This document shows, one piece after another, positions 1-64,000 of a DNA stretch of 64,000 bases. Where the stretch lies: assembly GCA_963924565.1 (NCBI GenBank), contig OZ004609.1, positions 34,224,001-34,288,000 on the forward strand, in the 5' to 3' direction. The DNA comes from Ascidiella aspersa (lineage: Eukaryota). Below the pieces are notes generated by a model that saw only the letters and a list, made by a program, of their open reading frames with translations, was not told the origin of the DNA and searched no databases. The translations under genes and the position numbers were made by a program. Position 1 is the first letter of the stretch; every line of letters starts with the position of its first letter.

Positions 1-102
1 CAAAACACATTTAACATCATGTTAACAAAATTGATCTCTTCTAGAAAAATCTATACCTTGTTTTCAGCTATGTGTAACGTGCTTAAAATTATTTTTTGTT
101 AC

Positions 103-287
103 CTTAAGGCTAAGAACGAAGCCTCCCTCCATAAGGCAGCTAAGTATGGCCAGCTCGGCTGGTGTTATCATTGAATCTAAATGCTCATCCTCAAACGGCG
201 AGCCTGATCTCTTGTCGCCCTGAAAAATTCTTTCTGTTGCTTTTGTGAAAACACACATCTGTGATTTGACTCCAACACCTTCAGTAT
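103..287 (-). CDS. LRRC63: LRRC63-like exon 7
   Basis: tttttgcag acceptor, DTEGVGVKSQMCVFTKATERIF...TPAELAILSCLMEGGFVLSLK, donor GTAACA. Confidence 0.75.
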
Positions 288-3200
288 CTGCAAAAACATG
301 AATTGTGTTAAAAACTGAAAAAATAAAAAAAATAAAATTTTTAAAACTTCAAAAAAAAATTGTTTTTGTAACAGTAGCGTGGTTCCAGCTTTTTAGTGAT
401 GTATGTTAGTTGGTGACCTCCCAAAAATTAGAATGAATCAAGCTTTTTATTTCTGCAGACATGTTAGATTTAAAAGTTTACTCAGTTGGGATGTTAGTTG
501 TTTATATCAAAAAATTGACATTAAAAAACTGAAACAAAAAAAAAACACAGTAAAATACAGAGACATCCAAACCAAATTTCTGAAAATTTGGTTAAATTGC
601 AGTGCTTAATTGTCCGATAAAACACTAAACTTATATCATACATCAAATATAAAAGTTAAGTTAGGTGTTTTTGCGGGTACTGGTATCTATTGATCCAGTG
701 ACTAGTAGCAGTGTGATGATTGACAGTTTAGAGGTCAAGGACCACCAATCTAAAAAACTTATGCCAAAAAAAAGTCGTTATTTCCCACCTCCCATCGTTT
801 GAATTTCATCCAGGACTTCGACAAGCTTGTCACTTGTACCAAGTCGACTCGGGGATGTTAATCCTAGCTCCTCCAAACGCTCTTGGATTACTTTCTTCAT
901 TTCTGTCAAATTACAAGATTTTGAAATATCACACAAAACACAAATTAATTATTAACGATCTACTAAGACAGGTTTATAAATTGGCAACAACTGTCTGAAT
1001 TAATCCAAAAGAAATGCAATCTTATATTTATCGTGACGTAAAATGGTAATAACACACCGAAAACCATTAGCGGTGTGCAATTGATAGGTAAGTCGCTATC
1101 GTTGGTCAATAAGTAGCTTCAGAAGGGTTAGATCACAGTTGTTACCAGGGCTGGGGAGTCGGAGCCGGAGCTGGAGCCCGGAGCCCGGAGCTAAGCATTT
1201 TCTCTGGAGCCAGAGCCATTGTTATTATTTTTGTGGAGCTGGAGCCGGAGCCGGAGCCATTTTTCTTATTTTTGTGGAGCTGGAGCCATTTTTCAATTTG
1301 TGGTGCTAAAGCTAAGAAATTATATTTTGTTCCATCTCCAACGTTTGTTAGCCAAAAGCAATTTTTAAAACTTGCCATTGAATAAGTGACTGGTGGCCCC
1401 GGAGCTGAAGCCGGAGTCATTGGGTGTGTGTTTGATGGCTCCGGAGCTGGAGCCGGAGCCAAAGGATATGAGTTTTACTACTCCGGAGCTGGAGCCGAAG
1501 CCAAAGGATTGAGTTTTACGACTCCGGAGCTGGAGCCGGAGCCATTTAATAATTGCCTGATGGCTCCAGAGCTGGAGCCGGAGCTAATGCTATTTTACGG
1601 TGGCTCCCCAGCCCTGGTTGTTACCACCAGGGCTGCGGAGTAGTTAAAATAACTTGAGTCTGACTCCTTTTTTTATAAAGTTGTGTTATATATTTTTTTA
1701 TAAATTTGTGTTATTTATCCCAATCTTTGCGCAAAAAAGAATTTGCTTGTAATATGTTGCTTTTATGTTATTATTTACTTGAGTTGCTCATAATAATCAG
1801 AGGAGTTTGTCGGTTTTCATAATTTAAAGTTTTACTTTTTTGGGCTGGACTTGAAGTTTAAGGGCTGGACTTGAAGTTGACTTGCTCTAACTATGACTTG
1901 ACTGGGACTTAACTTGGGCAACCGGTAACTTGGACTGGGACTTGACTTGTTGTTTATTCAAAAAGACTTGACTTTGACTTAAGTTACTTTACGAATGACT
2001 TGACTGGGACTTAGGTCGTTTCAAAACTGGTTACATGTCAATTTTTTCACCATCCAAGGTGATTAAAACTGATTTTACAAGTTTTGTTACATTAATAAAA
2101 GCAAAATCAAACCGATTTAAAGTATCAAACTAAAAAACAGTATTTACACCAACCTAAGAGAACTTGTCGCCTTGGAACTCTCTTGCGTTTTGGTTTGATC
2201 TCGGATTGTTCTGAAATGTTTATTCTTGATACTTTCAATTTCAGAGATGTCTCATCTTCATTTACTTGAACCGTTTGCAGGAACCTTTTAAAAAGGAAAG
2301 ATAAGTTTAATCCCTTTTGTAGATATATTCCAGAAATTCATTATACCAAAAAAACCTCTTTGTTGAAACATATTAATACACATCACTTAATTAACACAGT
2401 TTAGTCTGTTAAAAAGAAAAGATCAGTTAAGTCTGACTCTTGTGATTTGTAATATATTCCACCAACTCATCATACCAAAAAAAACTCTTCGAATACCACG
2501 TTAAAAACTCAAAAATCACTAGTCTTCAAATACAAGAAGATGAAAGGATGTGTTGAAAATTGCTAATACACATCAGTTATTTAACATAGTTAAGCTTCAT
2601 TATAGGAAAATATTAGTTAAGTATGACTCTTTTGATTTATAATATATTTCAGCAACTCATTATACCAAAAAATTTTTATTACACATCAGTAACATGTTTT
2701 TTGGTTTTATAATAGTTGTTTCTAAAACAGTATAAAATTGTCAAGTGAAAAGTTATTTTTATACAGAAGGAATAATTTAGTACTTTTAAAATCGCAAGTA
2801 CACTCAAATTACTTTGTAAGTTTCTGGTAATTTGCTCTAGATAAAATAGCTTTCTTGATTGTTGGACGCGGAGCAATCGCTGATTTGGTTTCCAGAAGAA
2901 AGTCCTCAAGCCTATTAAAACAATTGATAAAAAGTAAAATTCATTGGGTTCTAACTCTGTTCAGCCAAGTCTCATTGTTGGCCTTATATTAAGAATAAAT
3001 TTATACTACTCTAAAGAGTAAAAAAAGATTTATAATTTGAAAAGAAGTGTTTGTTTACTAAAATTATGCAATCGTCGTGGTAAGAATATCAAAGCTCATA
3101 CAGAAGTAAGTATATTTGACTGTTCGGAATAACTCTTTCGTCAACATAGTCCTTAAAATTGTTTGTTACTCGCTGTAATTGGTGTCGCGACAAAACGTTT

Positions 3201-5819
3201 TCTTCAGTCGTAAGACTGCCACCTGATTGTCGTTAAATCAATAAAAAAAAAAAAAAAAAAACATAGTCTGACTATTTCTGTATTGACTTTGATATTCTTA
3301 CTACATCTTACTACAACCTCCAACCATGATATGGAATGTTGTTATTAAACAATGTGAAATCAAAACGCACCTACAAGTTTTTACCAGGCAGTAAATACAT
3401 TATGAAGATTCTGTCAAGCCAGTGGCTATTATGCGAAAAGAGAAAGAGCCGCCAAAACAAACCTAAATCCAGGGTCCTGGTTGTAGGCTGAGTCATCGGG
3501 AAGGATGTAATCCCGAACTACTTCACTTGGTCGTCTTGGCTCTCTTATTGGAAAAGGGTCCGGTCCCCTTGGTTTGTAGGACAGCACAAGTGTCTTATTA
3601 CTGGAATTGCTATCTCCTGGAAATAAAATTGTTATAAACTTAATGAAAGAAGAAGTTTCGTTATAGAGCAGTAAATTATGTTATCAGTAATAAAAACTGT
3701 CCTTGAGTAAAAATCTAGTTTTAGATAAGTTCGTAGAAAAGTTGATGTTGACCTACATAAAAGATTTACTCTCATTCATACAAGCTAGGTTTTCTTTATA
3801 GTTTTGAAGTATCAGAACAAATATACTAATGTATACTTATCAATGTATAATTAAAATGATAAATAAAGTCTCATTATTGACAATTTGGTTTACAACCAGA
3901 ATTTTGGGAAGTAAACAGCACAAAAGTCAGAAATAACTCTCATTGAAAATGTAGATTTAAATGTTTAATTTTTAATCGCTGTCACAAGTTTAGGTTATAT
4001 TTGTTTTCTGTCCTAATAAAAGTTAGTATTATTGTTGTTTTGTTTGTATATGTAAGGTAAAACAGTCTCATATTAAACATGCTTATGAAAAAATTGAACT
4101 TACAATAGGTTCATCAAAAAAAAACTAGAATATATATGATTGAAAGTGTATCAAATAATTTACTGTTAGTTAAATAAATGACAATTTTACCTGTTGTTAT
4201 GTCTTCCTTGTCTTGATAAGGAACAATTTGTTTGGTGTGGTACTTGGATTTTGATTTTTGTGGAAATGGCTCAAATTCGGATTGCATTGTTGGCACCGGT
4301 GATTGCATTCCATCCTGAATAGCCAAGAACTGCAGTTCTGGAGATGCATCTAAATCATAACACCAGGGTTGTTCAAAGCAGCAAAATTGACCATATGGAT
4401 TTAAAAACAGGCATTTTTAAATAAGGAAAGCACTGGCCAAAGAACAAAAAAACAAAAAAGATAAAAAAAAACATAGTTTTATTAATAATGTGGTGCGTTT
4501 CAACTGAAACATTTGTGGAAGTTTTCTCTTTTACCCATGGTGCATGTGTTGAGTGTTAGGTTAGGCTTTAAACAAATATTGTATGCCCTTTACAAATAGA
4601 GAACTGGGGATCAACCACTTCCAATGATATTTGTACATTGATTGTCGGTTTGTGAGTTGTAAATGCATTTAACAATGTACATTCTACATTTGAAATCACT
4701 TTGCTTTTGTACATTTGAAATCACTTTGCTTTTGTTATTAACTTACATACATATAACACTGCGTTTCTCAACTGGTGCTCCGCGGCGCACTGGTGCGCCA
4801 TGGAAGGTTGCCAGGTGCGCCGCGAGCAAAAGGAAAGATATTGTGTTACGTAAAACATGTATTTTGTACTTTCCTATTAGGCTTAGCCCATTGATTCCAC
4901 AGTACTTTAAATAGAAAACACAATAAGACCTTCAAAGTAACAGCAGCTAATAATAATCTATAATACCATAGTATTAAGACCACCGACATAATAACAACGC
5001 CAACTTTGCAGTAATAACCACAACAGAATAAGATATTAAATAGTCTAGATAAGACATAACGAAACATAACGAAATAAGTCCAAAATTAATCGTAATAAGA
5101 CTTGAATGGACACAATTACGCCCAAGACTGTAGAAAAAGGGTATGGGATGATTGGGGGACACCTGTTTGGCGTTGGCCGTTTGCTGTCGACATTTTGGCG
5201 CCGCTGTTTTGGCCCCCAATTTTTTGCCCCTGTTTGGGCTTATGGGCAGGTAGATGGTGATGTTAGTAATTGGATTAGGGTTGAAAATATTCAATTTATG
5301 GATGGTGTTTGTGGGGTTAGATTAAAAGTTGTATAGGCCCTATTTCGGCCATTTAGGTCCTGCGATTTCGTCATTATTACGACTATTAGGTTTCATTCCT
5401 ATTTACGCCTTATTCCTCACTGTCTTTTATTCCGAAGTTTATGTTGTTCTTATTTTGGTCTCAAGGCTGGAGTCTCTTTAAATATATACAACCAAATCCT
5501 ATGTAATAAAAAATTGCAAGCAATTTAAGAGAAATAGAGGTACACCTCAAAAATTTTGTGCTCGCTTCGCTCGCAAGGTGCACAGCCTCGTCTTGAAATG
5601 TCTCTAGGTGCACCACCAAGTAAAAAAGGGTAAGAAACACTGATATAACATAATATTTCATTCTTGAAATATTTAAAGCTCATCTTACGGGCTGATTTGG
5701 TCAAATTAATGTAACTTACGAGAGCGTGACGAGCAGTTGCTTGGTATAGGGGGCAATACGGTACGAGCAGTCGACACAGGGGGTCTTGGCCTTCTCAGCA
5801 ATACACCTTTCGAGGTCAT
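103..5819 (-). CDS. LRRC63: LRRC63-like leucine-rich repeat protein, 5' part (7 exons visible; gene continues beyond the left edge)
   Basis: Phase-consistent GT-AG exons: 5819-5720, 4349-4191, 3616-3463, 2911-2813, 2284-2154, 902-789, 287-103. N-terminus MTSKGVLLRRPRPP and last visible exon TPAELAILSCLMEGGFVLSLK resemble, from memory, the LRRC63 N-terminal LLRRPxPP and the segment just before its LRRs. The LRRs themselves are outside the window. Confidence 0.7.
1146..1616. mobile_element. Non-autonomous hAT-type MITE with internal GGAGCY hexamer repeats
   Basis: TIRs CAGGGCTGGGGAG...CTCCCCAGCCCTG; perfect 8-bp TSD GTTGTTAC (1138-1145 / 1617-1624). Confidence 0.9.
1840..2030. repeat. GACTTGACT-rich dispersed repeat family copy
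   Basis: Repeated GACTTG/GACTTGACT units; related tracts near 9150-9230, 19175-19630, 36980-37170 and 61660-61860. Confidence 0.6.
2320..2680. repeat. Degenerate intronic tandem triplication
   Basis: Three copies of ATATTCC..AACTCATTATACCAAAAAA with TAATACACATCA..TAACA.AGTT segments. Confidence 0.6.
5140..5330. mobile_element. MITE-like repeat; related copy in opposite orientation at ~9295-9460
   Basis: TTTGGCG/TTTGGCC reiterations, TTTTTGCCCCTGTTTGGG and GGATTAGGGTT; reverse-complement matches at 9295-9460. Confidence 0.55.
5720..5819 (-). CDS. LRRC63: LRRC63-like first coding exon
   Basis: ATG at 5819, MTSKGVLLRRPRPPVSTARTVLPPIPSNCSSRS, donor GTAAGT (phase 1); an acceptor-like TTGACAG lies 4 nt upstream of the ATG. 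Confidence 0.7.
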
Positions 5820-7612
5820 CGCGCTGTCAATCACATTTTACTACCTCAAATCTAAAACGCTAAAGTTTTCGAGATAATTTCTCACTTTAACGCGTTGATG
5901 GTTGCTAATGATTATAAGCGTTCGTGGTAATCGCCATTATCCGTAAGTACATTTTATTTTTATTGGGTTGTTTTTACACCTCCTGTTTTAGGCAAGATGA
6001 GAGAAACTGTGATTAAAATATTATCACGCCCTCTAAATTAGCTTAATTTTACTATTTAATAAAAAGAAAAGAGTTTCTAAAAAGAGGATTTTTTACAATT
6101 TGATCTGTCATGGAAGTAAGCTTTCAATAGTTGGTTAACCCAAAGAGATTATAACTTATAATCTCTTCGGTTAACCTAAACAAAATAAGAGCACTTAAAA
6201 GAAAATGTAATTATCAAATGCACAGCACAGACATCTGGTTGCAATCGAATTGCATAAGATTAGGGAAAGGGATTAGGCGACTGGTCTACTTGCGTTTGGA
6301 TTTTTGTGTATTGAGATTTAGCAGCAAGTTGTCGTATGCTTAGTGCTTACCATTCGAAATGCCAGTTTAAGGTTTAACATTTCTAATTAGAGCTTGGCAA
6401 AGAAATACACAGTGTAATGTATTTTGTTCCGCCATATTCAACCCAATACACCTTTGTAGCAATCGCAACAATGTTGTGATTTGTTTGGGAGAACTATATC
6501 GATCGGGAATCATGAGCGGGGCAGATGAAGCAACACTTCAGATGTGAATAGTTGTTAAGGGAGATTGTTAGCATGACGTGTTATAAAATTGGGCGCAATC
6601 AAGTGACAGGAAATGCGAGGGTCGATTGGGTAGACGAGAAGTAAGCAATGCTGTGTTAGAGAGCAACTATATAATATAATATATTATGTAGACGGCATAT
6701 ACACTACACAGATGGTAACCTTAGTCGATGCGCACTTGGCAACTTCACCCTATCGCAAATGGTAACCTTAGTCTACTCTACATGTTTTAAGTTGTCTGTG
6801 GCCAAATGTTTAAATATAGGAAGCTGAGATGTCCGGTGAAAAGTAGCCTATTGTGTGCGAGTGCGACATTTTCAGTTTTTTGTAGGTCAGTGTCAAAGTC
6901 TACCACACATATATTTGTTTACAATAGTAAGGTATTTCTTAATTTAGACAAATATATCACGAGTCTAAGATAAACAGGGTGCGAAGTTTTTTCCAGCTAT
7001 TTCGTAGTTGTGAAAAAAATATCCATTTTCTAGTTACCATATAAAGTCAGAAAAACATTCTCGATACCGGTAGTGCAAGACTTTATAAATACAGTTGACC
7101 CTAAGCATGTCCGGGGAATTGGTCCTGATGTCTGCTAGGTTTTATTGTATCGGTGCTCGTAACAGATCTTTGAAATACTCGTATGACAGTGGAATCAGGT
7201 GGCACTGTATAAAGACAAATTGTATTTGATTCTCGTCGTGTGATAGTGTTACCTTTAATGCTACTTTCCTTGCGTTCAGCAAATTTGTTTATTTTGCGCT
7301 TCTTTATTCTGTGTTTATTTGCAACGAAGACATTTGGTGGCATTTTTTACTACTAGTAGTTAAGATGATCCACCAAAAAAAGTTCCTACTAACGTAAATT
7401 GCTTTTGAAATTAAAAAAGAAATAAATAAATAAAACAGGAAAAATCCTTACGGTACATTGACTTCAATAAGCCTCTTGTGTAGGTAATAGCGTTTCTTTC
7501 AGTGTTAAATGTGGCAAATAAAATAACTTGATCGCTTACTTCGATTAGCCATAAGATCAGCCCCTGTATACAAAAACACGAGTTACTCTTTAAAGTTAAA
7601 GCAAATGAAAAG

Positions 7613-7780
7613 ATGCGAGTTGCGAGGTTGGCCAAGACGGGAATCAACATCTCGCTTTGTGTCCTTCTCTTCCTCGTTATTTATCTTCTTGCTCCAGACG
7701 ACGACGACAACAAATCGGGAGCACGGGCTTCTGCGGAAGACGATTATGACTTGTACATGGAGGAGAACGGAATAATAGAG
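7613..7780 (+). CDS. GALNT: GALNT exon 1 (cytoplasmic tail, TM anchor)
   Basis: [28 protein letters not shown]; donor GTAAAG at 7781. Confidence 0.85.
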
Positions 7781-10700
7781 GTAAAGCCTGCTTTTGTTGC
7801 ATCCCGAAAGATGCGATATCTCAGTAACTGATCAAACCAACATCTAATACACAGAGACAGTGATTAAGCGTTTGATTAGATACAAAACAACCAAATCGAT
7901 TCCGCATAAATATCTTTAATCAGGGACAGGGTAAAGTTTTGTTATGTGGCCATTTGCGTAGACGAGGAGGGCACCAGGACATGTCCGCTAAAAAATAAAT
8001 ATATTGCGCGTTTCGCGCGCTTTCTGTTGTCGAATTAAGAAAGCAATTCAGCCCAAAGGAAGAAAACGAACATATAAAACAAGTGTGTCACGTATCCTTT
8101 AAATCAGGGGTGGGCAATTATTTTTAGCCGCGGGCCGCATGAGAAACCTAAAATATTGTGGCGGGCCGGGTCAAATATAGGATTTAAAATGCATCCAATA
8201 TGACGTCATACTCCGACGGTGTAAAACATATAATTAACCAATTTGTTATTACGTTTAGAGTTGTGCGAAAATGTGCAATTTAAGTCGGATTTAAAGAAGG
8301 TCACGAAACGTCGCGCGAAGCGCGACAAATTTGCGAATATGTTTGTTTGAAAATGCAAACTTTAATTTAGATTTAGATGGTACTTGACGCGTTGAGCACC
8401 GACTAAAATGTATATTGCTTGATATATTAGCGTTTATTAAGTTGTGGGGCGCGTTGACCCAAAACTTAAGATTAAAATAGGTGAAAATTTCGTACGAAAA
8501 ACTTACCTATATGTTTTTTCTTCTTGTTTAAAACTTTAAGTTACCGATGTGTTACAAAGTTTAAAAAACTTAGCCTAATATAAATATTATGCTAAGTTTG
8601 TTAAACTTTCGTTGGAGAGAGTGCCACTGAGCAGAGGACGCTATTTGTCTGTGAAGTTGCCAAACAATCCCGCAGGAGCAACACAGAAGAGATTCGCGCG
8701 ATGCGCGAAAAGAATTTCCGTTTTAGCATTTATAATTGAAAAATATGCCGCGGGCCGGATTAAACTGCTTGGCGGGCCATATGCAGGCCATATGTTGCCC
8801 AGGTCTGCTTTAAATGGAAAAGTGCCAATCTAAAATAAAATACACAGACGATTTAGTTAATATAGTTGTTTTATGACAAAAGTTGTGAACTAATTTTGTG
8901 ACGCTATCCCTGTAAATTTTTATGGACTTCCCAAACGAAAATCCTGGATCAGCCCCTGTTGTTTACTTGTGGATTGGCAAAATAGTACGAAAACTGTTTG
9001 CATATCAAACTAACTCAGTGTAAATACGTCGTTAATAAACCATTTTAACACGTTTCTACACAAACAGTTGGAAAACCAGTTAATCAAAATGTAAGACATG
9101 GAAAAGGAAGATGTTATTTATTCTATGATGAAGTGTTATTTATTTAAGAAAAACTTGACTTTGACTTAAAGTATTTTTGAAAAGACTTGATTGTGACCTA
9201 AGCCATTTAAAATGGACCTGTTTGCAAAACTGGTAATCTCTCTTAAAACGTTTCACAACAAACAGTTAGAAAACCAGTCGATCAAAGTGTTACCCACCCT
9301 AACCAAATTACTAACCCTTAAAATTGCCCCTCAATAACCCCAAACAGGGGCAAAAAATCCGGCGCCAAAACTGTGGCGCCCCAACAACGCAGGTCAAACG
9401 ACGCGTCCAAACGTCGACACCAAAACGGCAGATGCCAGACCGACGGCCCCCGAGCGTCCCATAATTATTCTGCTTTAGATATTGTTGCCTTGTAGGTCAT
9501 ATTGTGTGTTTCCTATATATCAACTTAAACTACTGAATTGCTTTTCGAATGAAATACGACCACGTCGTTCCTAATCCATCTTAACACGTTTCAACACAAA
9601 CAGTTGGAAAACCAGTCGATCAAAGTGGAAGACATGGACGTGGAAGACATCCAAGATGAAGTTCCCTTCCTCAAGAAAGGAGCAGAGGACAGGAGGAAAA
9701 TGATGGACGAGCTCGTCATCGTCATCGTGACATCAGACGACACGCCTCCCGATGACGTCATTGTCAACGTGGACGAGTCGCTCGAGGCGCCGAGCGAGGT
9801 GGCCTCCGATAACGATGACGTCGACGTATTACGCGATAATGACGTCATGATCGAGAATGTGGTGATTGATAGGAGCGAGGATCTGCTGAGTGAGGTTCGG
9901 GTTAAAGTTTTTTTGTGGATTTTTAAATTTAGTCGATTTTGGAGATATTTTACAAAGTAAGACGCGTATAAGAATGTGGTATTGTTTGAATACTTTGTAT
10001 AGAACATTGGTTTTTAACCGGGGTGACCCTGGGGTGCCATTTCTTATGCCCAAGAGTGCCGATCGATATTTGAGACTTTTTAGGAATCTGATTTTTGCTC
10101 AATTCTTACAACTTTTAGTGTAGGATTAGAGTGGAATAAATCCAAGTAAAACTTACTACGTTGTGCAGAGCCAATGTGTGTTGTTTCAGTTTTGTTTATT
10201 GTGACATTCTATAGTGATTTACCTACGGAAAAATCTTGAAGAAGTGACACAATCTATGTATTATTTTGCGGGTTGCCGCATTCGAGTGACTTCACCTACG
10301 GAAATATCATGTATTATTTTTAAGCCATGAAAGGTTGACAACCACTGGATTAGAAAATATATTTGTCCTCAATCGTTTTTATAAATTAGGGCTTGATGCA
10401 TTTTTCACGAGTTTATATTAAACATTTGTTCTTAACGCTGTGCATTTTCTTGTAAATTGTTAGTTTTTGCTTATTAAAATTATGTTGGTTATGTTCTATT
10501 ATGTAATACAATTTTGCTAGAAATGATTTATTTATCTAACCTAACGTTTGAAACAATTTGCTTTGTATGTAAGTTTTTATCATGCAAAATATTCTTCGCA
10601 ACGGACTATGTTTATCAAATTTAATATCTTTAGATGGTATTTTAGTTCCAAAGACTTAGATTTATTTTTGAGATTTAGTTTGGTTGCTATGGTTGTAATT

Positions 10701-13700
10701 TTATTCTTGATCGCAAAAGGACTTGCTATTTTTGCTGTTTAAAATGACCTTGTGTGGACCTTATAGTTATTTTCAAGACTACGTGAATTGGACCTATTTT
10801 ACGTAATTTAAAAATAACTCTTTTTGTATTTTCAAACATTTTTTTCTCAAGATCATCGGACCATAATAAGGGCACTAGATTTCTCTGATACCTGAGAAAA
10901 TTGCAGAAGCAATACGGAGACGTGGCTTGTATTAATTAAGTTTGAACTTATTAATGTTAATGTCATATGTTTTTGTTCGCTTACAAAAAGTTTAGTCAAA
11001 AAATTGGGTCGCTATTACTTTACAATTATAGTTGCGCTTAATAATTTGGTCGTCGCTAAAAAAGTTAAGAAACACTGAGCTAGGATATGATTGTTAAACT
11101 TTAACTTGATTTGGCTTAAGGTTATTTTGCAAACTACAATATTTGAGCCTAAGTCATTAAAAAAATGACTGCCTTAATCCACTACTAACCCTATTTTTAT
11201 CAAGTTCTTAAAAATATTTTCTCTCAAGATCAACGGATCGATGACGTCACTCGACGACGGCGCCCTCAGCATCGGGGTATCGGAACTGGTGGATTCCCCG
11301 AATTCTCACAACAACCACTCGTCCCCGTTCTACGGCCCCCACGAGTTGCTCCCCTGGCTAAAAAAGCCCCCGACGGACCGGGACGCCCCCGGAGAGTTCG
11401 GTCACCCCTTCGAGATCCCCAAAAAGCTGGGGCCTTCCGTGGAGCGTCAGATCGAGGAGGGGTATCGGCGATATTCGTTCAACGTGCTTGCCAGCGACAT
11501 TGTGTCGCTTCACAGGAACCTGGGCGACAAAAGGGAGGAGGAATGCAAGGTGACGTCATCACTGACTACGTCATATTCCTGGGATTTTTAGAGGGTGTAA
11601 AGTTGTGTTGACTTAGCATTTTGGTGGATTGAGCATTTTTTAATACAAGTTCTTTTTGTTAGTATTAATTTAGAATTAGGGTTTACGTTGCACTTTTAAA
11701 ATGTATTTATTTTTTCGGGAGTTTGAAACTTTGTCAATGTGTTCTGCGTTAAATATTATTTAAATTATTATTTTCTTATTTACTAAATTTAAAGTTACGT
11801 TTTGGAACTTTTTGCAAACCACCCAAAATATAAGAGTAAGGCAACGTATCACGATTCTGGTGTTTTTGTAACTATGGTCCCAACACAAAAACGCAATAAT
11901 TCGCCACAGAGCAACATGAAAAAGTTTTTTGTTCAACTCTATGATTATGATATCTCAGGGGATTAAAAAATATGTCTAATACCTACGTTATAATCCGAAA
12001 CGATCAATAAATCGCTATCCAATGATTGGAATCAGGATCAGCAAATTTCGTCAAAAGACATTAAGATCTCGTGGGACTCGGATATTTTATCTTCTCTCCA
12101 ATATTTTGATTATAATATTTTAATTGGCTTATAAAGGATTAAAAATCAACTGGAAACCATACCCTTTGTAGTTCGACATGGACTGTGATCTATAAAATAC
12201 TTTAGGGGTTTTGGGACTCGAAATAATTTCTTATTTTTCTATTTTTATGAGTTCGAAGAAAATTGTTAAGTTTTTCTAAACTCTAAAGGAACAAAAATGA
12301 ACTGATAACATACATTTCTGTATTTCTACACTGCAAAGGCTGTAATCTACAAATGGAAACTTTTAATAAAAGGACACGGGACATTTTTTTCTCCAATATT
12401 TCGATTGTAATAGTTTAATTGGCGCACAAAGGATTAAAAATCAACTGGACTTTGTCTTTCGACACAGGCTGTAATCTACCAAAGACTTATGAACTTTTGG
12501 ACATTATTTTTTTTTCAAATATTTTATTTATAATAGTTTAGAGTTTATAAAAAGAGTTTATAAAGGAAACAAAATACTTACTCATAACCATGTCGCATTT
12601 TTTTCAACACAGGCTGTAATCTACAAAAGACCTCTACCCACTGTAAGCGTCATATTGTGTTACCGATCCGAAGCCGTTTCAACACTTTTACGTACAATCT
12701 ATAGCGTGCTCGAAACAGTCCCGGCCGTCCTTCTACAAGAAGTTATCGTAATCGATGACGCAGACAAGGGAGGTATGACGTCACGCAATTCGTAGATATA
12801 TTTACTGTTTTTGTTTATTACCATATGGTTATTTATGTCAACCATTCAACCCGCTATCGTTACCTGTAGCCTACTCTAAAATATTTTTTTTCCTCCACGT
12901 TGGGCAATTCCTTAAATATAGAACACAATGGTAAAAAGAAAAATGTTTCACTCGTTTTTAACACCACTCTTGAAACAACGCAAAATGCTATGACATTTTT
13001 ATCAAGGGCTTTCCAAACTTAGAACCTATTCTTTAAAAAAAAAAGACGCCCAGATCGATCCCCAGAGATTTTACAATGCATCAAAAATAGATTAAATTAA
13101 ATTCTGTGTTAAAGAAGGGGTGGAAATTCAATTTTATTTCAGTTGTCAAGTTCGACGGTTTGTTTGCTTAATCCCGCAGACCTAAGTTAAGGAAATAACC
13201 ACTGCTTAACCTTACCTAATGTGGCCAGTGATTTTTTTGCTTGTCTATGATCAAATAATCTACCGTTACAGAAGTCTTCGACATTCTTAAGGGCGAATTC
13301 AAGGACTTGGAGATGGTGAAGCTGTTCAAGCATGACGAACAGCTAGGTGTCACCAAAGCACGCTCGCTAGGTGTCGCAAAGTCAACCGGTGACGTCATTG
13401 CATTTCTCGACTCTCACTGTGAGTTGATCTCAAACAATTAATTAACAGTTTGAATTATGGTTAGGTTTGGACGAATTATAAAGAAAAAATCTGATTTTAA
13501 GAAACATCGTTCCCGGTATGGCCGGAGGTCGTGAGTTCGAACCTCACTGCAGGATAGTTTTTTTTTTTTTGGCTGCCTTGCTTGCATTATTGATCGACTG
13601 ATTTGGTGAGTCTGTGATTGCTATCGGTGTTTTAAGAAACATATATCAATTTTAAACCCAAGCGACACAACAGATTGTATTTCAATGAAAGTGTATTATT

Positions 13701-16700
13701 TTATTACTCCCCTAGTACTCTTTTGTTTGGTAAAACTACATAAAAGAATTCACTGTTGGCAAAGTGAAAAAAATGCAATTCTTTCTTTTTCCTGCGAATT
13801 ACGACATCGAAATGTTAAAAAAACGTTTAAACGCGTGATGTCTTTGCTAACCACACACGTCATAAAGAGGAAAAGAAAAGCAAATTGACCCATGAATGCT
13901 GTGGCAAATTTCCAGACATATTCGGTTTTCTTGCATTTGCTTTTGATTCTTTTGTGTCCTAATAAATGCTAAAACACACCTTGTTTGGTATGTTGATGCC
14001 AACCTGATTCAAAGTTTAACATACTTGTCGGCTCAAAAATAAATTTTGCGTGAGTGAAATTGTTTGTTTTTGGTTCAGGTGAATGTTATGAAGGTTGGAT
14101 GGAGCCTCTACTGCAGCGGATTAAGGAAAACCGAACCGTCGTGGCCTTGCCAATTGTAGAAATCATAAACCCTGACAATTTCAAGTTTTCTGTTACTCCA
14201 ATGCAAAGGGTAATTGGTGTTAGATACAGGGCAACACGAAACTGACCGTGAAAAAGAGAAGAGTAAATCGGGAACTTGCATAAAAATCGGGAACTTGCAT
14301 CTTAAAAAAAAATAGTTGAATTAAAAACGGTTTCATTCCAATTAATCGGTTTACAATTGTCATTTTATTGACCTGTTTAAGGTCTAAAGGCGAACACACT
14401 CTTCTTTAACATTTATAAAACCTAAAAACAACTCTTTCAATCATTATGATTTATCAACTTCCTCAAGGTACAACGAGGAGGCTTTGACTGGACGCTTGCC
14501 TACCGATGGATTGCGCCTCCTAGTGAGCGTTTCCGTAAGCCCAAGATGGACATGACGCAACCAGTGACGTCACCAACCATGTCGGGAGGCGTTTTCGCGA
14601 TGGACCGGAAGTACTTCGAGGAGCTGGGCGGATATGACGAAGGAATGACGTTGTTTGGGGGCGAAAATCTTGAGATGTCGTTCAGGGTAAAATGTGCAAT
14701 ATTTTTCTTGTGTTTAAATATAAAAAAGCCTTTAGTGTTGTTATTTCGTTAGTTCTCAACATGTCATTTTATATCGACTTAAGTCATATTGGAAAGCTTT
14801 GTTTTTTTTTGTTTTTTTTAATTCGAAGCATTATTTCATATAGCAACATCAAAAACAAAAAATAGCAACAGTTTATGCATAAAAATATTTTTTACCTGAC
14901 TGGACGAAGCTAAACAGATTTGAACAAACACAAACAAGCGTATGGTTGAGACATACCTTCCCACATAGCTTACCTAATCATCTGCAGTTTACAGTTTACA
15001 CACTGAACCAGTTGCAAATGCAATTATACATTACAACTATAAGCATCACATAGAAAGTCTACAATATGAGTGGAGGTGAAATTTCAGTAAAAGAAGACCA
15101 AAGAAAACCATCTAAATTTAAATAGAAAGGCTAATGCATTTAAACTTTACAACGTTAATAAGTAATTTTCATTAAAAATACTTCACTCCTATAAAAGCAC
15201 GATTTAAAGGGCTATAAATGCAAACTGTATATTTGTTTTTCTTAGATCTGGATGTGTGGAGGACGTATAGAGGTCCTGCCCTGCAGTCACGTGGGCCACG
15301 TGTTCAAGTCCACGTCGCCGCATGACGTACCTCATGACGTCATACTACGTAATAAGCGGCGGGTGGCCGAAGTGTGGCTGGACGAGTACAAGGCGTTGTT
15401 CTTCAAGAGAACGCCGGATGCGGCTAAAGTGAGTTGCATACCAAGGATTAAACACAGTCATGTCCTATACTTTGTTGTTTATTTCGTGGTTCTATTTCTG
15501 TGGAACATCGATATTTCAGCTTGATAATGAATTGCAAAGCCAAAGAGGTCAAGCAGATCGACCTTTTTGACTTTGCAATTGATTATAAAGCTACATTACA
15601 GATCCGTGCAAAGTGTACCCAAGAGATATTTCATTTAGGCGAAACAGGCTGTAAAAGCATGTAGGCGAAATATGTGGATGGAATTGTATTCTTCTTATAC
15701 TTCATCCACGAATGTTCGATAGCATTCTACTTCCGAAACATTATGATTGTCAAACAAATGAAATTCAAATGTGTAATGGAATTGCTTTCGAGTTTTTAGA
15801 AGGAAAATTGCTTTAGTGTTGGTCCACGTAGTTACCTTTGGTTGCCAATTTACTATATTTTCTCAGAATTTTACCAGTCAAGGTGAAAAAAGATGGGTAT
15901 GATTGCAAATGCCATAAAAATACTTTATAAGCTTGGTTTATGGTTTATCAGGTTGTTAAAAACGAGTTTACCTCAATCCTTTGCCATCTTTCTACTAATT
16001 TACTTTTAAGGTCAAAAATGTGGGTTGGATTGTAAGTTATAGCCGAAATACACAAATTATTAGATGTCAGATCGGCACCGATACCACCCTAGTATCGGAC
16101 GAGCACCGACCCTGCCATTTGGCATCGGGTATAACCATTGCCAAATTAACCATTAGGCTACTAGGGCTATTGCCTTAGGTTCTTGAAAAATTCGACCCTT
16201 TAAGGCTAATTTTTTTGTACGGCTGGTAGTCATGCAGATCAGTACCAGTGAAGTACAGTTTTTTGCTTAAAAACGAATGACTAAGTTAAGTCAATATGTG
16301 CCTTGTGTGTAAGTTTTGTAGCTTGGTTTGCAAAATTAGGCTCTTCTCTACTAAACAGCCTTAGGCCTGCAGTACCCTTAATTCGTCCCTAGGCAACCGA
16401 TCCAATACTCATGGACACCTTACGCGCAATATAGATAAACTTCCTGACCATACCCAGAACCCTGACGTTTCACATTGTTGCATTTTTGTATTCAGGAAGA
16501 CGCAGGTGACGTCACAAAGAGGGTATTGTTACGCAAGGAGCTGCAGTGCAAGTCGTTCGCCTGGTTCGTCGAAAACGTTTATCCTGAACTCTACGTTCCC
16601 GAGTTGAATCCACGACTGAGCGGATCGGTAAAAAATATAGGAGCCATTGCGCTCAGGATTTTTGCTAAAATTTGTTTTCATTCTTAAGAAAATATTGTAA

Positions 16701-19700
16701 AAAAAAATTCTGCCCGGTTTTGTAAGGCAGCTTGTCTTATTTATTGGCAGTTTTTTCTCCTTTCTGATTATGAGCAAACGTTTAGAAGCTTGGTTTTCCT
16801 AGTATTATTTTTGCATAGCTTAAGGTGAAACTAGGGTATCTCTCTAGCATGCTTAACTTAATTTAATGAAACCGGCTTGTTATTGTGCTGCAGGTTTGCT
16901 GTACGTTCGGCTCAGCTGAAGTTTGTCTGGACACTCACTCACATCTCCCCATACCAGGAAAACCGCTAGGTGTCGGCAGATATCACCCAGGACAATCCAC
17001 TCAGTATTTCGAGTTCACTAAGCAGGTGAGGGAATACGGGGCTCCCATTACAATCCCGCATCCTTTTTAATCCCTGTTGGGTGCTAGCGGTTTACTACAA
17101 AAACTATCAGCTTATTTCTTATTTCGCACCTAAATTAGGCCAATGTTGATTTTGTTGGGTCGAACGGTTCGGAGTGGCGTTTTGGCTAAAAATGATCTTC
17201 CCAGACCAGTAGCCTTTTTTACCAGACCATCCCGCCATATACTTGAATGTAAGAGTTCAGATGAATACTTGCATTAACGTCGAATGGTAATGTTCGATTT
17301 CCTATAAGGTTATTCCTAGAAGAATCTAGACAACCCATTATTGCGACGCCATTTTCGAAAAATTTTAATGGTTCGAAAAAAAAATTTTCAGGTAAAAAAA
17401 GTATCTACTTTTAGCACCAAAGTACTAGTTCATATGGGTGAATTTATTGGGTTTCGTACTGGGGAAGATTTCTCACAAATTTTGACAATGGCAGGAAATA
17501 GGGAGACATGGATGTGATGAATTAAGTTCAACTTATTTGTGTTTTTCAAACGTTTGGCTTATAGACAATGTTCGTTGAAAAGCAATGGGTCGTCAAAGCT
17601 TAGTTGGTAAACTCACGCTTATTATTGGGTGGACGCCTAAAATAACGGGTATATATACGAAATATTCGATATACCTATAGTTGTAACTGTAAGCATACTA
17701 TTCTTTCTACAACTGTCCCCAGGACGAATTACGTCAGACGAGCGCCCGTGACGTATGCCTTGCTTCGAAGGGCGGCAAACTGGAGGTACAGAAGTGCAAG
17801 TTCCCGGTTGAAACCAAAACGACCGCGCCACCGAGCCAGCAGTGGAAAGTTAACCAGGTTGGTTCGCACAAAAACACTGCATGAAGTAGGGGTGCAATTA
17901 ATAGAGATCAGGTGTAGCCAACTTATGTTTGATTGTGATCGACTAAAATAAATTTCAGAGACTCTCGATCGACTGGTTCAGTAAAAAAGTCACAAGAACG
18001 CTTTTGAATCATTTGAGCGTTGATTGCATCTCAAGCCAGCGATAAAGGTTAATTTGTTACGGTAATGAATGCTTAATTGGACTTGTCCAGACAACAATTA
18101 GACATTTTGATGTTCCGCTTGTGTTCGACAGCTACTGCAATGACGTAACACATATTCGAAGTGAATTTATTTATCAGTGATTCTCAACCTTTTTAGTGCC
18201 AGAGCCGCATTTCAAACCTAACGTTTGCAAGGAGCCGCATAAAAACAACAACAACTATACATAACGCTAGCCTAGGCTAACTAATTAACACTGTTGAAAT
18301 AGCTAATTTTTTTTGCCATAGCTTGTCGATCAGGACTAAATATATTATGACGTCACGAACCACAAAATTATTTTAAACAGCAGGACGGAAGTAACCTGTT
18401 AACATTAGTACTTCGTACTTGGGATCCTTGCTGATACAATGCATTAATTCTTGATTTCGTTTACTTCCCTTGTTGCAAAGCTGCTACTACTAACTAATTT
18501 TTCACTCTGTTAGTGAGAGCCGCGGTTGAGAATCACTGGGCCAACTGATAACTATGGCTGCCCTCGTTTTGGAAAGCTCTGCTTTAGCCTTTAAGAGTAC
18601 ATCTACTAATTACTTGACTGAAGTTCCCTTTGTTTCGTTTTTGGTGTTTGCTGTTCGAAACATAGCTTAAATAAAATCAAAAATACTTGCTTGAAGTGGA
18701 AGAATCGTGAAAGAACGCAAAAAAATAATTTCTGTCGAAACGGCGTTCCAGTAAAATAATAGGCAGGCATGCCGTAAAGACAATTTTTTTTTCAACAGGC
18801 CATGTGCGTTTTTCAACAGGCCAACCCGTCATAACCTTGAATATATCTAAAAAAAAAGATTTTAGTTTGATACTTGTGACTACATCGAACGATAACCTCA
18901 CGTTCCCTTAGGTTTACTTGGTCTCGTTATGACGTAATTTTGTGACGTCATATCTGAAAACTTTTCATCGTTCCAGTAAAAAATATGTCCTAGTTTCATC
19001 GCAGAGTATAAGGAATGCAATTTTTATAGATGAAGCACGTTGTGTGAAATTGTTATGGGGCAACTTATGATCTCTGTAACTATAGTTGCCTCCAGTTTGG
19101 GAAGGTCTGCTTTAGCCCTTATGAGTATATCGACCAACTAGAGCGCCAACGACTCGGCTTAAGTGCACTTAAATGCCTTGACTTGACTCAAGTCTTTTAG
19201 GCAAATTGACTCAAGTCTTTTAGGCAAATTGACTCAAGTCTTTTAGGCAAATTGACTCAAGTCTTTTAGGCAAATTGACTCAAGTCTTTTAGGCAAATTG
19301 ACTCAAGTCTTTTAGGCAAATTGACTCAAGTCTTTTAGGCAAATTGACTCAAGTCTTTTAGGCAAATTGACTCAAGTCTTTTAGGCAAATTGACTTAAGT
19401 CTTTTAGGCAAATTGACTCGAGTCTTTTAGGCAAACTGACTCAAGTCTTTTAGGCAAATTGACTCAAGTCTTTTAGGCAAATTGACACGAGTCTTTTAGG
19501 CAAACTGACTCAAGTCTTTTAGGCAAATTGACTCAAGTCTTTTAGGCAAATTGACACGAGTCTTTTAGGCAAACTGACTCAAGTCTTTTAGGCAAATTGA
19601 CTCGAGTCTTTTAGGCAAATTTGACTATTTTACTTTTGACATTTCAAAAGCCATTATCTAGGCAGACGTAGCCAACACGTCGATCATAAGCAACCGGTCG

Positions 19701-20087
19701 ATTACCACATTTCACCTGGTGTTCTATTTACTGAACCAGTTGATCGCGAGTCTCTAAAACATATTTCAGTCCAACATAAGTTGGCTACACCTGAGCTAAA
19801 ATAAAGATACTTTTATCGTATACTAAAAAAAACGATTTAGAACTTTTACTTCCGGTAAAAGTTTCCAACTGAGAAAGTTCTGTATGTTTTATGACTGTGT
19901 TCTTTTATCAATTCATTCTTGTACTAATTAGGGCTTTTACGCAAAATTGACTCTTTTCTTATTATTTTTGCAGGACGGAACAATAATGAACCTTGAATCG
20001 AAGAAATGCCTCGCCGCTTCGATCGGTGACGTGTGGCTCAGCAATTGTGACGTCACCTCGATACGTCAGAAGTGGAAATGGAAGTGA
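7613..20087 (+). CDS. GALNT: Polypeptide N-acetylgalactosaminyltransferase (GT27, GALNT family), complete, 12 exons, ~710 aa
   Basis: Exons 7613-7780, 9604-9894, 11229-11549, 12613-12772, 13272-13418, 14079-14209, 14468-14686, 15246-15428, 16496-16627, 16894-17025, 17723-17857, 19974-20087; all GT-AG and phase-consistent. Type II TM anchor, acidic stem, LPTVSVI, FLDSHCE (DxH), [44 protein letters not shown], three ricin-B repeats (CLD/CLA/CLA), TGA stop. Confidence 0.95.
8105..8807. mobile_element. hAT/Charlie-type MITE
   Basis: CAGGGGTGGGCAA...TTGCCCAGGTCTG termini with GCGGGCCG subterminal motifs; perfect TSD CTTTAAAT. Confidence 0.9.
13272..13418 (+). CDS. GALNT: GALNT exon 5 (DxH metal-binding motif); missing from the ORF track
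   Basis: [34 protein letters not shown], ttacag acceptor, GTGAGT donor. Confidence 0.95.
13505..13575 (+). mobile_element. tRNA-derived SINE fragment or tRNA pseudogene
   Basis: B-box/T-arm GTCGTGAGTTCGAACCTCAC followed by a T-run; no complete cloverleaf. Confidence 0.45.
14468..14686 (+). CDS. GALNT: GALNT exon 7 (Gal/GalNAc-T motif)
   Basis: [14 protein letters not shown]...[39 protein letters not shown]. Confidence 0.95.
18175..18538. mobile_element. hAT-type MITE
   Basis: TIRs CAGTGATTCTCAACC / GGTTGAGAATCACTG, internal GAGCCGC motifs; TSD not preserved. Confidence 0.75.
19185..19626 (+). repeat. 23-bp tandem minisatellite, ~19 copies
   Basis: Unit GACTCAAGTCTTTTAGGCAAATT, near-identical copies, no spacers. 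Confidence 0.95.
19974..20087 (+). CDS. GALNT: GALNT last exon (lectin gamma repeat)
   Basis: [37 protein letters not shown]; AATAAA signals at ~20234-20280. Confidence 0.9.
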   Translation, partial: DGTIMNLESKKCLAASIGDVWLSNCDVTSIRQKWKWK

Positions 20088-21353
20088 TGATGACGTCACG
20101 GAATTAAAAAGCGTAATTTTTTTTGCACAGAACTGTAGAATTTCGCAAACCCCTATACCTATTCGCGCACCTACACTGTACATTTTGTGGCAATTTCTTG
20201 TATTTGAAACTTGAAAACGCGAGGCAGACGAAAAATAAAGAACAGAATAAAGCTCTTGAAAGAAATGAAAAAATAAAATAAAGTAGAGAACGAATTGTTG
20301 AGGTCTTTTGCGTCAAACGGCGTACTTCTGCGATGAAAAAGAGGAGATTTAAAAGGGGGTTGGTATTTTTCTATTTTTTATTGTGTGCTTTTTTTATATG
20401 ATAACTCTAAGAGACAGAAATATACTTAGATTTCGGCTGTAAAATTAAACCGTTGTGACTCCAATGCAAACCAGTTTCATTGCACCCAAATTTTCTTTAT
20501 AAAGCTAAAAACTACAGGTTCTGACAAGCGAAATGTTTTGCAGTGTTGTTGAGTGAAAAACTTAGGCAAAATGTTCCAATTGGAGTCTTGAATAGCGATA
20601 ACAATTTTGCAAAAATCTTAAAATAACGCTATTGTTTTAAACGTTCAAGTTTGAACTTCAACAACTATCAAGTGAAAAATCAGCCATAATGACAAATTAC
20701 GACAAAAAATCCTAATGTATCAAATATTGCATGGTATCTAAAAACGTCATATATATATTTTTTTAATTATGTCGGTATACTCAAAGCACGATATTTAAGA
20801 AATGAAATATTGATTTCCGATAATTTATTAAAGCAGGGCATATTTAAGTTGTGACAGTTGCGAAAAACGTTCAATTTGAGGTGAAAACAGTGTAAATTAA
20901 TAAATTGATGAAATAATTGAGCAGTACTAGTTAAACGATCAACTTGGTTGTTATTGGTTCTCAAACTGCTGCCCATGGACCTTTTGGGGGATCTCGAACT
21001 AATTTCAGGGGGTCCTAAAGGCCTAAATAAAACATTGGTAAGTTATTTAAAAAGTGATAATTTTGTTAAAAATAAAACGAGTTTGTTTGAAAAAAAAACG
21101 CTTTATCACTGAATGTATTTCAACTCCATTTCGTTTTGGACCGCAAACAGAAGGTTTCTCTCAGGTCTACTTGATTTATAACGTCAATTTATGACATCAG
21201 CTCTAAACAAATTACGTCAGCTCTAAACAAATACAGACCCTGTTCAACGTACACAGAAAAATATGTGAGAAGTCCGCGTTAAAAAAGCCCATGATTAAGT
21301 ACAATGTATGGAGATAAGTACTGTACAAGCCCAATTTGTTAATAAAGGCTTAA

Positions 21354-24300
21354 TCAAACTGTCATTAACCATTCAGCCCCCACGTCCGTCAAGCAACGGG
21401 CCTCGACAACGACTTGCATCTGCGCCGCGCGCGACAGCTGAAATGTGACTGTGACGTCATAATCATCACCTCCTGTCGCGCGCCAGGTGGTGCCCCCCGA
21501 CTGGATGTTCACGTGATGTTCGTAAACCCACGTGGGGGCCGTATCTTGTCACGTGTGCACACGTTATTTCCGGGCATTGTTACGTAGAGTTTAAGGACAA
21601 AAGTAAGTTTTTGAACAATAACAAAACAGTTTTTATGCCAAGTGCAGAACACGTGAGGCCCGGGGACATTCTTTTGCGATGCGCGAGCTTTATCAGAACT
21701 AAATGATTGTTGTGTGAATGGTTGATCAGGTAAAATTAATTTACACGAGCATAACGAATGTTTTTTTTCTATTTACAATAATATATGCGCTAGACCTGGT
21801 GTAGTGTTTTAGGTCGAGACTTTACAGTTCTTGAAGTGATCTAGCTTATTCGGTATTTATCTAATGTTGTGTGAATGCAACAAGTAATTTTAAATTGGAC
21901 AACTACGACCTATTGTACCGTACAAATAATTATACGTACAATAATAATAAATGTGCTTGACTTCACGATTGTTTTTTTTTGGTAAATTTCTGAAAGTATT
22001 TTCTATATTAAAGCCCATACAGAAGTAGGTATCACTTTGAACGTTTCGAATAACTCTTTATTCATTTGATGTTGAAAATCCTACCTACTTTTGTATGGGC
22101 TTTGATATTCTTATTACGTCTTACTACAACCTCCAACCATTATGCTCCAAAATTTTCTATATTGTTTTGACAATATAAACCCACACGTTGACAAGTATTC
22201 GTGAGGTGCCCTTAGGGTTTAAATTAGTTCGACCAAAATAGTTTAAATTAGTTCGACCAAATACGGCTATTTGTCATGTAGACATGATTAAAAAGAAACT
22301 CATAAAAAAGGAAATAATTACGAATTTGGCTTGGCGTTAACTAAAGGGTAGAGTTCCGTCTCAGTTTTCAAGAATTTCATATTAACTAATTCATAAACTC
22401 CAATTTTATTCTAATGCTAAAAGGGTTTGCGTGTAAGGTGATTATCAACGTTTAACGAAAATATCCAAACAGAACCACAATGGTTATAAAAAAATTAGAA
22501 TACCATTAAGATGTTAAGCAGATGATGCAATTTGCGTAACTTAGGATTCTGCTTTTTTGAATACAGTTGTTTCAGATCTATCTTTATAACCTTTGTGGTT
22601 CTGTTTGGAGCTTATGATAATGATAAAACATCAACAACTAGAAGTGTTGGAACAGGCTTAGATCCCAATACAAACAATAAAAATAATATTAATAATATTA
22701 TTTTATCAACATTTAACGCAAATATTAGCAAACTGTTTATAAACCGATATCTACGCAAGCTGTAAGTTTAACTTGATTATTAAATTCAAATCAGTTTGGT
22801 TACCTTTCTCCTTTTGCTCATGCAGAACGTACAGATCGGGTCGCCATTTTGTTCGTCATGCACCGTCAAGCACGGGTGCTCTTCGAAAACGTCAGAGCTG
22901 AGCGTTTGGTCTGCGTAATACGTATTGATTGCGTCACTCTCAAGTCTCAACTAAGGATTTGCGATAATCCAATTTTGAATTTAACGCTTGATATTTACTT
23001 TGGGAAAAATCAGACCGCCCAATACGACACGAATTAGGTCATTACTAAGAACATACAAAAACACGGTAAACTTTAGACTTAAAAAGGTTGAAACGGTAGC
23101 CAGGTTATTTAGCCACAATTATAAACGACATTACTATAATTAAAAAAATTATAAAAATACATTACACTAAAAACAAAAACCATAAAGAACAATTATAATA
23201 GGGAGTGGCTTTTTGCCTGGCTCGCTCGGGTACACATACACCAATTAGTGATTATATGTCGATTTGAAATACTTTGCTGTCCGAGTTAATAGCGCCTTCC
23301 AAAATATACTGTGAATGGGGTTGAATGAACATGCTTTAAACTAAATATAATTTTAAAAAATGTTCAAGAACGAGCTACCCTTTACTGACCCCGCATTTAA
23401 ACCCTGGACTCGAGTCAGTTAATATTTGTGTCCACACTTACCGAGGTGTTGTATGTAGCTGACCGCAAGTCGTAACGTCTCGACTTTACTCAAACGACGG
23501 TCGATCGGTTCGGTTGGGATTAATCTTCTCAGATTCTGGTCAAGAAACACGATTTGTGAAAAAGCGAAAAATTAAGGCCCCGAGTGTAAGCGCCGTTTTG
23601 TACCTTTTTAGTACACTTGTTTGGTCACAGGACTTTTCAAGACGTTTTGCAACGACAAAAAGAAGCCTTAGAAAATAATTCAAACTAAAAGCAAACTAAA
23701 AAAAATTGGAAATAACAAAAATAAAAATACTACAAAACAATTAAAGCTTTTGGGTTTTTATTATTGGAATAAGCGGATTATTAAAAACTAGAAACTTAAT
23801 CAAACTCAGATGTTTAGAATTACGTTAAGTCAAATTTGCAGTTAGTTTAAATTAATTCGGAATTCATTTTTACATGCTAAACCGAGAATTGCAAGGATTT
23901 ATGATAATTTTGTTGTGCTTTCCTTCCTCTAACTCATTTCACTCTAACTAGTCTTCTAATTACCTAAAAACGTAGGTCCGGGTGTGATTTTGCTCTGCAA
24001 CTGGTAAACTTTGATAAATAATTAAAACCGTAATTTACAAACGTTAGAGGTAGACCAAACAAACTCGGACTCTCAATTATTGCTTGAACGCTTTAAAACC
24101 TTTTTGTGAACAGGGCGAATTAATGCTGGGCAGTGGGCAAGGCTGTTCCTTGAGGAGAAGGGATTGTATACATGGCCGCTGCAAACTGCATTGTTTGCCT
24201 AGTATAACTACGTAAATGCAAAAAAATAAATCGTTTTCGAGCCGTGCATCTCATCGCACCCTCAAATATTAAAGTTCAGCCAACTAGAACCCTAAAGGGC

Positions 24301-24911
24301 ATTTTTTATTTTTTTGTTTTTTTAATATAAAAAATAATCACATTTTTGGGGAAATTGTATGACGTAGCTTTATGACGTCAATCCTGATTTTTTATGACCC
24401 CCAAAAATAGATCCTGGATCCGCTTCTGTCAGTAAAGACGCTTACATATTGTCGATTGCAGTTTTAGTACAGAAAAGAAACACAGTCGTACCTGAAAAGC
24501 TAGATTCACGTTCGGTGACCTTCTGCTGTCCGCAGCGCTCCGCTTTTTCGGCGCCTTTTCGGCAATTTCGAGTCCGTGTCCGTTCGCGGTCCGGTCCCTG
24601 TCCGCAAAACAGGTTGCACTCCCCACGGGTCCGCCACGGTCCGCGACAACCGCTCCGCGGCCCGTTTCCGCAAAGTTGCGCTTCGGGCTGTTCTGCTGAT
24701 GACGGTAGCAGGTCAGATAGGAAGCGGTGGTGTCGTCCACCGGGGTCGCTTCAGGGAATTTCCCCGGGAAAATAGAAAAAAGCGGGGGCAGGCGGGTCCC
24801 CATTCCGCAGTCACTGGGCGTGGGTGCCATCCAAACGGGGAAGTCCCGGTTTTCCAGTGGGGCTTGTTCAGTGGCGACGGCGGCGACCGGGTAAGGTTCT
24901 TCGAAATTCAT
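21354..24911 (-). CDS. Tcf15: Paraxis/Scleraxis-family bHLH transcription factor (Tcf15/Scx ortholog), 4 exons, ~234 aa
   Basis: Exons 24911-24492, 23535-23442, 22910-22804, 21437-21354, phase-consistent. HLH VNLAFQ|[31 protein letters not shown] and the family-diagnostic C-terminal [11 protein letters not shown]|LS (cf. ICTFCLSNQRK). The start codon and last exon are less certain. Confidence 0.9.
21410..21660. promoter_or_regulatory. E-box cluster at the Paraxis last intron/exon boundary
   Basis: CATCTG 21417, CAGCTG 21435, CAGGTG 21484, CACGTG 21510/21529/21550/21650, TGACGTCA 21452. Confidence 0.45.
22804..22910 (-). CDS. Tcf15: Paraxis exon 3 (ICTFC motif)
   Basis: [36 protein letters not shown], phase 1 in / phase 0 out. 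Confidence 0.9.
23442..23535 (-). CDS. Tcf15: Paraxis exon 2 (helix-loop-helix)
   Basis: ttgaccag acceptor, [37 protein letters not shown] donor. Confidence 0.95.
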
Positions 24912-25579
24912 TTCGCTGACGACGTCGCGATTTTTTCCTTTGTGTTTTCGTGTGATTACCAATGGTCAGAATAAAGCAAAAAAACTTCAATAATTTTACA
25001 ATAACCAATGAGTTTCTATTATTTTTTTAAAACTGCAAGCATTTAATTTATTTTCAAGCTGCAAAGATTAATAGGATTAAAAGGCGTTTTTTATCGTTAT
25101 CGTGCGTAACTTATAGCATTTATACACAGATATACAAGTTACATATCGATTTGGAAGCCATACTATAACACTATTATTGGACGAGTAACGACGACACTGT
25201 TGTCCTCCAGTAACATCGTACATCCAAAATCATAATTTCTGTAAAAATCGCTTGGTAACTAGTATGTTGATACACTAAATAAACTGTCAGTTTATAGGTT
25301 ACTGTATATGGCTGTATGGCGACTCTAAGCCTCAGCACTTGACAGCATAGGATTAATTTACTATACACTACTGATTTTCTAAGCACTGAAACCTTGCGGT
25401 CGTTCACATGTAAATGTGAAACCGCGCTTATTTGGCTTCCGTAAGCAGAAACAGTAGCAGCAGCAGTTATAGCATCATATCATTACAGCCATATGCATTA
25501 CAGCCTTTCGGTGGCTTACATTTAACTTATTGAACCGCGCTTTCTTGGCGTCCGTAAACAAAAACAGTAGTAGTTATAG

Positions 25580-26256
25580 CAGGGGTCGGGAACCTATGGC
25601 TCGCGAGCCATATATGCCTCTTTTTGTGACGCCATAAGGCTTCTTTCATGAAAGATTATTGCTTGCTGATAAACCTAAGCTATCCCTTGTCAGCATGATC
25701 TAAATAAAACTACAAGCGGCTACGACCGCCTTCCTAACTTTATTTCTTCTTTTTATTACAGAAACTAGCAATTTTTTTTTGAATCTCTTTATATCCAAAA
25801 GGCCCCGTTCTTTCAACGGAACTCCGTAAGGGTAACACTAATTTACGGAATGATGAATGGTCGGAATGGTCGGAACGCTCACATTATTATTATTAAATAT
25901 AATAACACTTGACCCACCTTCACCCAAACGCTAACCCCCACCCTAACTCAAATATTGTGCTTTGGTTTAATAATTGTTTTAACAGGGTAACACTTCAATT
26001 AGTGAGCGTTCCGACCATTCCGACCATTCATTATTCCGTAAATTAGTATTACCCCTCCGTAATCAAAATTGTGCAAACTTGGCTCGTTCATTTTTGCTGT
26101 CCTTTAATTGAGAAAGAAAATAAACGGCCCTGCTCAATTTACCTTATTTCAACCAATAACTAGATGTTAAAAAAGTATTATACGGCTTTCACGAAAACAC
26201 AACCACGAATATTTGACTTTTATGGCTTCCTTAGCTATAAAGGTTCCCGACCCCTG
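25580..26256. mobile_element. hAT-type MITE hosting a nested element
   Basis: TIRs CAGGGGTCGGGAACCT / AGGTTCCCGACCCCTG; TSD AGTTATAG/AGTTACAG (7/8). Confidence 0.85.
25830..26054. mobile_element. Merlin-like MITE nested in the hAT MITE
   Basis: ~53-bp near-perfect TIRs starting GGGTAACACTAATTTACGGAAT; perfect 8-bp TSD CTCCGTAA. Confidence 0.8.
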
Positions 26257-26359
26257 AGTTACAGCATCATCCACTTCACTTAAACGCTTCTACTTTCTGC
26301 TCTAAAGCCTTGCGGTGGCTTATATTTAACTTATGAACCTCGCTTTCTGCAAGGCCAAA

Positions 26360-26620
26360 ACAACACAGTAGTAATAGCAGCAGATGCAGCAGTAATACCA
26401 GCAACAGCAATAGTAGCAGCATAGCATCATATCCTCTACACCTAAACGCTTCTACTTTCTGCACTGCTTGCGGTAGCTTATATTTAACTTACTTAAGCGT
26501 GCTTTCTGGGAGGCCAAAGCAGCAACAGTAGTGATAACAGCAGATGCAGTAGTAATAGCAGTAACAGCAGCATCAGTGGCAGCAACAACAGCAGTAGTAG
26601 CAGCATTAGTAGCAGCAGTC
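26360..26620 (+). repeat. (CAG/TAG/CAA)n low-complexity tract within a degenerate tandem duplication (25380-26620)
   Basis: AGCAGCAGTAGTAGCAGC runs; repeated CTTATATTTAACTTA..CGC.TTTCT units. Confidence 0.7.
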
Positions 26621-26649
26621 ATCACAACCTACGATTGCTCGACAACAAC

Positions 26650-26730
26650 ACGCTGCACAGCTGTGACGTGACAGACCACGTGATCCAGCTGTCTTGCGCG
26701 CAAAAATAAACCTGAGGTGCTCGCGTCAAT
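26650..26730. promoter_or_regulatory. Candidate Paraxis upstream enhancer/promoter (E-box triplet)
   Basis: CAGCTG 26658, CACGTG 26677, CAGCTG 26686 and TGACGT within ~35 bp, ~1.7 kb upstream of the Paraxis ATG. Confidence 0.4.
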
Positions 26731-29700
26731 CAAAGCGACACTCTCTATCTTACTCCATTGCAAATCTAATATGTCGTCGTTGTGTTAAATAGATAAGCAA
26801 ACCAATGGGTCAAATCGTTTGCAAAATATTTCCTAATTGCTACAGTATTTGAAAAAAGTCCAAGTTTAAACGATCCTTTTTTTAGAATTGCTGAATCTAT
26901 GTCAAGAGATTTGCAAATACAACTTACCAGTAATAAAGGTTTTAAAGAGGGGAGAAAGTTGAATAAGTTTTTCCCAAAACGATGCAATTTTTTTATAGAT
27001 GACGTTTCAAAATTACGTCATAACGGAACGTCTAAAACAAGTAAGGTTAGGAAACTTGAGCTTATCGTTCGATGTCAAACATGCATCTGAAACCCTAGTT
27101 TAAATATATTCAAATAGATAGCGGTATGACCTGGCGAAAAAAAAAGCCTTGTAAAAATAACATTTTCATGGCATTTTTATGTCATCTCTAATAACGCATG
27201 CTTCCCGGTAGGAAAATTATTTTAACTCCTGGTAGGATGGTAATACCAAGTTCTAAATTCTGTGAGTAACTGTATCTCGATATATTCACAGCACAAATGA
27301 ACTAACAATAAATCCCCAGAATCCAAGTCTGATTATTCTGCACCAGCTGCTCTATTTGCGGCGCATAATTCGGCCGTTAAAATCCCGTAGAAATATTGAA
27401 CTGAAAACCCCATTAATAGCATTTTAGAAGTACATTACCACTACCACTATAAGTGTTAGTCGTATCGTTAACACGTTTTCGTTGACACACCGAAATACAA
27501 CGTGATTATGACATCACGCGGACTAAAGTTGATTTGCACAATTTTACTTTGCAAGGCAAACCTGAGCTCGAATTCATTCGAAAAAGTTTTTCAATTTTGA
27601 GAAAAAAAATTGTTTTTGTGTATTTTTTCCTGTTATTTTACCACATACCGGTACGTATTATTGTCCGAAAAGATGTAATAAATTTCCAAACGTACAACTC
27701 ACCGCTTAAGAATTGTACTAGTCAACTAAATTTTCCTTTTTTTGGAAAATGAAAATATAGTATGCCTAAATTTAAGTGAATTTGAATCGTCGATTGATTA
27801 CAAATACATTGTTCTTTATTTTACCGATCTAATTTGTATAGCGTTTTTATTTTAACAACAAAACATTGCAAGCGAATCTGTATGGTTCCTCTTTTTTGTT
27901 GTTTTAGTACCGCCACCAACGGCGCTGTGTGTATTTCAACAGGAGAAAAATAGACCACCGAAAATTTTGTTGGGGGGGCAAAAAGTTTGAACTTTTTTGT
28001 ATAGCTTTTGTCGTTGTATTAACTGCTGTAACGAACACAAATAACAATGTTAGCAAACCGTTTCGAGCAGCAACTGACTGAGTGTTAACGCAATATTGAA
28101 AAACATTCAAAGAGCAAAGCCTGTCTAAAAGTAGTAAAACTACATTAATGTATAGCAAACGTAATAATAACTACATCGTTTATGACGTAACAATGCATGA
28201 CAATTGAAGGTGTGTCCTGCCTGTTATAGTCTGTTGTGGTACTGCTCATAAATACTAAAAAAACTATTTAGGAGTAAAATATTTATAAATTTTGGGGGGG
28301 GGGGGGGGGCATGGCCCCTAAGGCTACGCCTAGGCGTACTACTCCAATAAAAAAGAAATAAAACATAATGCCATTGCATTATGAAGTGCATGTTGTCAGG
28401 TCGCTTATTGTACGTTCAAAAAAGTCAGCATTTCTCCGCTTTCTATAAAACGACTTTAAGACCTTGTGATGTAATTGCATTTGACTCATTTATACAAATT
28501 TACCGATTAGCTTTGTTTACAAAGACTAAACACTATACTATTTTAGTGAAGTTCTTAAGCAAAGAGACATGCGTCAATTGTGTCGCTTTAAGGGCATTAG
28601 CAGAAATCAACTATTTAAGTGCGAACTTAACTTGACTAAATAATGTGCAATTTTATTTCTTGTTTTGGAGTATAATGCTTGGAAGTTTTAGTAAGACAAA
28701 GTAAGAATAACAAACCAAAGAAGATGATAGCATTTCAAACGTTTGGAATATCTCTGAATTAATTTTTAAGATTTATTTCTTGTTTATTTAAAAAAATCAA
28801 ATCTTTGTCTAAGTTCGACTCTTAACAATCTTGTACGCGGCAGCGGAATGGTCAAGGATGCATTGTTTTTGTTGTATTCACGAATTCGAGAAATGCATGA
28901 CGAAAGAAAGGAAAGAAACAGAAAACAGTGTCTACGTTGGAATGCGATTGAAACGTAACAAACGGCTTTGTGACGCCACACAACAAGATACACTTGAAAC
29001 GTTGGTAGCTTTGGGAAATAGAATTTTTCGAGAACAACGAAACGCTGAATAGAACTGGCGCATGCGCGCGCGTGTGTTTGTGTGCGTTTGTTGAAGAGCC
29101 ATAAGAAAGACCGATTATTATTATTGATACAGCACCTTCAGAAATATATAGGCACACTACCGTATTTGGTGAACTCATGTTATACATGTAATAACCGATA
29201 AGGAATACGTTGGGACCATAAGCATTGGAAGATCACAAAAGTCTATCCGCTTGTTAACGTCATATTTTTCAAAAAAAACAGCTTTATTTAATTAATTTGA
29301 CGAAACGCCTTCCATCGGCCAATAAATACACAATAGTAAGTGAATTAGTTACGAAAATAGAATTAAGAAATTTCGTTCGATTCAAGCGCTAGTTTTAATG
29401 TTGTTGCCAAAAGTAAAGCGAAAAAGTTGTTATAGAAGGTCAAATTTAAAAATTTCTGAAATACCATCAGCCAACTTAAACACCTTGACAGAAAACCAAA
29501 ATTTTAAACACATTTTCAACAACCAAGAGCGCCTTTGGTTGTCCAAATGCTTTTCTAGCCTCTTAAGAAGTCAGTAAACCGACAAAATGACCCCCCTAAG
29601 CTTTGACTTGAGAACCAACCTCCCGCCCTCTAGTCAGAGACACCTGCACATGGTCACGTCCATTCGCAGTCAGGTCCTGAACCTGTATTTTTTAAATAAA

Positions 29701-29769
29701 CCACAACGATAATGATGAATCGAAAGCTCAACACTTATTCGTTTAATAGGATCGGCAGCAGTTATGACG

Positions 29770-32700
29770 TCAACCCGTCACGCTTATTACGTCATCCTCG
29801 TCGCGTTGATGACGAAATGGGTTGATGCTGTCGGCAGGCGAAGGCGTGACGTCATCGATTCGTTTTTGCGAAGGAATCACATGATTTCGGTAGGAACTAA
29901 AAAAGTCTAAATTAGTCAAAATGAAAAATAAACTTTTAAAATCTACTAATGTGTTATTATTACTTTGTCGAAATTAAAAAGCCACAAACCGCTTTTACCG
30001 TCTTTTGAGTGGGGGTAAAATACCAGGAAATCTCCAGAAATTTATTTTTATTTTTTTAGGTTAACATACAACACAGTATATTGCTAAGAACAGGTTACTG
30101 AGAACGCTCAATACTATTTGTTGCGTCAAGAGATAAAATTACGTCATACATTTCGGTTTCATGTAATATAGGGCAAATAATTTCAAATTGCACAAGTAAC
30201 GGTGATTTGCCTCCAACCGATTTTCCTTTTGTAATAGGATCTATTCATTATAAAGATAAGTATGCTTCAAACAGGTTCAAACATATAGCGAGAAAAACGA
30301 ACTTTAAAATTTAACTACTCCTTTCGTTTTCAATTCAGGACTGTGCCACAAAAGTCAAATGAACTATCAAGTTTCGAAAACTCACCTGAAGCACAAAGAG
30401 CCCTGGAAGCGAAGTGACGACTTGCTGGTGGCTTGAGGTGGTGATGACGTCACTCCAATTGCGTCATCTGGAGGAGGCGAGTCGTCTGAGAAGAGATATA
30501 ATGTTAGACGTTATACGGTTGTAAAACTAACATAACTTAAACCTTCTATTCTGGTCTATCACTGGTATCGGTACTCGTCCGATACTAGGGTGGTATCGGT
30601 ACTCGTCCGATACTAGGGTGGTATCGGTACTCGTCCGATACTAGGGTGGTATCGGTGCAAATCCACTATGATGTAGCATTCCAACAATTAGTTTATAGTG
30701 ACGTAACAATTAGTTTATTGTGACGTAACGATTAGTTTATTGTGACGTAACGATTTGATGTATTGTGACGTAGGTACAAGCGCAAGATGTCACGCCCGAG
30801 TGGAGCTCAAACAATGAGTAAAGCTGATCGGTTGGCGAAAGAATTGGAACAAGACCAAGAATTTGCTCACGTGAGTTGAACTAGGGATGTCCGATATATT
30901 GTGCTTTATTCCGATTAATTTTAGCCATAGTTTGCGATTAAACGCAGTGCATTTTTACAGCCGACTATAAAAAAGTTTGTACAATAAAACCTACATTATG
31001 TAGAAGTACCCCCACTATATAGAAAAAGACTGTATTTACGAAACGCGATGGTCGTTATGCACGGACCTCGTATGCTGAGTATTTTAAAACGATGAATCGC
31101 AAAAGAGCTACCGTAAGCCAGTGTTTCCAAAACTATTGGTCACGACCCAAAAATTAGGTTACGGTTTGAGTTGGTTTGGTGGACGACTGTGGTAGTTTTA
31201 CATGGCTAGATTTATTACAAATTTTTTAAAGTTTACGAAAACTGCGGGCGCAATACGTTGACATGGCTCAAATTAATTAAAATTGGCTTTACTATTGCTA
31301 TTGTCTTTTTCTTCTATGTTCAATGTAAGCTTGGAAAATAACCCTTAACGCAGTGTTTGACAACTTAAAGGGCGCGACCCAAAATTAGATGGCCGTTTAG
31401 TTTGGTTGGGCCGCCGACTTCAGTAGTTTTTTTTTGATTAGATTTATTGAGTTTGGTTCTCGGCAAGATTTTTCCGGAATTTACGAAGAGTCTGAAGGCA
31501 ATACGAACACACGACTTATATTTGTTAAAATTGACTTTATTAATGCCACTATCTTGTTTCTCCTTTGTTCACTTGAAGCTAACAAAACGTGGGTGGCCAA
31601 AGCTTAGCTTTTACACTTACGCTTAGTATTTGAGTCCCCGCGAAAAAAAGGATGACAAACACTGGCGTGAGCCTTGAGAGAGGAGAAATGCGTTTTTCGA
31701 CTTACCCAAGTGTTGGTCGAGGTGCTTTATAAATTCCTCGACGCCGGGAAACTTGTCGCTGGAACATTGAGCGCACTTGAAAGGGGATTTGGGAGTAACG
31801 GAAGATCGCTGGTGACTTGTAGACCTCACCCAGTCCTGCACATAACATTAACAGTCAGATGTGAAACGCTCGTTATTGTTCCTGGTTTTAGGCCGTTTTT
31901 GTATCATTTTGTGACTAGCCCCGAAAAATCCTGTAAGAAAAATAAGATGGCGAAACATTGAGCTGTAAAACTTCTGCCAGGGGTGTCCAACATGTGGCAC
32001 GCGACCTAAAAAAAAATGGCACGCAAGCCCCCCCAAATACAGCCAATTGTCAAAAAAGCTAAATTTGTTACACAGCCAATTGTCATTGTTTATTCACAAT
32101 ACAAAACAATCCTAGCAATTACGACAACAAACAATTATATACTTCTGATATTATAATACTACACTGTTTTTTTTTTTGTATAAAAAGTGCTTTTAATATT
32201 AGAAAAATAAATAGTCGCTAAACTTTGGCACGGGAAGAAGTTGTAAGATAATAATTGGCACGTCGGCATCTTTCCGTTGGACACCCCTGGTCTATGCAAA
32301 TATTTCGCAACCGAACCACGTGGTTTTTGTATTATAAACAGACAGATATAAGCAGATGCTTGTACTTGTCTCTGCTTTAAGGTATTTTTTTTTGTTATTA
32401 GCTCTAAAATCTAAAAATTAACACGAGAATATAGAGGCGAACATTGAGATATAAAACGTCTATCCAAATATTTACAAACGTACCCAAAAGGAAAACTATA
32501 GAGAACTGAAGGTTGGTGACACCTAGTCTAAAAATTTGCAATCTGGTCCAGTTTTTTACGTAACATCAATATAATTTGTAAAATAAGGCTGGAAAACCGG
32601 TTTTCGCCAATTAAAACTTTAAAGGGCAGTTAATACAGAAAAAAAATATAAAACTTAAAAAGGGCGTTCAAAAAGCCATTGCTGTTGCAAATCAATCATG

Positions 32701-35700
32701 TCATATTAAAACAACTTCAGACGGCCTAAAGCCACAGAAGAACCAGGCAATACCGAGCTGTCAAATAATATTGGCGCGCAGAAAATTAATTAAAAAGCGA
32801 GCGGCGGCGCGGTCTTACAGCCGACACTCACTCACTCCATCACCCATCAATCAAACGCGAAAAAAGCGACGAGCGGGTCAAAAAAACGCACAGCAAAAAC
32901 AAGGGGTTCTGAACGCGTGTGTGTGACGAAAAAAAGAGAGGGGGGGGGGAGTTTTTGGGCGGCCCGCCGATAACAAACGGTTTGCGCGACGGGCCGTTTA
33001 CGATGAGCGATGGTTTCGTAATAAGAACACGGGCTATGAATCAGTCGTTAAGCGGACGCCAATGTTATTGGTTTGATTGATGGGGGGCGATATATTCTGC
33101 TGTGGGTCGTTGACTGGGCGAAGGCTGTTTTTTTGCTGAGTCCATGTTGATGGTGTCGGATGATTATGTTGAGAATGAATAAAGAGATTTTGAAACACAA
33201 TACACGTGTTTTTTAGTAATTTAAATAAAAATAATAAAGCCATAATATTCGATATAATCGACATTTCGCAGTTTACAGACATTTCACTGATGATGGCATG
33301 AGGTATTGCTAAAACGTCTGTAAACTGCGAAATGTCGATTTTATCGAATATTATGGCTTTAATATTTTTTTATTGAATAAAGAGATGTTCGAAACTTTCA
33401 AACTGATACCTACACTACAGTAAAACCCAAAGTTTAAAAACCCGAGGAAAAAACAGAGTAAAGACATTTTTTAAAGAAATATATGTTTCGCCTTCACTGG
33501 CATCGTGTTTTTGACGTTTTGATTAATTTGATTATTACTTTGCTACGTATTTGTATTTTTCTTTACCAATAGAAACTGACGATGCCAGTATCGGTGAAAT
33601 ATCTACTCCTTTAAAAAAAACGACTGATCCTGGTTTTACTCAGGGTTCTAAAACTTGAATTTTATTGTTAATACACGCGTCAGCGGAACAGTGATCGACA
33701 AGCAGAAATCTCCTTAGAATGGTTTTAGAATCCATAAAGATACTGCCTTTTATATACCTACTTCTGTATAGGCTGCAGTATTCTTACTATGCCTAACTAC
33801 AACCCCCAGCCATTAGCTTATTTATTCGAAACGTTCACAAAATGCTAACTACTTCTATTTTTGGGCTTTGGTATTCATTCTACGTCAAAGAACAACCTCC
33901 AGCCATTATGCCCTAAAATAAATTCGTTTACAAGAAAACAGCGCTTATGTGTTGTGAAACTTGTGAAACGGTTTGTGCAGCGGCGCATAGGTCAACGACC
34001 TGACGGCGTGTTACGCGGAGCTTATTTCTCGACACTTGATTCGATTTCTTATTGATGGGTTTAATTTCCCGTGTTAAGTGTTGAGTGCGCTTTATAATAA
34101 TCGGCAGCACAGGCAATCGGAAACAAGGAGCAAAATGACTAATTGCTTTTGTCCCTTGTATTTTTTTTAGGCGCTGGTTCTTTTGAGACGTTCTGTTAGA
34201 CTTAGAGCAGGGGTTCTTAAACTTTTTTCACCGCGGACCCCTAAAACATTTTTTTGCTTCGCATGGACCAGTGTAGGCAAGGAATTTTAAAGATGACGTC
34301 ATAAATTGATGTCACAATACAAATAAACTTCAGAAAACTGCCGCTTCGGCTAAAAAAATGTGAAACCGCAATGGAGTCTAGAAAAACATTAAGGGCAAAA
34401 AAGTTTCCCCGAAGGGGTCTATGGACCCCAGTTTAAGAACCCCTAACTTAGAGGTAAAAGAAAAGCCGCGAAATTCCGACGAAAATTTAATTTTGGTCGC
34501 TCAAGTGATAGAAAAACTAAAAGTTATTTTTGGCAGCCTAAGTGATAGACACACAGTTGAGAAATAAAAAAACTGGGGCTTATTTTACAAGTCAATGTTT
34601 CAAGAGAAGATTTAATTGTTATTAAGCAGGCATTAGGACTGCTTTTTCGTTCTAACCATGTGGACTACGCTGCAAAAAAATCCAATTATGTTAACTATAC
34701 GGCAATAACTGTAACCATGTCAACTACGACGACCAAGCCAAATTAAATTTAAATGAAAAATCCAAATCAAATTAAATAAAATCAAACAATTTTAGGTTTT
34801 AACCCACTGACGTAATCCATATAAACATTCACCGCTCTTTGCCGCATTTGTGAGTAAACTGTGGAATATGTAATCACCTTGACAACGTTGCTTGGCAACT
34901 TGACCAGTCTGGCCATCGCGTCAACTTCTACGTCACCGATCGATGGGCTCTTGAGGTTGTGTGACGTAATAAAAACCGCGTGGTGACGTTGCAAGAGGAG
35001 CTCCTGACGTTTGCTAATCGCATCTGTTCAAATAACTGGTTAAAATAGCAAATCATGAAGTAAAACAGCGTGACAATCTTCGTATAGTTTAGACATTTTA
35101 CTGTTTTTTTTAATGCGTAGGTTTTTCCGTATGCTGCGATATTAACAGTTAATTCGAAAATAAAAACTGTTCCTGTGTACACTATGCATGGATATGTAAT
35201 ATAGCTTTATAATGAACAAAAAGGTCGAGTAGATCGACAGCATCTTGATTAAGACGTTTCGATACGAACTTGCATCATCTTCAGTTAATGTTATTATACA
35301 AGTTCGTATCGAAGCGTTTTAATCAAGATGATGTCGATCTACTCAACCTTTATGGCTTTAAGATTAATTATATCAAAAAGTTTTCCATTATTAAAATACA
35401 AGTATTGTTTATATGCAGTATTTTAAAAAGCACAGGCTCAGTAAAAATTGAAAAATCCCTATAAAAAGTACAACTTCGTCCTAAATGAATCTTTTGGAAA
35501 AGAGAACAACCAAAATTATTTTCTGTTAACATGACATGAATGTGGGTTCTACTTATAATTACACTTTGAGGTGCAAAAATGAGAAATGACATCACCGACC
35601 TTTCCAGCTTTCGTCATTCGCCACGTCATTACATTCATTTGATGACGTCACTTGCTTGGCGCCGTCCTTGCGCGACGCGTCGGCGACATCGGCGTCGCCA

Positions 35701-38700
35701 CTAGCGGGCAGCGCGAAACGCGATGAGGACACAAAAGCAGCGAGTGACGTCACGGGGGAGCACGAGGCGTTTGATGACGTCACGGGCGAGGCGGAGAAAA
35801 TCGGTGACGTCACAAAAGCGGCGCTCGGGATGCTTTTGGCGGGTTGGAGGCTGGTGATTGGTTTGGAGGTGATCCGGCTGTCCACCAAGTCCTGCATCCG
35901 CTGAATCGGATTCGAGGAGGAGGAGCTTTTTGGAAGATCGCGAGGAATGATGAGATCGTGGAGGATTGAGGAAGAGCGCAACTTCTTTGGTTCGGCTCTT
36001 TCCTCCTGGGATGCCTCTATCAGGGAGCGCTTTCTGCCAGGATGGATGTGATGATGATGATTGTGATCTTTACGTGTCTCCGGAGCAGCGCTCTCTACGA
36101 TCTTGAGCATCTCCTGGAGAGGATTGGTCGAGAGTTTGTCCTTGATGAGAGGTTGGTAGATCGTGGTGGATGGAGGAGAGTACTGCTTCTTCCTGAATGC
36201 CGAAAAGAGCGAATTCATGTTCTCCTTCAAGCACTCGAGGGGGTCGCGCTGCGGAAGACTTCCGGAGTAAGCGGAAATCTCCGGATGTCGAGGATCCCGC
36301 TTCACAGTGAGGTCCAGGGGGCTTTCGGCTTGTCGATGATGACCTTTTAACAGCTCTTTTGATTCCTTGCGCGAAACTTGCGCCGCGGTTGTCGGAGAGT
36401 TTATCGAAGAGCTGAAAGGGGTGAAGGGCTTCGCGTTGGCCGTTGTTCCGGATCTGGGAGCCTCCACCTTGCTTATCGCGCTTTGAATCGTGCTCTCGAG
36501 GGATTTGATGAAATCGAAGCCCGAAGCGGGATTTTGTTCCTTTGCTTTGTTGGCTCCGGGCTCCGGGCGAATCAAGGAAGATTCGGCGCGCTTTTGGGAA
36601 GAGGAAGTCGAGGACTCGTTGCTGGATGTTGGCGACGCAGAAGAGCTGGAAACGTTGAGGTGCCTCCGATGATGTCCGCTCAGCTCCTGGAGAGAGCGGA
36701 AGGACTCGGGACACTCGGAGCACTTGAATCCAGGATGTTGGTTTGACGCAGGAGGAAGACAAAAGGAGCTTGGAACGAACCCTGGAGGAAAAGGAGCAGG
36801 ATACCCGGAGGAGGATGTTGCTCCTGCTCCGAGGAGCGAAGGGAAGAGAGAGGGAGAGAGCCAGGGAGCGGAGTAGAGGAGTGATGCGGCATAGGCGGCT
36901 GGGTTGGCCATGGCTGGAAAATTAAACCGGCATTTAGAACTGAGTGATAACTGAAGAGAAACCAACGGATAAACGCAGGACATGACTTAAGTCGTTTGGG
37001 CAATATGACCAGACTTAACTCAAGTATTTTAGGCAATATGACTAGACTTGACTTAAGACTTTAGGCGGTATGACTCGACCTGAGTCTTTTGGGAAATATG
37101 ACTTGTCTGGAGTCTTATGGGCAACATGACTAAATTTCTTAAGTCACGGTTTTCAAATGACTTGACCTAGCAAAAAATAAAAACGAACTTAGCAAACAAA
37201 AAAATGCAAAAGAGAAAAAAGTGGCAATGTAAAGCGCTTGGTGACAAAATAACATTTTTTTCTCAATGTACACAATTAAGTTTGGGCAATTGCATTACAA
37301 ATTGTTTCAACACTTGAATTATCGAATCGGCAGTTTCCCATCATTGTTTACTAATGATTGGAGGTTTTAGTAAAGTTGTAGTAACGTAATAAGAATATTA
37401 AAGCCCATACAGAAGTAGGTATCATTTTGAACGTTTCGAATAACTCTTTATTCATTTTCAACATCTTTCAAAATGATACCTACTTCTGTACGGGCTTTAA
37501 TATTCTTATTACGGTGCATTTGTATTGTTTACTAAGATCTACAGTCTACACACATAGTCTAGCAGGAAGCGGTAGTCCACAACACAGTAGTGAGGCATCT
37601 TAGGTAAACAAAGGAAATCCACCTTCCGTAGGTTGTCTAACAACACTAGTAGCGCCGGAATCGCTTTGTTTACGTAACAATGCGACAACAATACCGGTTC
37701 GTGCCTCACGCGGTCTCATCTATTTTTGTCGTGATTACAAAATCGACGAATTGCGTAATGAAATGTTGGTTTGTGCTTATGCAAATTAAATTAATGATGA
37801 TGTAAATGAAAATATCAAAAAATATCCATTTCTGGTTGAACAACCATATTCACGTACTAATTTTTCGCCTACGTTGATATTTAGGTAACACAATCAGGAA
37901 TAGCCAAGCTATGGTTAGTGTGTATAAAATGGATTCATATTTTACAATAATAAATTGCACCACTATTGTCATTCACATAATTAGGTGTACCAGTCGTTAA
38001 AATAATTATTAAAGTCCACCTTTTTACGACTTTAATTTATGCTTTACACTCACAGGGTTGCCACAAAACGCCATGAAAAAATTCAAAGTCATTCATGGAT
38101 TTTTTAAAGAGTGTTTTTTTAAGATCTAAACTTGGATCGCTCGACGATTTTTCAATTTAATTCTTAAACAAAACAAAACAAAACAATATATATATTATAT
38201 ACCATAGTAAACAAAATAACTTTTTTTTCTAATTGTATTTTTGTAACGACACTTCCTAAACACGTAACTTAAAGTGGCTATAAAAAATTTCAAAGGTTAT
38301 TCAAAAACTTCTGGTTTTTAATACGTGAATTAAATTCAAAGACTAATATTAAAAGGCTTTTTAATACGTATATCAAAATACATTTAAAGATTTCGACAAC
38401 TCTTTTTTAAAGACTCTTACCTCCCAGCAAAGGATAGTAGAATGGCGACTGCGTGAGAACAGAGGAGAAATCTACCAATGGGGAGGTCACTTCCGGCTTC
38501 CGGGTCGTCTGCTGACCGACTACCGGCACCTGATTGGTCGGTCGCTTTCTGGCGCCGCTCTCATTGGCTGACGGCGACGAGCCGTTGACCAATCCGAGGT
38601 GGATTCGCCAGGAAGGCACCTTCTCGTAATGCTTGGTCTTGATCATGTGAACGCTCAAGTCCTACATGGAAAGATGGTTTAAGACAGTTGTATTTAACCT

Positions 38701-41700
38701 TTTAATTAGAGATATACTGATATATCGGTTTACCGATATATCGGTATCGGCAAATGTAGGCCGACACTTGGGCCGATATTTTAGTCCGAAAAGATAGTAA
38801 AATATTTGCTGTACAACAAACAACTTGCCCATTCTTTGATCAAAAAAATTGGGTTTTAGCATCACCCAAAGTTAATATGGAAAATAACAGTTTAATAATT
38901 AATAAAGGTATATAAAGTAAACCATTTTAACTAATTTAAGTTTTGAACATTTCTCAGGTATATAAAAAAAATCGGTATCGGGTATCGGTTGATAAAATTG
39001 TAAAGAATCGGGGATCGGTATCGGTTCAAAAAGGTAATATCGGTCGATCTCTACTTTTAATTACCTGACCTCAATTAAATAAAACGAAATCGGCGTTTAC
39101 ATGCGACCCTAGTTGGTTTAAGATAAGTAATACTTGAACTAAAAACACAAGCGATTGATTCACTGTGCTTAAATTGTACACAATGCTAGAGAACTGCGGA
39201 TACACATGCGCACCAAAATGCCAAGTTTAAAATAAAACTTGCATTTAAATTTACCTAAATTTTAACAATAAAACGCAACATTTTTTTAAATTTATTTTGA
39301 CATTTTTAATATACTTGTTCAAACGACGAGCAAAACGTCGTTTATTAACGACAAGAACAAGGTTGTCGTTTGTCATAAACTTTTATGATATAAATTCAAA
39401 GACTTTCAAAAAAAAATTTTATCACCAAACATGGTTTTTAATATAACTCAAAAAAAAACACTAAAAATGCCCATATTTAAGAGGATAACAAATAAAAAAC
39501 ATTAAAAAAACAAGTAATTGAGAAGTTAGCTTATTTTTTTAATTATTTTACAGAAAACTGACAAAATGTCAAAAGTTTGTTTTCACCTTTAAAGACGAAC
39601 AATAATTAAAACAAAAAAAAAGTAAATTGCGTTTCGAACAAACTTTAATTCCCAGAGTGGCAAAAAGTGGCCTTTGATGAATCGAACGAGTAATAAAGAA
39701 AGAAACAAAACAGAAAAAATTTCTGTCCAACCTGGAGGGATTCGAATAGATTTCCGCATCCCATGCAGGTGAGCACTTTTTCTACTCCATTCTCCTCCTC
39801 ACGACCTCCAGGACGCTTCATCTTTGAGGAGTTGGGAAGAGCAAAATGCTCATCTAAAAACAATGAGACATATTTAAATAGAGACAAAAAAGGAAAAAAA
39901 AACAGTCACACACTGTAGAAATAACAAATATTTTAAAAAAAATACGTTTTTCCTCTTGAAATCTGAACCTCATAAAGCACTTTGTTATTTGAAAAACTAT
40001 TTTCCAAATATTTGAAACATGTTTTTCCCTTATACCATGTTTATGGTAAGTGTAAGGTCGTTTGTTGTTGGCTGAATTGAATAAATTAACGCCGTTTCAG
40101 GGTATTATCTATCGAGATAGATTTTATTGAAAATTGTGATCTTCTACTCAATTTCTAGCAAACCCATTTTATTTTACCTTTGTCCGACTTGGACCTGTCG
40201 GAGCCTGGAGCGTTGGAATCCCTGAAGTGTCCAGTCTTGTTCATGTGAACTGTCAGCTCCACCAATGTGTTAAACGACACGCCACAATCCCGACAGTGGA
40301 ACTTGCTGGCACCGGCGAACACGGACCCGAATAACTTGTCCTGTGTGAGGGAATAGTCGTTCGTTGTTTGCTCAAAGTTGAAAAAAAATAAATAAGTGCA
40401 AATGACCGAGTTATAATTTCAATAAGATCTGACCACGCTCCATAATGACTTTAAGACCGCTTAAAAAAACTACCACAACAAGAAAGCGTCGAAAAATAAT
40501 ACTACTGTACTGTGAAATGACTGCGTTAACATGGCACGAACGAAATATTACTGAATAGTCTGAAAATACCTAAAAATAACAATATTTATAAGAATCTGCG
40601 TTAAAATTTTACGCTCCATAATGACACAACAAAAAAATGACCGCCACCAAAAAAAATACCCCTAAAAGACAGTGTCGGAAAATGATACTACTGTGAAATA
40701 ACTGCGCTTAAAATGACACGAACGAGAAATTACTGAATATACTGAAAATACTGAAAAATAACAATACCTTTAAGAATAAGATTCAAGCAAAATCACAAAG
40801 GTTGTAAAAAAGATCCAAAACAACTTTATTCAACAAAAGCAGAATACTATAGTTACGCAAAAAGCATCGTCAGTTCTGCTAATATTCTACAAACACAACG
40901 AAACACCAAAATTATATATAAATAAAACTATTCAAAAGTTTAAAAAGCCAATAACAGAATTACAATACAGTTCAGTCGAGCTGTAAACCAATACTGACGT
41001 TAAAATGGCAAAATAAAGAGCTACTATAATAAAAGGAATCACAATGCCTGAAGCAAAACACCGCCAAGAAAACGCAAAGAAATTCTGAGATCGCGCAAAA
41101 GTAGGCCAAGTAAAAATGAAAAAAACGTAAGGTACAAGGATTATTTAATAGTGGGTGTTATAATATGCTGAATATTGATGGTAGCTCCTATTTTATTTAA
41201 CCAAATATCCTCATGAAAGTCGAGCTGGACCATTTCGGGTTGTGCAACAAATGTCACATTGTAACACTCGTGTATTGGGGGTTTTCTTTCTAGTTCATTA
41301 CTGTGATGACATTACTGTGATCCTTTAAGAATAACTGCGTTAAGATTTCACTACGGCGAAAACTGACCACGCTTCATAATGAAACTACGAAAAAATTTAA
41401 CGCTCAAATAATGAAACTCCCTAAATTACATTACCAAGAAATAACCGCGTTTTCGAATACGGGGGGCGATATACGGGGCTGTTTGTTAAAGAAACTTATA
41501 TTGGGAGGGATAAAACAAACGCTTCTTACATCCATTGTGCTAATTCAGCGAATTCCATCGGTATTCCATGGAATATTAACTAAATAGAGTTCTTGAGGAA
41601 CACCGGTTGAAAATTAATGCCCCAACAAACCAAAAAGACAGGTAACAAAAAGGCGTGAATAAAATGTGAGAGGTCTGAACACCCTCGGGTATAAATCACC

Positions 41701-44700
41701 TGAAGTCGAGATCACACCATATGCCTTTACACGCCTTTAAAATGCACCGTATCACACAGTAGGTCTCAAGATTTACCACACAAATAGCCGAAAAATGGCA
41801 TAAAGCGTGATATTCTTGTTTTTTCTAAAAAACATTTGCAATTGAACAAATGGTAAAGCGCCATATCCGTATAAACCAGCAAAGAAGCGTTCTGTTTTAC
41901 TTTTCCTAGTAAATTTACAATTTTAAAGAAAATTATATATATATATATATTTTTTGTAAGTTTTTTTTTTTTTTTTTAAACTAAGAAAACAATTTTGCGG
42001 TCAAAAGGGGCGCTGTAGCCTTGTTACCGTTTACAAAAATGCATTTGAAAACAATATGGGAATTTACCGCGGGCCTGGCCCTTTTTAGTAGCCTAAGTAG
42101 TCACAAAATCGGGCCATTTCCAACCTGTTGTTGTCCCCCGTTCAAAGTCCCGTTGGCAGTTTGCGCTTTCTTCAGACCCGTCGTTCCGTTGCTGCTCCCT
42201 GGGGCCACGCTTCCGGGACTTCCCCCGGCGCCGGTGCTTCCGTGACGCTTCGGGCCGGCGGCGCCATTTGGGCCATGACCGGCCGGGGAGCCCTGAACGC
42301 ACCATCTGTATCGTTCGGCCTTGCTCTTGCTTAGACAGTTGTTGTCGTTTCGCTGTTAAACGGAAAAATCGCAATTTAATCGAAATAAAAATTTTAGTCT
42401 TTTTGTAATTTTTTTTTATTGACATAATTTGAAAATATTTTTTAGCTGTTGTTATTTTTAGTTTCGTTAATATTTGTTAGTATATTGCTGGACTTTTCGT
42501 TTGTGGTTGTAATTTTCTGATTTTTAGAATTTTTGCTGATATTTTTTCGTTTTTTTAACAATTTATTTTAGTGTTAGGAAAGGATTTCGTTTTTTGTAGT
42601 CATAAAAGTTTTTTAGTCATAAAAGTAATGGCAACATTTTATTTATGTTTGTTTTATTTTTTTTTGCTATAATTTTGTCTAACAATTTGTCACAGTTTTG
42701 AGTGGAACGCCTTGTTTTTTGTTGTATTACTATTATTCAGTTTTTTTTTGTTTTGCTTTTTCTTACACTTAAGAAATAAATTCCGAATAATCGGCCAACT
42801 CTTATGAGCTTAAATACTAGATTTTGCTCCTAAAGCGAACCAAGCTACTCCTAAAGCGAACCAAGTAGATCCGTTTCGGATTCCAAGGCACAAAAATCGT
42901 TTAAGCAAACAAAAAAGACCGACATTTACCTAACGCCCGGCTGGTTAAGAAAAAATCCAAGGCCTTGTAAATAGCGCGACACGGCCTTGTAAATTGAGGC
43001 TGTGAAATTTGGCGAATACCCACGGCCGTGGTAAATCTTGGCGGAACTGGAAAACTGTCGAAAAAGCGAGGCCAGACGGGCCCGTGGAACCAGGGCGTGA
43101 AACCTAGCTGTCATCCAGTTGATTACACAAATTATGGACAGTCGTAAGGACCACGTGCCGTACCTAATCAGTGCACTCATCCGACGAGCGATTCGGTTCT
43201 TTATGGTTGTTCTAAAGGCCCGAGTGAAATCGCGTTTTATGCAAGAGTGCTTTAAGTTTGGTATATTTTGTCTTGGCTGCGTTTTATTGCATTCTTTGGG
43301 TTGTAAGGATGCCCTATACATTTCTAAAAGAAATTCAGGGCACAAGCGCCGTGTCTGGTCCGATTCCAAATGACGTCATTATACTACGATCAAACAAGCA
43401 ATGTTAATAAAATTTAAACCTACAAATGTCAAGTATTAGAGGTTGGTTAGTCAAAAACTCATTTAGGAAAGTAGGTAGCTTTTCCTAGTTAATATACTAC
43501 TTTTTAAAAACTTTACATTTTAAAGTGGAAAACGTTAATTTATGAAACGAAAGCATCATACAAAGAACATTATCGGTGGGACTCAAGATGTTTCGGATAG
43601 GTTTCCCTAAACCAGTGGTTCTCAAAGTATGGGTCGCGCAGGGTCAAAAAATGGGTCGGTCTATGGTGATTCAATCCTACGCAAACGAACTTTTTTCATT
43701 TCATTTTTCAAGTCTTTTCAATTCAATCATAACTGAGTTATTGCATGATAAGCTTTTCACGTGGCTTTAAATCTGTAACCTAGATTATTGCACCATAAGT
43801 GGTTTTATGAACGTTTTGATGGCAGCCAGCTACAGCATAGCCATAGCCAACTGCAGTAGCTGCTAAGAAAGCTTTTAGTCACCACAACAAGCCACGCTGA
43901 AATTATAAAGGAAAAAAATCAGTTTCAACAATCACACTAAAATAAATAAATCATTTGTTTGTATTTAATCATTGTTTCATAGAACTGTGTAGGCTACTAT
44001 ATCTGGTTGTCGTGTCTTTTGTTATTTCATGCATATCAGAAAAGTACATTTTTGGATGTTTGAGGCTTGGGTCGTGAGATGCTCATAAAACTGAGATTTG
44101 GGTCGCGCTCAAAAAAGTTTGAGAACCACTGCCCTAAGATTACCTTGTACAAAAATTTAAGTATGAACTACACAACTTAAGTCTGGTTCAAGTCTTAAAG
44201 CGCTTCAACCGTTTCATGGAAAGGGTCCCCTAAAAATGTTTTTAATTCGCATGGATCAGGGTTGGCATTAAATTTATAGAGCTGACGTACTAATATGACG
44301 TCATTTAATAAAATACTTGCTGTTTTCGCAAAGTTAAAGTCTAAGTAAATTGAAGAAAAATAGCCAAAAGTGTTGTTATCAATTAAAATCTAAATTTAAA
44401 AAAATTATATCATTTTTTAAATTATTAACTAATGTTTTACGTAGGCCATCATGGAACCCCCAAAACTGGTCGACGGACTTTAGTTAAAGAACAGCTGATC
44501 TATGTTCAGGTCATACCTGTACGTGTATCCAGTCGTTTGGACACTGTCCGTAGAATTGCTGTTGAAGCATCGCTACGCAGTTGGCTGCTGTAAGTGAGGC
44601 TACGTCTGTCCAGAAAACAAGATGGAACTAAATTAAATAAGGAAATATAGTCCCTAGAATCCCTAGATACATGGATGTGGAAAAACTTAGTAAATGTCTC

Positions 44701-47700
44701 CGATAAAACGCTGTATGTTTCGAGTTTAGGCTATACGGGACAATTTGACTCAGTAACCAAAAATATATTTTTGCACTACTGTACGATAATTTTAAGCTTA
44801 ACCTTTATTAACAGGATATACAAACTAAGCGACATTGTTTTAACGTTCTAATAAAATAATGCCCATTACTGACATCATACAGGGTGTAGTTAAGTGTAGC
44901 TAAATAAAGTAGAAGACGACAATATTCTAACCTTTCAGTAAAACAATGTACATAACATAATGGACGCATATGTGGGTAATATTACATGGTAAAATCCGTG
45001 TGAAGGTTTTGAAGTAATCTTTTTCATTTTTAACATAGAATTTATGTGCGGGATTCGCTTATTGCCGAATTTCAGCTCCCACGGGTTGGGAACCTTGTTT
45101 ACAGTGAGCCTAGCCGGTTCGAAACCGCAAGAAAGGAAATAACGAAGCGATCGTGAAACCACGGCGGGATTTTTGCCTAGACTACATGTGTATACTGCAA
45201 TACATATACACTCTGTCGCTCTGCCTTTCCAACCTATGGGCCGCGAAACAAGTTTTGGTCGGAATAGGCCAACGGATTTTGAATGTAAAACTAATAGCAC
45301 ATAATCCAAAATGCTGTAAAAAAATACTCTGACAATTGTGTGGAGAGGCAGACCACATAACAATATAACATGTTCTAAAACTGTCAAGCCTAAAGGGTTG
45401 CTGAAAGTTTTAATCTATTCACAAACCAAAAGGAAGTCCTGCTCTTAACAACAAAACCAGGAGGATTTGCAGTTCGCCTGACGACATGTATTTAACCAAA
45501 ACCTCCTGTGCGCCATATTAGAAGTTTGCAGATCACTCGACGATGTACATAACTACATATAACCAAAGCCACGAACTGATTTGGGCGTATATTTCACCTG
45601 TACACCTCAACCATCCCCGTCTAATAAGCATCTAAATCGCACAACAGCCTTCTGAAGCGCAATTGACAGCAGTCGGCGTGACTCACTGTAATTCTTCCGG
45701 CATCGGCCCCATTATATTTATCTCGTACCAGTCAGTCGGCTGTCATTGATGTGTGGCAGCTTTTCTACAAGCTGTGTCGCAAACAAGTATTGAAATGCCT
45801 TGGCTTTTTGCGGGCTTTTTTAAACATGTAAGGCGGTGTTTCTCAATCCTTGGGTCGCGACGCAAAATTAAATCCCTGTTTGATTTGGTTGGGTCGCCGA
45901 CTGCAGTCGTTCACATGGTTAGATTTGTTAATATTGGTTTTGAGCAAGAATTTAACTGTGGGTTAAATGAAAAGACCACAAGGCTCGTGATATAAAATGT
46001 TAAATTAAGATATGGTATTTTTCTAGTGCCTTGTTCACTTACAAAAAGCTCGGTGAAAAGATTAGATCGCCAAAGCTTTGCTGTTATGATTTTTGTCGCC
46101 GCGAAAAAAGGTTGAGAAACACTGACGTAAATTTAAACGTTACACAAATGACAATTCATTCATTCGTTCGTTTGTTTCTGAAAAGCAAGTTTTTACTAAT
46201 AATGCATTCGAATACGAATGATGACACCTGTACTCACTTTATTACAGAAATAGAGTTTAGATACAAAACGAAAGAATTGTGTGCGTTTCAACTAACAAAT
46301 TGTTTAGTCTTGCACATTTACATTACGTTACATATTGATAGACTGGGAAAAAGATTTAATCAATGAAATAGTTCAATATGTGAATTCAATTTCGGCTTAA
46401 CCAAATTAAAAAGTTCACTGGGGCTACAACACACCCACAGGTATATCCCCTTCAAACGCAAAATGAAGCAAAATCCGTACGAAAACATAAATCGAGTAGA
46501 ATACTCGCTACTCGCCCAGCCTATCAACTAACTCGACTTTTTTCAACTAACTCGACTTTTCAGCTTAGCCACGAGATGCTTAATCTGATCTAACGGGTAG
46601 TGACACCTCTCCAAAACTGCTCGATTCAATTAAATTACGGCATGGCATGAGCTTTGAAAGACACGCCCAAATTTTTTATAACATTTGAGTAAATTTCGGG
46701 TGAAATACAGACGGCAAGGCTCGTAATATAAAATTCGAATTTATTTATGTTATTTTTCTTTTGTTTCGCTACTTGGAAATAAATCAGTGAAGAGAATTGT
46801 GTCGCCAAAGCACCAAAATGTAAGTCGTCGCGAAAAAGGTTGAGAAACACTGATGTAAGTGGACTACTAAAAAAACGAACCGAGTAGAATACTCGCCACT
46901 CATCAACTAACTCGACTCTTAAGCTCTGAGTACAGGTCGATACAAAACACGCTTAAACTTATCTAAAGGGTAGTGACACCTCTCAAAAACTGCTCGAATC
47001 GATTCAATTAAATTACGGCAGCGCTGGTCATTCATTGGGCCACTGAGCTTTGAAAGACACGCCAACGTAATTCAATAGACCTGTCAGTCTTTCGAATAGA
47101 CTCGAAAAAGCCTTGTAAATTGGGTATTTAAAGAACCGACAGCCTGTTTCGCTAATATGAGGAGGGGTAGCGTTTTGCTGCATTTCATGCAAACTTCCTG
47201 ACCTATGCCATATACAGAGAGAACATGGACACTTGTGAATTATACAGCGTTGCATTAAAAAACGGCATTAAATCGAGGCGATTTTGTCAAAACGATTTTT
47301 TAAGGTCATAAAAAACAAAGTCATCTTTAGAAAATTTTAACTCCTAAATTTCAACAGAAAAAAAAATACCACGAACTGGTATTGTCAACACATTTAGGAA
47401 CCTAGAAAGAGCCGTATCGGCGAAATGAAGCAAAAACGATTTACCAGTTCCTCATTTTTTTAGATTTGCCAAGAGAGCCTTTTCAGATATTTTCAATATT
47501 TGATAGCATTTCCATGCCTAAAATATTACAAAATAACATAACACAAAAATTGTCTTACAAAACGAAAACTGTCAAGCTTGATCAAAACAATAACTGAACG
47601 AACATTCCTACCATATAGAAAGCGCGCACATATCACCGCTAATTACTCAACAACGTCTAAAATTTTTGCGACGCGAGTGTATGACAGCGAGACGACGCGG

Positions 47701-49299
47701 CGACGACCTGTCGACGAAGCGACTTGACGGATGTGGCACGTTACATCAATAATTAAATCGCGTGCAAAAACGCCGCGCTGCTTTTTCGAATCAACCGCGG
47801 ACTGCTAATCACCGCGATTGATTATTGCTGACAGGGGCAACTGATAGAGCAATGTTGTAGTGTATTAGAATGCATCGCTGCACGGAAATCAATCAACTCC
47901 ACACAAGCAGAGCCTGTCGTGCTGCTGTTGTCCCTTGACAGAACGCGTCGATGGGGAAATTCTGCTTTGTAAGGTTGACGCGCATTTATATGGAATCAGT
48001 TCGAAGGGTTGTTAATGCAAATTGATAGTTTTTTAAAGACCTAAAATTGGATCACTTTTAGGTGTTTTGACTACAATATGAAAGCCACACACTTTGTGCC
48101 GTGGCCAATACAATGGGAATATAGTTTGTTGTTGAAAAACACACATAATTAAGGCTGCACATGCAATAAATTCAGAGACATTCTTGGAAAAATACTTCTG
48201 ACCAATTCAAAGTAAATGCAGTCTTTAAACAAGTGTTTCTTAACCTTTTTTCGTGGTGTACCAATTACAAAGCGTAAGTGTAACAGTGAAGCTTTGGTGA
48301 CCCAAACCGCTTCAATGAACGGTTTGTAAGCGATCAAAACACAAGAACTTAACATTAGGTTGAGTTAAACTTATATGCTACATGTCTCTCAAATTTTGTA
48401 CAAATCTTGCTCACAGCCAAATCTAATAAATGCAACATGTTAAACAACTGCAGCCGGCGACCCAACCACCTTTAACAGCGACCCAATTAGGTTCGCGACC
48501 CACAAGTTGTCTAAAAGCGCCATAAGCATTGAAATGTAACTTACCGATCCCGCTGAGCATAGCGTCGAAGTTTGGTTGTGTGGAAGTGGCTACTTTACTT
48601 TTGGGCGGAGACGAACTGACATCCCTCCTGGAAAATCTATCTTGTTATTGTAGGAAAACAAATTTCAGTTTTGTAACCGTTTATATCGGACTTCAAACTG
48701 GTATATATAGGAGTTGTAACTTCAATAAAAATAGCCTGTACAATAAACGCTTGACAGTTCTAACATAAAATTGTACGTTGTGGTAAAAATGATATTTTTT
48801 TGTATTTGTGAGAAAACATTTCCTATATTACTTTTAAAAGTTTTTTTGTTTAGAAGTTAAACTTTTTTGAAAAGTTCCTTGAGCATTTTGCAGAAAAGAA
48901 AATCGATAAAGAATGGAACGAACCCGGATTTTGGGAAGGCGTCCGGCGAACGACTTCTCTTTTCCACTTTCACTTGACCAGAAGAATTAGAAGAAGACGA
49001 AGAGCTTAGGCTCCTTCTCGGATTTGCGTTGTTGTCATGGTTACCAGCAGCGCCTCCATCGTGAAGCGAGTTTGCCTTCTTGGAGAGAAAGTCCATTGTG
49101 AAGGCGAGCAGTTTGTCGCAAGAAGAGGGGTCCATGGTGCCTGAACCGTTGTGAAATGGCCGCTGAACAGTCGCTTTTTCGCTTTGGTCTTCCGACGTGG
49201 GCACGGGCGGAGTGTGAGGGGCGGTTTGGACCTCCTCCGCTGCGATCGAGTCGTCGTCACAAATCGGTCCTAGTTTTGTGTCCGGTGAATCCGGTTGGC
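29770..49299 (-). CDS. Tshz: Teashirt (Tshz) C2H2 zinc-finger / atypical homeodomain transcription factor, ~990 aa
   Basis: Exons 49299-48924, 47202-~47141/47144, (45764-45729?), 44605-44517, 42352-42125, 40340-40178, 39853-39732, 38661-38421, 36913-35600, 35023-34878, 31835-31706, 30485-30386, 29896-29770. Signature motifs KLFGSVFAGASKFHCRDC..TLVELTVHMNKTGH, KVLTCMGCGNLFESLQDLSVHMIKTKHYEKVP, DFIKSLESTIQSAISK, CtBP motif PLDLT. Possible start ACCATGG at 49135; the true 5' end is unresolved. Confidence 0.92.
30565..30657. repeat. 28-bp tandem triplet within a dispersed CCGATAC-rich element
   Basis: GGTATCGGTACTCGTCCGATACTAGGGT x3; relatives at ~16066-16130, 51615-51712 and 63865-63952. Confidence 0.8.
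31706..31835 (-). CDS. Tshz: Tshz exon with end of homeodomain helix 3 and ZF4
   Basis: DWVRSTSHQR...FKCAQCSSDKFPGVEEFIKHLDQHL, donor GTAAGT. Confidence 0.9.
31978..32289. mobile_element. hAT-type MITE
   Basis: TIRs CAGGGGTGTCCAAC / GTTGGACACCCCTG with TGGCACG subterminal repeats. Confidence 0.8.
33219..33370. mobile_element. Fold-back element with a degenerate hammerhead motif (Penelope-like pLTR remnant)
   Basis: ~60-bp inverted arms; centre CTGATGA-T-GGCA..TGCT-AAAAC-GTC (G12>A). Confidence 0.6.
34208..34445. mobile_element. hAT-type MITE; relatives at ~44200-44500 and 58811-58990
   Basis: CAGGGGTTCTTAAAC...GTTTAAGAACCCCTA, perfect TSD ACTTAGAG. Confidence 0.85.
34878..35023 (-). CDS. 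Tshz: Tshz degenerate homeodomain exon
   Basis: DAISKRQELLLQRHHAVF...EVDAMARLVKLPSNVVK|DWV; phases 1 in / 0 out bridge the neighbouring exons exactly. Confidence 0.8.
35248..35289 (-). ncRNA. Minimal type I hammerhead ribozyme motif in a fold-back repeat (35200-35375)
   Basis: AUUAA-CUGAAGA-U-GAUGC-AAGUUC-GUAUC-GAAA-CGUC-UUAAU: complete core, 5-bp helix I, 5-bp helix II, palindromic ACGU helix III. Confidence 0.75.
35600..36913 (-). CDS. Tshz: Tshz large central exon (ZF3, PLDLT)
   Basis: tttccag acceptor; FKCSECPESFRSLQELSGHHRRH; PLDLT; donor GTCGGT; matches the 463-aa ORF. Confidence 0.92.
37423..37464 (-). ncRNA. Minimal hammerhead motif, U3-A8 core variant, in fold-back element 37385-37513
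   Basis: UG-UUGAAAA-U-GAAUA-AAGAGU-UAUUC-GAAA-CGUU-CA; family copies at ~3076-3330, 22005-22140, 33090-33200, 33375-33415, 33760-33860, 57585-57725. Confidence 0.6.
38421..39853 (-). CDS. Tshz: Tshz zinc finger 2, split across exons 39853-39732 and 38661-38421
   Basis: KVLTCMGCGNLFESLQ|DLSVHMIKTKHYEKVP with a phase-0 intron. Confidence 0.95.
38707..39053. mobile_element. hAT-type MITE (TAGAGAT ends, ATCGGT-rich); relative at ~60150-60350
   Basis: TAGAGAT...ATCTCTA termini, perfect TSD CTTTTAAT. Confidence 0.85.
40178..40340 (-). CDS. Tshz: Tshz zinc finger 1 exon (absent from ORF track)
   Basis: DKLFGSVFAGASKFHCRDCGVSFNTLVELTVHMNKTGHFRD, teashirt-type HX5H spacing. Confidence 0.95.
43613..44131. 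mobile_element. hAT-type MITE; inverted partial copy at 51182-51420
   Basis: TIRs CAGTGGTTCTCAAA / TTTGAGAACCACTG, TSD CCCTAAAC/CCCTAAGA. Confidence 0.85.
45834..46103. mobile_element. CAGTGTTTCTCAAC-type MITE; relatives ~31119-31590, 46800-46852, 48420-48520, 11040-11077
   Basis: GTGTTTCTCAA..GGGTCGCGA / AAGGTTGAGAAACACTG. Confidence 0.7.
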
Positions 49300-51994
49300 C
49301 TGCAAAATGGTAGATTTGTAAGTGACGTCTACTTTAAAATTAACCTAAAAAAAAACAGTTGAGAAACAAAGTTTGTACGAAACTTTAAAAAAGCATTGTT
49401 TTTTAATTAAAAAAAATAAATGTCACTTTACAAAGAGGAAGAACATCACCGAAACATCACTAAAAAGGAAAGAAAATTAAGTGATGTACTTCATCACCTA
49501 ATGTTGAAACAGAATCGCTTGTTTTTCACTGTTTACATTTAAGTTTCAGGTCTCTGAAGTTATTTACTGAACAAATTTCACCAGGAACGTAATAAACTAA
49601 AAAGCTTGCAAATTTGTTAGAAAAATTTAAACTGAAATGATTCAGAAACTTTCTACAGCAAACTACTCTTATTTCGTATCTCTGTTCGGCGGTAATAAGA
49701 CAATCCTAAGTCATATCTGCCTCAACCGGAGTTTTATTTCGCTAGCTACGCAAAAAGTCGAGCCCATTTCCTAAAGTCAGCAAACCAGGAAAATTAAAAC
49801 TGAAAGTCAAAACAAAAAATCAATTAGATCGCGGCGGCGGTGTATTGCCGCTGATGACACTTGCTATCCAAAAACGAACACGGGCGCCCATCGCAGGGAG
49901 CCATGTTGTCACAACAGATGGGACACAGAAAAAATAGGAGAGTCGTCGCTTCTTTAGAGCAAAGGGAGGGCGGTCGGGTTTGAGTTTATTGGCTGCACAT
50001 ATCATGTGGCTGAACTAGGCCGGCGTCCGCCCGTTCTGCTGTCAATTTTGGCGGCGCGGGGCGCAAATGATTAATGCTAACACGACATGATACGACGCAA
50101 CGAAACGTGTTATCCAATAGTAAGGCCTGTCAGTGCGGCAACAGAATAACGGTGTCGCTTATTCGGGATGAATTATTAATGAGTTTGGGGGTGGGGGGCG
50201 TGCTACGCAATGTCTGTCCGGCTGAAGGCCAAGGCAGCGCGCGTTTGAGACACGGGGTATCGTGACAAGCTGTCGAAATCATGTTGAAAACAAGCGACAG
50301 GCCTGCCAGTCTTGCTCGCACAATTTGCGCGCCAAATCGATTCAAATTAGGCGGCATTGTTGCGACATAATCAGCCGAATGCGACCGACTGAAAGAAAGG
50401 CTTGCTGGTATTGCGAGGCTGGAAGCAACAACGGTAATTGGCTGTTGGCCTCTGGCAGGTTAAGTTGCCTTGTGCCAGCCGCAAGGGACACACGGGTTAG
50501 AACGGTGTGGTTCTGGAAGTGTGTGCCTTGCAGGATTGTCGTAAGTGTGCCGCGAATGTTATTTAGGAAAACACCCTATTCGATCTATGTGAGCTATCCA
50601 ATAGACCACTCAAAGCATAACAAGTTGCAAAAAAGATTTTTTTATTCCTCCCTTACAAGTCCAGACACTGTCAATTTCTCGCTAGCAATAAAACGAAATA
50701 TTATACCTTTCATATTTATTACATCGATGCACCCTGCTGTAGGGAAATTAAACCTACCGAAATACAGTCGGCAAAATTACCAAAAATATACAAAAACTAA
50801 ATAGACACATCTGCGCCAACAGCCAAGACTACGACGTGTTATAAAGTTTGGTCTGAAAGTTAAGTTTTTTTAACTTAAGACGCTTTTTATTGCATATAAC
50901 CGATCAAATAACTTTTTTTGTAATCTATTTTTTCTACCAAATTCCTTGTGGGAGCAAATTTCCCTCCAAATTTAAAAATTCCTCCCTTCCCTTAAGAACG
51001 ACTGCATTAGACCATGTTACACGAAACACTAGTGTTCCGTGAAAGATCGTCAGGTGTTCCGCGATAAATTATCGCGTTAAAACCGATACCAAAAGACGTC
51101 ACTACTGCGCTCAAACCAAAGGAAATCGATGAAATTAAACTACAATTTTTCCAGATTTCAGATCCCAATCTTCCTTTAAGTCAGTGTTTTCAAACTTTTT
51201 TGAGCGCGACCCAAATCTCAGTTTTAAGAGCATCTCACAAACCAAGCCTCAAACATCAAAAAATGTATTTTTTCTGATAGAAATGAAATAAAAAAAGACA
51301 CGACAACCAGATATAGTAGCCTACACAGTTCTATACAACAATGATTGATTATAAACAAATGATCGATTTATTTTAGTGTGATTGGTGAAACTGAATTTTT
51401 TCCTTTATAATATCAGCGTGTTAACAAGCTTAGTTACCACTATAGTTACTGTATAAGTTGAAATCGCTAAATCGGATCGCAAATGTTTGCTGGAAATCCT
51501 TATAATAATTTACAATCAATCTCCACCATTTTTGGATAAATTTACATATCAAGGTAGAATCGTTAAGTTCGATCGCAAGTCATGGCTTGAATTCCTCTAA
51601 TAAATAAATTAGAATCGGATCGGCACCGATACCAGTCTAGTATCGGACGAGCACCGATACAACCACTTGGTATCGGGTATCGGCCGCGATCCGATATTAT
51701 CGGACATCCCTAGTAAGAAACCTAGTCAAAGACCACTAGATTTAAAGTGGGTGTTGGCTTCTTGCCGGAACGCGCCTTACAGCTGAAGTCTGCCAACGTC
51801 GATGATCGTTGAGTGATTGGAGACGGCAAGAACCGCATGCCGGATCAATATAACAAGGTTTTGCCGCGTAACGCAATCCGACGCGCGTCGAACAAGAAGG
51901 TCGGACAGGGCCGGAAACATAACGCGACTAGAGCTGTTTTGTTGTGTTTGGCGCGCGTGCGTTTTTTAGGGGGTTGGGGGGGGTGGCTTGTGGA

Positions 51995-52450
51995 GTAGGT
52001 GCGCGTGCTAAATTTACAGTATGTTTGAATTTTTAGCGAACTGCAAACTGGTAGATTTTCAACTTCGCATTTCGAATCTTTAGCGATCTATAAACCAGTA
52101 TATTTTCAACCTTGCATTTTGAAATAAACAGCATGTGGCAGTCTGGAGTAGGTGCGCCGTGCTAAATTTACGGAACCCATTTTTTTTAGCGAACTATAAG
52201 CTATCAGTCTGTTTTCAACTATTCACATTTTGAATCTTTCGCGAACTATAAACTACGATATTTTGACCTACGCATTTTGAATCTTTAGCGAACCATAACA
52301 GTATATTTTCACATTGGTAAGTTACATTTTTAGCGAACTATAAACTATTATATTTTCTTCGGATTTAAAATCTTAAAAACTAAAACCTGGTATATTTTTA
52401 CCTTCGTTGTTTAAACTTTAGCGAACTAATACACTACTATGTTTTCAACT
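51995..52450 (+). repeat. Degenerate ~60-bp tandem array
   Basis: Recurring TTTAGCGAACTATAAAC...ATTTTCAAC..CGCATTTTGAATC. Confidence 0.75.
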
Positions 52451-54899
52451 TAGACTATGTTTTTTAGCATGTGAAAAGTGGGTATCATTTTTTTTCTTCA
52501 ATTTTTCCTAAAATTTGTAGACATTCAAACAAAGACAGTCCAAGCATTTAGAGAAAATTTTGGAAAGTTTAGCGGAGATAAAATGGTTATATTTCTAACA
52601 AAGTGAAAATTGCGCACTTTGAACACATTTAAGATTTCTAACAATTATGCGTTTCTAAAAAAACAGAACTTTGCGCTTTTCAGCATAAGACACTTTAAAC
52701 CTGAAGGGACTAAAATATATATATGGCCCAAAAATTCAAATCAATCGTTTTAAAAAAAAATTAGAAAAAAAGTACGCATTTTCACCAAAAACGAACCGAC
52801 GAATTTCCAACATGACAAAACCTAACATACATGTCGGTTAAAAATCAAATCGGTTGAAAATATAGAGGTTGTTTTAATTATAACACACTTACATTGGCGT
52901 AAGAAAGATATCGGCGACGTTAAGTCGAACTATTGGAAATGATCAGAGTCCTAATTGCCATTTTCAATTAAATCGCGCCCAAGTGCTTTCAATAAGTCGA
53001 AATGTGGCCAATTGCGGTGTCGTTAGGATTTCAGGCAATTATGGCAGAAAAAGAAACAGGAAATAAGGATAAAACGTTTTAACGGCAAACATTTTTTTTA
53101 ACAAGAGTAATTTTTCCGTCTTTAAAAAACAGTATGTCGACAAACAACAATGTCTATCTAAATTGATTGTCATACGTGGCGTTCTAATGGTTAATCAAGT
53201 TAGTCGATTCTAGTAAATTTTTCCTAAGCAAGCCGTACATTTAAAACCGCCGAAATTGCAAATTCTTATGTTGGTCAAAATCAGTGTAAAAGTTCCCAAA
53301 CACTTTATAAAAACAAACACTTTATAAAAAAAACATTCAATCATTGAAAGAAATATAACAGGTTTTCAGAGACTGGAAAATGAAACAAAAAGCAGTAAAG
53401 TTATTTTTTCAAAGACCGAAAACTTTCTTAACTCATAACTTAAGATGCCCAGAAAACAAACTTGACCTTTCGGAAAACCATAACTGTTTTTCAATGACAT
53501 CAACGTGCAATTCAATTCAAAGACTTAGCGGTAACCCTGTGTTGTGTAATACTGAGTAAAAACGCATGCAACAAGATTACGACAGGCGAGGTGGCGGCAA
53601 AATCAATTGCGCTCGCTCATTTCTATTTCGGCAATTGCGTCCATTTCGAAGTAGCCTACACTTCAATCAATCTTACGTGAAACATGAAGCTGCTTTAGCA
53701 ATTGAAGGCGAATTAGGCAGTCTGGCGAAATTTTAAAGCGTACTATAATATACAAAACTGTTTCGCCCAATTTCGCCAAGTGATCTTAATTAAAATGTTA
53801 TAAACAATAAAACTTTTAAAAACCCGTGTCAGTAGAGCAGTGATCAAGCGAAAAACTGCTGCCAACGACTTTGCGTTCCAAAAAGATACACCTGTTGACA
53901 TAAATAAATGGTTTGTTTTTACTATTGCTGAGCATATCGTTCGTTCAACCAGTCAGTATACGACTACCACAATGAACAGCAAGCAAACACATTAAGCAAC
54001 AGGTCTTCAAAAAACATTTCCATTGCAACGTTTCTTATACATCATCGCATAACGGCACAAATGTATAGTTGTAACAAAAAGCTTAACATTTTTTTTAATT
54101 TTACCAAAAGCTTCACAAGTCATGCGAGTAAACAAAGGTTGTGGAAGTAATATGAAATCTGCGTTTTAGTAGAATTTTGTGAACGTAGTATACAGCCTTC
54201 AAATATCGACCGTGCAAAGCAAAAAATCCACGAAAAACAAGTTAAGGATGTTTAGTCGGTTTTTAGGACTTTTGCCAAACAGCTGGGGCGTTGGAATTAA
54301 AACGGGCTAATCTGAAAAACCTCGCTCTCACAGTAAAACATACAGCGAGAACCGAACGAAGCCCAAGAGTTTAGCGAACATGTGCTTATGACTGACAATC
54401 TTCCACAACGCAAAAGCGTCCAAACTTAACTATGAGTTAGGACAAATAAATGCACTGAGTTACAGGCGTCCAACTGCTGGCTAAACGTAGGACTTGACAA
54501 AATACTTTGTTAAATCACATAACTTATGGCTGTCGTTTACCTTAATCCCCTACAGCCAAAGCTCCTCATCTCAGACTAAAGGAGTTCTTCCAAAAAAATA
54601 GGCGATTGAAACTAGGGTTGAGGCGTTTATCCACCGGTTAAAAGTAAGACATAACAAAACTAAGTTAAATCACACATCTGATGGCTGTCGCTTAATTTAG
54701 TCCCGGTTCATTCAAAGTCCTCATCTCGAACTAAAAAACGTTTTAAAAAATAGGCGCTTGAAACTAAGTAGGACGACAGCCTGTCCGCTTACTACAACAA
54801 CTAAAAGCAAATACACAAGGCTTCAAACACGGGAGTCCACAACACCGAAAGACAAGTTCTCCTTTGCAGTCCAAAACCAACCAAGTTGCAGCAGCACAA

Positions 54900-55430
54900 C
54901 GGCCAAAACGGTCGCAATGGCACTACGAGCTGAATTTCTAAAAGTAAGCCGGGGCGGCTTCGAAACTGCGACAATCGCTCACGCAATTACCAGCGTTCGG
55001 AAAAGCGGCACAAGCTAGGAAACAAGACCGCGAGAGAAATACAACGACAAGAAACGAGCGCTGGCGTGTCGTAAGCGGGAAGAAGGCGAGGCAATAAATT
55101 GCAGGCGACCCAGCGGTGACCTTTTTATCGGGATCGGGAGAGAGAGAGAGAACGAGCGAGCGAGGGAAAAAAGGAGAGAGAAAGAGAGAACGGGGGAAAA
55201 AAGAGGAGAGAGAGAGGAGTCCCCTGCTCCCGTTGGCAGCTCCGCCATTCAATAAAACTGATTGATGGGTGCGTGTTTGACATGTTGGAAAGAGCTGGAC
55301 CTTTCCGCTTGTGTTGGTGCACTTTCTGATCGATGGCCCGGTTTCGCGCGACAGGCGGCCATAAATTCGCATTGCCGACGGCTTGTGGGCGTATAGGGGG
55401 AGGGGGGCACATTACCGACGATAAATGGGT
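54900..55430 (-). promoter_or_regulatory. Candidate Tshz promoter/enhancer (GC/CpG-rich, GA-repeat)
   Basis: GAGA tract 55137-55218, TGATTGATGG 55259, CAATAAA and GGCCATAAA homeodomain-type sites, no credible ORF. Confidence 0.45.
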
Positions 55431-58400
55431 CGAATTAAAATGAGCGAACGCAGATCTCTTGACGGATTTGTTGTTGTTCGCTCGATTTGTCTAGAAACGT
55501 AAAAGGTGTAATGGATTCTTGCAACACGACAACGCGTTCGCAACACCGTACTCCTCTCGCGCCTCTGTGAAGCAATAGTCATGTTTCTTATTTCTATGAA
55601 AGTAAATTGCAGCTCATGTAACCAAATGACCTTGTTTACCACAAACGCAATAATTTTATTTTACGAACAGTTTTCGTTTAGCCAAAGCTTGCAGCAGGAG
55701 TTTTTGAACTGGGGTACATTGACCCCTTGGGGTACGTGTATTACTTTTAGGGGGATTATAGAGGCGGCCTACTTTCGTACGAAAATACGTAGATACGTTC
55801 GGTGCCTGTGTTGTCCCTTTCATTACAACTTTGGGGCTTTGAGGCAACTCTTTACAACAGCACACTAAAAGACGGATCACTGCCAATCAGCGCCGCTCTC
55901 TATTTCTGTATTACTGTATAGTTATTGCAGGATTTTATCTGAAAAACGACATTCCACCGCCCTCTACCCTAATTTTAATCAAGAAAAATAAGTAAAACAC
56001 CACAAGACGACGTATCTACATAAATAATAGCGCACATATCATCTTGCTAATCGTAACTCTGCCAAAGAAATGCAGTCGAAGGTCGATTTAACTGTCAATC
56101 TTTTAACTGATCTTTGTAAATGGCCGTATTTTGTCTAATTCTAAATAGGGTTATCAGGTGGCACTTATATAAAGACAAATTGTATTGAATTCTCGATAAG
56201 TTTCGTACAACCGTGCTCCATCAGGTCAAAGTATAGAAAACTCTTTTAACTGGACTCTCATATCAAACTCAGCTGGATTATTAACCATGAGGTCCCATTC
56301 TTTCACGGACTTACAGCGGAAGGTATATAGATTCGTATCAAGGGGAAAAGGCACAGCGTTCAACATGTCCGACCCTTCTAACCTGTCACGTTGATTTCCG
56401 TTTTGCGATTCGACCATCAGAACCTTTTCACAGGGCTCGAAATGCTAGTTCACATGGCACGGACGCTGTAGGTTTCGAGCCCTGTAAATTTACTGTATAA
56501 GGCACGACAAGGTGTACCGGACATATAAAGTAGGTGCAAAATACCACGTTTAACTTGTAAAGAAACAGAGATGTACCTTAACAGTTAAGCAGGTTGGGAA
56601 ATTCCTTATGAGTCGATGAAACTGGATTAGGGTTTGCAAATCACACAACAATGTGTGCACTTGACGTTACTTTACGATAGTTGTATTTTCTTGCGATCCT
56701 ATATAGTCTTGATTTTTTGGGCAAAAAGTGCCAAACCGATACGATATCAATTATAAAAATACGTCATTACTTTATTCAGTAGACAAATTGATATTTGCAA
56801 TAGTAAAAAAAAATATTTTGCACCACAAATCCTAAGTTTGTCTTTTTTTAATGTATGCTGCCACTTGGCATCGGGTATCGGCTTTAATCCGATATTTTAA
56901 CGTTACGAACAGCGCAGAACAAAGTCGTTTTGTTAAAAAAAAACAACAACAAAAAAACGTGCGTTTCATTAAAAAAATTAAACGAACAACCAAAAAAAAC
57001 AGGTATTGGAGAAAAAAGTCCATCAAATTTCGTCAGTAATGTTCCGTTGAGTGCTTTTTTTCGGAGAAAGCGCCATTTTTACTGCGAGGAGCTAGAATCG
57101 GGGACATCTGGCATAAAACATCTCAATAAATCACGAGAAAAAACGTCGCAACGCCACTGCACCGAACATGACAGCTGCACAAACGGCCAAGGGGTCGCAT
57201 TTCAATAACTCGCGCGGCTGGCTCCAAAGCAGCAGAAACAGTGATTTGACAGGTCGAAGAAAACCAAGTCGGCTTGAATTGAAACGCACCGCCAGATTCC
57301 GGCCCACGTCGTCTCGCAATCGAGCGCCAGCACATTGCTGTGCTGATTTCGATTCTATACGATTGGCGGCGATTGAAAAGGCACGTCGCGCGCGTCAATC
57401 TCGACTTTCGAAACGCCCGTCAAAGGCCCGTGAAACTTGAGCGTCGGTTTATTCACTCGCCTGTCGAGTTCTGCCTTTTCGTGCGGCTGATTGGACTGCT
57501 GAGTCGAGAACGGAATCGAACGAGGCAAGTATAAATAATAAAACTCAAAGTTCAAAAATCCGAGTAAATATATTTGATATATTCTGCAGCGGGCCGCCAA
57601 CTGGGCGAAGGTTGTTTTTTTGCTTAGTCCATGTTGATGGAGTTCTTGATAAGAGCCCAAAACAAGCGGAATGATTATGTTGAAAATGAATAAAGAGATG
57701 TTCGAAAGGTTCGAACTGACACCTACAATAAAACTCAGCGTTTAAAAACCTTAGTAAAACCAGTTTCTATAAGTAATGTAAAATACATATACAGGGTTTT
57801 TTAAGGTTTTGTTTGGGTGACCGCTAATTAGTTTTAAGAGAAGCAAGTGTTTCATTTAAATACCAAAAAGTTGCAAGTCCAAAATTTGGGAAACCGCTGG
57901 AGAAATTTGGGGGACCGTTTCGGTAACACCTGAAAAAAACTGTACATATACATAGCAAAGTAATAATAAAATGAACAACGATGCCAGAATAAGCGTGGTT
58001 TTACACGCGTCAGTGGAACAATGATCGACAAACAGAAACCTGCTGCCAATCGTTTTGGATTCCATAAAGATATGCTATAGGCCAGTATGAAGTACGCGCA
58101 ACGACGACTTTGCATTTTCATGAAAAAAAATTCTTGCAACGAGTATGTTGTATATTTTGTTAGGGGGAGGGGATATAGGCCTGTACTACCATATTTTACC
58201 AGGAGGTCTAAGTTGTCAGGGTTCATAGACTCCTTATGTTATTTTCCGATTCGGTGCTTTAGCAAAAGCGGTTTGGCCCGAAGTTGCGTGTCATTAGTTG
58301 AGCAATATCGTTATTCAACACAGGTGCTTTGTCAGAGAAGGTTCGAATGTAAATGGTGTCCTGAATTTCAAATAACATATTTTTTGCCAAAGGATGTTTA

Positions 58401-60511
58401 TTCGATCAACAAAATCTGTTCTCAGTCCGAGATGGCGTTTTAATTTGTCTGCCAAACAGTCAAAAAATGTTTTGTCATCGCTCTTGGCATCACAGCATTT
58501 CGAGTTTTGGTGTAAACAAATCGGTGTTATAAGACCAAAAAGTCACGTAATACATTGGCGTTTTTTCCGAATATACTGCTGTTAAGCTTGATTTATGCTA
58601 TTTCGCAGACAAGCAAGGCGGTCGCCCTGTTGAACTGATGAATTGTTAAACGTCCGTCAAATCCGCGCTCACGTCAAGCTGGTTTGAATGAGGGGTTGAA
58701 ATGACGATAGTAGGGGATTGATGCTTCGTAACTCTCACCCTAAACCACAGAGGCTTGCGCGGACACACGACAAATTTTAAGTTAGTAGCAATCCTGAAAA
58801 GACTTTAAAGCAGGGGTTCTTGAACTTTTTTACCGCGGACCCCTAAAATTTTCTTCCATTTCGCGTGGACCACTGTAGGCAAAAAAAAATGACGTCATAA
58901 ATTGACGTCACAGAACATATAGACTTCATAAATTTGCTGATTTTGGTCCAAAAATGTGAATGTGAAATGGAGTCTAAATACATTCAGTGCAAAACCGTTT
59001 TGTTTGCAATTAAATTGATTACCCCTTAAATATACACTAATATTTTCATTTTTGAGGAACTCGGCAAAAGTTTTGTTTGTGGGGAGGGAGTTGAAGTCTT
59101 GGATAGAAGAAGATATAGCCCAATGCTCCGCAACCTTTTGTCATTTGAGGCACATCAAGTGTGTCGCCCGAAAATTGTAAACAGAGTTTATAATTTTCGG
59201 CGACACACTCACAAATATACCTATAACATGACCAGTTTTTTTTTAAGGTTTGGTTTGGGTGGCCGCTAAGTAATTTTAAGAGACCGCAAGTGTTGGACCG
59301 TTTCGGTCCCCCAAAACACCTTAAAAAAACACTGAATGACGATAGACACATAAAGAATCGAGGCCGGTAGATTGTTTAAGATTACAAGGGGCAAACTTTT
59401 GCCTATTAGATTTCCTTAACTTGTAATTTTATGATTTTAAAGTTGTAAAAAATCCACCCAAGTCTTAGGCCTTGCTTTGCTTGTTACTCCCGATTTTCAG
59501 AGAATATTGAAAGCTTCTCAATTCAGAAAATTAAACTCGAACATTGTATTGCGCACTGTAACGCTTAAACTTTGCAACACCAAAAAAAAATACAGGGCGA
59601 ACCTCACAGGATAAGAAGAACAAAAAAATATTATTTTACACAAAGGTAACAAAAAAACAATTTTTTTACAAAAAAAAGGGTGATTGGGTGTGCCAGCGTA
59701 TGGATAACACTTCCGGTTTAGTTTTGATGCTTTCTATGTTGAGTTTGTTAGAAAAATATTTTCAAATCACGACTTTTCGCAAATAAAGGTAACATGGATG
59801 TAAAAAGGTTTTAAATATAAGGAATGATAAATGGTCGGATAATTTAAAAATAAAAGGGTTTTTTTAAATGAGATTTCGTCAACGTTGACATAATAATAAA
59901 AGAGAAATACAGTGATTTTAGACTGTTAAATCAATAAGAATTCATTTCAGCGTGTAGCAGTGAAGAGCAAATGGCCGACCCTAACAAGACGCTTAACGAT
60001 TGCGATTAGGCGATAAAAATATACAAAAGCAAGGCGCTCTCATGTTTTTCTCGAGAACCAGCCAGCACACAACGTCACCAAATCAACATCACTATCATTT
60101 GAGAAGCACCGTGAGACAAATGACGATAGTAACTGATCACGGCACAATCAGAAGAATCGACCGATATCACTTTTTCAGACCGACACCCATAATCGATTTT
60201 TACATTTTTGTTAACCGATACCCGATACCGATATCCGATTTTTTACGTTTTTTATTTTCATAACGAAATATTGGCAAAAATACTGACTCAAATTTACCGA
60301 TATGTCGGTTGGAGCGGGATATCGAACGATATTATCGGTAAATCTGTTCCTATACACCTGAAGGTAGTAGGTAAAAATACTAATTATATCTTACTTAGTG
60401 TTCATATAAGTCTGGCATGCTTGGTTGAAAGCCATTTTATAATAAAATTAATTATTTTCCAAAATTATAAAGAGTTTCACGGAACACTCTTACGAAAGCA
60501 TAACTTTATAA

Positions 60512-60809
60512 CAGTGGTTCTTAACCAGGGTTCGACGCAGCTTTTTCAAGGGTTCGGCGAGAACGTCCTCTGAAACATAAATGCTTTTATTTCAAGCTAA
60601 ATTCGTATCTCTTTTTCAAGGTGTCATGTAACGTTAAAAATTGAAAGTTTGGGCAATTTAACCTACATAAATGCAAGTTTATAATTTGAATATGCCCAGT
60701 TTCAGCTGCTAGTAGGGGGAAACGAATGCTGAGCGAAAATTTGGGGTTCGACAAACGCTTGCAGAATAACATAGGGGTTCGACAGGTTACCAAAGGTTAA
60801 GAACCACTG
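60512..60809. mobile_element. hAT-type MITE
   Basis: TIRs CAGTGGTTCTTAACC / GGTTAAGAACCACTG, perfect TSD CTTTATAA. Confidence 0.9.
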
Positions 60810-62689
60810 CTTTATAACTTGACAATCATATGAACTTTACACCACCATGTTAGCTATACACCTTTTGGATAATGTAAGTCCAAGTTTGGCTGCAAATCAA
60901 CGTGTAATGCAAATGATTATAAATATTGCCCAAAATCAAAAGGGTGATCAAAAATTGCCGCCGTTTGAAGTTGCCCTCCCAGTTGTAGGTAAATTGCACT
61001 ATCCAATACTTCTTGACTGTCACGTATGTAAGTTGACTGATTTGTACATTCGGAAACCGGCTTAACCACTTCTGAAATCGCACAGCAGGATAAACAATAT
61101 TGCTCGATTTCAATATTAATACTTTGGGTAGACTAACTAAATTAATTAAAGATAAAAGATCATACGAAATGCATTGGCCGCATGATTTTCTTTCACTAAG
61201 TGGCACGGGTACAGAATCGAAGTTAAAATATTGGATTGTTTGGAACAGTTGATAAAACTGACAGCAGTTTATTTGTCACTACAAATGCAAACACAGTGGC
61301 GAAGTAACGCCAAAGAATCATTAAATGGCTATCGAGTTAGTTACTCCTAATGGTATAGGGAATTCAGGTGATATTTTATAAATTAAAATGCGCAACAAGA
61401 AATCCAAGGTAGTTTAATACAGGCCATCCAAGCTCCAAAAATCTTCCATATAATCAATCCCCGACATGTAAGGCTTGTTGTTTTACGTGCGTAGCGTAGG
61501 ACGAACAACGACAAGGCATGTACAGCAAGGCCACACAAGTGCATCGTTTGCGAGGTGCGGCTGGCATATACGAAGGCACTCGAAAGACGCTGCGTTAATT
61601 TGCCGAGTGCGTTTGTTGCTACAATGCACTACACATGTGTTGGGAACTTGTCCCGGTATACTTAAGTCAAAGTCATTTAGACCAAATGATTTTTTTTGTC
61701 AAATAATTTGGCTTAACTTAAGTCACCTTTTTTTATTTTTTGACTCAACTCGAGTCATTTAGATAAAATGACTTGACTTGAGTATGCTTTTTACACAAAT
61801 GACATACTTTAACTTAAGTCATTTTAACAAAATGACTTGACTTGAGTCATTGTCTCAAATAATTTGGGTTAAAATTAATTGTTTTTATTAAATATTCTTA
61901 AATAAAATTAGTGTATTTATCTCAATTTGCTTACTATATGTTGCGTTTTTTGTAATTTTAGTTATTTTTCTTACACGAACGAGTTTTTAGGGGTTCCGAA
62001 AACATTCTTCCAAAAAACTACGTAGTTTCAAAAAACTACGTAGCTGTATATGTCCGCCCTAAAATCAAGTTACTTCGAAATGAAGAAAATCGAAATACGG
62101 GACACACAATTAAAGTTGAACAACCTCGATGACGTAATTGTTCTGTTTTTCGGCGAAAAACGCAAGACGGCGACGGGGCGTTAGCATTGTTATGTCACAG
62201 AATGATTGAACGCGCCACAAATATTAATGGCCGACGTATCTCCAGGTTCCGACGTTTTAATGGCCGTCGCAATAAATCATGCCGAATCGTAATATCTTGC
62301 GACAGGCGGCGGTATTAACGCTAGAAGGACGAGCGGTGACTAAAACGGGACGTGACAGGTGAACTTCAAAAATAAATTTTATTATTCCGATAGTGGTGTA
62401 ACATTTAAAAGGTTTTCCAATTGTACAGTGAACCCAAGAAAACTAATTATAGTTTACTATTATAGGGAATTGTACATGTTTAATGAATTACTTTCGCTAA
62501 TATTTCTTTACTTTCTAAAATTTTATTATTAGCAAACGTTTTAACGCAACTTAACAACTAACCTTTTTTTGTCGGCCAACTTAATTACGCAGAAACAAAA
62601 TGCACATAATTCGTTTAGGGGTTCTGTAATATATAACAAAAAAACACATTGGCGAACATGAATAATTTATGATAAAATAACACTCAATT

Positions 62690-63195
62690 AAAGGGCAATG
62701 TCCTTTTCTGGAAAATTTGCGAAAACGGCAAAAAACTCCAAAAACGTGAACAAGGAAAGTCTTTAAGCAAGTTGAAAAGCAATCAGTTTAAAAAACCTAA
62801 TTACCGACGACCTGGCAATATCCCTGACACGAGAAAATGGCGCCCATATATCAGGACGACGTGTATTTTATGCGGGAAAACGCTCCCATAATGGGCAATG
62901 TTGTTTTCTGACAAATTTGCGTCAGACTACTCAAGATTTTTTTTACGTACGATCTCTTTGCGATGAATTTAAAGAAAAGCAATGCAAAAGTAATCTCGTA
63001 TTAAGTAAATCAATACCCAAAAATGAGCCCGTCTAAACAAACGAAAGCGCAAAACAAAAAAACACTCTAAAACATGAACAAGTGAAGTTGTAAAACCAGC
63101 ACAAAAGCAATCAGTTTAAAAAAACTAATTACCGACGACCTGCAATATCCCTGGCACGGGGAAAGAGGCGCCCATATATCAGGACGACGTCTTCT
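62690..63195 (+). repeat. Local ~330-bp tandem duplication
   Basis: AAAGCAATCAGTTTAAAAAA.CTAATTACCGACGACCTG..AATATCCCTG..GGCGCCCATATATCAGGACGACGT at ~62777 and ~63105. Confidence 0.8.
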
Positions 63196-64000
63196 AATAT
63201 TGCGACAAAACTGACGTTTCTCGATTCGCTAATATCCTTCAGTCCGCTTGTAAATAACTGCGACGCCCGGGTCACAACGATTCGGGCGCCGACAGCCGGA
63301 AACGGACACCGGTCGTTGTGAAAGCTGAACGTCGTAAAAACGCCAAGTTCGAGAATTGCGCGACGGGCGAGGGGCGGAAACGTTTTGTGACGTAACAGAC
63401 GGGACAAAGATGTCGATTGTCGTATGCTCGATGTTGACTTTGCTCGCACACGTAAAAGTGGAAAAGTAGTGATTTCCAGTAAATTCCTTGCAAATTGAAA
63501 ATCGAAAAATTGCTGTACGGCCGTAAAATCTTGGCATTAGTTTTCGCTAGGGCTGTCCGATATTGTCGTGGCTTGATACTTGGAAATTTTTCCGATAGTG
63601 GAACCCGATATTTTGAACAAAAATTATCGCGATCCGATTTCAAATCATTACTATGCGCTGCCAAGCAAAATTTGTGGAATTGAAACATTTAAATGTATGT
63701 TTTCCACGTTATTAGGACAAAATCTGCTTTAGCTTTAGTAGTCTAGTGACCTCTAGTTGTAAACCCACTATGTTTTTTGATAAAGTTACTTTTAAAGATT
63801 GAATCCTTGAGTTATATGGCAAAACATGGATAAAATTCCTATATTAATTTGGTTTTGTGTATGTACCGATAGCAACCAACTATCGGACGAGTATCGATAC
63901 CACCACTCTGCATATGGTGTCAACTCCGATCCAATTTTATCGGACATCCCTAGTTTTCACACCTAGTGAGCTTTAAACCGCTTGATTTTTTTAGACGACG

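What the first reader, a model, noticed from the sequence alone, without database searches (positions are those of the whole stretch)
24492..24560. Paraxis/Scleraxis ortholog with a broken DNA-binding basic region: a possible Id-like dominant-negative bHLH
Seen: exon 1 ends [23 protein letters not shown] and splices in frame to an intact HLH ([31 protein letters not shown]) and a conserved ICTFC tail. Known: Paraxis/Scleraxis basic regions read R.AANARERDRT.SVN, where the Asn and the invariant Glu of E-R-x-R contact the CANNTG E-box. Here [13 protein letters not shown] shows N>D, an apparent 3-residue deletion removing ERD, and a helix-breaking Pro. Inference: the protein could still dimerise with E-proteins but not bind E-boxes, i.e. 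a somite/tendon regulator converted into an Id-like sequestering factor in an animal that (if a tunicate) lost somites. The intact HLH and ICTFC argue against a pseudogene.
Basis: partly seen in the sequence, partly recalled or inferred. Interest (0 to 1): 0.82.

Follow-up and report, generated by a model that had tools for sequence, protein, structure and literature searches.

The report
Tunicate Paraxis-like gene lacking E-box glutamate
This is the single-copy tunicate Tcf15-r (Paraxis-like) muscle-lineage gene, intact and well conserved except that its DNA-reading basic region has lost the glutamate that all 165 other well-modelled family members examined keep; the supposed 3-residue deletion is an alignment artefact, and the proline is shared with relatives that keep the glutamate.

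Summary
They belong to a three-exon, 212-codon gene on the minus strand.

**What it is.** It is the only Paraxis/Scleraxis-type gene in this 308.6-Mb genome. It is the counterpart of Ciona Tcf15-r (Paraxis-like), with further counterparts in Clavelina and Styela.

**What is corrected.**
- The gene aligns to those three proteins without gaps from a Lys/Arg cluster to the start of helix 1, so there is no 3-residue deletion.
- The proline (position 14) is shared with Ciona and Clavelina, which still have the E-box glutamate. It is not a lesion of this species.

**What stands.** This species alone has Asp for Glu9, Ser for Arg/Lys10, Ala for Arg/Lys8 and Ser for Asn6. Glu9 is present in 165 of 165 properly modelled family members retrieved. 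The HLH stays 29-30/35 identical to the other tunicates, and the N- and C-terminal motifs are kept, so a pseudogene is unlikely.

**Most likely mechanism.** Canonical CA half-site reading is lost or weakened, and the protein acts through dimerisation. An Id-like sequestering role is possible but untested. Five Lys/Arg remain in the region, and bHLH-PAS proteins show that factors without Glu9 can still bind DNA.

**Limits.** No RNA, read or dN/dS check was possible.

The parts
24492..24911 (-). Exon 1 coding part (ATG at 24911; 140 codons; ends in phase 0 at donor CAG|GTACGA)
   Evidence: Collinear with the N-terminal parts of the Clavelina, Ciona and Styela orthologues.
24759..24791 (-). Conserved N-terminal motif LPPL..x..F..K (residues 41-51)
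   Evidence: Invariant columns L41 P42 P43 L44 F48 K51 across the four tunicate sequences. This ties exon 1 to the same gene.
24504..24554 (-). Degenerate basic region, 17 residues (Atchley positions 1-17). Asp9 codon 24530-24528, Ser10 codon 24527-24525, Arg12 codon 24521-24519, Pro14 codon 24515-24513
   Evidence: No Pfam match to profile positions 1-22.
24492..24503 (-). Start of helix 1 (LAFQ), last four codons of exon 1
23536..24491 (-). Intron 1 (GT...AG, 956 nt)
   Evidence: It holds no alternative exon with a Glu-Arg/Lys-x-Arg/Lys motif.
23442..23535 (-). Exon 2: rest of helix 1, loop and helix 2 (31 codons plus 1 nt; donor CTCG|GTAAGT)
   Evidence: Pfam HLH E 9.2e-12; 80-93% identical to family members
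22911..23441 (-). Intron 2 (GT...AG, acceptor tattacgcag|AC)
   Evidence: The acceptor was chosen by reading frame and confirmed by alignment of the exon 3 product directly after 'HL' of the orthologues.
22786..22910 (-). Exon 3 coding part: conserved QTL...PC...CTFCM tail; stop at 22788-22786

Best explanation
This is a functional, single-copy orthologue of tunicate Tcf15-r (Paraxis-like), a Twist-superfamily bHLH gene. Dimerisation helices and both flanking motifs are under constraint. The basic region has the normal length but has been substituted at the residues that read and hold an E-box half-site: Glu9 to Asp, Arg/Lys10 to Ser, Arg/Lys8 to Ala, Asn6 to Ser. Arg12 is kept.

Shown: the gene structure, the orthology, the substitutions and how unusual they are in the family.

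Inferred: the protein still pairs with an E-protein or another class A partner through its intact HLH. It can no longer make the canonical Glu-to-CA contact. Its dimers therefore bind E-boxes weakly or rely on the partner's half-site. The gene would then act as a modulator of muscle-lineage bHLH activity, anywhere from a partner-dependent co-factor to an Id-like sink, rather than as a symmetric E-box reader.
For: - Gene model.
- Copy number: single copy; the nearest paralogues in the genome are Hand (63%) and Hand-r (57%).
- Orthologues: Clavelina, Ciona (Q4H2Z7 / NP_001071797) and Styela. A profile of these three next hits TCF15 of vertebrates and invertebrates at about 1e-29.
- Ungapped alignment of the basic region.
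- Glu9 in 165/165 properly modelled family members; Arg/Lys10 and Arg/Lys12 almost as constant.
- HLH 30/35, 30/35 and 29/35 identical to Clavelina, Ciona and Styela, against 7, 6 and 4 of 17 in the basic region.
- Conserved N-terminal LPPL motif and C-terminal CTFC tail.
- Glu9 makes the strongest base contact, and every bHLH that binds the CA core has it (PMC8431614; SCL:E47 structure PMC3714592).
- Human TWIST1 Glu117 and TWIST2 Glu75 substitutions at this residue are dominant disease alleles (PMC10530651).
Against: - No binding or expression data exist for this species.
- Asp keeps the carboxylate, so residual or altered recognition cannot be excluded.
- The region is still basic: 5 Lys/Arg against 6 in the relatives.
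- The tunicate basic region drifts in general: Clavelina vs Ciona is 8/17, and Clavelina has already lost Asn6. Part of the divergence is therefore a clade-wide trend.
- In Ciona the orthologue behaves as a positive regulator.
Confidence: 0.55

Rival explanations
1. The protein still binds DNA and works as a transcriptional activator, like Ciona Tcf15-r. Either Asp9 partly replaces Glu9, or the changed basic region reads a different half-site while the partner reads the CA half-site, as in bHLH-PAS class I factors paired with ARNT.
For: - The region keeps 5 Lys/Arg, Arg12 and Asn17.
- HIF1A and SIM (Ala9) and AHR (Ile9) bind non-canonical half-sites with a Glu9 partner. HAND1 and Hes proteins tolerate a Pro in the basic region (PMC8431614).
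- Knock-down of the Ciona orthologue lowers nine muscle genes.
- Strong conservation of the rest of the protein suggests an unchanged developmental role.
Against: - Four contact positions changed at once, not only Glu9.
- No family member among 165 tolerates any other residue at position 9.
- Pro14 lies between the basic region and helix 1. (That these normally form one continuous helix on DNA is established bHLH structure knowledge, not tested here.)
Confidence: 0.3
2. The gene is newly non-functional: a young pseudogene whose basic region decayed first.
For: Loss of an otherwise invariant residue. No expression evidence could be obtained.
Against: - The reading frame is intact over 212 codons in three exons, with canonical GT-AG introns.
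- The HLH shows 5/35 differences from Clavelina against 10/17 in the basic region.
- Short N- and C-terminal motifs are retained.
- Neutral decay long enough to change four contact residues should also have hit the HLH.
Confidence: 0.08
3. It is an artefact: a mis-called exon 1 (the real basic region lies on another exon) or an assembly error in these codons.
For: Many database family members do have an intron just before 'SVN', and their models read through it.
Against: - Exon 1 is collinear with three orthologues from the LPPL motif through the Lys/Arg cluster and SPNVN to the junction. One of them is a Ciona protein that also has an NP_ RefSeq accession.
- No other open frame with Glu-Arg/Lys-x-Arg/Lys lies on this strand between 23.5 and 34 kb, apart from an out-of-frame, wrongly spaced match inside exon 1.
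- The difference involves several codons, not one base.
- There is only one copy in the assembly.
Confidence: 0.05

Closest known systems
Ciona Tcf15-r (Paraxis-like; UniProt Q4H2Z7, NP_001071797; gene KH.S781.11 / KY.Chr11.73)
   Same: - Same protein layout: LPPL motif, Lys/Arg cluster, (S/T)PNVN-LAFQ start of helix 1, [16 protein letters not shown] helix 2, and a PC...CTFC tail.
- Same basic-region length and same Pro14.
- HLH 30/35 identical.
   Different: Ciona keeps Asn6, Arg8, Glu9, Lys10 and Lys12; here only position 12 survives. Ciona's muscle-lineage expression and positive effect on muscle genes are not known for this species.
Vertebrate Paraxis (TCF15) and Scleraxis (SCX)
   Same: HLH 24/31 identical over exon 2. 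The LIPTEP.DR.LSK.ETLRLA.SYI.HL signature and the C-terminal CTFC motif are shared. The tunicate profile hits TCF15 first outside tunicates.
   Different: Vertebrate proteins have the canonical AN.RER.RT.SVN basic region and bind E-boxes with E12 (Wilson-Rawls 2004, cited in PMC8802780). Here 2 of 8 consensus positions remain.
Id / Emc (group D HLH proteins)
   Same: Possible mode of action: an HLH that pairs with E-proteins but does not contribute a working DNA-reading half.
   Different: Id proteins lack a basic region altogether (PMC8431614) and form a separate family. This protein keeps a Lys/Arg-rich stretch of normal length, and its HLH is of Twist-superfamily type.
bHLH-PAS class I factors (HIF1A, SIM, AHR) and SCL/TAL1
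   Same: These are natural bHLHs in which the tissue-specific partner lacks Glu9 (Ala9 or Ile9), or does not need its own DNA contact. The dimer is positioned by the other subunit or by cofactors (PMC8431614; PMC3714592).
   Different: They are unrelated subfamilies with PAS domains or LMO2-type cofactors. Their alternative contacts are old and conserved, whereas this change is seen in one species so far.

Membership tests
bHLH superfamily (Pfam PF00010) | Helix 1 - loop - helix 2 match above the curated cut-off | tested here: met
   Exon 2 product: 45 bits against a 20.7-bit cut-off, E 9.2e-12, profile positions 23-52. The same stretch was found in the whole-genome scan (L013).
bHLH superfamily (Pfam PF00010) | Basic region matching profile positions 1-22, including Glu9 and the E-R-x-R pattern | tested here: not met
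   The exon 1 product gives no Pfam hit even at E 10. Position 9 is Asp and position 10 is Ser.
Paraxis/Scleraxis (TCF15/SCX) family | Family-specific HLH signature and closest similarity to TCF15/SCX rather than other Twist-superfamily members | tested here: met
   Best hits to exon 2 are family members at 80-93% identity. Own-genome paralogues Hand and Hand-r reach only 63% and 57%. The tunicate orthologue profile hits TCF15 at about 1e-29.
Paraxis/Scleraxis (TCF15/SCX) family | C-terminal ...PC...CTFC motif after helix 2 | tested here: met
   Exon 3 product aligned to the three tunicate orthologues. The same motif is seen in vertebrate and invertebrate members.
Paraxis/Scleraxis (TCF15/SCX) family | Canonical basic region R2, A5, N6, R8, E9, R10, R12, T13 | tested here: not met
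   Only position 12 (Arg) and position 13 (Ser for Thr) fit. Styela fits 8/8, and Ciona and Clavelina 6/8, counting Lys = Arg and Ser = Thr.
Tunicate Tcf15-r clade | LPPL..F N-terminal motif, Lys/Arg cluster, (S/T)(P/H)NVN start of helix 1, [12 protein letters not shown](V/I)SYI helix 2 | tested here: met
   Alignments A1 and A3.
Tunicate Tcf15-r clade | Muscle-lineage expression from gastrula to tailbud, downstream of Tbx6-r.b/Mrf/Snail | not testable with these tools
   Known for Ciona only. A motif scan of 590 nt upstream found one T-box half-site at -44 and no Snail site, which is uninformative.
Id/Emc (group D) HLH | No basic region before helix 1; Id-type HLH | tested here: not met
   The 17 residues before helix 1 hold 5 Lys/Arg and 1 Asp. 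The HLH groups with TCF15/SCX, not Id.
Id/Emc (group D) HLH | Sequesters E-proteins into dimers that do not bind DNA | not testable with these tools
   Needs EMSA and reporter assays. No complex prediction was run, because the HLH spans two exons and a joined sequence was not to be built.

The most novel reading that the evidence does not exclude
One tunicate lineage has turned its only Paraxis/Tcf15-family gene into an HLH-only modulator. The modulator pairs with the E-protein, or with Mrf/Hand-type partners, in the larval muscle lineage but no longer reads an E-box. This would be a natural, recent class A to 'Id-like' transition, caught with the intermediate states still alive: Styela fully canonical, Ciona and Clavelina with Pro14 and a partly eroded N-terminal half.
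Probability: 0.25. Interest if true: 0.6.

Novelty: new variant of a known kind. Interest (0 to 1): 0.42.

Why it matters
Glu9 is about as invariant as a transcription-factor residue gets. A conserved, single-copy developmental bHLH that has replaced it, together with three neighbouring contact residues, while keeping its dimerisation domain is a natural experiment. It shows how a DNA-binding factor might become a dimerisation-only or altered-specificity factor.

The four tunicate sequences form a graded series of matches to the consensus contact positions: 8/8 in Styela, 6/8 in Ciona and Clavelina, and 2/8 here. This series can be tested directly in the Ciona electroporation system, where the orthologue's targets are already known.

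The caveat is that only one species shows the change, there are no expression or binding data, and the more dramatic features claimed (a deletion, a new helix-breaking proline) do not hold up.

Tried and rejected
- **RNA and reads:** The junction and the codons rest on homology only.
- **Word search with exon 1:** no hit.
- **Word search with the Clavelina C-terminal part:** only four proteins.
- **Profile search:** no tunicate orthologue beyond Clavelina, Ciona and Styela, so the loss cannot be dated more finely.
- **Alternative exon with a canonical basic region:** none within 15-32 kb of the window on either strand with a strict motif. None on the minus strand between 23.5 and 34 kb with a loose motif. 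The one exception is an out-of-frame RERTRT inside exon 1 at about 24585. There is also an in-frame DRDRT beside it. Both lie in a CG-rich, repeat-like stretch, are wrongly spaced from helix 1, have no GT donor after them, and align to non-conserved parts of the orthologues. I rejected them as chance.
- **Compensated frameshift across the basic region:** checked by reading the other two frames by eye. The Glu codons there are 1.7 and 7.3 codons from the Pro codon instead of 4. Rejected.
- **Promoter motif scan:** uninformative.
- **Joined protein:** the spliced protein was never joined for any search. Exons were searched one by one by reference. Identity counts for the HLH were summed over the two exon pieces inside a script.
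- **Complex prediction and structure prediction:** not used. The HLH spans two exons, and a model without DNA would not settle the question.

Full report
**Observation**

They are the end of an open frame that starts with ATG at 24911 and ends at a CAG|GTACGA donor in phase 0.

After a 956-nt intron, a pyrimidine-rich acceptor leads into exon 2 (23535-23442). Exon 2 encodes the rest of helix 1, the loop and helix 2, and ends at a CTCG|GTAAGT donor in phase 1.

The only acceptor that restores the frame of the ICTFC tail is tattacgcag|AC at 22911/22910. The frame then runs to a stop at 22788-22786. The model is 212 codons long.

Pfam HLH matches the exon 2 product (E 9.2e-12, profile positions 23-52). 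Nothing in Pfam matches the exon 1 product, even at E 10. The profile therefore sees no basic region.

**Identity of the gene**

The window is C3:34224001-34288000 of a 308.6-Mb assembly. A whole-genome scan with the HLH profile, and with both exon products, finds this gene once. The nearest paralogues are the Hand (63%) and Hand-r (57%) genes. No canonical Paraxis/Scleraxis copy exists elsewhere in the genome.

An exhaustive HMMER search with the exon 2 product returns Paraxis/Scleraxis/TCF15-type proteins at 80-93% identity. The three closest full-length ones are named:
- Clavelina lepadiformis (CAK8682079.1)
- Ciona intestinalis (Q4H2Z7 / NP_001071797 / BAE06630)
- Styela clava (XP_039265169)

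The Ciona gene of this family is named Tcf15-r (Paraxis-like), KH.S781.11 / KY.Chr11.73, and is the only Tcf15/Paraxis-type entry in the Ciona bHLH table (PMC7693978). I take the Ciona protein above to be its product. This is an inference: no result links the accessions to that gene model.

A profile of the three tunicate proteins next hits TCF15 of vertebrates, arthropods, brachiopods and molluscs at about 1e-29. The genome is therefore a tunicate's, and the gene is its Tcf15-r.

The species is not one of the three above. It cannot be placed from this gene alone, because the HLH is 30/35, 30/35 and 29/35 identical to Clavelina, Ciona and Styela.

**The gene model is supported by homology**

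- Exon 1 shares an invariant LPPL..F..K motif with all three orthologues. It is collinear with them through a Lys/Arg cluster and the S-P-N-V-N start of helix 1.
- The residues on both sides of the exon 1/2 junction are contiguous in the orthologues.
- The exon 3 product aligns directly after 'HL' of helix 2, with the QTL, PC and CTFCM columns conserved.

**The basic region**

In Atchley numbering, Asn17 is the 'VN' that opens helix 1. The 17-mers are:

| Sequence | 17-mer |
|---|---|
| Family consensus | QRQAANARERDRTQSVN |
| Styela | RKRTANDREKNRTHNVN |
| Ciona | ISKKKNGREKGKTPNVN |
| Clavelina | KRKNVAVKEKGRSPNVN |
| This gene | [17 protein letters not shown] |

The alignment with Ciona needs no gap from the Lys/Arg cluster to helix 1.

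Read correctly, the changes are Glu9 to Asp, Arg/Lys10 to Ser, Arg/Lys8 to Ala and Asn6 to Ser. Arg12 and Ser/Thr13 are kept. Pro14 is present in Ciona and Clavelina as well, next to an intact Glu9-Lys10, so it arose earlier and is not specific to this species.

Counting the eight most constant positions (2, 5, 6, 8, 9, 10, 12, 13), Styela keeps 8, Ciona and Clavelina keep 6, and this gene keeps 2.

Among 182 distinct family sequences retrieved, 165 have Glu9. Sixteen of the 17 others have a broken or mis-modelled basic region, mostly intron read-through just before 'SVN', and one (P0004) is a non-family PTF1A-like protein that met the filter. None is a credible exception. The departure is therefore real and, in this sample, unique.

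**Is it a pseudogene or an artefact?**

The frame is open over three exons with canonical splice sites. The HLH differs from Clavelina at 5 of 35 positions, against 10 of 17 in the basic region. Short motifs at both ends of the protein are kept. This pattern fits continued selection on dimerisation rather than decay.

No alternative exon with a Glu-Arg/Lys-x-Arg/Lys motif lies on this strand between 23.5 and 34 kb. The one match is an out-of-frame RERTRT inside exon 1 at about 24585. It sits in a CG-rich, repeat-like stretch, at the wrong distance from helix 1 and with no donor after it. I take it as chance.

Reads and RNA could not be consulted. An assembly error over several codons is unlikely but formally open.

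**Mechanism**

Glu9 makes the strongest base contact, and every bHLH that binds the CA core has it (PMC8431614). In SCL:E47 the two Glu residues make the only base-specific contacts (PMC3714592). Substitutions of this Glu in human TWIST1 and TWIST2 are dominant disease alleles (PMC10530651).

With Asp9 and without the Arg/Lys at positions 8 and 10, canonical half-site reading is most likely lost or much weakened. The intact HLH should still dimerise.

What the dimer then does is not settled:
- **Id-like reading.** An ATOH7 basic-domain deletion inhibits E47 activity (PMC8834682).
- **DNA-binding reading.** The region keeps five Lys/Arg. HIF1A, SIM and AHR lack Glu9 yet bind non-canonical half-sites with a Glu9 partner. 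The Ciona orthologue behaves as a positive regulator of nine muscle genes (bioRxiv 10.1101/2024.08.27.610013).

The suggested link to somite loss is weak, because the other tunicates also lack somites and keep Glu9.

**Verdict**

This is a known gene family and a known tunicate gene, with a species-specific, unusual loss of the E-box-reading residues. I rate interest as moderate.

The spliced protein was never joined for a search. Exons were searched one by one by reference.

Noticed in passing
window 24560-24600 (minus strand, inside exon 1): A CG-rich, repeat-like stretch encodes DRDRT in frame and RERTRT in another frame. Both resemble the canonical basic-region core but lie about 30 codons upstream of helix 1. 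Judged to be chance, though a vestige of an older arrangement cannot be excluded.
   Followed up: partly
window 25825-26059: An inverted repeat with 58-nt arms, 93% complementary, 119 nt apart, lies about 0.9 kb upstream of the gene. It looks like a miniature inverted-repeat transposable element.
   Followed up: partly
window 26276-26670: A trinucleotide-rich stretch gives poly-Leu, poly-Ala/Thr and poly-Cys/Tyr open frames on both strands. Probably a microsatellite-like repeat, not coding.
   Followed up: no
window 24340-24385 (intron 1): Two TGACGT (CRE-like) half-sites lie about 14 nt apart, in a tgacgtagctttatgacgtca arrangement.
   Followed up: no
G000:C2:9756884-9775504 (L023 and neighbours): Five tandem HLH hits with an unusual basic region (Gly-Arg-Glu-Arg-Val-Arg type) and weak Pfam scores. 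The scan's note s1-790921 describes a five-gene atypical bHLH cluster in this genome.
   Followed up: no
Database proteins P0021, P0032, P0038, P0063, P0080, P0109, P0117, P0135 and others: Many short public 'proteins' of the Paraxis family carry junk sequence right up to 'SVN'. This points to a widespread intron just before helix 1 in other animals, and to read-through gene calls. The tunicate genes have their intron four residues after 'VN' instead.
   Followed up: partly
window 35592-36983 (minus strand): A 463-codon open frame with a C2H2 zinc-finger-like segment, about 11 kb upstream of the bHLH gene. The scan's notes on this window refer to a Tshz intron near there.
   Followed up: no
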